In this document: one piece after another, positions 1 through 64,000 of the stretch | Layout: every line of letters starts with the position of its first letter | Position numbering within the stretch: position 1 is the stretch's first letter | DNA from: Fimicolochytrium jonesii | Lineage: Eukaryota | NCBI RefSeq assembly: GCF_025526975.1 | Contig: NW_026515677.1 | Location: 496,001-560,000, forward strand | Length of the DNA stretch: 64,000 nt | Reading direction: 5' to 3' | Notes under the pieces: generated by a model | Told to the model about the DNA's origin: nothing | What the model saw: only the letters and a program-made list of their open reading frames with translations | Databases searched by the model: none | Translations under genes and position numbers: made by a program

Positions 1-797
1 GATCACTGTCGAAGGTCGAAGGTCGATGTTGTCACCTTGATCCATGGGATCGGCAAGTCCTAGCGTAAGCACGTGACCCAGCAGTGGAGTTTTCTGTTGG
101 CACCGGTTGGCACTGGGTATAAAAAGAGGCGTCTGCTTAGTGGGGAGTCCCATCTGACCATTCACGCCATTCCGTTGAGACCTCACCACAAGGCGTGCGA
201 AAGTGTTGCGGCAGGCTAAGCTCTTTGAGTAGTACTGAACGCATAGCTTCCCCCAACACCTACATATCCGCCCGAGTTCCCAGCAGGACCCGTGGATGGT
301 TCTCAATGGTGAAAACAAACGAACAAAGAGCAGCGGAAAGACCCTCCAATGATGCCTTTTTTATCAAGCTCAACAGACCGAAAGAATGGGTCTAATTGAC
401 TTTATTTCTTGGGGATACCTACTTCTTCATCCTGAGGGGAGTCTTTTCTGCTGCTCGTGTGCTTTTGAGAATTGTTGTGCAAAGTGCCATGCACCGAAAT
501 GTAATGGTGCGCTGGAAGGTTTGCCCGGCTACTTGGCATGTGAATGGCAACGGAACCCTATATAGCCTGCGTTTTTGGACGTGCCGCACGGAGTCGCAAT
601 TGCGTAACTCCGTTTTGCCGATGTCCAGGATGCCCATTGGGGGTCGACTTTTCCGGTGTTGCTGTGTAACGACGGTTCCACCTCGCTCCTCCATGTGGCC
701 GTAAGCCCCAGTTGCCTCGCCGTGTTTGCTCTGATTCCTGCATGTAAACTGTATATGTACGCCAAGCCTACCCTGCCCCTTGGAGCCCAGCGTCAAA

Positions 798-1409
798 ATG
801 TCCGTCTTCGAACTGCTCACGCCGCTGAACTGCGGGCTAGCAATCGTCTTCCTCTTCTTCCTCAAGAACCTCACCACGTCCAATGCTCGATCACCACCCC
901 CATATGTGCCACCTGGTAAGGAGGTTCTCTTTCTATATCGTTGAGAGATATACAGTACTTACTGCTGGACGACAACAGAACCCATCGTCCTCAAAGACTT
1001 CACACCAAAAGACCTCCTAGCATTCGACGGCACCAACAACTCTAAGATATACATGGGCGTAGGCGGAAAAGTGTACGATGTCACGCGTGGGAAGGACTTT
1101 TACGGCCCGGGAGGTCCATATGCCAATTTCGCGGGTCATGATGCGTCCCGCGGGTTGGCTAAGCACCGGTTTGATGCGGAGATGTTGGCGGATTCGGAGG
1201 GTTTGATTGATAAGTTGGAGGATTTGGATGCTGAGGAGAGGGAGGCGCTGGCGGAGTGGGCGGCTATGTTTGCGTCAAAGTGAGTGCTGTGGGGTTATAG
1301 GCTTGGGTGTAGGTGTGGGTGTGGTCTGATGGCTCAACATCTTTTCTGTTTTGTTAGATACGATCTTGTGGGAAGTTTGGTGGAGAATGAGGGCGTCAAG
1401 ACAGCATGA
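798..1409 (+). CDS. DAP1: Membrane-associated progesterone receptor / cytochrome b5-like heme-binding protein (Dap1/PGRMC1 family), 3 exons
   Basis: N-terminal hydrophobic helix; FTPKDLLAFDG, VYDVTRGKDFYGPGGPYANFAGHDASRGLAK motif; GT-AG introns at ~916-978 and ~1280-1358. Confidence 0.85.
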
Positions 1410-1651
1410 AAGCCGGATGTGCTGTCGCTGTATCCAGGCTTCTCCCCATTCGGCGTAATTCGATAGATGCGTTGGCATTGATTCACTCTTACATCCTTTC
1501 ATTGCGAAAAATACCAATATGCTTGTGTACATAACCCAAACCCTACCATAAGAAGAGTCCGGCGCGGAACATCCACGTCGAGTTTCCCACTTGCGATCCA
1601 CGCTGTCTGTCGACAGCAGATTCTATCTACTGCTATGAAGGCGCGAAACAT

Positions 1652-3620
1652 CTATTCGAGGATCTTGGTGACGACACCGGTTCCAACCGTCTTCCCGCCC
1701 TCTCGCACGGTGAAACGAAGCCCCTCATCAATAGCGACCGAATATGAGAGCTCAACGAGCAGCTCCACGTTGTCTCCCGGCATGATCATCTTTCCCTCGT
1801 TCCTGTTGTTGCGGCCGGTCTCGGTGTCCGGCCACAGGAGCGACGCGGTCACGTCCATCGTGCGGGCGTAGAGTTGGGGCTTGTAGTTTTCTACGAATGG
1901 CGTGTGACGACCTCCTTCGTCCTTGGTGAGGATGTACATTTGTGTCAGGAACTTCTTGTGGGGGGTGATGGTGCCTGGCTTGGCGATGACTTGTCCTCGG
2001 CGGAGCTGGTCACGCTTCAGACCACGGAGAAGGAGACCGGCGTTGTCTCCTGCCTCAGCGCGCTCAAGTTCTGGGAGTAGAGAATTCATTCGTCATCAGC
2101 ACAACCTCGGTCGCATACAGAAAACGATTCTCACGTACCTTTGTGGAACATCTCGACACCAGTGATGGTGGTCTTCAAAGTCTCTCCGTATCCAATAATC
2201 TCAACATCAGCTCCCTTGGTGATGAAGCCACGCTCGACGCTTCCGGTAGTCACAGTTCCACGACCAGCGATGGAGAAGACATCTATGGAGAGTCTAGCAA
2301 TCAGTAACCCCCTCCTGGAACATGCCATATGCGACTGAAGCCGTACGCACCTTCAATGGGCATCAGAAAAGGCTTCTCCAAGTCACGGACGGGGGTGGGA
2401 ATGTAGTCATCGACAGCCTGCATGAGCTTGAAGATAGCCTCCTTTCCGATTTCTGGCTCACGGTCCTCCAGAGCGCAAAGGGCGGATCCCATAATGATCG
2501 GCACTTCCTCTCCCTCGTATCCGTATTCTCCGAGAAGATCCCTCATCTCCATCTCGACCTAGCAGACGCGACTCTTCATCAGAGGCTGATCCCACCCATT
2601 CTGCGCCGAACGATTCCAGCTCACCAGTTCCAACATCTCCTTGTCGTCGACAGCATCGACCTTGTTGATGAAGACCACAAGCCTCGACACGCCGACTTGC
2701 TTAGCGAGCAACAAGTGCTCACGAGTTTGGGGCATCTGTCCGTCAGTAGCAGAGACGACGATGATAGCACCGTCCTACAAAAATGAAGATTGTTGGCTCC
2801 TCCGCCGCGTTGCTCTAAGATTCTTCACAAGAACCATACCATCTGTGCGGCTCCAGTAATCATGTTCTTGATGTAATCAGCGTGTCCGGGACAGTCGACG
2901 TGAGCATAGTGACGGGTGTCTGTCTCATATTCGACGTGGGTGGTGGAAATGGTGATACCACGAGCTCGCTCTTCCGGTGCCTTGTCGATGGAAGCGTAGT
3001 CCCTGAAGTCTGCTCCTCCCTTCTCGGCCAGAACTATTCAAAGTCCATTCAGGTCAGCCACGACCATGAACGCCTTTCCCAATCAATAATTCGAACGGAC
3101 CTTTCGTGATCGCCGCGGTCAAGGTAGTCTTTCCGTGATCGACGTGTCCAATGGTTCCGATGTTAACGTGTGGTTTGGCACGTTGGAAAGTTGCCATAGA
3201 ACGGACTGCCAAGCGCACAATCGCACAGGGTAAGTTTCCGGGATATAAGGCAGGCTTTATGAAACACACTTACGAAACAGTGATGGCCGAGCAAACGTGT
3301 GTGCCGGCGTTGCGCGTGCAGAGGAGGAGAGGATGGAGCGGGAGTTCTGGTAAAATGAACCTCTGGTGAGTTCAAGAAATCGTGCAAAAGGTCCCAAAAA
3401 GTCGCCCCACTTACGGTGTTGAGACATCTCCGTGCAGAGACAGCGGCTGCTGGGGATAGCGACCGAGCGGATCCGTTCGTCAGTATCCACGCCAAAATGG
3501 TGAAGTCCACAGATCACCGAACTGCGGAGAAAATGTTCACATACCACATGACACCCGTGTGCTGGCCGCCGCTCTCAGACGAGCGGCACGAACAAAGGAG
3601 ACACCTGCGCGGCTAGACAT
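1652..3620 (-). CDS. TUF1: Mitochondrial elongation factor Tu, multi-exon
   Basis: [32 protein letters not shown] and [20 protein letters not shown] spread over exons; Arg/Ala-rich presequence [16 protein letters not shown] from ATG 3620 (start inferred). Confidence 0.95.
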
Positions 3621-3841
3621 GTTTGGCTAGGGGAGGGCTGTGAGCTGCGAACCGTTCGTGGGAAACGAAGTTGCAATTGCAAGGGGGGCTCGTCGTGCGA
3701 AGAAACGGAACTTCCGGGGTCGTTGCCTGGAAAATGCCGCGTCGCTGATTGGCTGCACGCTTACGTTAGCAAGAAGGAGTTGGCATTCGAGCCCTGAGGG
3801 TCCAGCAAGGTTCGCAAACGCAGCACATCTCCAAAGCAATC

Positions 3842-4369
3842 ATGTCGAAGAAAGCTACCCCAAAGCAAGACCCTGCCGAAAAGCCCGAGGGCGCCGAGGA
3901 TGTCGATGAGGAGCAGGAGCAGGGAGGAACTCGCGGCCAGGCGAACAAGGACATGAAGAACGTGTCCGGCTTCGACGACGAGGGCGGTGATAATGTGGAC
4001 GAGGACAAGCTGGGGAAGGTAGCTTGGCATATGGAGAGCCGGTGCAGAGAACAGACGAAGCGGCGGCTAACTGGAGACGGTTGGGCAACTTGAATAGGCG
4101 ATGAACTTCCTGACAGACGTCAACAACAAGCAAAAGGCACAAAAGACCTCGCGCGAAAAGGAGCTCGAAAAGGTGGTCGTTGCCAAGGAGGACATAGATG
4201 TAGTGGTATGTTCCCCATTAACCCTTCTCCCCTCTCTGGTCGCTGCTGATTGTTTATTTCCACATAGATGAACGAGTTCCAGATCCCCAGACTCCAGGCA
4301 GAGCGCGCATTACGGGAAAACCGAGGGAACCTGCCGGATACATTGAAGGCGCTTGTATCTGTAGCATGA
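3842..4369 (+). CDS. HYPK (huntingtin-interacting protein K)-like protein, 3 exons
   Basis: Acidic N-terminus; spliced C-terminus EKELEKVVVAKEDIDVV-MNEFQIPRLQAERALRENRGNL fits the HYPK UBA-like domain. Confidence 0.8.
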
Positions 4370-4513
4370 ATGCTGGGATCCCTGAGGGCTTAGGCGAACG
4401 GCTTATACTGGCGTAGGAGAGGGGAATACCGTCATTTTGGCAAAGTTACGAGATGTGTAGGACGGACGATCTGTGCACACTGCTTCAAGGGATCGCATTT
4501 TATCTGAATTCAA

Positions 4514-7500
4514 CTACGTTACGTTTTCGAAGAAACTGAGCAGGTTGGATATGGCTCCCGATATCGGACTTCCCTCTGCAGTATCCCGCTCCGCCAACGC
4601 TCTCATAACAGCCACCCCTCCCTCATCAGCAAGCCTCCCAGCCACTTTCTCCGGCATAGACCCCTCGTGCGCTTTGCACAACCAATCCAACAACGTCACC
4701 GCCAGTACCGTATGACTCCCATTATTCACAACCAGATCAACCATCGCGTCCCAGATCAGATCTACCTCCTGTAACCGCTTCCCCCACCGCGAAATAAGCG
4801 TCAGGGCTCCCCATGCGTCTTTGCGTACATCATCATCTTCTTCAGCTCCACATAAGGATATCAACAGTGGAATGATACCCGCGCTTTCTGCTTGCCGTGC
4901 CAGGCGAAGTGAAAGCGTGCTTAGGGCGGCCACCACGCCACATGCAGCGAGACGGATACTGCTATCGCGGTGGGTGAGGAGCGGCGGTAGATGTGTCAAG
5001 ACATACAACTCATGAACCCGGTTCTCAAACTGCGACGACGATGACTGCATCGCCAATTGCGTGAGCCGATGAAGGAGCGCAAGAGCACTGGATATCCGTC
5101 GTGTCGGAAAATCAGACGAGGCGGGATTGTAGCTGATCATAAGCAGCCGCGTCCAGGTTTTCGGCGTGAGAGTCAGAATCGGGGAGAGTGCGTCCAATCC
5201 TCCCTGATGTGGAACAGACAGGGCGACGTAGGAGGCGAGCCCGATGGCGGATGCTGTCGTGGATGGTGAGAGGGTTTGGCTTTCCAAAGCGGATACGATG
5301 GAGTCGAGGATGGCTTGTACAGTTTTTATGTCTTCGGAAAATCGCGTAAAGTGCGTGTAAACAATCGCCAATGCGTGTTCTGCTATTTCATCGACTTGCG
5401 TTTGGTATTCTGTGGGGTCCTTGTTGAGGATGGTTGAGTTGAGCTTCAGAGCTTCGATGTGCGCTGGCGTGATGAATGATGCAACATATTTCATCATTTT
5501 TGAAGTGGGCGGTGATGCCTCGTCCAAACAGCAGAAAAGAATTCGAAGCACCGACAAAGCCCCAGTAACGCTGAATATGGGAGCTTCCCGGTGTTGTTTG
5601 TCGCAAAAGATCCGAATGTCTTCAAGGACGCGTCTTTGAAGATGACACGCCTCCTGCTCCTCCCCATTCCACCCCAACGTCCGTTCGCAAACCCTTAGCA
5701 GCGCCTCGCTAGGGGACACCAACCACCCACCCGCCTCCTTTGCAACCTTACTCCACGCCTCCTCCCTCCAAACTCGTTGATAAACCCCTTCCCAAAAATC
5801 CCCCGCGACAAGCTCATCCCTCAATTCCTGATCAGGCAACAGCGCCAGCAACTGACAGAGCAGGATCGACTGCTTCGTTTCGAAGAAATCGAGGTTGTCG
5901 TCGCTTAGCATGCTGGAGAGGGCGTATTCGGATAGGGAGGGGTGGAGTTGTAGGACTTCTAACATGCCTAGAACCACGCGAGCGCCGGCATCGCTGTGTG
6001 CTAAGGTAGGGGTGCTTAGGATGTTCGATGCCCGGGCTACCACGTCTGTTGTTTGTGTGAAGAGATCACGGAAGGTATCGTGCCCTTGGCATAGGTGAAC
6101 GGCTAGGAGGCAGAACTCGTCAAAGTGGTCATCGCCTACTTCCTCGAGTAACTCGGTCATCGTAGCTTGACCGCGCGCGGTATCATCCACTGGTCCAATC
6201 TGTCTATCGATCCTCTGCACAAAAGCGTCGCCAATCGTCTGGACCAACTGCCGGCGAAGCTGCACGCATCGATATCCGGTTTGAGCTGCGTCGCGGGTGT
6301 TGTTCGTCTCGCCGAGTTGCAGCGTGACGAGATTCAGCAGACCCAGGTAGATCGATGCAAAGCTCTCGACATCGGCTCCTTCGACCGTCCAAAGATCTAT
6401 CAGATCAGCCATGATCCCCAGATTGAGAATGTCGTCTAAGTAGTCCGCTCGGACCGTCGCCGTGCAGGTGTTCATTAAACGAAGAACGGAATTGAACGTG
6501 TTCATTGACTTGGCCGCAATCAGGCCCGTTTGTTTGAGCAAGCGAAGAAGTTGTGGTAGGAACGTCTGGGCGATTAGGCGTAGAAGAGTCCATGCCATCG
6601 GGTACGGCGAGGGTGATGCCTGACTTTGTCTCGCGCCGCTCGACTTCGGAACGTGCATCAAAGCTTTCTCAGCTCCATCACCCTCTTCCGCCATCAGAAG
6701 CATCGATATCGTACTATTGTACGTCTGCAGCGTCTGCACAACAACCTTCCCCATCCCAGTCGCAACCCCCTCCCTTAGCATATTCGCAAGCCACCCCAGC
6801 AACGCCCTCAAAAACACCTGCATATTCCTCACAACATCCCCATCAGCGCCCCCAAACGGCACACGAAACGTATCCAGCATCCCCTCCGCGACAGCCAACG
6901 CGGTAAGCAGATCGGCGAGCCCTCCCTCACTCGCGCGAGCTTTCTGCACGTTCAGGCTCGTCATACCGCGTATCACCGCTTTTAGGAGCTCGTCGCTTGC
7001 TATGATGTCGCGGACGGACGTTGGCTCGGAGACGAGATCTAAGAGGGCGGTCCAGTCGACTTTTGGTGGCGGGCTTGCGGGGGTTGTCCTGAGCGGCGCG
7101 TCTATGCTGTGGTGGGATATAGAGGTGCCTGACGTGCGTCTGGAGAGACGGTCATCGTCTGCAAAGTGGGTTGGGAGGCCAGCATTCGATGGTCGTTCGC
7201 CCTTTGCTGGTTGTGAGACATGGTTTGGATGGCGGAGCGAGAGGGAGGTTGTTGAGGAGTGTCGGGACGATTCTGAGGTGATTGTATCCGCTGAAGAAGG
7301 CTGGCGCTTTCGGAGAAAGGTCCACTTGTCGTGGTGCTGCCCGCTTCTGAAGTGATCGTTTCCGGAAAGACCGGCCGTGAGCATTGTTTGGACGTAACGT
7401 ATGAGGGCCGTTTGAAGATTGAACTTGACAATGGAACGCGAAGAGGAGCTGGACAGTGGAGAGGACACCAGCATCGTATATTCATCCATTTCGGGCGGTG

Positions 7501-7549
7501 GCTCGCACACCTCCAACATGCTGTTTGCATATTCCACCAGCGCTGCCAT
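4514..7549 (-). CDS. Large ARM/HEAT-repeat protein; further 5' exons may extend to ~8021
   Basis: 1011-aa ORF; C-terminal LPPLLTHRDSSIRLAACGVVAAL and AGIIPLLISLC...DDDVRKDAWGAL are ARM-like; 5' structure unresolved. Confidence 0.65.
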   Translation of the reverse strand: MAALVEYANSMLEVCEPPPEMDEYTMLVSSPLSSSSSRSIVKFNLQTALIRYVQTMLTAGLSGNDHFRSGQHHDKWTFLRKRQPSSADTITSESSRHSSTTSLSLRHPNHVSQPAKGERPSNAGLPTHFADDDRLSRRTSGTSISHHSIDAPLRTTPASPPPKVDWTALLDLVSEPTSVRDIIASDELLKAVIRGMTSLNVQKARASEGGLADLLTALAVAEGMLDTFRVPFGGADGDVVRNMQVFLRALLGWLANMLREGVATGMGKVVVQTLQTYNSTISMLLMAEEGDGAEKALMHVPKSSGARQSQASPSPYPMAWTLLRLIAQTFLPQLLRLLKQTGLIAAKSMNTFNSVLRLMNTCTATVRADYLDDILNLGIMADLIDLWTVEGADVESFASIYLGLLNLVTLQLGETNNTRDAAQTGYRCVQLRRQLVQTIGDAFVQRIDRQIGPVDDTARGQATMTELLEEVGDDHFDEFCLLAVHLCQGHDTFRDLFTQTTDVVARASNILSTPTLAHSDAGARVVLGMLEVLQLHPSLSEYALSSMLSDDNLDFFETKQSILLCQLLALLPDQELRDELVAGDFWEGVYQRVWREEAWSKVAKEAGGWLVSPSEALLRVCERTLGWNGEEQEACHLQRRVLEDIRIFCDKQHREAPIFSVTGALSVLRILFCCLDEASPPTSKMMKYVASFITPAHIEALKLNSTILNKDPTEYQTQVDEIAEHALAIVYTHFTRFSEDIKTVQAILDSIVSALESQTLSPSTTASAIGLASYVALSVPHQGGLDALSPILTLTPKTWTRLLMISYNPASSDFPTRRISSALALLHRLTQLAMQSSSSQFENRVHELYVLTHLPPLLTHRDSSIRLAACGVVAALSTLSLRLARQAESAGIIPLLISLCGAEEDDDVRKDAWGALTLISRWGKRLQEVDLIWDAMVDLVVNNGSHTVLAVTLLDWLCKAHEGSMPEKVAGRLADEGGVAVMRALAERDTAEGSPISGAISNLLSFFENVT

Positions 7550-8154
7550 CCTTCTACCATTCTCACGAACAGCGCATCATATTCCTCATGTTGTCCAAAC
7601 CATATTATATGAAAGTGCTCCAGCAACCGCGGTTGGCCACCACCAAACACCCGCAAAAGGATGAACCGGTAACCACCATATCGCCGCGATGTCGGGAAGC
7701 TGTATAAACGTTCTGCAAACCCTGCCAAAGCTTCGAAAGGATCGCTTCGATGATTGAAAATACAATCCTGATTATGGAAAAGCTGTACAACTAGGCGTCG
7801 GTAGTTTGAGATGAATGGGTCTTGGGCATGGAGAGTTTCGATGTGGTCCGTGATTTCGGGGCGGAAGGTGAAGAGTAGTTCAGACGTAACCATTCGTCCT
7901 GTAGAGTGCGCAGCGGACGGTTTCTGTCGAACTTCGTGCTCTTAAAGAGTATATCTTGCAACTCTGCGGCGCTCCTTCGTTCGAGGTCTTTGAGGTCCTG
8001 TTTGCTTGGTTGCGCCTGCATTGCTTTGGAAAAGCCTTACAAAATAACAATAAGGCATTTAATCGACGAAAATCAGTTGCCGGAAGCCCACTCACCGTGC
8101 GTGCTGCCGCTTGCTCTATTGATAACGGGAGTTTTGGTGCTAGCGAAGTATGTA

Positions 8155-8662
8155 CAGTCAGTGGACATAAAGCTGTGTGCATGCCAGATTAAGTCAGTGT
8201 CTGACGCGCGTTGCGCGACATCAACTCATCATCCTTAATCTTGGGGCATTGCGAAACCTGACCTAAATGAATGGATCTAGATCTGAATTTCGCTAATACC
8301 TAGTTGTCCCCCCATTGGCTGCGATTACGGCTTCTTCGATTGATAGGCGGTTGGTGCAGTGGCACTCTCGTTCGCAAACCTCTTAATAGTGTTCCTCACA
8401 GTATTCCTGTGAACGTGCTCCTGCCTTGCAATTTCAGATGTCGTCTTGCCTGCTATATGGAGGGCAACTATGGCTGCCCTTTTTTGTGGTGTGAGAGGTT
8501 TCCCCATAGCTGAGGTGGTGAAGATGTTGGCGTGCATTTCGCCATCACGGCTTCGTCGCTGGCTTCAATACTCAAGCTTGCGGCTCCAAAACGCGCGGTG
8601 CGCTTTGTGAAACGGTCATTGAAATCCATATGGGGTGCACACAGCTTTTTGTCCACTGACTG
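8155..8662 (-). mobile_element. Non-autonomous, internally deleted Tc1/mariner element (508 bp)
   Basis: 27-bp TIRs CAGTCAGTGGACA(A/T)AAAGCTGTGTGCA; TA at 8153-54 and 8663-64; matches the reverse complement of both ends of 45853-47219 with 859 bp missing. Confidence 0.97.
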
Positions 8663-8909
8663 TACGTTTTACTGAGGTTTGTTGGAGGGAGCGAAGAAGG
8701 GAGGAGCAGGAGCCTCAACCACGTGACGCCCTTGATTGGACGCCGCATCTGGTTCTGACATTGCCGCGGTTTCGGACATCGCACATTATACAGTAATAGT
8801 TCACGCCCACAGCTTCCGATGTCCATTGGAAGCGGCATACGGCATAACCTTCGATAGGGTAAATACAAAAAGCTAGAGTACTGTCGTTGGAGTCCCCCCG
8901 CCTCTACAT

Positions 8910-10155
8910 CTACCAAGAGTGCGCCGTACCGTCCTTCAAGTGCTTAGCCATGCGCTGGAAGCACAGATCATATGCCTCATGCACTTCAGGGACCTTTACG
9001 CCAAGTTTGGCCAACGCGGTGGTCAGCTTTGTCGTGTCCAGCTCACAGTTACTCCTTCCCGCCTTGATGACCTTCGCCTGCTCCTCCAGCGAGAAGTTCT
9101 TCCATGCAAAGTTGGGGTCAACGTGCTTCTTGTACGCGGCGAGGACCTCGTTGTGGGAGATGGCGCCGGGGTTGGTGAAGTTGTACACGCCGGTGAGTTT
9201 CGCTTCGGCCATGGCGAGGGCGGCGGGGAGGAGGTCGTAGAGGATGGTGTTGGAGTTGGGGATGTCGACTACGCGCTCGTACCTGCAGAAACAAAGGTCG
9301 GGCGGATCAGAAAAGAATAGTTTCAGACGGTGACGTTCTGCATTCTGGAGACTTACTTGGTGATCTTGGTGACGAAGTTCCTGGGGTTGAGGTCGTCAGA
9401 CACGGGCATACGGAGACGCAATGTGAGGACATTGGAGTATTGCTTGATGATCTATGTAGGAGACCGTGTCAGTACACAACTCGAAAACGCAGATCGCACA
9501 ATCCCCTTGGCCACACTGCATTCCTCACCTTCTCGACAAGACCCTTGGTGTAAGAGTAGTACGATCCAGTGAAGTTTGGCTCATCCTCCTCAGTGAAGCC
9601 AACACCATGGAACTGGTGTTTCTCGTCGTAGGTGTAGATGCATCCGGTGGCAAAGTTGGTCATGTGGATCCCACGCAAGAACGTGGCGTCGGCGAGGTTG
9701 AGGGTTCCAATAACGTTGCTACGGATGGTGGCCTCTTTGTTGTCCTCGCACCTATAAATCGCACGACGATGTCAACACACAACCGACGGCGTAGTCGTCC
9801 AGTTCAGAAACCTCCATACTCACCAGTCCACATTGGGGCGGCCAGTCACACCAGCGCAGTTGTAGACTCGGGTGGGCTTGTATTCGTCGAGCTCCCTAAA
9901 GGAATTGGTCAGCCAATTGAAGGGGCCAATGGGACTACGGCAGAGGCCTTACTTCAACACAGCCTCCCTGTCCTCCAGACGGATGGTGACACCCTTGACT
10001 TCCTTGCCTTGCTTTTGGAGGAGCTCAGCGAGCAGACCGGCGATCCAGCCTTTGGCTCCGAAAATGAGGTGACGCTATAAATGAACCCAGAAGTGAGCTC
10101 AATAGCACCAAGAAGAGTACGGAGAAGCAGTGTAGCATACCTCTGTGTTTGTCAT
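8910..10155 (-). CDS. Nucleotide-rhamnose synthase 3,5-epimerase/4-reductase (NRS/ER, UER1-like), multi-exon
   Basis: IFGAKGWIAG, NCAGVTGRPNVDWCE, NFATGCIY, PNFTGSYYSYTK, LRLRMP and GVYNFTNPGAISHNE motifs across exons. Confidence 0.9.
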
Positions 10156-10462
10156 TTTGTTGCGTTTTGAGTATGGCAAAGAGGTAGTCTGAGGGCTGTG
10201 GTTGACTGTTGCGAGCGAACGAGTTGGACCGCAGCAGCTTGTCTCTCGGCCTGCCCTCCCTGCCTGGCTGCGGCGCTCTCGTCAAAGCAACAACGCGTTC
10301 TGCACGCGTCCCCAGCGTCCCCCAACGGTGGCAAGAAACAGGGTTATGGGCGGATTTCAAATGTGGATTGTAAATACTCCTCCCTTTCGCTTATTCCATT
10401 CAGGCAATCGCAAAAGCCTGATCAAACATCCCAAACATCTATTTACAGTAAGGCCAGGTCCC

Positions 10463-25300: not shown

Positions 25301-28300
25301 CATCATGCTCAACACCGACTTGCACTCGCCCAGTATCAAGCACCGCATGACGCCCGAGGGATTCATCAAGAACAACCGCGGAATCAACGATGATGGGGAC
25401 CTGCCTGACGAGCTGCTGACCCGGATCTACGAGCAGGTGTCGAAGAACGAGATCATTATGGAGGAGGAGCATGCCGGGCGGTTGGCGCAGATGGCAGTTG
25501 GATGGGGTGCGGGAGATTTGGACGATCGGCAGCGGATGGAATTGTACCGTAAGGAGATCTCGCAGGTGCAGAAGAAGAGTTTGGGGATGCTGAAACAGGG
25601 GATCAAAGGGAAGGATATGGCGCCGTTCAGGACGGCGTCGGGTGGGGAGCTTGCGAGGCCTATGTTTGGAATGGCGAGCTGGCCTTTGATGGCGGTCTTT
25701 AGTTTGGCGTTTGAAGGCGCGAATGATGATGAGGAGGCTGGCGACGAGAGCTCTGGAGCAGCAGGGCTGGGTGAACCGAAAGCCTCCGATTTGGCGTTGG
25801 AGGGGTTCTCCTTCTCGATACGCTTAGCGAGCATCTTCCGGATGGAGACGGAGCGAGACGCCTTTGTGACATCGCTGTCCAAGTTGACGGGCTTATCCCA
25901 TATCCACGACATTCGGCCAAAGAATATCCGCGCCATCAAGACGCTGATTGTCATTGCCGATTACCTCGGGGAGTACTTAGAAGGCAGCTGGATGCAGGTG
26001 CTGAAAGCTATATCCCACCTCGAGCGCATGCAGATCATCCTGAATAGGAGCTCGTCATTCGATGGGAAGCGCAGTGGGGATTATGATCGGGACGGCGAAG
26101 GCGAAGAAGCGGGCGTTATCCCGTTCAGTGGCAAACCGTCCTCATCGAACGCGTACCGGACAATCGAAGACGTAACCAGCCAAGCCCGCCCCAATCCGGC
26201 AGTCGAGAAACTGATCGCCGAGTTCCACAACCAAGCTACCGTCGTAGCCGTAGACCGCATCTTCACCAACACTCTGAAACTCTCTGCAACCGCGATCATT
26301 CACTTCTTCCGTTGCCTCTGCTACGTCTCGATGGAAGAAGTCGGGTTGGATCCCGTCACCACCGCCCCCGGAGCGATCCCCAACCAGGCTGCGGGTGCAG
26401 GGACGGGCTCCTCGGCACCGAGGATGTACCTCTTGCAGAAGATTGTGGAGATTGCGTATTACAATATGCCGAGGATTCGGTTTGAATGGACGCAGATTTG
26501 GAGGATTTTGCAGCCGTACTTTAATACGGTGGCGTGTCATCCGAATTTCAATGTTGCTACGTTTGCGGTGGATTCGTTAAGGCAGCTGTCTATGAAGTTC
26601 CTCGAAAGGTGCGTTTAACGTGTATAATTAGTGCGGGAAGAAGCGTACAGCCATATTCTAACGTCCCTACATTGACTACAGGGAGGAACTAGGACACTGG
26701 ACAGCCCAGAACGAGTTCCTCAAATCCTTCGAGTGGATCATCAAACACAACCCAGACCCGCGTATCAAAGAGCTCATCTTATCCAGCACCCGCCAAATGA
26801 TCCAAGCCCGCGGGAAATCCCTCCGATCCGGCTGGAAATCCATCTTCGTAGTCCTCTCCAAGGCCGCGCAGAGCGGCGATGAAAAGATCCTGCGGCTGTC
26901 CGTTAGCGTCGTGCAGATGATCTTTTCCGGCTTCTTTGAGTGCGTCGTTGGGAACGCCGGCGCAGGGTTCGTGGACTTTGTCGCCTGCTTGGTGGAGATT
27001 TCGCTGGTTGAGGAGCCGTCGGGTGAGGAGGTTGCTGCGGGGGGTATCCAACTCCTGCAAGCGGTAGCGAAATGGCTTTCTGGGTGGAATGGGGACGTGA
27101 ATGTTCCTGGCAGGAGGAAGCCGTCGTTTGCAGAGGCGGAGCTGAAACATGCCAATGTGCCCTTGACACCCGGCAATGCTCCCGCGGCGACACAACGGCA
27201 CGCTGCGCAACCGTATTTCTCTGCAAATGGACTTGTCACCGAGGACCACTTCTTCTTGAAATGGTTCCCGGTCCTCTCGGCGTTCTCCAGGATCATCATT
27301 GACTCAGAGAGCGTCAACGTGCGCACGAAGGCAATGGACGGTTTGTTCGACACCCTCAAATCGGCCGGTGCAATATTCGAGGTCGGGTACTGGAAGAACA
27401 TCCAACGCAGCGTTATCCTGCCCATCTTTGCGGAGCTCGGCCGTGGAAGCGATGACGACGACGACGACGACGACGAGACGCTGGGCGGCGAAAGGCCCAC
27501 TCGGGTTTCGATCGCAAAGTCAACGTACAAGGATCCGGAGATGACAGCGATTTACATTCACGGGTTGCGTCTGTACATCGATCTGTTCACGCACTACTTT
27601 ACGACGTTGACGGCGAACCCGGATCTTTTACGGAGCGTGTTTGATTTGTTGGTTGGGATGCTTACGAAGCGGGATGAGAAGCTTGCGACCACGGGCGGGA
27701 TATGCCTGCATGGGTTCATACGCGACAACATGAGCTCCATCGACAATGATGTTATCTGGGGCGTCGTGTCTGAGGCTATTGAGAAGGCGTTCAGAGGCAC
27801 ATTGCCTGGTGAGCTGCTGTGTTGCGAGTATGAAGCGGCTTCGGCACAGTCGGCGACGCCCGCGCCGGTGAAGGAGAAGAGCGAGGTTGCCAAAATTGGG
27901 CTGCGGGCCGCGAGGGAGGCTGTAGGCGAGGGCAAGAAAGTCACGCTCGATACGCTCGACTTCGAGTATGTCTTGATCAAGTGTGTGACGCATTTGGAGC
28001 TGGTGCAGGGCGTTCGTGATCTGGTGTTTGGATCGGCAGTTGAGTCTTCACGGAGGGGAAGTCGGAGAGAATCGTTGGTGGGAACGAAAGCCATCCCTAT
28101 CCCGGGGTCACTCGGTACCCCAGGAGCAAGTTCTGCAACATCGGCAACCTCGCCATCAGTAAATCAAACACCGACGCTGTCTCTCATCCCAGCACCATAT
28201 CGGGCGCGCTGGGTAAAATGCCTTTACCGAAGCTACGCGGTCGCACGCGCGTTCAACGAAGAAACAGCGCTCCGGCAAGCCATCTACCGCAAAGGCCTCG

Positions 28301-28890
28301 TCCCACAAACGCCGCACCTGATCAAACAAGAAACCGTCAGTTTTGCGACCTACCTCCGCGTCCTCTTTGCGGTGTACAAACTCGACGACACGGCGCGGAC
28401 GGAGGTTGGGCAGGAACTCGTCAAGGAGACGTTGGATGTGTTGACGCGGTACACGGAGTTTGTGGCGGATCAGGGGCGGCATCAGTTGCATCTGGGGTTG
28501 TGGAGCCCCGTGGTGGTGTTGGTGTTCAAGGAGCTGTTGTCGATGGATGAGTTGTGGGTTGGGCCTTTGCAGGATGGGCGAGGGTCCGCGCCTTCGGCAA
28601 CGCATAACGGCGTGAATGGGACCAGCGGCAGTACGTCTGCTGGCGGAAACTTGATCGATTTACAACAGCAACCAACAACAACAACGGCATCATCGGTGGT
28701 TGACGAATGGCTACCAAAATCGTCCTCCCCACCCGCAACGCCAACATCATCGCCGCCACCGCCGCTCGTACAGAACGTCCCCGCGTACTTCCGGGTAGCA
28801 GTTAGGATCATGACGGTGGAACGGGCGGAGGTGCGGGCGGTGCTGCAGGAATTTTTGGAACGGGTTGGGGATGTGTACATCCGTGTCTGA
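22356..28890 (+). CDS. SEC7: Large Arf guanine nucleotide exchange factor (Sec7/BIG family), ~4 exons
   Basis: DCB/HUS regions (FYLNYDCD), Sec7 domain FRLPGEAQKIDRIMEKFA and IMLNTDLH, HDS regions (FAVDSLRQLSMKFLER, LRSGWKSIF). Confidence 0.96.
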
Positions 28891-29449
28891 TGTGCGACAC
28901 ATTGGAGGATGGGGCAGAATAGGGTGTGTTACTTTCTGTATGTAGATAGCTCTGTTGGACGGATGCGCTTTTGTCTCTGTGCCTTCGATGGGGCCTTACT
29001 ATCTCTTTTATATATACCTTTACTATCTCTCTTATACTCATATTCTCTTGTCCATGTTTGTATGTCATAAACCCATTTGCTATGGCTGTATAGTACATGG
29101 ATCCTGCGGGAGTCCATCCGTCCGTGCTGTATCATTGAACAACGCGTTGAAAGAGGGGGATATCCGCAGGAGGAGATGGGTGAGTCATGCGCGTCACTTC
29201 CATCGCTTTTCGCAGCTGTGCCCGTCCTCATTCCGTCCGCATTCGCTGTCCTAATTCCTCGCCCACAACGGACCATCACCTACTGTATATGTATCTTTCG
29301 AGCGTCTGCCGACTCGGACTCCAGGCTTAACGACGAAAACCCCCTCGCTCCCTCACGCCCAGCAAACCTCCCACTTCTTTCATTCTCATACTTCGTTCAC
29401 CCTCCTCGAGACGACAACACACCCCAGAGCAGAGCGAAACCACAGCGCA

Positions 29450-30550
29450 ATGACACAGAACACAGAGCAGAAGAGGATTCCAGTAGGCATCCTGGGTGCC
29501 ACCGGCACGGTCGGACAACGGTTTATCCAGTTGTTGGAGGGTCATCCCTATTTCTTTATCCAAGCCGTCGGTGCCTCCCCTAGATCAGCGGGCAAGCCAT
29601 ATTCACAAGCAGCCTCAAAGTCGTGGAAGCAGGCGACCCCCATACCCGACAAAGTGGGGTCGCTCATTGTGCAAAGTTGCGAACCTACGCATTTCAGCAA
29701 CTGTCGAGTCATATTCTCCGGTTTAGACTCGGACGTTGCAGGGGACATCGAAACTGCTTTCCTGAAAGCCGATTTCGCCGTGTTCTCTAACGCAAAGAAC
29801 CACCGAATGGACCCGATCGTGCCTCTCGTTGTGCCGCTCGTGAACCCATCGCATATGGATATCATCAAGCACCAACGATCCGTCCACGGTCTCCAACAAG
29901 GTTTCCTTGTCACAAACGCAAATTGCTCCACGACGGGACTTGTCGTCGCGTTGAAAGCCCTGCAGGATGCGTTCGGCCCCTTGTCAAAAGTCATCGTAAC
30001 GACGATGCAGGCGATTTCGGGGGCAGGTTACCCCGGTGTGCCGAGTTTGGACATTCTGGGGAACGTTGTTCCTTACATCTCCGGAGAGGAAGATAAGCTC
30101 GAGACGGAGTGTTCGAAGATTCTGGGGAGTCTGAACTCTGACTTGACTGCATTCGAGGCGCCTCCGGAATTGAAAGTGTCTGCGAGCTGCAATCGTGTAG
30201 CAGTTATCGACGGGCACATGGAGAGCGTGACGGTGGAGTTTGTAAAGCGGCCGCCACCATCCATCGCCGACATCACCGCCGCCCTCGCATCGTACACATC
30301 AGACGCACAAAAGCACAAGGCACCCTCAGCGCCACAACACTCGATCGTTGTGATGAAAGAAGCGGATCGACCCCAGCCGCGGATGGATATCATGGTCGGG
30401 AACGGGAATGCGATTGCCGTCGGGCGCATTCGGGAATGTAATATCTTTGATGTCAAGTTCTCCTTGCTATCGCACAATACCATCCTGGGTGCGGCAGGCA
30501 GCAGCATCATGAACGCGGAAATTGCTGTTTCGAAAGGATTCATCGAGTGA
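29450..30550 (+). CDS. HOM2: Aspartate-semialdehyde dehydrogenase
   Basis: Intronless 366 aa; GILGATGTVGQRF, catalytic NANCST, QAISGAGYPG and SHNTILGAAG. Confidence 0.97.
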   Translation: MTQNTEQKRIPVGILGATGTVGQRFIQLLEGHPYFFIQAVGASPRSAGKPYSQAASKSWKQATPIPDKVGSLIVQSCEPTHFSNCRVIFSGLDSDVAGDIETAFLKADFAVFSNAKNHRMDPIVPLVVPLVNPSHMDIIKHQRSVHGLQQGFLVTNANCSTTGLVVALKALQDAFGPLSKVIVTTMQAISGAGYPGVPSLDILGNVVPYISGEEDKLETECSKILGSLNSDLTAFEAPPELKVSASCNRVAVIDGHMESVTVEFVKRPPPSIADITAALASYTSDAQKHKAPSAPQHSIVVMKEADRPQPRMDIMVGNGNAIAVGRIRECNIFDVKFSLLSHNTILGAAGSSIMNAEIAVSKGFIE

Positions 30551-30997
30551 CCGCTGTGTGGCACGGAAGATGGTTAGATATCAAACATGTAGCTGCCCAC
30601 AGCCAGACCATGTAAATTTCCACAACATCACTCAGTTCCGTTCATACAACATAGATCTATTTCGCTTTCGCAACCGTTTTCCCCCGTTCATACCCATGTC
30701 CATTTTGCTTATTCATGTCCGAACATTGGATGCCTGACAGTGACGCACACGCGTAAAACCCCCCTCGCTTTCGACGCGTTCGTGCAAAGTTCGAAGCTTT
30801 TTGCCGTGTCCAGGAGGGTTTCCAACAAATTGCGGTTCCTCTTCCGCAAAACAGCTCGTCCCTGCCCATAGGCCGCAACCTTGACCGAAGGACTAAGGTC
30901 GCCCAGCAACCACCAGTCATCAGCTCAAAGGTCAGATTTCCCCGATCGTAGGGTCAACCACGCGTCAATAGAAGTTTGCACGAGCGAAGCATAAGCA

Positions 30998-32756
30998 ATG
31001 GCATTACGGAATTTCTTCGTGATACACAAGTCTGGACGGACCTACTTTGCCAAGAACTGTAAGTGCTTGTTGGAAAGGTGCACTGAAATTCGGAAAGATG
31101 TTTTAATTGCGCGTCATCTTCGGGAAAATAGTTCAAGGGGATGCTTTGGACCAAAGGTACGCGAAGCGGGCATTTCCATACGTCAACATCTGTTCTAGAG
31201 TAGACGGGCGTGCAACCAGTGCCGGGGCTGAATTTCATCGTCCGTCACAGTCTAGTTGTCGGCTTCTCGTCCTCAGTTTCGAACTTTGCGCGAACACTCC
31301 TGGGTGAGGACATCCGGGAAGTGGTGTCTGTGAAAGGGCGGATCTTGTACAAGGAATTTGGGGATGTGAGTTATTTGGTTTTCACAGAGCCGCGGGTGCA
31401 GCGCTTGCTAATGGGGTTTTGTGATGTCAGTTTGTCTTTATAGCGCATAGCGATCTTCAAACAGGAAGTTCGATCATTCAGGCGATTTTACGAGATGTTG
31501 GGGCGATGTGCGAGGTACGCCTTATATCCGGAGCAGGGTGGGTCGGAGGGAGAGGAAGGGTAAGCTATGGAGACTGACACCCCTCGATCTGAACAGTTCC
31601 TGTTCGGGAACCACGAATACTGGGACGAAGACTTCTTTGATCTAAAAGGCGCCCAGGATATCCTCTCGACCTATTTTGCGAAAATGACGCAGGATCCGAG
31701 CACGGTTGTTAGCGGGGTGAATATGGTAACTACACTGCAAAGAGTAGCATTCACGTACCCCTGGGGGCACACGTCTGGCTTACCGCCCGCCTCGAAATAG
31801 ATATCGTTAGAGCTCGACATCACGGAGCGATTGGACAAGCTTTTGGCGTTTTTGGAAAGCCAGGAGGGGGTGTGCGGGAACGGCACGATGCTTATCCTCG
31901 GCGACTCAGTGCTGTATTCCCGGCTTGGCCTGCACGAAACCCGGATGGTAAGTGCATCTTCACCCACACCGACAACAGTCTTCATCCCACTCATAGACAA
32001 TCACCCGTCCCTCGAAATCACAGATCCACCAATATCACAAATCCCGCCCCCTCGGGCACAACTCCGTCCGCTTCACCCCCGTCTACATCCACGGCGCCTG
32101 GCAAAATCTCTACCTCATCCGCCTCCAATCCTACGTCCTCGTCGTCCTCGCCTACATCGACAAAGCCTTCGCGCCCTTACAGAATCGCATCGAAGAGTTC
32201 CGCATCTCCTTCATCCAGTCCCGCCTCGAGATACCCACCGAGGAGCCACCGGTGCTGTTGCGACTGTTTGCGAAACGCGAGACCTTGGCGATGCTTTATC
32301 ATAATATCAAGACGGGGTGCACGATCTTTCCGCAGCTGAGGCCGGGACCCGAGGTGCAGCAGAAGGAGATTCTGGCGAGTTTTTGGGGGCTTTTTTCGGA
32401 TGCGAGGTTCGTATGATCTGTTTTTGCGTTCAATCTCAAATACGTGTCGATTGAGTTATTGTGCTCATATCATTGTTCTTGGGCTAACAGTTCGAGCCTC
32501 CGTGTACCTGGAGTTTCAGAGTTCGTCATCACAAGGGATCAGTACCGGTTCTATGCCAGGTAGGTTCCCAACTATTTTGAAGTGTCCAGCAAACACCGTT
32601 CTAACTGCGGCCACATCTTCGCCCCGCACATACAGATCGGAAGGCGTCCACAAACTATACATTCTCATGGCAACGGATTCCGTGTCGTCTGAAGTCGTTC
32701 CGAGTATCGCGGCTGATGTCTTGCGGAATCTACGTGCGTTTACGCCAGAACGATGA
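30998..32756 (+). CDS. Longin-domain protein of the FUZ/MON1/HPS1 family, multi-exon
   Basis: N-terminal longin pattern FFVIHKSGRTYF; spliced exons give FLFG, MLILGDSVLYSRL and FTPVYI; exact orthology unclear. Confidence 0.55.
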
Positions 32757-33247
32757 TGATCTCCCTGGCTCCATTGCCATGTATTGTGAGATTGTATATA
32801 GATGTGTTCTTATGTGATGAGAAAGGCGAGCAAGTCCGAGTACGCTTTCTCTGCTGTGCACTCATGCTCCTGCTGTATGTCTGGGTGGTCAACCTCCCCG
32901 GAGGTGCGACGTAACATGAAACGGACATCCCATCTCAAAAACTAAAGGACCAATCTGAGCCACTAAGCACGGTAATGCATACATTTATTTGCCTCGAAAC
33001 AACGAGGCTTCATATTTTACGTAACATGGGTGCGCGGAGGTATGTCTAAATTAAACGGGGGTATCTTGGAAACGCTGCGTTTAAGAATCTAAAAGTGAAA
33101 TAAATCTCGACGGATTTGCGATGCTAGTGGTGTTTGTGTTCCCGTATATACACCGCGAAATATGTTGTACGCCTGATGAATGGTGTGGCAAGCGGTCTCG
33201 GTTCCCCCAAATCACGTCGATGCTGAGGAAGCAAAAAAAATTCGAGC

Positions 33248-34454
33248 CTATTTCCGCCTCCAGGCCACGTACTCGTCGAATAGGAGAGGCCCTGTGATGC
33301 AAACTTTGGGTTTAGTGGGGTTGAAACAAACAGCAAGTGCGATGATAGCGGGGTAACACTTACAGGCACTCGTCTCATCATATCCCGTCAGGTCATAACT
33401 GACTGTGACGGAGAATTCCCAAAAGCTCCTCCACTGATCCTTGTTCACTACCTTGACAGGGGCCATTTCATCGAGGAAGGCCAAGAAGGAAGGGATCAGC
33501 GGGAAATGCTCAGGTGGGCACACCAGCTTCCACATGCCTTTTGCTGCGTGAGGCACAGGGATGATGTCAGTGTCAGTCGGTCCATCTGCGACAGGTGCAA
33601 TCTGCAAAGCTAAATTGTCTTACCAAGCTGGAGATGGGAGCGAGAATGTGACGGTTAAACCTTGTTCATTGCAGGTGGTCAAAGAACACACACTCACCTC
33701 TAAAGGAAGATTCTTTGAATCATTCTCTTTAGCAAAGACGAACGCAAACATATACAGCTCTTTAGAATCCGAAGGGCTGTCGAAAATGTTTCTGAACGCT
33801 GGCAGCTTGGCACGGAGCTTCTCCAAGGAATCAACCCTGTGCGCGTGGACAAAGTCAGGGATCGAGACCACAGTGGGATTCGAGACGTCAAGACTCACTC
33901 CAGTCTTGAGAACCCATCCACCCATTCGCTCCGAGTGAAGTAGCCCATGTTTTTCGCGTGCAGCTTCCATGCAATGACCAAGATCTCAATCTAGTGCAGA
34001 TTCGGTGAGCTATCCAACCACGGGTTGATTCCCAACCTCATCGCCCGGACTTACGCTATCGGTCCCGATGCCTAGATCTTGACAGAGCTTCTCAATGCCC
34101 TCCGGCCCCACAACATCCTTGTCATCTGGATCCTCATACTGGTCGAACCACGCTTCACATCGCGCTGAGCTGTACTGTTTCGGATCCTGCAGAAGCACGG
34201 TTAGACGACGATGGTTCGAGAACTGGCCAATGAAGGGCAGAAATTCCTTGCACTTACTATCGTCGCTATCGCTGCCTTTGAGGCCCTACTCGTACGATAA
34301 CAGTGAGTTCAGGCGCTTCACTGGGTGAGACACGATCCCTGACAACCTCCCCTCACCTAGCTCGAGTGGTTTTGGTAGCAGGTCCTTCCGTCTTGGCCTT
34401 TTTGCTGCGTGTGGCGGCGGCTGTGCTGGTGGCACTGCGCTTCTTTGGCGGCAT
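33248..34454 (-). CDS. DCN1-like cullin neddylation E3 (DCUN1D4/5-like), multi-exon
   Basis: WFDQYEDPDDKDVVGPEGIEKLCQDLG, ELYMFAFVFAKE, VVNKDQWRSFWEF, YDETSA and PLLFDEYVAW. Confidence 0.9.
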
Positions 34455-35235
34455 AACTGCGTTGGAATCGTCGTGAGAAAGCTCCTGAGGAAGTATTTGC
34501 GGTTAGCTGAAAAGCTAGTGCCGCGAAGCTACCATGCGTAGGATTACGGCTGAACGCGGAAGGGTCGGCTGAGTGGTCGCCGGTACGGTCGGGAGGTCTC
34601 TCGTAGTAGGCGGAAGACACTGAAGGTCTGAATAGATAAGTAGTTGCTCGCACAGCTGGACCAAGCTCGAATACAAGGATTGGACTAGGAGGGCGAGAGC
34701 TTCGTAAACTTTTGACAGGATCCACAGCATGAGGTAAGACCAAGAAGCGCCGAGTCCAAGAGCTTTAAGAGGAGCGTGGCCTGCGGTCGGCAGCTGCGTC
34801 GATATCAACGGCGAGAGCCCAGCAAAAAGACTGTGTGGTCCCAGTGGCCCGATCACACGTCTTCTGAGTCGCCGGGTTCTTGAAGTTCGGGAGCGTGGGG
34901 AAAAAGGGCACATGCAGGCTTGCAGGCGGGGACGTCTTGACTAATCTCGGACGCGTTTTGCGTTGAGCTTCAGCTTCTCTCTCTGCCCGAGCGGCATACC
35001 GCAAGCGCAAAGCTCCAGACTTTGATTGCGTCTGCTGAGAAGCCATGCGCATGATTAGCCTCTTCTTTATGAATGTTGCAAGTACGACGAGATGAAATCT
35101 GTATTTTTTATTCGACCATTAACCTTATACAATCTCGTATCCTACTCAAAGTTCATATCTACAAGAACAAAAACACCTCCGACGTGTTCATACACGAGTG
35201 CCAATGATTCCAAGCTGTCCAATGTATCTCCCTCC

Positions 35236-35879
<644 letters not shown>

Positions 35880-36144
35880 AGTTGCGAGAGCGAAAGTAGT
35901 TTGCGAGAGGGAGGGTGAGTAGATTGGGGGTTGCGATGAGATGGGAAGAGGAGGAGAACGAGGGTAAGGTTTGAAGTTTGCTGCTTGCGCGAGAATCTGT
36001 CCGAACTTGGAAGGTTGGAAAGGGCGAAGCGTCTGAGGCGCAGAACAACAACGACAACGGCTGTTTACAATTCGTCGACTTTGCTGAACGCACATTACCT
36101 TACGGAGCTCAGCACATGCCACCACAGTGTCGCTCCCTCTGTTC

Positions 36145-39100
36145 ATGAGTGGTTCAGCAGCAGGGCTCACACTGATATCGAAGCGTGGAACCGGACGCTC
36201 CTACGTGATATCGAGACTATTACAGGCATTTCAGCTGCACAGCAACCTCGGAAACGGTTATCACAAGTCCTCTCGAGTTTTACGCCATTATGTGCCTTTG
36301 GTCGGCCTCGCCCGTGGCAATCTCTGTCGGCAGCAGATTAGGCTGGCGAGTAGTGGACGGCGGGGTACGGAGGAGGAGGAAGAAGTGAAAGGCACGACTT
36401 CGAAAAACGATACCATGTCGCCCATGGATGGGAAACACGATCCACGGGAAACCTCATCCAGTCAATCAGCCGAGGAGATAGCGGCAAAAAATGGGCGAAA
36501 GAGATTTTTATGGGATCTCCAGACCTTAAAACGGACGACTGCGTACAAGCTGTCGCAACAGGTGTCGAAGGCGCAGACACAGGAACTGTTCAGCGCATAT
36601 CACAAGTTGAAGGCGGACGGCGATTTCGAGCGCCACGGACCTTGGCGAGGCATATTGACAGCGAAGCACTACCGTACACTCCTGCGAATGTTGGCCGCAT
36701 ACCCGGAGATCATCCCCCCACGAGAGCTGACCGCAATCTTGTTGATCATGGTCAAGCAGGGCTTGCCCATATTTTCCTCCGATTGGGCTTTGCTGCTCAC
36801 CGCGTACGCAAAAATAGGACAGGTCGCGGAAGCACAGACCATATTCGATCAATTGGATGAGAACCAAATCGACACGTTGTGCTTCAATGCCATGATCGAG
36901 GGACACACCAGTGCCGGAAACTTTGAGATTGCCGAGATGATTTACAAAAGGTTGAGCGAGTCGGGACATCCGATTACGACTAACACAACCTTATGCATGA
37001 TCAAACTTCATCTGGTCTCCCAAAATTTGGAGGCCGCTAAAGTACACTGGGACCAGTTGCGCGAATCACTCACGGATCGCTCGTCGAAAAATTTCGGCAA
37101 CGATATATTCACGTCCACCCGAGGCCTAGTTCGAACGTACACGGCAATCATTCGTTGGGCGTGTGCGAGAGATGCGGTGTCTCTCGGTCTTGAGTTCCTC
37201 AACACGATGATTTCCAGCAAAGTTCGCCCAACGCCGCAGATTTTCACCTGGTTGCTCGTCGGTTTCGCGACGATGCGAGCCAAATCCGCCGTCAAATCCG
37301 CCGATGAGCTCCATCGTCGCTTTCTCTTTCTTGAACTGACTCCGAACATCCGCTACCTGTCGGCCTTGATCAACGTCCATGCACTTCGCGGTAACATGTC
37401 CAGAATTGGGGTGCTACTGGAAGAGATGGCAGCCGTCGGAATACAACCGGATGTGCCCCTGTACAATATCTTGATACAAGCTTATGGGAAGCAGGGGAAT
37501 TTCGCGAGCGCGCATCAATGTTACGAAAGTATGATAAGCAGCAACTTGGTTCCGGATCGCTGGACTTTCTCCACACTCATCAGCATGCATGCCGACAAAG
37601 GCGATACGGAGAGCGCCAGGCATTGGTTCGACCTGTCGCAGAAGTCCCTTGGACAGACGCGCCCGAGAGTAAAGGCACCGCAAGATACCGTTATGTACAC
37701 TGCCTTGCTGATGGCATTCGGCCAAGCCGGGGATCTGGACTCCGCGCATGAAGTCCTAGCTGAGATGCGGTCAAGAGGATTGACACCCACCGCGGTCACA
37801 TATGCGATCTTAATCAAGACGACGCTGCAGGCGGGACAGTTCACGGGAGCTACAGAATGGTTCCGAGCGATGGAAAAGGACTCTGTGGAGCCGAATGCAC
37901 ACATCTACGGGCTGTTTGTCACTGGCTGTTTAGAGAACAAGCGATGGCAGCAGGCTTATAGGTGGACGAAGCAGTTTAGCGAGACAAATCTACCATTGGA
38001 TAGTCGGACGGCGGCCGTCTTGCTTCGGGCCACTATGCGATTTAAGGAACTTGATGCTGCGGTTCGCTTGAGGAAAGCGACCTCGGAGCAGCATGTTCAG
38101 GTGGATCCGGCGGTGCTTGGCAGTATGACGATCAAGTTTGCCCATGTGTGCATGAATGAGATCGAAGCGCGCGCGGCCGGGAAAACGATGATCACTAAAG
38201 ATGATTACGATCAACGGAGAGGACCCGCACTCGTCAAAGTTGAGCGGGAACACCTCGTGGAGGATCCGAAATATCATGACGACCTCATACTCCTCTTCAA
38301 GGATTACCAAGCAGCTGCAAAGAAAAACCATGAAGTATCTAACACCAACGTATATGCGGCCGTCATCGATTACCTCACCCTACGCGGCCTGATGGGCCAA
38401 GCAAAAGCCGTCTTCCTCGACATGATCAAAAACGCATGTCGGATGCGTCTCGGGCCCGTACATGTCGGATCCTACGTGTGCGCGCGAATCGCGAGGCGCT
38501 TGGCCCCATCCGATTGGACGCTTGTCGGACGCTGGACATCGGAGGTGATGCTCTGGATGGACCGGCAGATCCATGCCCATCAATCCCGGACGAGAGCAGA
38601 GAAGGAGAATCGGACAGAGTCGCTGGAAAAGGATGCGGTGTTCAAACAGCAACAAACGGGCGTGAAATTCAACCACGAGGAGATTATGAGGATGCTGCTG
38701 GCGTGTGAGGTGTTTATGTATGGGCGGTATGGGATGCGGGATGTGACTGTGGTATTGTTAAGGGATCCGCGGTATGCCGACGCTTGGCGGGTTGTTGATC
38801 GAGCTGCGGCAAGGGTTAATCTGGATAATGAGAATAGGGTGAGCGAGGCGGGGGTTGCGGCGTATTGGGAGGCTGTTTGCGTTTTGCGGAGTGCTGGGTT
38901 GCGACAGAGGATGTTCGGAGAGGCGGCGGTACCGACGATTGATGAAGTCGACGAGGGGGTGAGGGATGGGGCGACGAAGGAGATGACCGAGGAGGCATCC
39001 GTGAATCCCGACAGTGAATTGAGTCCCACGCAGGCGACCGATTCCGAAGAGGCCCTATCGGCTATTGACCCTGCGACGCCAACGGCACCAACCCTAGATG

Positions 39101-39279
39101 AAAAACTGCCCATCATCGATCCCGGCTTCTCTCGCTTCTGCGGCGCCTTACTACGCCACTGCGAACTCCATCAGCTGTGGATTCTGAGGCGGAAGGTCAT
39201 AATGTGGCTCGAGGCGCACGGCGTAGAAATCAGAACCCAACTCCCGGGGGGAGGGTTGTACCGGCCGATACGTAAATGA
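36145..39279 (+). CDS. Pentatricopeptide-repeat protein, probably mitochondrial
   Basis: Multiple 35-aa PPR motifs (PDVPLYNILIQAYGKQG, DTVMYTALLMAFGQAGD, PTAVTYAILI); basic presequence-like N-terminus. Confidence 0.93.
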   Translation: MSGSAAGLTLISKRGTGRSYVISRLLQAFQLHSNLGNGYHKSSRVLRHYVPLVGLARGNLCRQQIRLASSGRRGTEEEEEVKGTTSKNDTMSPMDGKHDPRETSSSQSAEEIAAKNGRKRFLWDLQTLKRTTAYKLSQQVSKAQTQELFSAYHKLKADGDFERHGPWRGILTAKHYRTLLRMLAAYPEIIPPRELTAILLIMVKQGLPIFSSDWALLLTAYAKIGQVAEAQTIFDQLDENQIDTLCFNAMIEGHTSAGNFEIAEMIYKRLSESGHPITTNTTLCMIKLHLVSQNLEAAKVHWDQLRESLTDRSSKNFGNDIFTSTRGLVRTYTAIIRWACARDAVSLGLEFLNTMISSKVRPTPQIFTWLLVGFATMRAKSAVKSADELHRRFLFLELTPNIRYLSALINVHALRGNMSRIGVLLEEMAAVGIQPDVPLYNILIQAYGKQGNFASAHQCYESMISSNLVPDRWTFSTLISMHADKGDTESARHWFDLSQKSLGQTRPRVKAPQDTVMYTALLMAFGQAGDLDSAHEVLAEMRSRGLTPTAVTYAILIKTTLQAGQFTGATEWFRAMEKDSVEPNAHIYGLFVTGCLENKRWQQAYRWTKQFSETNLPLDSRTAAVLLRATMRFKELDAAVRLRKATSEQHVQVDPAVLGSMTIKFAHVCMNEIEARAAGKTMITKDDYDQRRGPALVKVEREHLVEDPKYHDDLILLFKDYQAAAKKNHEVSNTNVYAAVIDYLTLRGLMGQAKAVFLDMIKNACRMRLGPVHVGSYVCARIARRLAPSDWTLVGRWTSEVMLWMDRQIHAHQSRTRAEKENRTESLEKDAVFKQQQTGVKFNHEEIMRMLLACEVFMYGRYGMRDVTVVLLRDPRYADAWRVVDRAAARVNLDNENRVSEAGVAAYWEAVCVLRSAGLRQRMFGEAAVPTIDEVDEGVRDGATKEMTEEASVNPDSELSPTQATDSEEALSAIDPATPTAPTLDEKLPIIDPGFSRFCGALLRHCELHQLWILRRKVIMWLEAHGVEIRTQLPGGGLYRPIRK

Positions 39280-39365
39280 CGCTGTACACAACAAATGGCG
39301 ATGGTGGTGGTGTATGATAGAGATAGAGTGATGACGGATTTTGGTATTTGAGAAGTAGCACAATA

Positions 39366-39475
39366 GAGGCCTCAGGCGACCTTACATGCTTGATATTTAC
39401 TACAAGTTGCCATCATCGGCGATGCCTCCGGCAGATGTACAATGATGTGGATGGCAGATAACCAGCACGGAAAAT
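39366..39475 (-). ncRNA. Putative Fanzor omegaRNA scaffold
   Basis: Starts ~20 nt after the Fanzor stop with TTTTCCGTGCTGGTT; nested stems 39461-69/39385-94 and 39450-56/39408-14, hairpin 39423-33; position expected for an omegaRNA. Confidence 0.6.
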
Positions 39476-39495
39476 GGGATGGGGTGAAATCTAGA

Positions 39496-42400
39496 CTACC
39501 GGTTACGGGAAAATGCGTCTGGTCTGCGGCCATTGCCAAACACCACCGAACGCACAATGGAGAGGAAATTCTTGGTGCTCAGGACGTCCCGATTGTGCAC
39601 TCTCATCCGTAGTCGTAGTGGTCGTCTTCCAGGAATCTCAAATGGCGTCCAGTCTTCGTTGATACATTCGGGGTTGGGGCAACCCACCAATCCATGGACG
39701 TATTCCATTCTTCCCCTTCTAGCTTGCCACGGCCGACATGACAGCCGCCGTCGGATGTTTTTCTTCACACTGCCATGGCAGTCTGGGCCACGGACGACGT
39801 TCAATACTCATCCAGCAGGTAGCATGGAATGCCGTTTCTCGCAAAGAGTGTGCGGAATCTGATTTCCATGATGAGTTAGCATATTAAAATACATAAAAAA
39901 CAACGATGGTCACTCACCCCTTGGTCTTTGATGACTCCTGAAAGCGCATTGTTTTTCCAGCGTCGCTCCAATCACCCAGGATGACCGAAAAATGCTTTCC
40001 ATACCGGTGTTGCATGTTCTTAATGAGCTTGCTCTCAGACTTTTGCCGCAGTGAGAACGCCTTGAATCTGCAAGCGACGTGAATCTCATCCCGGTGTTAT
40101 GGACGACGCGTCCATACCATGCGCTTACCTCATGACAGCATCCCAACAGTCAGTCAATGTCAATTCCCTGTCAAAACCTGACATCTGCCAAACCTCGCAG
40201 CCGCACGCAGCCGCGCTACCCCACACCTGCCACTGCCTTCATTTCTCCACGCAGCCGCACGTAGCCACACCTCCCAACACTCGGCGCTTACAAACCCTTC
40301 TCCATACTTCCCCACGTACCCGCCCACAGCCTCAGCGTAGCCACCCCATCCCCAGTCTTCTGTTTCTATGCTTCCCCACCCTTGGCGCTTCTCTTGGCTT
40401 CCCTCTCATTCCGTACCCTTCTGCTTCCCCACGCTTCCCCAGCCTTCCCAGAAAAACATAAATAGCCGCCTCCCCTGAGCTCCCCACTTCCTGATCCCCC
40501 AGCAGATCAACACCAGTTCTTCCTAGTCTTGTTCTAGTTCTTGTTTCGGTCTGAATACCATTACCTGTCAACAACCTGCACCACAAGTCGCCTCTATTTC
40601 CATCGGCTCCGCCCATTCATAACACCCGGTAAAACTCATCCAGGGCGAGATCTTGAATATGGATGTCAGCCCATGTTTACCCAAATTTGAAGACGATACA
40701 TGATACATCATACCTGCATGTATGTGATCCACAATGAACGCTGAGAACGCCTCGATGTTCATGCTCTTGTGCGATGTAATCTGTGATTCCATCTCAGCAA
40801 CGCCAGCATTGATCTTCCGCTCTGTCATGTCTCTCCGAAAGTACCACGACTTTGTCTTGACCGCCCGTTGATTGGATGTGTATCTGGTCTGGGGTGGTGC
40901 ATTGTGAGAACGCTGCAACGGAATGTCGCCGCAATGGGGATGGTGGGCGGAGACGGGGGGCTGGGGGGCGGAGACAGGGTTGGCCTCGACACCGTCATGC
41001 AGGTCATCAACATGGGCCACGCGACGAGCGATATGACGCGCGACGGCGACAAGCAAACCAACCGCGGCCGCTCTCTCATTGGCAGCGTTCCCATCGACAG
41101 CTCCGTGCTCGTCCAACTCTATCAACGAACTCCTTGCCCAGATCCGCAAGGATTCTTGCCCAGATTCGTTGCCCGTGTGTGCAAACAGGGGAACCACCCC
41201 TTCCAAGTCAAAGTCCGCAAACACCTCCGCACCATCTTCCGCAAAGTAGAGGGTTGGGGGGGGGGGGGGGGGGGGGATGGTGGGGACAGCAGGGCAGTAG
41301 TAATCAACTGAAACTTACCAAAATGGCCGCTCCTTCTCAATATCTCGACAGAACAGGAGGTCACGCTTGCCCGGATCAATGCAGACGATGTTTGGAGCCT
41401 CCCGTAGTTTGGCGATGTGGTGCTCAAAATACAACTGCTTGACTTCTTCCCGCATTTGGGCCTTGCTGCGCTTCCGGGCCCGATGCCCATACTTGAGCCC
41501 TGGCTTCTTGAAGTGGATGGTAACGGAATACCCGTCGGTGCTAATTGACCCATCGAACTTGAGACCAAGCTTCTTTCGATGTTTGAAGACCTTGTCCTAT
41601 AATCCGTCATTCAGCGACGTAATCTGATTGAAATAAGCACATAAGGATAGAGACTTACATTCACGTTGATAAACTGCCCCCACAGCTCCCGCTTGCGTTC
41701 ATCAGTGAGTTTCCCCATGCGACGTCGGCCAACATCCAGGATATGAGTGCCTAGGATCAGCGTGTCGATCCGAACAGATGACCGGATTCGAGATTTGCGC
41801 AGTGGGATAGCGGAAAACAGCCGCATTCCACGGCGCTCATAGAGGCGTGAGAGCTCACAATAGGCACCTGTGGTGAGACAGGAGTGGACCATGATTAGAC
41901 AAAAGAGGAAGCCAGGGGGAGGTGGGGGGGGGGGGGGCGAAGGGGGCGAGCGGTTACGTCGACGCCGTGGCGGTGGGCAAGAGCATCGGCCGTGCCCCGG
42001 GCCGCTGTGCGCGCACTGGGGGCGTCGTTGAGGCGGGGGAGGAAGGGGGGAGAAGGGGGGGGGCCGCAGGAGCCAAGCGTGCGGGCGCCCCAGGGGCGAC
42101 AGCGCATCGCAAACCACGTTGGCCGGGGTCCGGGCAGGCAGCCACTCGGCCAGGTCGGCATACCAAGCGTGGCACTGCACAGCCACACACGAGCCTGGGG
42201 GGGGGGGTGAATATACAGGATGCAACTCACCTAAATATGGCATTGCATCCACCGCAAGGCTGTACGCAAGCGGCTCATCCTGGGGAGGACACAGAGCCCA
42301 TAGCTCGTCGAGGACAGTCCGCTCAAGTCGTGTGAGGCGCGCAAACTCCTCTTCGGTTGGAAACTCTTCAAACGTCCCAAATTTTGTAAATTGACGGACC

Positions 42401-43367
42401 CGCTGATAATACTCTCTCCGCTGCGCTCGGTTGACTCTGGCTCTCCAGAGATGCAGTGCGACTTGCTTCAAACCAATCCTTTCGTTGATGTAGCGCAGAA
42501 GCATTTGCATGAAATGCTCTTGTACGTTGACTTTGAGGTTTGTGAGGATGCTCTGAGCCGTGTATGCTGCTGTCTGTTGGCAATTTTGCATGCGTATGGA
42601 GGCGAATCCGTGAACATCACAGTGGTCTTGAACCCATGGACGCAACTCTTGCGCGATGACCGGATTGCCGTTGTAGCCTGGATTGTTGAGCAGCTCAAAC
42701 ATCACACTGATGTGCTTGTCAGTGATGTCCGGGAAATCGTGCAGAGGATGATCAGCTGCGGTGGGCATTGTAGTCAGGACATTGTTGTATGGGAAATATA
42801 CAGTGTAGTGTACGCCAAAAACTCACCAAGGTAGTACTTGAGGAAGAAGGTGGTGTGGCGCGCAAGGATGTGAACATTGCCGATGGATGTTGTCAGGCGC
42901 TCCCTTTGAACTTGATTCTGATGATTCTGATTATGGATTTGAGGAAGGGAAATCTTGGTGCAGGCATGTGTCTGCTGGCGGCGTCGTTGAACGGGTGGTG
43001 GTGGCGGGGGCTCATACGCCAGGGATCCACCCGGTGTGCTGGGAAAACGGAAAGGGATGGGAGCTGGGAGGTTCAACGGATGCTGCAGACCCCTGTCGAC
43101 GAGTGAAAGCCCTCGATGCTGGTGCTGCCCATCGTCATCGCCGGAACTCTCGCTGACCATGTCTGCAATGGCTTTGGGCAAGTTGCGATGGATAGACGGT
43201 GGGAACTCAAATTGCGGGTGTGATTGCAATGGTGTCTGCACAGTTGGCAGACGTATGGGCAACCGCGGGGTAGCCGGAGCAACCTTCCTCCTCTTCCGCC
43301 GTGGTGTGGTTGCTCCAGTAAAGATGCCACACCACAGGTGCCCCTGGAGCGCCTGGTCTGATGACAT
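39496..43367 (-). pseudogene. Fanzor1 (eukaryotic TnpB-like RuvC nuclease), 7 exons, disrupted
   Basis: Exons 43367-42827, 42755-42231, 41867-41659, 41596-41319, 40883-40714, 40651-39918 (LTR removed), 39858-39496; motifs FDGSISTDGYSV, IVCIDPGKRDLL, YTSNQR, ILGDWS, LLDEY.TSS, (C)PDC...HGLVGCPNPEC, HNRDVLSTKN. Confidence 0.93.
40095..40624 (+). mobile_element. Solo LTR (530 bp) inserted in Fanzor exon 6
   Basis: Ends TGTTATG...CATAACA; perfect 5-bp TSD CCCGG at 40090-94 and 40625-29; TATA-like CATAAATAG at ~40458 suggests orientation; removal restores the Fanzor frame. Confidence 0.9.
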
Positions 43368-43977
43368 GTTGGGTGTGCTGTGCCTTTTGCGTGCCTGCTA
43401 GAGATGAGGTGTATGCAGGTGATTGCCGTGATGGATTGCCGGGAAGGAAGGGGGTTGAAGGAGTAGAGTGGGGATCCCCACGTTTTTTACACGCGTGTAA
43501 AGGATGTGGGGCAGCTCTGGGGTTGATTGTGGAACTCGTTACTTTATTCCCCTTCACACATTGGGAGCCGCCGGAGGCGAGTGACGGCTATGGCAGCAAA
43601 GTACAGTATGTCAAGTTGGCAAGCGCTACACTGCGCTATATAGTAACCCTCCCTACGCAGCCCAACCACAGTGATTCGCAAAAGCCTAAGCTATGTAAAT
43701 GTGGGAATCAATATGCACTTATAGGGAGATTGATGAATTGCACGCATTTTTTCACCCATAATCATCGGATCTCAGTAGAGATGGAGGTGGGCGGCGTGAA
43801 GTAATGAAGTCTTCTTCAGAAAGCAGTTCCATCATGGTTGTGGCTTCATCACCGGTGAGCGTAGTGCCGCTAGACCAACGTATTGCTAGAGCAACATATT
43901 GGATGCTGATGCCTTGGGGCTTGAATGCAGTGCTCAGGCTGAAAGAGTTGTCGCCTTTGTTCTCGACTATGACAGCG

Positions 43978-44171
43978 AAGCGATTGCGGAAGGCGCGAGA
44001 GCGTACCGCGAGTGCCCAAATCCAGGCTGCACCTCAAGCGATTGCAGGAGTCGAGAGCGTACCGCGAGTGCCCAAATCCAGGCTGCACCTCAAGCGATTG
44101 CAGGAGTCGAGAGCGTACCGCGAGACTGCCCCTATTCCGGGCTGCCCCAAGCGATTGCGGAAGGCGAGAGC
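43978..44171. repeat. 56-bp minisatellite, ~3.3 copies
   Basis: Unit CGAGAGCGTACCGCGAGTGCCCAAATCCAGGCTGCACCTCAAGCGATTGCAGGAGT at 43996 and 44052 (identical), diverged copy at 44108. Confidence 0.92.
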
Positions 44172-44343
44172 AGGACGTTGAGCAACGTCGACGGCGAAAG
44201 GATGTACTGTACAGACAGGTTTGAATTACTGCCGGGGCAAGAATGAGAAGACTGGTTTTGGAGTCACCTTGTAAACAAAAAGCGAAACAGGAAGCTGACG
44301 TGACGGGTGTGCTGTAGGTGTGTAGTTCAAAGTTGAAAGATCT

Positions 44344-44426
44344 TGGCAATGGCGGCGGCAATGGCGGTGGCAATGGCGATGGCAATGGTGATGGCAATGG
44401 GGGTGACCATGGTGGCAATGGCGGTG
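44344..44426. repeat. Degenerate TGGCAA/TGGCGG hexamer repeat
   Basis: tggcaatggcggcggcaatggcggtggcaatggcgatggcaatgg... seen directly. Confidence 0.85.
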
Positions 44427-44590
44427 AGCGGATGTGGAAGAACAGATGAAGAAAACCTGCGGCTATGGGACAGCGTAGTAACAAGGCTGGCCACGGCGGC
44501 GTTGCGAAGTGCAGGTCCAGGGCTGGCCAGAAGTGCAGTACCGTATATTGGGTACATTTTGACTGTTGGATGATGGTCAGAAGTGGTTAA

Positions 44591-44891
44591 TTCCCAAATA
44601 AGGGAATTCTTCTGGTTCACTTGCCGCCGTGAAGGGTGGCCAGGGCTGGCCAGGGCACCGGATATTGCGCGCGTCGTGGATCAGTGTACCAGCGAAGGGT
44701 TTGGCCAGATGAAGTGGAAGGCTCTAATAAATTGGCCAGATGAAGTAGGGCTCCAAAGGCGCGCGTGAGAAATACACTTCATTTGGCCAGATGCTCTAAT
44801 ATTAATACACTTCACTGGCCAGATGAAGCGCGCGTGAGAAATACACACTCCCCAGCGGCAAATGTACCAGAAGGATTCCCTTATTTGGGAA
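44591..44891. mobile_element. MITE-like element with 37-bp inverted repeats
   Basis: 44591-44627 vs 44855-44891 are reverse complements with 3 mismatches; interior has repeated TGGCCAGATG and GCGCGTGAGAAATACAC motifs; no clear TSD. Confidence 0.6.
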
Positions 44892-45076
44892 GAATCCAGG
44901 GAGATGTAAAAGCAAGGAAATCGAAATCGGATGTGCCGCCGCAACCCCAAGACATGTCCCGCTGTCCCGGTCGCGCTGACACCCACACAAACCGACACAC
45001 ACAGACGGCCCTTGGCCAGAAGGCTCTAATAACGTTAGTAAGCTTGCCAGGGCTCCAAAGGCGTGCGTGAGAAATA

Positions 45077-45445
45077 CAGTGCCGTTCATAAAGCAAGGCC
45101 GCTGTCAATTTGATTCACCGGCCCCCTGAACGCGCGTCTAGTATATCTAGTGAATCCTCCTCTAGCTGCTATGACGGCCGCTATACGCCGGGGCATGCTC
45201 GACACAAGGTTTTCTAGCACATCTAGCTCAATATCCTGAAATGTCTGCTGTGCAATGGCCTCTAGCTGCTCTAAAGTTGCGGGACGTTGTCTATAAATGC
45301 ATTTCTTGAGCATGGACCACAGGTTTTCTATCGGATTCAAGTCTGGGCTGATTGCAGGCCAGTTTGCCAGTACCTCAATGCCGTGGAGATCAAAAAATCC
45401 TTCCCTGCAAGTTTTGCGATGGGGTGGAGCGTTATCCTGGGAAGA
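45077..45445 (-). mobile_element. 5'-truncated second Tc1-family element (transposase C-terminus plus one terminus)
   Basis: QDNAPPH...WPAISPDLNPIENLW...SMPRRIAAVIAARGGFTRY; terminus TA|CAGTGCCGTTCA at 45075-77; sequence upstream of QDN is unrelated. Confidence 0.88.
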
Positions 45446-45594
45446 AACACTCTGAGCGTCACCGCCAATCCAAAAAGGAGAGAAACAAGGTACACACCTG
45501 CATGAAAACAAAACCACGCTGCTCACCCTGAATATCAGAGTAGAAGGGGATGAGATTCTCGGAGAGATATTCCTGGTATGCTTCCGAGTTGAGT

Positions 45595-45691
45595 CTAACC
45601 CTAACCCTAACCCTAACACTAGGGTTTTGAGGTTTGGAATTGCGAGATGGTAGGTCAAGAACCCTAACCCTAACCCTAACCCTAACCCTAA
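45595..45691. repeat. Interstitial telomeric repeats (CCCTAA/TTAGGG), two tracts
   Basis: ~4 units at 45595-45618 and 5 perfect units at 45662-45691. Confidence 0.9.
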
Positions 45692-45852
45692 GTCAGAGCA
45701 GATGTGGTAAGAAGGTAAGAAGGAATCAGAGGGCAGCGACGCGAGGGGAAGGTAAGAAGGCTGGTAAGAAGGAATCAGAGGGAATATGGGGTCACGTGGG
45801 GGGACACGGACGTCGCGGACATGGATTAGAGTAAAGAATGAGGAAGGATGTA

Positions 45853-47219
45853 CAGTCAGTGGACAAAAAGCTGTGTGCACCCCATATGGATTTCAATGAC
45901 CGTTTCACAAAGCGCACCGCGCGTTTTGGAGCCGCAAGCTTGAGTATTGAAGCCAGCGACGAAGCCGTGATGGCGAAATGCACGCCAACATCTTCACCAC
46001 CTCAGCTATGGGGAAACCTCTCACACCACAAAAAAGGGCAGCCATAGTTGCCCTCCATATAGCAGGCAAGACGACATCTGAAATTGCAAGGCAGGAGCAC
46101 GTTCACAGGAATACTGTGAGGAACACTATTAAGAGGTTTGCGAACGAGAGTGCCACTGCACCAACCGCCTATCAATCGAAGAAGCCAACAGGAAGACCAG
46201 CTAAGTACCAGCCTTCTGACGATGATTTGGCTGCCTTCCGCAGTATTGTTGTTGCTGACAGTAGCACTCGGGAGAAAACACTAAAACAGATCACTTTTGA
46301 ATTCACACAGCTCACCGGACTCCAGGTGTCTGCAAAAACAGTGCGTCGCTACCTACGGGACCTGCTCTATCTCACCTCGCGTTTCAAGGTCCGAAAGCCA
46401 CTATTGACAGAGGACCATAAAGCAGCACGCCTTGCATTTGCACTGCAGCACCAAGACTGGACGGAAGCGGACTGGTCTCGTGTTTTCTGGACTGATGAGA
46501 CGTCCTTTGAAATTGGCTGGGTACCTAAAATGCGGTGCTGGCGCTTACGAACTGAACGTTTTCATCCCAATTGCATCCAGGGCACCAGGAAGAGTGGACG
46601 AAAAACATTCATGTATTGGGGAGCATTCATTGGAAATGCAGTAGGTCCAATGAAAGAGATGCAGCGTGTTCAGCGAGAGGGTCAAAACCGTGGAGGGATT
46701 AACTCTCCTGCCTATGTGCAACATCTTACTGCTAACATGTTGCCGATGTGGCGGAATTTAGAGATTTTTCTTCCCAATCCTCTCTTCATGCAGGACAACG
46801 CCCCTATTCATACATCGGCTGAAACTCGACAGTTCTTTGATGAACACGGCATTGAGCTTCTTCCCTGGCCAGCGCAGAGTCCAGATCTCAATCCGATTGA
46901 GAATCTGTGGGCAATGCTCAAACGGAAGGTATCGAAAGCGAACCCTACCCCTGGAATGTTGGACAACGTTGTGCAAACTATATGGCCCACAATGCAGCCG
47001 CATCTTGATGCATTGACACGGTCAATGCCATCAAGAATGGCAGCCGTAATCGCAGCCAATGGGGGGACAACTAGGTATTAGCGAAATTCAGATCTAGATC
47101 CATTCATTTAGGTCAGGTTTCGCAATGCCCCAAGATTAAGGATGATGAGTTGATGTCGCGCAACGCGCGTCAGACACTGACTTAATCTGGCATGCACACA
47201 GCTTTATGTCCACTGACTG
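45853..47219 (+). mobile_element. Intact autonomous Tc1/mariner transposon (1367 bp)
   Basis: 27-bp TIRs with 1 mismatch; TA TSD at 45851-52 and 47220-21; uninterrupted transposase ORF. Confidence 0.98.
45978..47081 (+). CDS. Tc1-family DD34E transposase (start may be ATG 46008)
   Basis: N-terminal HTH plus GRP motif; VFWTDE; QDNAPIH with 34 residues to the E of SPDLNPIE; ends GGTTRY*. Confidence 0.97.
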   Translation: MHANIFTTSAMGKPLTPQKRAAIVALHIAGKTTSEIARQEHVHRNTVRNTIKRFANESATAPTAYQSKKPTGRPAKYQPSDDDLAAFRSIVVADSSTREKTLKQITFEFTQLTGLQVSAKTVRRYLRDLLYLTSRFKVRKPLLTEDHKAARLAFALQHQDWTEADWSRVFWTDETSFEIGWVPKMRCWRLRTERFHPNCIQGTRKSGRKTFMYWGAFIGNAVGPMKEMQRVQREGQNRGGINSPAYVQHLTANMLPMWRNLEIFLPNPLFMQDNAPIHTSAETRQFFDEHGIELLPWPAQSPDLNPIENLWAMLKRKVSKANPTPGMLDNVVQTIWPTMQPHLDALTRSMPSRMAAVIAANGGTTRY

Positions 47220-47384
47220 TACAGATGAAGTAGTGGGAGCCTACATTATGTGCTATCTACGGGCGCGATCTACAGTACATAAGTTTCACGCGTAAGCCGT
47301 TCAGGCATCTCCTCGAAGAAAAGACAAATGCTTCGAAGCGCAATCGGTCGACAATCGAGCGCGCTGGTGAGCGCACTCATTGCG

Positions 47385-48221
47385 CTATTGAAACCTTTCC
47401 CATCCCTCGACATCATAAATGTCCGCATGACTGCCGTTCTTGAACTCATCCTTCTCCAGAAGATGGAAGAGCACCCTCGACGACACCTCCGGCGCCACCA
47501 ATTTCTTCTCCTCGTGCATGTTTATGAACACGGAACGCGTGGGCACGTCCGGCATCTCCTCCCTAATCGCCGTCTGCATGTCCGTATCCAGCGGACCCGG
47601 CGCATAATTCAGCACCCTCACATCCGGTTGTTCCGTGGCGATTGCTGAGTGCATCATATCCCGCGCGGCCTTCCCCACACAGTAGAGCGACCAGCAATCG
47701 AATGCTTGGATAGCGGCTAGGGATGAGATGTTGATTATGGATAGTTTGGTGCCGGATGATGCGAAATGACGCAGGAACGCTGCTGTCAGCACCATGGGCG
47801 CTGTTACGTTCAGGTGGAGGGCTGAGGTCATGTCTGCGGCTGTTAGGGTTGAGAAGCGGGCTAGTTTGCCGAGGGATCCGGCGTTGTTGAAGAGATATGC
47901 CTGTGAATAGTCCGTTGGTGGGCGAGGCAGTCCGCGCAGGACCTCGTCGGAGACAGCTTCGAGGTCGAGTCTGGAAAAGTCGGTGAGGATACTCTTTGCC
48001 GTCAATGCGACCCCTCCTTCTCCAGCCTTCGCTGTTCCCTCAGAACTTCGCTGCTGTTCGAGGATAAGGCTCTTTGTCGCCGCGAGACCTTGTTCATCGC
48101 GGGCGGTGATGACAAAGTCGGTGGGTTGCGAGCGGGCGAGTGGCGACTTTGCGAACTGTAGCGCCAGCGCGCCGCCGAAACCTCTAGAGGCGCCAGTGAT
48201 GAGGACCAAGGTGCGGGACAT
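47385..48221 (-). CDS. Short-chain dehydrogenase, sepiapterin reductase-like
   Basis: ITGASRGFG, NNAGSLG, NISSLAA, YCVGKAARDM and LNYAPGPLDTDMQ. Confidence 0.92.
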   Translation of the reverse strand: MSRTLVLITGASRGFGGALALQFAKSPLARSQPTDFVITARDEQGLAATKSLILEQQRSSEGTAKAGEGGVALTAKSILTDFSRLDLEAVSDEVLRGLPRPPTDYSQAYLFNNAGSLGKLARFSTLTAADMTSALHLNVTAPMVLTAAFLRHFASSGTKLSIINISSLAAIQAFDCWSLYCVGKAARDMMHSAIATEQPDVRVLNYAPGPLDTDMQTAIREEMPDVPTRSVFINMHEEKKLVAPEVSSRVLFHLLEKDEFKNGSHADIYDVEGWERFQ

Positions 48222-48433
48222 GGTTGGACGGTGGTAGATGCTTAGAGCGGAGTCGATGGCGAGATGTTGGCAGGTCCAAAGGGAACCGTCTTGGGGAAGA
48301 AGACCGGCGGCGTGACCTCATCGCTCGGAGTCTCGGACATGGTCTGGTCCTTTTGGAAGCAAGTTGACAACTTGCGCACATACAGACCAAAGGAAACAAC
48401 AAACACATATACATACGTTCACCGCCGATAGTG

Positions 48434-49162
48434 ATGCTCGTCCATACCACCCCTCAGGCCGGAGTGCTCCATGCCGTTGCTTTGACCTCCGCGGGCCTCT
48501 TCGCTGGCGCCGCTTTGTACGTCACGGCTGTCGAGGTAAGTTTAGTGTGTCGCGCCATCTTGGCCGGTTGACATCTCCAATTGTCCTTGACTAACCGATC
48601 GCCTCCTTCTAGCATCCTGCTCGCTTCGCACTTTCTGCGGATATCGCTAGGGCTGCGTTCAAGGTGCGTCTATGAGCGATTGTCAATGGCGAATGACGCT
48701 GCATGGCAGGCGCGGTTGGGGATGATCTTGGCGTCCTCCACCGTTCAGTACCGTTCCGGTTCAAACCTTACACCTCTATACCCTTTCGCCGACATCAATT
48801 CCTTACAGCAAAGCTACCCTCGCGCAGCCAGACTCCAAGCAGCGCTCGCAACCATCGCTTCCGGTGCGAGCTTCGCAGTCGGCTACTTGTACAACTCGCA
48901 GCCCCACTACATCTCCGCCGCCGCCTTCCTCAGCATTCCCATCTACACCATCGGCTTGATGCTGCCTTTGAACAAACGGCTGCAGTTTGGCAGTGGGACT
49001 ACAAAGGAGATTGTGACGACTACCAACACGGTGGCGGCTGATAGCAGCGTCTTTGCGGATTTCAGGAAGTGGGGATTGTTGCATCTGACCCGTGTAGTGG
49101 TGTCGGGGATTGGGTTTGGTGCGCTCGTGCTAGCCACACCGTATGCGATCGGTTCCATCTGA
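48434..49162 (+). CDS. DUF1772 (anthrone oxygenase-like) membrane protein, 3 exons
   Basis: Spliced GLFAGAALYVTAVE-HPAR...SYPRAARLQAAL...PIYTIGLMLPLNKRL...WGLLHLTR. Confidence 0.8.
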
Positions 49163-49347
49163 TGTTGACGAAAGATTGGGATGAAGCGATTCCATGCATC
49201 GGGTTGTTGATCGCTGAACTAAATCCCAGGAATGTAACTTAATGGTACAGGTTTGCCAAAAGATCAATCTCGTGTTGAATAATATGTGAATATATATACA
49301 TGAAGCCTGTGCGCCAAGTTCAGGACGACTCTTCCGCGATGCCGATA

Positions 49348-49998
49348 TCAGTTCTCCTCACTATCACTGCTCTCCTTCTCAGCCTCTCCTTTTACTTCCG
49401 CCGCTTTATCGCCTGTGGCAGTAGGTTCGGCATCCTGCTTCGCTGGCGCACCGTCCCCGTCCACTGACGTCTCCGCCATCTTCTGTTTCTTGTCCTTTCC
49501 ATTCTGATTCTTCTGCCTTTTCTTCCGCTTTTCGCGCTTCTTCGCCGTCCGCTCAGCGTCCTCTTTCTTTTGTTGCTCCAGCCTTTCGTGATACAATCGC
49601 TGTTCCTCCTCCTACAGTAACGAGTTAGCTCCATGCCCAGCAATGCTCTTCAACATCTGACAAAGCGATGAAGTACCCACCTCCTTCCCCTTCTCCGTCA
49701 ACACCTTCTGCCGCTCATACTCCTTCCGCCTCAACGCCCTATATACGTGAAACTCCCCACTCCCCGCACCCGCGCTAGATCCCTGGATGTTCCTCACGAA
49801 GTCCCGCGGCGCTTTAACGGTCTTCTCCTTGCGTTCGGGTAACACGATCGGTTTGTCGACCCTGGCCATAAGACGCTCTATGCGCGCGGCTTGTGATTCG
49901 ATGGTCGTGTGGAGACGGAACCGGGACCGTTCGCTGTCTTCGTCGTCGGTGCCGCTTGTGGTGCGCTTGCGTGATTGTGGTGGTGTTTCTGAGGCCAT
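49348..49998 (-). CDS. PRKRIP1: PRKR-interacting protein 1 (DUF1168) homolog, 2 exons
   Basis: FVRNIQGSSAGAGSGEFHVYRALRRKEYER; ERTAKKREKRKKR. Confidence 0.93.
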
Positions 49999-50377
49999 TT
50001 TTGCTGTGATCCCGAACGATTTACAACTTACAAGTAGGGCAAAGGTGGGAGATGCTTGCTGGGGCAATGTGAATTTAAATTCGGAGGAAGTCTGGGAGGA
50101 AGTTGAAGACGACGACGCGGGGCTTCTCCCAGGGCTTCTCCCCTTTCTCCCTGCTTCGCTGCACGTCCAACTCCGCTCGGCCTCACAGGGCTGTCCTCGC
50201 AACGCAAGCTTCCGAATTTCTCGCTCTTCTCTGCAGCGAAGACTCCCACTTTGCTATCCATATTCCCCTTACCGGGAAGGAAACAGTGAATTACATTCCC
50301 TTCCACAACGACGGAGTGTGGAGAAACAGCAGAATATCCAAGCACAATCCCTGCAAACCCAACAAACGAAACCAAAT

Positions 50378-51278
50378 ATGCCGGGCCTCGAACTCCCCGA
50401 CTACAGCAGGACCAATATATGGCTAGCTGCCGCTGAGGACCGGAGTGATCTCGTCGAGGTAGATCTCCTTTTATTTTTTTTTACCACACGTCTGCCACTA
50501 CTGACTTTGTTGTTTTCGCAGCACTTTTTGAAATACGGTGGACCAGACGGCACGCCTTTAGCACCGGATGTGAAGGACGAGAATGGATATACCCCACTGT
50601 AAGGATTTTATATTCAACTGCTGGGAGTTGCTCCTTGTACAGTCACCCATCCACCCTCCACTACCAGCCATGCAGCAGTCTCCTACTCCAACATCCAAAT
50701 CATCAAAATGCTCGTCACCCAGTACAACGCCGACGTGAACGTGACCGACAACGACGGCGACACGCCGCTGCACGTGTGCGAGACTGTGGAGGCGGCGGAG
50801 TGTCTGAAAGAACTGGGCGCGGATATGACGAGGGAGAATGACGAGGGGAAGAAGGTGCGTTCCGGGAGAGGGGTAATGGATAGCGGGTGTTGGCTGCTGG
50901 GATGGTGGATGGGTTGCTTACAGGCTGGTGGTTTGCTTGTAGCCGATCGAAACGGCGTATGCCGAAGAACTTGATGACGTTGTTGAGTATTTGAAGCGTG
51001 AGTGCCATCATTCTCCAGCTCTGCCCGAAACATCTGGCGGATCACTGACTCACTGCAACTATCATTTCTCAGAATTCACACCAGACATCGAACTAGGCGA
51101 ACGTGATTCTGCCACCCAGATCCCTCCGGAACTTCTGCATCTCTTTGCGAACGCTGTGGAGAATGGGACGCTGGAAGTTGAGGGTGCGATCGATGCGGAT
51201 GCGAATGATGGGAGTGGGGATGAGGGGAAAGAGGGGGAGGAGCAGGATGAAGGGAGTGATGAGGAGAAGCAATCGTGA
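50378..51278 (+). CDS. Small ankyrin-repeat protein, multi-exon
   Basis: NIWLAAAE, KDENGYTPL, ADVNVTDNDGDTPLHVCE; acidic tail. Confidence 0.85.
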
Positions 51279-51783
51279 AGGAGTCAATTTGTGACAAATC
51301 GAGCGCCCGCTGTGAGCATACCGTACCGAAACGACGCTGGGCGGCACACATTTGCAGCCGCTTTGGCGCATGAGCTGCCGCTGCTCGTAGCATGACCCAT
51401 GTTCGCTGCTCGAGTGTGCCTCCCGTTAGGGCGGCGGGGTACACGAGGTGTTCTTGGGACGCCTTTGCCATGAGCGCCACGATCGTCCGCGTCGGGAAGC
51501 CAATCGTCACGTAGTAATAGCCTCCCATGACCATAGTCGCCAATCCCGCAGTGGACGGAACGCAAGTACTCATAACCCGTTGCATTAGCGTAGATATCCG
51601 AGCTGGCACCACGCACGAATACCCCACTGTGCCGTTCACTATCGCAATGTAAATACGTAGAAGCGGCCAAGGATATGTTCACGACTGTATACACACTACA
51701 TGCATCGCCTATTCTCCTACATACCCCAAAAAACGACGTTTTCACCCGCACGAGGTCCCGCAAGTAATCCCTTCCGGTACGCC

Positions 51784-52383
51784 TCACTTTGTCTGATTGA
51801 CGTGCCCACATTTCTTACACGTTCGTAACTCTTCCGTTGCAAAGTAGCGCTCGATGACTGGTTTGAGCTGCGTGCCCAGATCTGTGCAGTAGAATGATTC
51901 CGAATAGACAATGGATTTACAGGTTTCGCAGTACCATTGCAATGTGTCTGATGGTTACGACGGATGAGATACGAGTGATATCCAAGACATAGAGGCCAGA
52001 AACAAAGGAGTAGACCTACCATTAGTACCCTCAGGCCTCTTCCTCTCAATCACAATCCCCACCGTCTTCTCAAACCTCACCGGATTATGCGGCGTATTCC
52101 CCGGCAACATAAACATATCCCCCTCCCCAATCTCCACATCCCTAAACACCTCCTCCCCACCATCCCCCTTCTCCACGACCTTGAGCACCATCGCGCCCTT
52201 GACCTGATAGAACCACTCCTCCGTCGGGTTGACGTGGTAGTCGGTGCGCTTGTTGGGTCCGCCGACGACCATGACGGTGAAGTCTTGCGTGTTGTAGAGG
52301 CAGTAGTTGTTGACGGGCGGTTGGAGGAGGTGGGATTGGGTGCGGAGGAAGGCCGGGAAGTTTATGGGTGGTGGGAGGGGCAT
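51784..52383 (-). CDS. BNA1: 3-hydroxyanthranilate 3,4-dioxygenase, 2 exons
   Basis: [34 protein letters not shown]; exon 2 LQWYCETC...DLGTQLKP...RTCKKCG. Confidence 0.96.
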
Positions 52384-53104
52384 CTTGAGGGTGGTGAGGG
52401 GTGTGACGTGTGGGAGGTGACGGACAAGTGCAGAAGAGATTGGATTGGACCGAGCGACCAAGCGAAGGCGGCTGAATATATATACGATTCAGGAAGGCGA
52501 TTGACTGCCGTACCGAAGCGAAGTGAGCGTCAGGAGCGTCAGGGCGTCCTTTCCCTTGTATTTGTCAGGTGGTAGGAGGCCAAAATTGCACAAGTTCACA
52601 GCCCAGCATTTCGCGAGTTTCGAGTTCCGACGCGCGAGGTGCTTTCTGCTTGCTCCATTCCTGGCTCCATTCCTTCGACATTCGTAGGCAACACCGGGGA
52701 AGCCAGAAGTCTACTCATTGCCCACCCAATAGACATATACCCAGACATATCAAGCCGTCCCTCGCTGTTAGTTGACGGCGTGCTCTACCCCTGTGGATTA
52801 CCATCAACGGACATACTCCCCCCACTTTTGGAGATCTAGCGCTATCTCGCTCGTACAAAACCGTAGCAGCTTGTATCCACCGACCATCGATAATCACACC
52901 ACTGCATTTAGAGCTCTACAAGCAAAGCAGACACCAGTTCCCTGTCACTAGCCGCTCGTTTGAACAGTCTCAACCGGTGGCTTTTCCTATTTCCTTCGTC
53001 TTAACCGGGAACTTCGAAAAGCGGGGCAGTTCAGAATTTCTTGTCGAAAAACATTCCCTTCATACATACTACCGCGGCACGCTACACCACGATAATATCA
53101 CAGC

Positions 53105-54079
53105 ATGTTGAACCTCGATCCCACATCGCTAGCGTTTCCCGATGCGCAAGGGCCGCAGGTCTCGGTGCGGGAGGTGACGCCCACAACGATCACGTTTGTG
53201 CTGAGCAATACGGAGCTGGCCCTCGCTAATGCGTTGAGGAGGGTCATGATGGCGGAGGTATCGACGGTCGCTATTGATTTGGTGGATTTTGATACGAATA
53301 CGGTGTGTATGGGTGGTGGGTGAGGGGTTGGTTGGACGAACTATGACGATTGCTAGGAAATTGAACGATTCCCAACCCATAACTCATCTTTTTTCCCAAT
53401 GCATGCGTCCCGAAAATAGAGCGTGCTGGCAGACGAGTTCATCGCACACCGCCTCGGTCTTATCCCAATTGTCTCCACCCACGTCGACGAGCTCACCGAA
53501 CGACACGAATGCAACTGCGTCTCACACTGCCAAGACTGCTCCGTTGAACTCACCCTCGACGTAACCTGCCAAAGCGAATCCTCTATCGGCGTCTATTCCT
53601 GCGACCTCCTCTCCAACCACCCCAGTTTTGAAACCTACCTCGAGCACCCAGGCGACAAGGGCATCCTCATCGCCAAACTGCGCAAGGGCCAATCCCTCCG
53701 TGTCCGCTGTATCGCACGCAGAGGTACCGCGAAAGAACACGCCAAATGGGGCGCATGTACCGGCGTCGCCTTCGAATACGACCCCCACAACCGGCTCCGA
53801 CATACCACGTACTGGCACGAGGAGGACATCAAAAAGGAATGGCCCAAATCAGCTTACGCGGACGAGGAGCCTGAGCCGAAGGATGGTGACCCGTTCGACT
53901 ACAATGCGAAACCGGAGCGGTTCTATTTTACGGTGGAGAGTACGGGTTCCTTACCACCGGCGGACATTGTGACGAGGGGGCTGGAGGTGCTGCAGAGGAA
54001 GCTAGCAACGGTGCATGATTCGTTGAGGAGGGTGGCGGAAAGTCAGGGGGAGACTGCGGTGCCGTTGGTGTACATGTGA
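53105..54079 (+). CDS. RPB3: RNA polymerase II subunit RPB3, 2 exons
   Basis: LANALRRVMMAEV, VLADEFIAHRLGLIP, CNC..CQDCSV, KEHAKW and FEYDPHNRLRHT. Confidence 0.97.
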
Positions 54080-54740
54080 AGGAAGGAGCAAGAGTGGAAG
54101 AGAGAGTCTTTGCGAAGAGGAAGAAGGTCGTAGTCTTGGCGTACATTGGATGGGCGCCGAAAGAGGAGTCTGTGGATAGGCGCACGAAACATCCCTCGGG
54201 AGGTTCCGCGATGCTCGTTTTCCAACGTCTTTCATGTACCTAGCTTGATATCTATTCATCTCTGTAATATATCATGCACATTTGCAGAGGGTCAGCAAGA
54301 AAGTCATGAACTTCGCAGGCCGCAAAGGGAAGGCTAAGTAGTGCAGTGTGTCGTACGAGTCGGACCAGCGGACGCGTAAAATGGAAGACGAGGCAGCCCT
54401 CTCACCCTGTGCTTCCCCATTGCTTCGCCCATGAGCGAACCTTCTCGATTTCGGGCCACTTCAGCACCCCTGGCATATCTGACTAGCTTCGCTCAAGTCT
54501 CTCGATACCTGGGCTCCACACAAACCGGCTCTCAGCGTGCCAGCCTACCAAATAACACTCTCAAGTGACCACAAAGAAAGCGAACGGGTGGGGCAGCCGG
54601 CGCTGACGAGGGACACCCTAATTGTATATTGTCGTGGTGGGTCACATTCCAGTGGAAGGTTTGGAGAGGACCACTTACGGATGCCGACAAACGATTAGCG
54701 TCGAAGCAATCCCGATAAGCAGCTGGTCGAGCGTCAGTGC

Positions 54741-56490
54741 ATGACGGATAAAGTCGGCGCAAACCGGACCACAATGGCGGCGTGCTGCGATGCACCCTCT
54801 CCCGAAGAACTAAACGACGGCTCGATCGTCTGCGACTCCTGCGGTAAAGTTATCGGCACCGTCGAACTCCGTACAGAAGTTGCAGATACCCTCGAAGGAG
54901 AGCAAAGGAGCCGCTTTCTCCAAACCGTGCCCACAAATGGTGGTCTTCGAGGGTCGATGTTTCACAATGCTTCCTATGATTTCTTAAAGACCCGTAACAT
55001 CGAGATGGAGGTGAAGGACCGGCTAACGAGGTTGAAATTGGGACAATATGCGGACGCCGTGTTGAAGATGTTCTGGGCTACGGAGAAGGCGATTTTGAGG
55101 TCTGGGAGGACGAAGGTTCGATACGGACCGCTTTCGGCTGCTTGTGTTTGGTTGAATGTTAGACGGTTTGGGCTCTCGACGGCGGTCGATGAAGTTATGG
55201 TAGGTCTTTTGGTTTTCATATCTGGCGCGGGATTTGTTACCGGACCCCCACTGAACCGGCTTCGTTTCCTTCACACTATAGGTTGCATTCGAGGTCACAG
55301 CACAGCACTTGAAAAGAGCGCTAAACCTCATACAGAAGCACACGCCAATCCCCGAAACATCCAGCCTCTACTATAACTTCGAAACTTATCTCGACAAAGT
55401 CTGTCACGGCATAGCAAAACGGGTCAAATCCCCCGAGCTGGAGCCCACCTTGCGAAAGCGCGCCCGCATTATACTCGATGTCGCCAGACGAGGGTGTTTC
55501 CACGAAGGCAAGAACCCGGCAATGCTGGCGGCCGCAGCTGCATGTCTAGCATACGAGGCGCACTTCCGGAAGAAGGCACCGCCAGGTATCCCGGAACATG
55601 CGGCCGGAATTCTTGCCCAGGAGCACCAACACGTGTCGTACCGTTACATTGAGCTGAAGGATATGTTGACGACCTGCGCCAAAGTGTTTCCGTTCTTTAC
55701 GGACGAGATGCTGAAGCCGAAGATGTTTCATCGCTCGCTATCGGAAATCATCGACGTGCTGGGTGAAGAGGAACGCACTAGGACAGAGGAGGATGAAGCG
55801 AGAGTGCGTGATTCATCGGCTAGAACATCGTCTGGAACGCCAATGATCGAAACGCCACCAGTCGTCACTGTTGAGAGGATGAACAAAGCTCTCGTTCCGC
55901 CAACATTCGCCATCAACGCGCGGAAAACCGAGTATCTCACCCGCCGGATCAAGAAAGCCAAAATCCGCATCAATCAATTCTACTACTGTGAACTGAGTAG
56001 CTGCGGCGAGAGCTCGGCGGACGAAGATACCATCGAACCCGTCCCTCCGACCTTTCCCACTAGGATCCCGTCGCTTGCAGAGATGGACAGAGACGAGCGC
56101 GATCATACCGACAAGCGGATCGAACAGCTGCTCTTGGATGAATACTCTGATCAGCAGATCTTGTCTATGGGGCACCGCATCCATACGAATCGGCGCTATG
56201 ACCCTACCTTGCCTCCGTCAGCCGATATTTTGAGTTCATCTGTCCTGCCCCAGCGGTCTGCCCTGCGCCAGCGGCCCGACGCAGCGGTTCCCATTACGCC
56301 TGATGCAAGTGCGAGCGAACATGAGGAAGAGGAGATGCTGCAAGTGCCTAGTCATACGGAAACAAGGCCTGCGAAAAGGAAAAGAGCGCGGCAGTCGAAG
56401 AAGGGATCGAAAGAAAATGTAGATCAGGTAGCACGGAAACGACGGCAATTGTCGAGGAAGGTGGGGGTAATGGAGGAGTTGAGAGCGTAG
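54741..56490 (+). CDS. TFIIB-related factor (BRF-like), 2 exons
   Basis: N-terminal Zn ribbon (CC...IVCDSCG); two cyclin-fold repeats (AACVWLNVRR; GKNPAMLAAAAACLA). Confidence 0.7.
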
Positions 56491-56974
56491 CCGCGTTAGT
56501 GAACGGGCACCCTGTATATACCCGCCGGAAGGCCACATACTATTAGTACATAATGATTTTGATGCTGGCACAGCAGCTATGACGGCGTTTAGTGGAATAT
56601 GATCAACGGAAAGAAAGCCTGCCATTTCGAGGATGTCGGGCGCTCAGGCGGATGGGATGCCGTCAAAATTCCCTGAACGCGCTGTCGCATTCGGTAAAAC
56701 GGGGGCCCTTGCGCAAATAATCGTCACTGATTGCGCATTTCTGTTGACTTTCTGAGGAGAGACGCAAGCCTCTAGTTGCAGAAAGACCCCTTGAATGAGT
56801 TGAACATTTCCCTCTTCGCACCTCTCCAAAGCAGTACCGCAGAACTATAAGTCTATAAGAGAGCACCCACCACAGATACAACAACTCTTCAACCTAGCCA
56901 TACTCGTCCTATCACCGCCTTACCCACCACCACCACTCTTAACCAACCCACACCCTTCGAAAACAGAAGCAAGT

Positions 56975-57842
56975 ATGACCCGAACCCATACGCACTCGAA
57001 CGGCCCTAAAGCCGAGAGCCGCGACCACCACTTGACCCGTAAGGGCGCTGGTGGGGCGACTAAGAAGGGAGGGGCTGGGAAGGTACGTTGTTTCGGCAGT
57101 TCAGGGTGGTCTCTTCGGATTGGTTGTGGGACTTGAACGTGGGTTGCGAAGCTCTACTTGGGACGTCCTATATCCTATCTCGCATGTCCGCATCAATGTC
57201 TGACATTCCCCATCTCCATCTCCATCACCCCCGCAACATACGGCAGCACAACTGGGGCACGACCCTCGTCTCGGACGTGGACGAGATCCTCGCGCACGAG
57301 CACGGGGACAGGTTCGCGAGCGTGGCTGATAAGGACGAGTTGGAACATATCGCCGATCTCGAGGAGGCGTTGGATAAGAAGTACGAGGGGCGTGTGCAGG
57401 TTAGTACAGTTGGGACCGGGGAGGGGGGATGTGGACGTGGATGGGGCGCGTCGCTGCATTGTGTGCGCGATTTGGGGGTGTAGGGGGAAGGAAGTTGGGA
57501 CTCTTGTCGTGTGGAATGGGGTTGATGCGGGAGGGCGGTGTGCATCAGGCTATGAGGGGGTTTCCGTCTACTACACCGTCGGGGCGGAAACGAATGAAAC
57601 GGCGAGAGGCACTATAACTTGAGCACAACATTCCAACATCGGTAACCTGCCTCCTTCTCCTTCCCGACGACAGTCAACCAACGCCGAAGCGTTCGAAAAA
57701 GAACATGGCGTCAACGTCGATTCGGTCCGGGAGGCTGCGCGTGAGCATGTTCCTGTAAGTAGATCCGAACCACTCTTGTAGTCTAACCTCTGTTACCGCC
57801 CCCCCGCTTCCCATCTCACCGCCAACACCCCCACAGGCTTGA
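56975..57842 (+). CDS. Small STF2/TMA10 (HABP4-like) protein, ~4 exons
   Basis: MTRTH...KKGGAGK-HNWG motif across the first intron; later exons inferred from GT-AG sites. Confidence 0.6.
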
Positions 57843-58454
57843 ACAAAACCCCAAACCCGGTCCATGTGTGCAACCTGTCAAATGCGACCGCCTCATGTAG
57901 GGTTTAGCGTCAGATAGCATAGCACGGCCGGGCGGGGTTTATGGTCCAAAAACGCCTGAACGTTTCGGCTGTTTGGTTGGCTTTCTTTCTTTCCTTGTAT
58001 TCCCCCGCGGTTTGTTTTAGGCACCCTGGGCAGTCTTTTGTTTGTTCATGTATACCTTTCTTTTGCGTGCATTGAATCTCAACAAACAAAACATCATGTG
58101 CAAACGGCATTTTCTCATGTCAAATGCCCAGGTCGAACAAAAGGTCATTGCATAACAGAAACAAAAATTTCGATTTTCCGCCAAAGTACAACAAGAGCAG
58201 TACATCGGAATACATCTGTACATGGCCCAGATCCCAAAGCACGTGGATGGCAAACAAGATGTCACCAACAATCGGAGAGGGGTGGGGTAGAGGGCACAAG
58301 GCAACGTTTTCTCAAAAACCAAGATGTTTACAAAAAGCAAATCCATACAATCCACCAATTTCGGGGAGGGGAGTACGTGTATAGATGCGGGGGGGGGGGG
58401 GTATTAGGGTAGGGTAGGGGCGTCGGATGGCACTTCTGATCCGAAAAAGCACAC

Positions 58455-60242
58455 TCAACAACGAACGGTAAGGACAGCAGCCAAAGCGATGGTCTGCTTC
58501 ACCATGTGTGCAGCGTGAGCGCGTGCAGCGGGGTCGGTGACGCGGTCGAGGGTGGGGATGGGTTGGAGTTCGCCGAGTTTGAGGGATTCGAAGGCTGCGC
58601 GGACGATATCTTGCGGGCGGAGGGTCGCAAAGCGGTGGGTACGGGATGGAGTGGTCGATGGGGTGGAAAGGGTGTGAGGGGTCGTGGTTTCTTCTTCGGT
58701 TGCGATTTGATATTCGAGGCTCGATATCTCATCTTCCGCATCCTCGGTGATTTGAGATGGTTCCGGGCTTTTCGGGGCTTCAACCGATTTGGGGGCTTCG
58801 ATTGAAAGTTCCGGGGTTGCTTCCACAGCGTGCTCGTCCTTGCCAGCGTCCTTGTCAGCGATACGCTTGACAAGATCCAAAAACGACGTAGCGGCTTCTC
58901 GAGCCGCAGTTTCGTCATGCTCTTCATAGATCGACGGTCGCCTCGACGACGATAAAGCAGGTGCAGGAACGCGAACGGAATGTACTTGCAGTCGCTGGCT
59001 GACATGCCTGAAATCCTGCATGTGGTGGAAGGAGTTTGTGCCTGTAGATGCGGCGGCAGACGTAGCCGTGGTCGGATTGGTCGAGTCACGGTTGAAGTTC
59101 AGCAATCGACCCTGCTTCTCCCTGAACTCTTTCAATTCTCTCTTCAGGTCCTCATTTTCCTTGGCTTTTGCCTCCAACGAGCTCTTCAGACTTGTGTTCT
59201 CCTTCCGTAGCACCTCCACCTCATCCTCCAACTGGGTCACGTACTCCTTCCGTCGGACGCGGAAATTGCGAGCGGATAGCTTATTGCGGAGTTGACGCTT
59301 CTCTTTCGGCGTGATAGAGTCGTCAGCCTCGAGCTCCTCAACGAATTGACGGAGATCTTCCAAACTGTAGCCGATATTATCGAGGGAGAATTTGTCGGCG
59401 CGAGATTTCGTGCTCGTTGCGTCCGAGGCCTTCTTTTTGTTTGGTTTTAGGGGTTGCGCTGGCGCGTCAGGCGAGGAATCGCGACTGGCGGGGTGATCGA
59501 CGCTTTCCATCCCCGGTGAGTCTTCCTTCTCGTAACAGAACTCGACCGTATCCGCAACTGCCTTCGGCTCCTGTTCCTGTTTCACATGTTTCACTGGCGA
59601 CGGGCTGGCGACTCGACGTCGCTTTTTCTGGGATGGTCTCGTGCCAGTCGATCGTGATGGCGTCGGCGGCGTGACCGTATCGGGAATCGCTATCGGTTGC
59701 TGCTTTTGTGTTCTCCGGGATGCTCTCTCCTTTTTGATGATAGGGCGCTCCTCCTCTTCTTTCTCTTCTTCTTCGAGCACGTTATCAGCCACCGGAGGTG
59801 ATATCCGTGACTGAGCCGTCGCGTCGGGCGCAAAGATTCTAGGATCCACGACTGCCGATTCCTGCTCTATATTCAATGACTCGTCAAACGTCTCCATCAT
59901 GGGAAAGAACGGGAGTAAATCCATTCCCAACGCTGCTGAAGGTGGCTCATCGGCGTCGGTAAGGTTTCTCGAATCTGCGAAAGATGGGGACGGGTGGTGC
60001 GTATATGGGTCGGAGAGGTAACCCTCTTCGGGTGCCAGGAGCGGTTGCTCCTGCTGTCGTATTGTGACATCGCTGGCATCACCAGTGGCCGGGTCGGTTT
60101 CTAGGTTCAAATACTCCTGCATATCGAGTTCGAACTGATTCTGCGCGTCGGCTTCCGCGATCGCTAACTCCGCCGAGACAGGCTCATAGGTAGCCGTGCA
60201 CGGGAAGACGTCAAAAGCGGAATCTTGATCGTTGTCGTGCAT
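58455..60242 (-). CDS. bZIP transcription factor
   Basis: KEKRQLRNKLSARNFRVRRKEYVTQLEDEVEVLRKENTSL basic region plus leucine zipper. Confidence 0.92.
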   Translation of the reverse strand: MHDNDQDSAFDVFPCTATYEPVSAELAIAEADAQNQFELDMQEYLNLETDPATGDASDVTIRQQEQPLLAPEEGYLSDPYTHHPSPSFADSRNLTDADEPPSAALGMDLLPFFPMMETFDESLNIEQESAVVDPRIFAPDATAQSRISPPVADNVLEEEEKEEEERPIIKKERASRRTQKQQPIAIPDTVTPPTPSRSTGTRPSQKKRRRVASPSPVKHVKQEQEPKAVADTVEFCYEKEDSPGMESVDHPASRDSSPDAPAQPLKPNKKKASDATSTKSRADKFSLDNIGYSLEDLRQFVEELEADDSITPKEKRQLRNKLSARNFRVRRKEYVTQLEDEVEVLRKENTSLKSSLEAKAKENEDLKRELKEFREKQGRLLNFNRDSTNPTTATSAAASTGTNSFHHMQDFRHVSQRLQVHSVRVPAPALSSSRRPSIYEEHDETAAREAATSFLDLVKRIADKDAGKDEHAVEATPELSIEAPKSVEAPKSPEPSQITEDAEDEISSLEYQIATEEETTTPHTLSTPSTTPSRTHRFATLRPQDIVRAAFESLKLGELQPIPTLDRVTDPAARAHAAHMVKQTIALAAVLTVRC

Positions 60243-60949
60243 CGTGCTTGCAAGTCGTCGACGAGGTTGCCAATTGCTATGCTGCCCTCTGTTCCCACGG
60301 CCTCAGGTCTGAACGTGGGAGGGGCTGGAGTTCGTATCGGGATCGGGGGGAATGGCCTCTTGAACGTGCGCGGGATGCTGCGAAAACTGCGCCGATCTGG
60401 GAACGTTCCTATATGAGGCAAGAGAGAAACTGAACGGGGGGGGCGCCGGATATGGCGGCGGTAGTCAGGTGGGGGTGGGAGGGTGTGAGAGGGTGGGTAT
60501 TGTTGGTTTGTGCTGAAGGACGGTGCTGGAGGGGAAAGGGGGGAAGCGGCTATGCTTATTGTATGTATATATGGCCTGCTCTCAAATCATTCTTCCGTCT
60601 CGCTCTGCCCGAGAGACCGAGAGACCACTGCGCCGCGCGTGGGTGTCGTGTCCCTCGCTTCGCTGCTGGGTTCGCTGCTTCCCTTGAGTCTGCAAAGTAC
60701 TGTATGTACGTATGCAAGACCTCGAAGTCGGGAAGCGGCTCCAGACGAGGACAACAACCACCGCCCCTTCTATCTACCACTACAAGACAGAAAGAAGAGT
60801 GTCAATGGTGCGCCGTAAACTTGGCTCGAGAGGAGAAGAACGCAAAAGGGAAAACCGTCTAACGAAACGAAGCCTATTCGAGAGGCTTCAGTACACACTC
60901 ACCCGAACTGCGCTGCGGAACTGGATTAGACCACCGTTTCTTCTGCGTC

Positions 60950-62056
60950 ATGGGAACCTGGTCTTCATCGTCGACCTTGCCGATCAAGTTGTCGGGGGCT
61001 ACAATCGAGTTCTATTCGCTACAATGGGTTTCACGGACGGCTCGACGGGTCCTGTACCTGTGGTCCTGCGGAAGCCTATTATATCATCCCATCGAGATGA
61101 CCATTTCACCGGTAGTCACGCAATACTATCTCCAATTGAAAACGAATGTTCCTGTTCCAAAGCTATATGGAATCCTTGGGGACATTGCGGTCATGAAACG
61201 GGTGCCTGGCGAACCTCTTGCGAAAGCGTGGGCATCGATGCCTCTCTCGAGCAAAGGAGAAGTCGTTAAGCAACTAGCGAACATTCAAGCCCGGCTCCTG
61301 CGCATACGCCTGCGGACGATTGGACGCTTCCAATGGGATCCCAGTCTGTTCGCCTCCCAGCCGCAAACACCACGCTTCAAAGTGGGAACGGGAATATGTA
61401 GCGATCTCGGCCCTCAGAAATCAATCGGAGGCCTATTCAAGACGCTTATCGGAAGCTTGTCGGAAAAGTTAAATGAAAACAACCGAACGAAAGCTTTGCT
61501 CAGCAGAGTACGCAGTCGCGTCGCCTCAATTGTGAACGACAAAAACTGCAACCACAAGCGGAAGGGACTCGCCTTGGAGCACGATGACTTGGACCCGAGG
61601 AACATTATGGTGGACAAGGACCATGTCACTGGCATTCTTGATTGGGATGGAGCCACGGTTATCCCGAGAGAACTTGCCTCACCAGGCCTCCCCTGGTTAC
61701 AAGGTACGTACGGAATGTCAGAGGCGGAAGAAAGGGAGATCGCAACATTGTTTAACATCTACGAGACAACTCTGGAGCGAGCTGGTGAGGGGGAGAAGGC
61801 CCTCAAGTTGCGCGAGGCAACTCGATACGATGCACCACCTGGTCTAAGTGATCTCTGGGTCCTGCTTTCCATCGAGAAGACGTTTGGTTGGGCCGAAGTG
61901 AGCGGCGTCTGTTTCGCTGATCAATTAGAACGTTGGCTGGGTAATGAATCAATGACACTACAGTGTCCAAAAGCTTCTCGTCTCAGAGGGGAAGGGAACG
62001 GTATTTTTCGCCGTCTGAGTGCCACAGAATATCAAAATCAAAACGAAAATCGGTAG
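60950..62056 (+). CDS. APH/choline-kinase-like phosphotransferase
   Basis: VPVPKLY, VMKRVPGEPL, LEHDDLDPRNIMV and GILDWDG motifs; true start uncertain. Confidence 0.85.
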   Translation: MGTWSSSSTLPIKLSGATIEFYSLQWVSRTARRVLYLWSCGSLLYHPIEMTISPVVTQYYLQLKTNVPVPKLYGILGDIAVMKRVPGEPLAKAWASMPLSSKGEVVKQLANIQARLLRIRLRTIGRFQWDPSLFASQPQTPRFKVGTGICSDLGPQKSIGGLFKTLIGSLSEKLNENNRTKALLSRVRSRVASIVNDKNCNHKRKGLALEHDDLDPRNIMVDKDHVTGILDWDGATVIPRELASPGLPWLQGTYGMSEAEEREIATLFNIYETTLERAGEGEKALKLREATRYDAPPGLSDLWVLLSIEKTFGWAEVSGVCFADQLERWLGNESMTLQCPKASRLRGEGNGIFRRLSATEYQNQNENR

Positions 62057-62681
62057 TGCGTCTAGCACGGTTCTCGATATTGAGAAAGCGCCTCGCGAAG
62101 GCATCATAGAAGAGGGAAGAATCTCTACGATATATGCAGGGCAGTACATTCAGCTGAAACAGATGAAGATGGGTTGTCCGTTGGACATAAGCGTTTGCTT
62201 TCGGAAACGATGGAGAATACGGAGGGCAAACCGCTTATTGAGTGTCTTCGCCGAAACGCGGCCAGGTGGTATCGACGGAAACAGAAAGGAGCAAAGATCA
62301 TCTTCGCCGGCTACAGCTGAGGAGCCGCTCAGGCGTTTTGCGCAGCCACCCTGCTGGGAACTCCAGTCCACTGTATTCAGTTAGTGGTCCACCGCAAGCG
62401 ACTTCCTCACACGGCCGTTTCTGCTCAGGAAAGCTAGACGTTGTGCGGAACCTACGTTGACTTGTGTGGTTGCTCTGCTGGTATCCATCTCGTGTTTGTC
62501 TTATATTGTGTCCTTGACATAAATATAGATGCGAGAAATCATCTTGCTCTTGTTCTCACATATATTGCGATATAAAGATAATCGGTAGCTAATTCGACAT
62601 CAACAAACCATCAACAACTATCATAATCATCATCAACAATCATCACTATGGTCCTCATTACAGATTCACTCAAGGAATGCC

Positions 62682-63329
62682 TTGGATATCTTCGTATCCG
62701 GCGAGAGGCCTGGAACCGGAAGGATGAGTCTCGGAAGAAGGAAGGAAAGGTATTTACGGGAAGATGACCCCATGGGACTCGCTCAGATCGTCAACTCTCA
62801 ATACATCAAGGATGAACACTTGGAACACTTGGAACACTTGGCACTTCCACCGTATGAGATGGCCATGAAGCACTCTCCCATGGGTGAACGAGGGACACAT
62901 GACGACGATAACGTACCGCTTGGGGTACTGCTTTCAACCATCAGGCAAAGGAGCTTCACCGTGTCGTTGCTTTCCCCCAATCCCAGTCTGATCGTGACTG
63001 GCCTCGCGCCTGGTGATGGCCCGCGCTTTGCAGAAGACGTCGTCGCAAGATTCCCTCGTGACATGAAGGTGCGTTACCGGTTGTATTCAGAGTCCGGGGC
63101 ACAGAAGGAAGCTCATGACTTCCTCTTCGTTTTTGATCAAGCTGATGAAGACTTGACGTCCATGTATAAAGCCTATGCCGCGGTGCTCAGGTTTCCATCC
63201 GCATCTTGTTTCTCTATGTTAGTTCGTTGGACCGCTAAACGACATCCCGGATCGTGTCTGGTGGTTGACATCCGGGACAATTACGTCCCTCTTCAAGATA
63301 GGGTGTTATACTATGTGATACGGAAGTGA
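62682..63329 (+). CDS. Hypothetical protein (start uncertain)
   Basis: 215-codon open frame with protein-like composition; no recognisable motif. Confidence 0.4.
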   Translation: MDIFVSGERPGTGRMSLGRRKERYLREDDPMGLAQIVNSQYIKDEHLEHLEHLALPPYEMAMKHSPMGERGTHDDDNVPLGVLLSTIRQRSFTVSLLSPNPSLIVTGLAPGDGPRFAEDVVARFPRDMKVRYRLYSESGAQKEAHDFLFVFDQADEDLTSMYKAYAAVLRFPSASCFSMLVRWTAKRHPGSCLVVDIRDNYVPLQDRVLYYVIRK

Positions 63330-64000
63330 TGGCGCCCCTACTATTGATTCAGTGCATCGAGTCCATCGAGTTCAGCGAATTTCATGGAGTTCATTATGTT
63401 AAGCAGGGTTATCAAGTTCATTCAGGATGAGACTTGCGAAGCCGCGCGGCAGGCTATAGAAGACTGAAGAGATGATGATCACCGCTGAGATGAAAACGAT
63501 GAATGCAACGACGGTCATCCTGAGCAGGTCTGAAGTCTCGAAGCATGCGCGCTTTGTGTTTATAAGGCCAAGGAGCACCGTGTAGTTCTTATCGATAAGA
63601 ATCGCGCGCATGACGGGCAATCCGAAAAAATAATATGTGTCTCAAGATAACTGTCACCTTTTTTCATCATTAAGAGAAACGCGCTGACGAGGAAACTAAA
63701 GTGTCGAAATCCTGTCGATCCATGAGTTCTTGCTTTTGCCCAGAACCTCTCCTGAGACCCCATTTCTGAGCATGGACCTGATATTATGCAAGTTTCCATT
63801 GATCCAGTAACGGATCGTTTGGCGTAAGTTTCAGCACTCCGTCAGTCTATCGATGGGGACTCATTCCTATCCGTTGCAGAATCTTGCGCTTCTTGATTCC
63901 CATGCAAAACTGTACCGCACATCTAAGGAGCGTATTCGAGGCAATCCCCATCGACTTCAGACACATCCATCCCTCGTTCCCCTGCCTTTTTACCTTCTCA

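Follow-up and report, generated by a model that had tools for sequence, protein, structure and literature searches.

The window analysed here, 64,000 nucleotides from the soil chytrid fungus Fimicolochytrium jonesii (contig NW_026515677.1, positions 496,001 to 560,000), carries a broken Fanzor1 gene on its minus strand and, directly 3' of it on the same strand, a region (39345-39480) that is likely a Fanzor1 omegaRNA locus. The gene and its surroundings comprise the following features.

36088-39279 (plus strand): neighbouring PPR-repeat gene, convergent with the Fanzor1 gene (stop-to-stop frame, stop at 39277-39279)
39496-43367 (minus): Fanzor1 gene, pseudogenised, with six GT-AG introns of 59-435 nt
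43367-42827, 42755-42231, 41867-41659, 41596-41319, 40883-40714, 40651-39918 and 39858-39496 (minus): Fanzor1 exons, 40651-39918 being split by an insert
40883-41320 (minus): premature TGA over the exon 4/5 junction, where paralogues have Arg
40095-40624 (minus): 530-bp insertion in exon 6 that reads TG...CA from end to end, carries short terminal inverted repeats and shows a target duplication of 5 bp
39801-39803 (minus): premature TGA two codons past the RuvC-II glutamate, with a frameshift next to it at about 39788
43544-43608 (minus): candidate left end of the element, a degenerate inverted repeat of 39398/39401-39461 found by local alignment

The Fanzor1 copy in the window is dead: two nonsense codons, one frameshift and the LTR-like insert, which is likely a solo LTR, leave no intact nuclease ORF in cis. 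Exon 4 matches the SpuFz1 structure 8gkh (chain 8gkh_P) with an E value of 1.7e-17, and exon 2 is 100% identical to one F. jonesii gene model, with 15 more F. jonesii models and Spizellomyces punctatus proteins (33-43% identity) also matching; Pfam returned no family for four Fanzor queries. We collected 61 F. jonesii Fanzor1 gene models, 42 of which include the RuvC-III C-terminal region and 39 of which reach the native C-terminus. The full-length paralogue P0043 is 45% identical to SpuFz1, and all four aligned paralogues have equivalents of D383/E541/D606, the RuvC D-E-D triad and the zinc finger, as well as the RNA contacts W570, R414, R387, W596, N604, R564, R317 and K312, while several further SpuFz1 RNA-contact residues are changed. 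An insertion of about 12 residues after W596 lies beside the residues that bind stem-loop 1 (SL1), so the F. jonesii omegaRNA may differ from that of SpuFz1. Two introns (41868-42230 and 40884-41318) are long and GC-rich, with poly-C tracts, and are apparently family features, since gene models P0015 and P0016 match parts of them. The exon 6 insert itself recalls the Gypsy insertions reported in Spu-1 copies (PMC10432273).

A sequence-only reading of this DNA had placed an omegaRNA about 20 nt after the Fanzor stop, and exactly 20 nt do separate the TAG (39498-39496, minus strand) from 39475, which we take as omegaRNA position 1. The strings that it quoted also lie on the minus strand where it put them (UUUUCCGUGCUGGUU at 39474-39460, UGCCAUC at 39456-39450, UGCCGGAGGCA at 39433-39423, GAUGGCA at 39414-39408 and AUCAAGCAUG at 39394-39385). 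The similarity to the start of the SpuFz1 scaffold that it pointed out holds: that string appears in a supplementary table of PMC10432273, and by eye minus-strand positions 2-19 are identical to it at 15 of 18 positions. The motif WTCC-N7-TTRTC has two matches in the window against 2.16 expected, one of them directly after the Fanzor stop, and by simple arithmetic the probability of a chance match in the 40-nt stretch after the stop is about 7e-4. The 5' U-C-C is followed by a local SL1 with a UURUC(G)-type loop, in which six of seven pairs form and the loop is one base longer. The informative, non-random part of the segment is this 5' motif.

Rfam gave three matches in all (E 1-10), none inside the omegaRNA region; none of the 61 paralogous F. 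jonesii gene models extends into it, and none of seven candidates matched a plus-strand frame over it. A match to a minus-strand frame, to an ankyrin-repeat protein, was spurious. Within the window we found no second copy, ghost or near-perfect inverted repeat.

The structure that the sequence-only reading drew, an outer stem around a perfect 7-bp inner stem and a small hairpin, fared less well than its placement. All three helices can be drawn but are no better than chance. The fold of 39345-39480 has -29.8 kcal/mol (z +0.30), a stability that 115 of 200 shuffles match; the three helices jointly reach -24.7 against a minimum free energy (MFE) of -29.8 kcal/mol in a 127-nt RNA, a penalty of about 5 kcal/mol; and the pairs of the inner stem have probabilities of 0.10-0.18, those of the outer stem 0.26-0.46. 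Moreover, the 3' arm of the outer stem can pair locally, within the hairpin 39390-39357. As a long-range pairing, the outer stem would also open the SL1 loop that SpuFz1 binds, pair the protein-contacting C7 and leave almost no linker (PMC10432273). That fold and its guide boundary are probably wrong; what holds is a likely minus-strand omegaRNA locus starting near 39475, with a different fold, scaffold length and guide start.

SpuFz1 offers a template for these. Its 75-nt scaffold is followed by a 14-15-nt guide, the protein contacts U5, C6, C7 and the SL1 loop, and a linker of 6 nt is followed by stem 2 (U35 to A75; PMC10432273), in which the U35 and G37 bases are also contacted. Three Fz1 structures share a 7-bp SL1 with little constraint beyond it (PMC11423790), and the Fanzor1 scaffold is described as including the target-site duplication (PMC10711439). 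Our best model, to which we give about an even chance, is a predicted 75-nt scaffold (39475-39401) followed by a guide of about 15 nt from the flank (39400-39386), with these parts.

39476-39495 (minus): 20-nt spacer between the stop and the predicted 5' end of the omegaRNA (21 nt in SpuFz1)
39401-39475 (minus): predicted 75-nt omegaRNA scaffold, from the computed fold
39447-39468 (minus): predicted SL1, positions 8-29, with six Watson-Crick pairs, a 1x2 internal loop and the loop UUAUCUG
39440-39446 (minus): predicted 7-nt linker, from the computed fold
39401-39439 (minus): predicted stem 2, positions 37-75, with closing pair U37-A75
39386-39400 (minus): predicted 15-nt guide from flanking DNA, by analogy with SpuFz1
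39357-39390 (minus): separate 13-bp hairpin (-10.5 kcal/mol), part of the flank in this model and a third stem in a 120-nt alternative

The unconstrained MFE structure of the isolated 39475-39401 segment consists of SL1 (8-29) and a stem (37-75). Predicted SL1 pairs G8-C29, U9-A28, G10-C27, U12-A24, G13-C23 and G14-C22, is imperfect in that C11 is unpaired, and lies directly 3' of U5-C6-C7. Stem 2 closes on TA 39402-39401, a candidate target-site duplication, and positions 74-75 read UA, as in SpuFz1, position 75 being 39401. Across 73 3' ends tried, from 55 to 127 nt, the SL1-plus-stem topology appears solely at 75 nt. It arises in 1 of 3000 shuffles, a count that rises to 6 of 3000 if the first 7 nt are kept in place; when any end is allowed it arises in 7 of 150, and in 1 of 150 if a TA end is required. 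With SL1 held fixed, 32 of 600 shuffles close at 72-78 nt and 6 of 600 do so with a UA end. The 75-nt end and the criteria for the topology were borrowed from SpuFz1, and scoring was done under several schemes. The stability of the 75-nt scaffold is at shuffle level (z +0.36). When the native 15-nt guide is attached, it pairs with the 5' strand of SL1 (-20.7 vs -17.0), and the SL1 probability is about 0.02; as the free RNA with its guide prefers the outer stem, the model has to assume protein binding or folding during transcription. The guide region lies 107-121 nt beyond the stop of the PPR gene, and the predicted guide (39386-39400) is antisense to the DNA just past that stop, so the PPR and omegaRNA transcripts may overlap.

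Of all matches in the 1 kb that precedes the gene, the inverted repeat 39408-39461/43595-43544 scores best (5 of 500 shuffles), and it can be followed to TA 39401 and TA 43603 (P about 0.03), the latter 236 nt ahead of the ATG. This degenerate upstream repeat, in which 67 of 107 columns agree (63% identity), indicates the same end as the 75-nt fold. The match is weaker when 4 kb are searched (5-28 of 200 in three scoring schemes, not significant in the fourth), and in three of four schemes the full alignment reaches 39356 rather than 39401; the terminal stem reaches TA 39402-39401, but the inverted-repeat searches do not fix the element end independently. On the left, the start may be TA 43603-43602 or TA 43608-43607, the latter preceded by CA, and the left-end options give TGTA, CATA and TATA as candidate TAMs. 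The window contains no near-perfect 30-33-bp terminal inverted repeat of the Spu-1 kind, only the 63% degenerate one. Helitron2 elements have 8-15-bp asymmetric terminal repeats, a 5' hairpin and a 3' subterminal hairpin (PMC3627910); no clean 8-15-bp match to such ends was found in the window, and the hairpin 39390-39357 follows the inner repeat.

Other mobile DNA lies upstream of the candidate left end. A complete Tc1/mariner element at 45849-47223 (plus strand) has inverted repeats of 39 bp, ends in TA and keeps a DDE transposase frame of 376 aa open, and its family moved recently, given a 100%-identical internal-deletion derivative at 8151-8665. A C-terminal fragment of another Tc1-like transposase (45063-45480, minus strand) adjoins telomere-like TTAGGG repeats at 45595-45702; we considered this truncated gene (end about 45063) as part of the Fanzor element and rejected it, as by eye it has its own terminus. 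Also upstream of the Fanzor left end are 56-bp tandem repeats at 43978-44170, one frame of which reads a CPNPxC motif, and 12-bp tandem repeats at 44344-44415. A cluster of short direct and inverted repeats at 44584-45078 probably represents remnants of another element, with a similar motif also present ahead of the Tc1 end near 47230.

Four alternatives to the 75-nt model bear on where the scaffold ends and whether it is one at all. The best placed, which we still regard as unlikely, puts the element end at TA 39357-39356, within a degenerate terminal inverted repeat of about 100 bp with its left end at 43638, and thus predicts a 120-nt three-stem scaffold with a guide from 39355. In three of four schemes, 39356-39461 aligns with 43638-43544 and both sides start with TAGC (1, 6 and 16 of 500 shuffles); a TA-anchored score gives P 0.008 at 36 nt but P 0.18 at 30 nt, and taken by itself the outer segment scores no better than chance (1087 of 2000 shuffles). 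SL1, stem 2 and the 39390-39357 hairpin together reach -28.5 against the MFE of -29.8. An alternative terminal stem (U74-A120, A75-U119, G76-C118), preceded by a 6-nt linker that begins AA, would resemble the base of the SpuFz1 stem, and the conserved equivalents of SpuFz1 Q482 and K312 suit its U74-A75-G76 better than the U37-A38-C39 of the 75-nt model; yet the probability of this stem is 0.00-0.01, with a penalty of 4-8 kcal/mol. Among published scaffolds, GtFz1 has several stems (PMC11423790), whereas that of the close relative SpuFz1 is 75 nt.

Next in order, and likewise unlikely, is that we see a decayed remnant, or plain 3' DNA, that lost the ability to yield a functional omegaRNA or never had it. 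The four inactivating lesions of the gene fit such decay, as do the imperfect SL1 and the chance-level z-scores; against it, the 5' motif has the spacing seen in SpuFz1 and 15/18 identity, and the two-stem topology is kept. A 78-nt scaffold of the same fold, ending at TA 39399-39398 with a guide from 39397, appears improbable. It would make the left end CA|TA 43608 and so yield the SpuFz1 TAM, CATA, with the same left-end score as for 39401 and with the TAM-reading residues Q129, Q130, R291 and Y345 conserved, but stem 2 closes at 75 and would leave a 3-nt tail, unlike SpuFz1; the TAM residues R96 and N133 are changed, and a CA ahead of any one of the three candidate TAs would be no rarity (about 0.18, by arithmetic). 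Least probable of all is the layout of the sequence-only reading, with its long-range outer stem and a scaffold of about 110 nt (112 nt to 39364, guide from 39363), for although the outer stem is present in the free-RNA MFE of 90-136-nt windows, the end reads CUA as in SpuFz1 and the protein has an insertion near its SL1-binding residues, the right end 39364 has no matching left end (P 0.50-0.76), the homologue L003 has a local SL1, and the fold carries the penalties given above.

Whichever boundary holds, we are fairly confident that the locus is omegaRNA-derived and probably usable. A scan for related loci retained five metagenomic loci from 310 candidates, with none from 115 candidate stretches in viral contigs and none from 21 in prokaryote genomes. 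Because L001 and L002 represent one locus and the 3' end is missing from L004 and L005, only two independent 3' ends remain (L001 and L003), too few for covariation, and a MAFFT alignment of these with the window was out of register. In L003, TCC is accompanied by a stem of 6-7 bp with the loop TTGTCG, a linker of 6 nt and a terminal stem; in L001, TCC is followed by a short local hairpin less regular than that of L003, and the local SL1 is present in its 90-nt fold but absent from the unconstrained 76-nt fold. Local alignment gives no significance to the candidate terminal repeat of L001 (183 of 500) and none was seen for L003, so neither was used to support the boundary. Both are candidate Fanzor1 omegaRNAs in their own right, L003 3190-3242 as a compact scaffold of about 53 nt that overlaps the ORF end and L001 7944-8019 as one of about 76 nt whose TA end lies within a palindromic site.

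If the 75-nt model is correct and SpuFz1 is a guide to its workings, the transcript would run off the right end of the element and be trimmed to about 90 nt, U5-C6-C7 and SL1 would bind the RuvC/NUC surface, and stem 2, ending at the TA duplication, would dock on WED and set the start of the guide. The complex might then cleave the empty insertion site, with left flank plus TA serving as the adjacent TAM, and repair of the cut would restore the element, a putative element-retention role drawn from the available work on TnpB. With R96 and N133 changed among the TAM-reading residues of the F. jonesii protein, its TAM may be other than CATA. As the window copy cannot make nuclease, its RNA could act only in trans, with protein from an intact paralogue; ghost scaffolds of S. 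punctatus can act in trans in cell assays (PMC10432273). The window copy may also simply be decaying. A broader and speculative reading, which we think unlikely, is that in this intron-rich family, of at least 39 gene 3' ends, broken copies supply omegaRNAs with guides from their own flanks to a few intact nucleases, thereby forming a dispersed guide library, possibly with a 120-nt three-stem scaffold matched by the NUC insertion and a TAM unlike that of SpuFz1.

Fanzor1 omegaRNAs are experimentally established, and one Fanzor1, SpuFz1, is being actively engineered as a genome-editing tool. F. jonesii proteins already appear in 33 rows of the Fanzor hit table in the PMC10711439 supplement, with no mention of the species seen in the available main text, and intron-containing Fanzors are known as well (PMC10530073). 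With omegaRNAs established and the F. jonesii proteins listed, a specialist would not be surprised by this locus. No published description of this RNA was found in the literature and supplements searched, and large PDF supplements outside that search could hold one; the supplement searches of PMC10432273 and PMC10530073 are weak evidence of absence, given that Spizellomyces itself gave 0 in PMC10530073, and the available portions of PMC13434818 and PMC12247965 had nothing specific to add. In practical terms, the locus offers a candidate scaffold for a SpuFz1 orthologue whose TAM-reading residues are altered, together with a natural variant of SL1 that carries pair-keeping changes, and this large, mostly broken family allows one to ask whether dead copies feed guides in trans.

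SpuFz1 and Spu-1 from S. punctatus (PMC10432273, PMC3627910, 8gkh) provide the main comparison, with the paralogue protein 45% identical. In both, the omegaRNA starts shortly after the stop (20 nt here, 21 nt in SpuFz1) with the 5' motif UUUUCCG-N-GC-N-GGUU-R-UC, SL1, a linker and a terminal stem whose closing UA is at 74-75 (predicted here), and both belong to multi-copy families with LTR-type insertions in some copies. Within SL1, changes relative to SpuFz1 keep pairs by eye at position 9 (A9-U to U9-A), position 10 (G10.U to G10-C) and position 12 (to U-A), whereas the pair at position 11 is broken here and the stem 2 sequence is unrelated. The gene here has six introns instead of the single ORF of Spu-1, and the protein differs from SpuFz1 in a proline-rich N-terminal extension of about 130 aa, the NUC-region insertion of about 12 aa, DPG in place of DPN and the changed TAM residues R96 and N133. 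Furthermore, the Spu-1 inverted repeat is near-perfect over 30-33 bp and the one here is degenerate, and this copy is a pseudogene.

Other known systems share individual traits with the locus. The omegaRNA of PpFz1 (Parasitella parasitica; PMC11423790, PMC10432273, as far as these describe it) has TCC, a 7-bp SL1 with a UUAUC loop as in the window, and one further stem, though this stem 2 is shorter and the protein is distant (E 0.011 vs exon 4). Like the copy in the window, CrFNuc-1 of Chlamydomonas (PMC10530073) is an intron-containing, multi-copy Fanzor1 with a 3' non-coding RNA; unlike it, CrFNuc-1 resides in a Helitron2 host element, and no cleavage by it was detected in PMC10530073. Finally, ghost Spu-1 omegaRNAs, as described in PMC10432273, lack the ORF altogether, whereas here the ORF is present but broken and the function in trans is putative; in both cases, a guide-RNA locus stands without a working nuclease in cis.

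Follow-up and report, generated by a model that had tools for sequence, protein, structure and literature searches.

Within the 64,000-nt stretch of Fimicolochytrium jonesii DNA analysed here (the window), the locus described in Table 1 is a pseudogene belonging to Fanzor1. We consider it probable, at roughly 0.8, that the locus is a dead member of an F. jonesii Fanzor1 family with six introns, a family that likely was carried along by a non-autonomous DNA transposon and in which unbroken members would likely act as RNA-guided DNA nucleases similar to SpuFz1. The value of the locus is as a pointer to a family 45% identical to SpuFz1, a structurally solved Fanzor used for editing; with this family, it could be tested directly whether Fanzors rich in introns retain activity.

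According to the proposed mechanism, a spliced mRNA would be translated into a protein of ~761 aa with an N-terminal nuclear localisation signal. Additionally, the 3' untranslated end would provide an omegaRNA of ~90 nt, the last ~15 nt of which would act as a guide derived from the flanking DNA. The complex would cut the empty insertion site beside a short TAM, the cut would favour restoration of the element by repair, and the family would have been carried to new sites within a non-autonomous DNA transposon.

Gene structure and lesions

All six introns proposed in the earlier note start with GT and end with AG, and the catalytic residues lie where it had placed them (D at 41377-75, E at 39809-07 and D at 39588-86). 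Its exon total was also reproduced: without the insert and one target-site copy, the exons sum to 2285 nt, and the missing base brings them to 2286 nt, or 761 codons. The six introns correspond to a density of 2.6 per kb of coding sequence. Each junction is crossed without gaps by 12–18 of the 29 named paralog models; these are automatic gene models, and the 11–17 of 29 that do not span a given junction pool absence and disagreement. Alternative AG acceptors were noticed by eye near the end of intron 4 and were ruled out, as 18 of the 29 models cross the junction given in Table 1. Furthermore, all six locus introns have matching sequence in one or more other copies, the models of which read through into it.

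Table 1. Features of the Fanzor1 locus and its downstream region (positions in the window).
Feature	Position	Strand	Description
Exon 1	42827..43367	-	ATG at 43367; ~125-aa low-complexity extension with NLS-like PRRKRRKV, then start of Fanzor core
Intron 1	42756..42826	-	71 nt, phase 1, SpuFz1 residue 65
Exon 2	42231..42755	-	REC domain; among TAM-contact positions, QQ is retained and A stands in place of N133
Intron 2	41868..42230	-	363 nt, phase 1, SpuFz1 residue 244, 70% GC, free of stops in coding frame
Exon 3	41659..41867	-	End of REC, and WED
Intron 3	41597..41658	-	62 nt, phase 0, SpuFz1 residue 311
Exon 4	41319..41596	-	WED strands and RuvC-I (D 41377-75 = SpuFz1 D383); last two bases open premature TGA
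Intron 4	40884..41318	-	435 nt, 61% GC, poly-C tract, phase 2, SpuFz1 residue 401
Exon 5	40714..40883	-	RuvC helical insertion region
Intron 5	40652..40713	-	62 nt, phase 1, SpuFz1 residue 458
Exon 6	39918..40651	-	RQKSES and GDWS motifs; interrupted after 27 nt by solo LTR
Solo-LTR-like insert	40095..40624	+	530 nt, TG...CA, 7-bp inverted termini, 5-bp target-site duplication
Intron 6	39859..39917	-	59 nt, phase 2, SpuFz1 residue 524
Exon 7	39496..39858	-	RuvC-II E, TGA at 39803, frameshift at ~39788, three remaining cysteines, RuvC-III D, TAG stop at 39498-96
Candidate omegaRNA scaffold	39401..39475	-	75 nt, length by analogy to SpuFz1; 3' end inferred only
Putative guide, if scaffold end is right	39386..39400	-	15 nt, inferred

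The seven-exon model, the Fanzor1 identity and the motif assignment of the earlier note are backed by sequence, paralogs and structure. Its description of the gene as hidden holds in that a 150-aa ORF list leaves out the short RuvC-I exon and the Pfam search misses even SpuFz1, but exons 1–4, including RuvC-I, already form the public, unnamed gene model EV422DRAFT_619774 (P0001), with the first 517 residues identical. Intron-rich Fanzors had previously been described (PMC10530073).

Four lesions were identified in the locus: the 530-nt solo LTR, two in-frame TGA stops, and a frameshift of 1 nt where the first cysteine of the zinc finger is encoded. The stop at codon 518, which spans the exon 4/5 junction, and the one at codon 660, two codons past the catalytic E, had been overlooked in the earlier reading of 761 aa plus stop with two lesions. 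Because of these two stops, this copy cannot encode guide- and TAM-dependent DNA cleavage. The termini of the insert (TGTTATG/CATAACA) and the duplication (CCGGG) suggest an LTR, which carries no internal retroelement gene; no second copy of the 530-nt insert was found in the window. Insertions of LTR retroelements within Fanzor genes have also been reported for Spu-1. Rebuilding an ancestral sequence, as had been suggested, is unnecessary, since the public annotation contains a natural, unbroken paralog that is equally long (P0049, 761 aa) and is 86.8% identical to the locus model, in which the three breaks are written as X.

Comparison with SpuFz1 and the candidate guide RNA

Information on SpuFz1 and its Spu-1 element was taken from PDB 8GKH and 9CEU-9CEZ and from PMC10432273, PMC11423790 and PMC3627910. 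Five exon pieces match SpuFz1 (8GKH) collinearly, far more strongly than chance would allow, with E values of 5.8e-36, 1.6e-17, 1.6e-5, 3.3e-16 and 1.1e-15; exons 2–7 match in order, and exon 1 searched alone gave no Fanzor match. With an identity of 45.4% to SpuFz1 over 615 columns, calling this Fanzor divergent was wrong. The equivalents of the catalytic residues D383/E541/D606 (PMC11423790) are all identical in the locus copy (3/3). Six residues separate the E from the first cysteine position, as in the rearranged Fanzor1 RuvC-II, for which PMC13565253 places the catalytic E about six residues ahead of the zinc finger. The Bao-Jurka motif (D-X(125,275)-[TS][TS]XX-C4 finger-X(5,50)-RD; PMC3627910) was observed in the locus (with X at the frameshifted first cysteine), in P0005 and in P0050. 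P0049 lacks the motif because of a private change at residue 659, where six outgroup rows show no variation; judging from its sequence, even this full-length copy may be impaired.

A comparison of the predicted fold with SpuFz1, which the earlier note had proposed, was made with sister copy P0005, whose model (pLDDT 92.4, pTM 0.87) aligned to 9CEY with a TM of 0.86 and an rmsd of 3.1 Å. The top seven Foldseek matches of this model were all Fanzor1 (TM 0.57–0.86), in keeping with the enlarged REC/WED fold of that group, and the values for Fanzor2 (9B0L) and TnpB (8H1J) were 0.22 and 0.25, respectively. PpFz1 from Parasitella parasitica (9CF0-3) was the next structural match, with a TM of 0.71–0.74, and GtFz1 from Guillardia theta (9CER-T) matched with 0.57; identity to these two in the structural alignments was 17–22%. 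The P0005 model supersedes an earlier one of P0049, built from 24 rows, which was poor (pLDDT 57, rmsd 22 Å to SpuFz1). The Pfam profile search detected neither SpuFz1 nor P0049; PF26935 is among the precomputed accessions.

The F. jonesii protein and SpuFz1 share the same domain order, the catalytic D/E/D and a C4 zinc finger, and Spizellomyces punctatus, the source of SpuFz1, belongs to the same fungal order. Unlike SpuFz1, a single ORF of 1917 nt (coordinates of Saito Supplementary Table 1), the F. jonesii family has six introns, ~125 additional N-terminal residues, and an insertion of ~12 residues ahead of RuvC-III. Seven of the 19 RNA-contact residues of SpuFz1 are identical in the locus copy. 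Among the TAM contacts, 4 of 6 are identical; since N133 (changed to A) and R96 are not kept, the TAM likely differs from CATA, as far as the alignment can tell. Such a naturally altered TAM-reading residue could confer a different TAM. The family-specific extension and the altered N133 contact are new details.

The candidate omegaRNA scaffold begins 21 nt after the stop, and its first stem-loop (39474-39447) resembles the 5' stem-loop found downstream of the stop in SpuFz1. A 19-nt pattern derived from five published S. punctatus omegaRNAs matched the window once, on the coding strand and 22 nt past the stop, with 2 mismatches; in the shuffled-window control, a match somewhere was obtained in 17 of 100 at 3 mismatches. 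According to the published table, a TTATCG loop and a brief TCC lead-in also occur in the omegaRNAs of PpFz1. The minimum-energy fold consists of two stems, the first of which is bulged with 6–7 bp (7 bp expected for Fanzor1). The 75-nt fold is no stabler than its shuffles (z +0.32, 120 of 200 as good), and the Rfam search returned no match at E 1. By analogy, and with the first stem-loop as the support, the stretch is likely a guide-RNA scaffold. The putative guide lies within a 216-nt gap ahead of a convergent PPR gene, and any match to it at other places in the window carries at least 3 mismatches.

Sister copies and the condition of the family

In F. jonesii, 29 other named gene models of the family were identified (30 with the locus's own), and the family is apparently uncatalogued. 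Like Spu-1, it is a multi-copy family with many partial copies. RuvC-I, II and III and both cysteine pairs are intact in 11 of the 37 other-copy models; the REC motif is also present in 5 of those 11, and the NLS-like motif too in one of them, P0049. The catalytic triad is identical in every sister row covering it. In a quick tree, from which P0039, P0046 and P0048 were excluded and which held no Fanzor2 or TnpB rows, the F. jonesii rows radiate like a star on short branches, a pattern expected when a transposon has multiplied in a burst and its copies then decayed. Private changes amount to 0.9–3.7% per copy, with a third to over half of them being non-conservative.

Somewhat short of an even chance is the reading that the whole family is extinct, with all copies decaying and none active, and that the locus is a fossil of a past burst. 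The star-like tree and the extent of private change are in line with this, as are the inverted ends not found in the window and the single full-length model with all motifs (P0049, 1 of 37), which is itself altered at an otherwise invariant column. However, private changes in P0005 number only 5 over 563 columns, none of them at columns invariant in the outgroup rows, and the short models may reflect annotation that read through introns rather than broken genes. Unbroken sister copies with all catalytic residues are likely the ones worth testing. More doubtful is a scenario in which a recently mobile family gained the six introns and the ~125-residue NLS front end after the split from Spu-1, with its best copies still active on a non-CATA TAM. 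If true, the family would offer a natural SpuFz1 variant for editing and the first intron-rich Fanzor shown to cut. CrFNuc-1 from Chlamydomonas reinhardtii (PMC10530073), likened here by description, is likewise an intron-containing, multi-copy Fanzor1 with an RNA from the 3' untranslated region, but it sits in Helitron2 elements. As the sole intron-containing Fanzor tested in that study, it bound RNA and gave no cleavage in the TAM screen.

The nearest relatives outside the species are Gaertneriomyces sp. HDU85_005947 (P0016), which shows 52% identity and branches as sister of the F. jonesii rows with support of 100 and 99, and the Phlyctochytrium arcticum models (P0056 cluster). The N-terminal extension is absent from the models of both, as from all 138 non-F. 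jonesii hits. Among the copies, it is about as conserved (78–89%) as the core (82–89%), and residues 1–142 have a pLDDT below 50 in the P0049 model, which is poor overall. Viral contigs gave 40 pattern matches and no relatives, and of 251 stretches from metagenome contigs, 2 proved to be relatives, each on a contig shorter than 1.3 kb that offers no flanks. Metagenome sequence L001, 36% identical and frameshifted, shows no large gap at the positions of introns 2–6.

Mobility and intron origin

The presumed right end has no inverted counterpart in the 64 kb (best 6 mismatches in 20 nt and 10 in 30), and neither element ends nor a target-site duplication for the Fanzor element nor a mobilising transposase were found in the window. 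The Spu-1 element has terminal inverted repeats of ~30 nt, CA-TA at its left end and a single intronless ORF in 2.1 kb, and its transposase was not found in PMC10432273. Unlike Spu-1, the locus copy is a pseudogene with no inverted repeat pair found, and it is not classed as a Spu-1-type element, given the six introns together with the missing inverted right-end copy. The flanks of the ~30 copies could define the element ends and point to a transposase.

It is improbable that a composite Tc1/mariner element carried the Fanzor as its second gene, with the fragment at 45086-45595 as the transposase. This fragment lies on the same strand, 1.7 kb upstream of the Fanzor, with a DDE_3 match at E 2.7e-8; Fanzor1 within Mariner elements has been published (PMC3627910), and the presumed scaffold terminates in TA. 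Against this, no enclosing inverted pair was found, the region around the fragment is a nest of repeats plus a second, young Tc1, and no named F. jonesii relative of the fragment occurs among the best 120 of 1283 (best identity 52%), unlike the Fanzor with its ~30 annotated models in the species. Moreover, immediately past the stop of the transposase there appears to be a right end, CTG then TA (45079-45075), which we take to resemble Tc1 ends, and the fragment seems to end at 45077; the element would therefore not enclose the Fanzor. The upstream Tc1 fragment thus appears unlinked to it.

The sister copies share the locus introns and SpuFz1 is intronless, which suggests that the introns were likely gained in the F. 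jonesii lineage; since the copies retain them, they were likely spread by copying through DNA, not spliced RNA. An Introner origin found no support, because introns 2 and 4 have only poly-C tracts in common. Very improbable is a domesticated family, that is, an immobile host gene acting perhaps as an RNA-guided DNA binder or anti-transposon factor: the intron density, the disordered NLS-bearing extension with its core-like conservation and the inverted ends not found in the window would suit it, but neutral decay would likewise leave extension and core equally diverged, the ~30 copies are dispersed over contigs of many sizes, mostly fragmentary and star-like in their divergence, and the catalytic residues are retained in all rows covering them.

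Structure and decay of the Fanzor locus

The minus-strand locus is a dead copy of a six-intron Fanzor1 family close to SpuFz1, the Fanzor1 of Spizellomyces punctatus. The six introns proposed in the earlier note all have GT-AG boundaries at the coordinates it gives, and the ATG, the three catalytic codons and the terminal TAG lie where that note had placed them. Without the insert, the exons total 2285 nt. The note's reading of 761 aa plus stop had overlooked two in-frame TGA codons. One of these premature stops, codon 518, is formed where exons 4 and 5 join, and the other is codon 660; sister copies encode arginine at both positions, in keeping with a presumed C-to-T decay at CpG sites. Together with a 1-nt frameshift on the first zinc-finger cysteine and a 530-nt insert interrupting exon 6, the lesions total four. 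The insert is a presumed solo LTR and has the anatomy typical of one: TGTTATG/CATAACA as its inverted termini and a duplication of 5 bp. Among six copies compared, the locus exhibited the highest number of private changes (23/622 columns), five of them at columns invariant across six outgroup rows. The locus is a pseudogene, and its public model (P0001), whose residues 1-517 correspond to exons 1-4, ends within intron 4.

A branch-point-like motif was observed within the last 45 nt of four of the six introns, while the simple pattern found none there in introns 3 and 4. Introns 2 and 4 exceed the other four in length by a factor of five to seven and are GC-rich, with poly-C tracts; both lengths are multiples of three. 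The coding frame stays open through intron 2, with no stop.

Searched singly against solved structures, exons 2+3, 4, 5, 6b and 7 each returned SpuFz1 as the top match, in collinear order, and exon 1 alone returned no Fanzor match. The exons 2+3 alignment skips intron 2 exactly (chain residue 636 to 639). SpuFz1 residues D383, E541 and D606 were all matched in the locus. The locus model, with X at three breaks, shares 86.8% identity with sister copy P0049, 52.2% with a Gaertneriomyces protein and 45.4% with SpuFz1. The predicted fold of another sister copy, P0005 (pLDDT 92.4, 123-row alignment), matched SpuFz1 with TM 0.86 and rmsd 3.1 Å, bearing out the Fanzor1 assignment of the earlier note; PpFz1 and then GtFz1 followed, whereas Fanzor2 and TnpB reached TM 0.22-0.28 only. 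The predicted fold of P0049, built on 24 rows, was of poor quality.

Sister copies, phylogeny and probable intron gain

Fanzor1 of the Spizellomycetales, to which F. jonesii belongs, is the founding example of the Fanzor family. No publication on the F. jonesii family was found among the open-access papers listed on Fanzor, chytrids and Fimicolochytrium, and eight supplementary files of PMC10432273 make no mention of Fimicolochytrium. The family may already be listed in a catalogue such as that of PMC10530073.

The protein search identified 40 relatives, comprising 19 from F. jonesii, 18 from S. punctatus, 1 from Gaertneriomyces and 2 environmental. A cluster look-up added 11 named F. jonesii models, including the unbroken P0049 (761 aa). 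The approximately 30 named models are an upper guide only to copy number, because several may be fragments of one locus. Other copies are represented by 37 models, of which 29 are named F. jonesii and 8 further ones share at least 69% identity. The full set of RuvC motifs, three in number, occurs together with the two cysteine pairs in 11; five of these also contained the REC motif, and one the front NLS-like motif in addition. The value of the find lies in these testable sister copies rather than in the dead locus.

At every splice junction, and likewise at the LTR insertion point, 12-18 of the 29 named F. jonesii models continue without gaps; these models are automatic annotation, not reads. 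For each of the six introns, the model of at least one other copy reads on into sequence matching the intron of the locus (3 to 8 of 8 residues), as was seen at 9 of the 12 intron ends tested. The six introns are thus common to the whole F. jonesii family, and its copying therefore went through DNA.

In a quick tree, 14 F. jonesii rows formed a short-branched star with Gaertneriomyces as sister and the S. punctatus rows apart; a 30-row FastTree tree agreed with this and added Phlyctochytrium arcticum nearby. P. arcticum (P0056, P0200-P0204) and two Gaertneriomyces genomes (P0016, P0066) encode Fanzor1 proteins that appear to be full length, at 660 and 637 aa. Three P. arcticum models, 660 aa each, are near-identical, so they may be young copies worth testing.

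SpuFz1 is encoded by one 1917-nt ORF, as listed in Saito Supplementary Table 1 and PMC3627910. Several deeper-branching environmental relatives (598-636 aa) sit on 2.1-2.9 kb contigs, too short for many introns, although some of these contigs may be transcript assemblies. Read most simply, introns were gained somewhere along the lineage leading to F. jonesii. Intron density in the locus is 2.6 per kb; published Fanzors reach about 9.6 per kb (PMC10530073).

Candidate omegaRNA, TAM contacts and proposed mechanism

Saito Supplementary Table 3 lists five omegaRNAs from S. punctatus; a 19-nt pattern summarizing them matched the window once, on the coding strand with two mismatches, starting about 20 nt past the Fanzor stop. 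Since 0.17 chance matches per window are expected at three mismatches, support for an omegaRNA comes from the position of the match. The candidate scaffold was given the 75-nt length of the SpuFz1 scaffold, its boundary picked by analogy, and carries TA at its 3' end. In its minimum-energy fold, which has the SpuFz1 layout, a stem-loop is followed by a linker of 7 nt and then by another stem that closes at the scaffold's end. Against the candidate, this fold accounts for 10% of the ensemble, and shuffled sequences folded equally well in 120 of 200 cases. The picture fits PMC11423790, which reports conservation among Fanzor1 RNAs for the first stem-loop only. The presumed right end of the element has no inverted copy within the window, which leaves three readings: loss of the left end, a misplaced right end, or an element devoid of terminal inverted repeats.

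Residues 1-125 of the family are predicted to be disordered and found no match among 138 non-F. jonesii hits. Within this stretch lies the motif PR[RQ]KRRKV, which resembles a classical nuclear localization signal and is present in 14 of the 17 models selected because they include an N-terminal part. Four of the six SpuFz1 TAM contacts described in PMC10432273 are identical in the locus, while N133 is replaced by alanine in all ten sister rows covering the position and the R96 loop is shortened in the family. Because N133 touches T and A of CATA in the SpuFz1 structure (PMC10432273), its replacement makes a TAM other than CATA likely. In the locus, contact residues identical to SpuFz1 number 7/19 for the RNA and 7/10 for the heteroduplex.

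Beyond the gene structure, lesions, family and predicted fold observed here, an unbroken, presumably mobile copy would, by homology, be spliced and translated and its product imported into the nucleus. The RNA bound by the protein would come from the 3' end of the element, with a tail read from flanking DNA, and the complex could cut the empty allele next to a short TAM, favoring restoration of the element through repair. Such a model is discussed in PMC10432273 and PMC13565253.

Neighborhood and transposases

Features in and around the Fanzor locus (window positions)
Feature	Position	Strand	Remarks
Intron 2 of Fanzor locus	41868-42230	-	
Intron 4 of Fanzor locus	40884-41318	-	
Insert in exon 6	40624-40095		530 nt
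omegaRNA pattern match	39474-39456	-	19 nt
Candidate omegaRNA scaffold	from 39475	-	75 nt
Near-palindrome	43476-43511		36 nt, about 110 nt 5' of Fanzor ATG
Tandem repeats	43974-44171		56-nt unit, three and a half copies
Repeat-rich stretch	44584-45078 and 47224-47250		55-nt inverted pair (82%), short direct repeats
Old Tc1-type transposase, 3' half	45086-45595	-	5' half missing; same strand as Fanzor
Apparent intron of old transposase	45497-45437	-	GT-AG, ~61 nt
TTAGGG telomere repeat, two short runs	45595-45702		
Young Tc1/mariner element	45849-47223	+	376-codon open frame; 39-nt terminal inverted repeats
Internally deleted copy of young Tc1	8151-8665		515 nt
Pfam neighbors	4514-63329		Sec7-type exchange factor, semialdehyde dehydrogenase, questin oxidase-like, PPR protein, short-chain dehydrogenase, anthrone oxygenase, RNA polymerase Rpb3, bZIP factor, APH-family phosphotransferase

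Upstream of Fanzor, the tandem repeats, the repeat-rich stretch, the old transposase remnant and the young intact Tc1 were observed. The old transposase shares its strand with Fanzor, as a composite Mariner-Fanzor element would have it, but it apparently closes its own element at about 45077, and among its 120 best relatives out of 1283 listed, not one is named F. jonesii, making such a composite improbable. The dead Fanzor1 copy is flanked by ordinary fungal genes, with the PPR gene downstream, convergent and 216 nt from the Fanzor stop.

Copies of the repeats in the repeat-rich stretch adjoin both Tc1 elements, which suggests a nest inside an element that could contain the Fanzor left end. 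The apparent intron of the old transposase seems to lie just 5' of its DNAPPH motif, and the TTAGGG runs fall exactly at its coding break, possibly as a telomerase-healing scar or part of an intron. The arms of the deleted copy (337 and 182 nt) are 100% identical to the young Tc1/mariner, which points to very recent activity.
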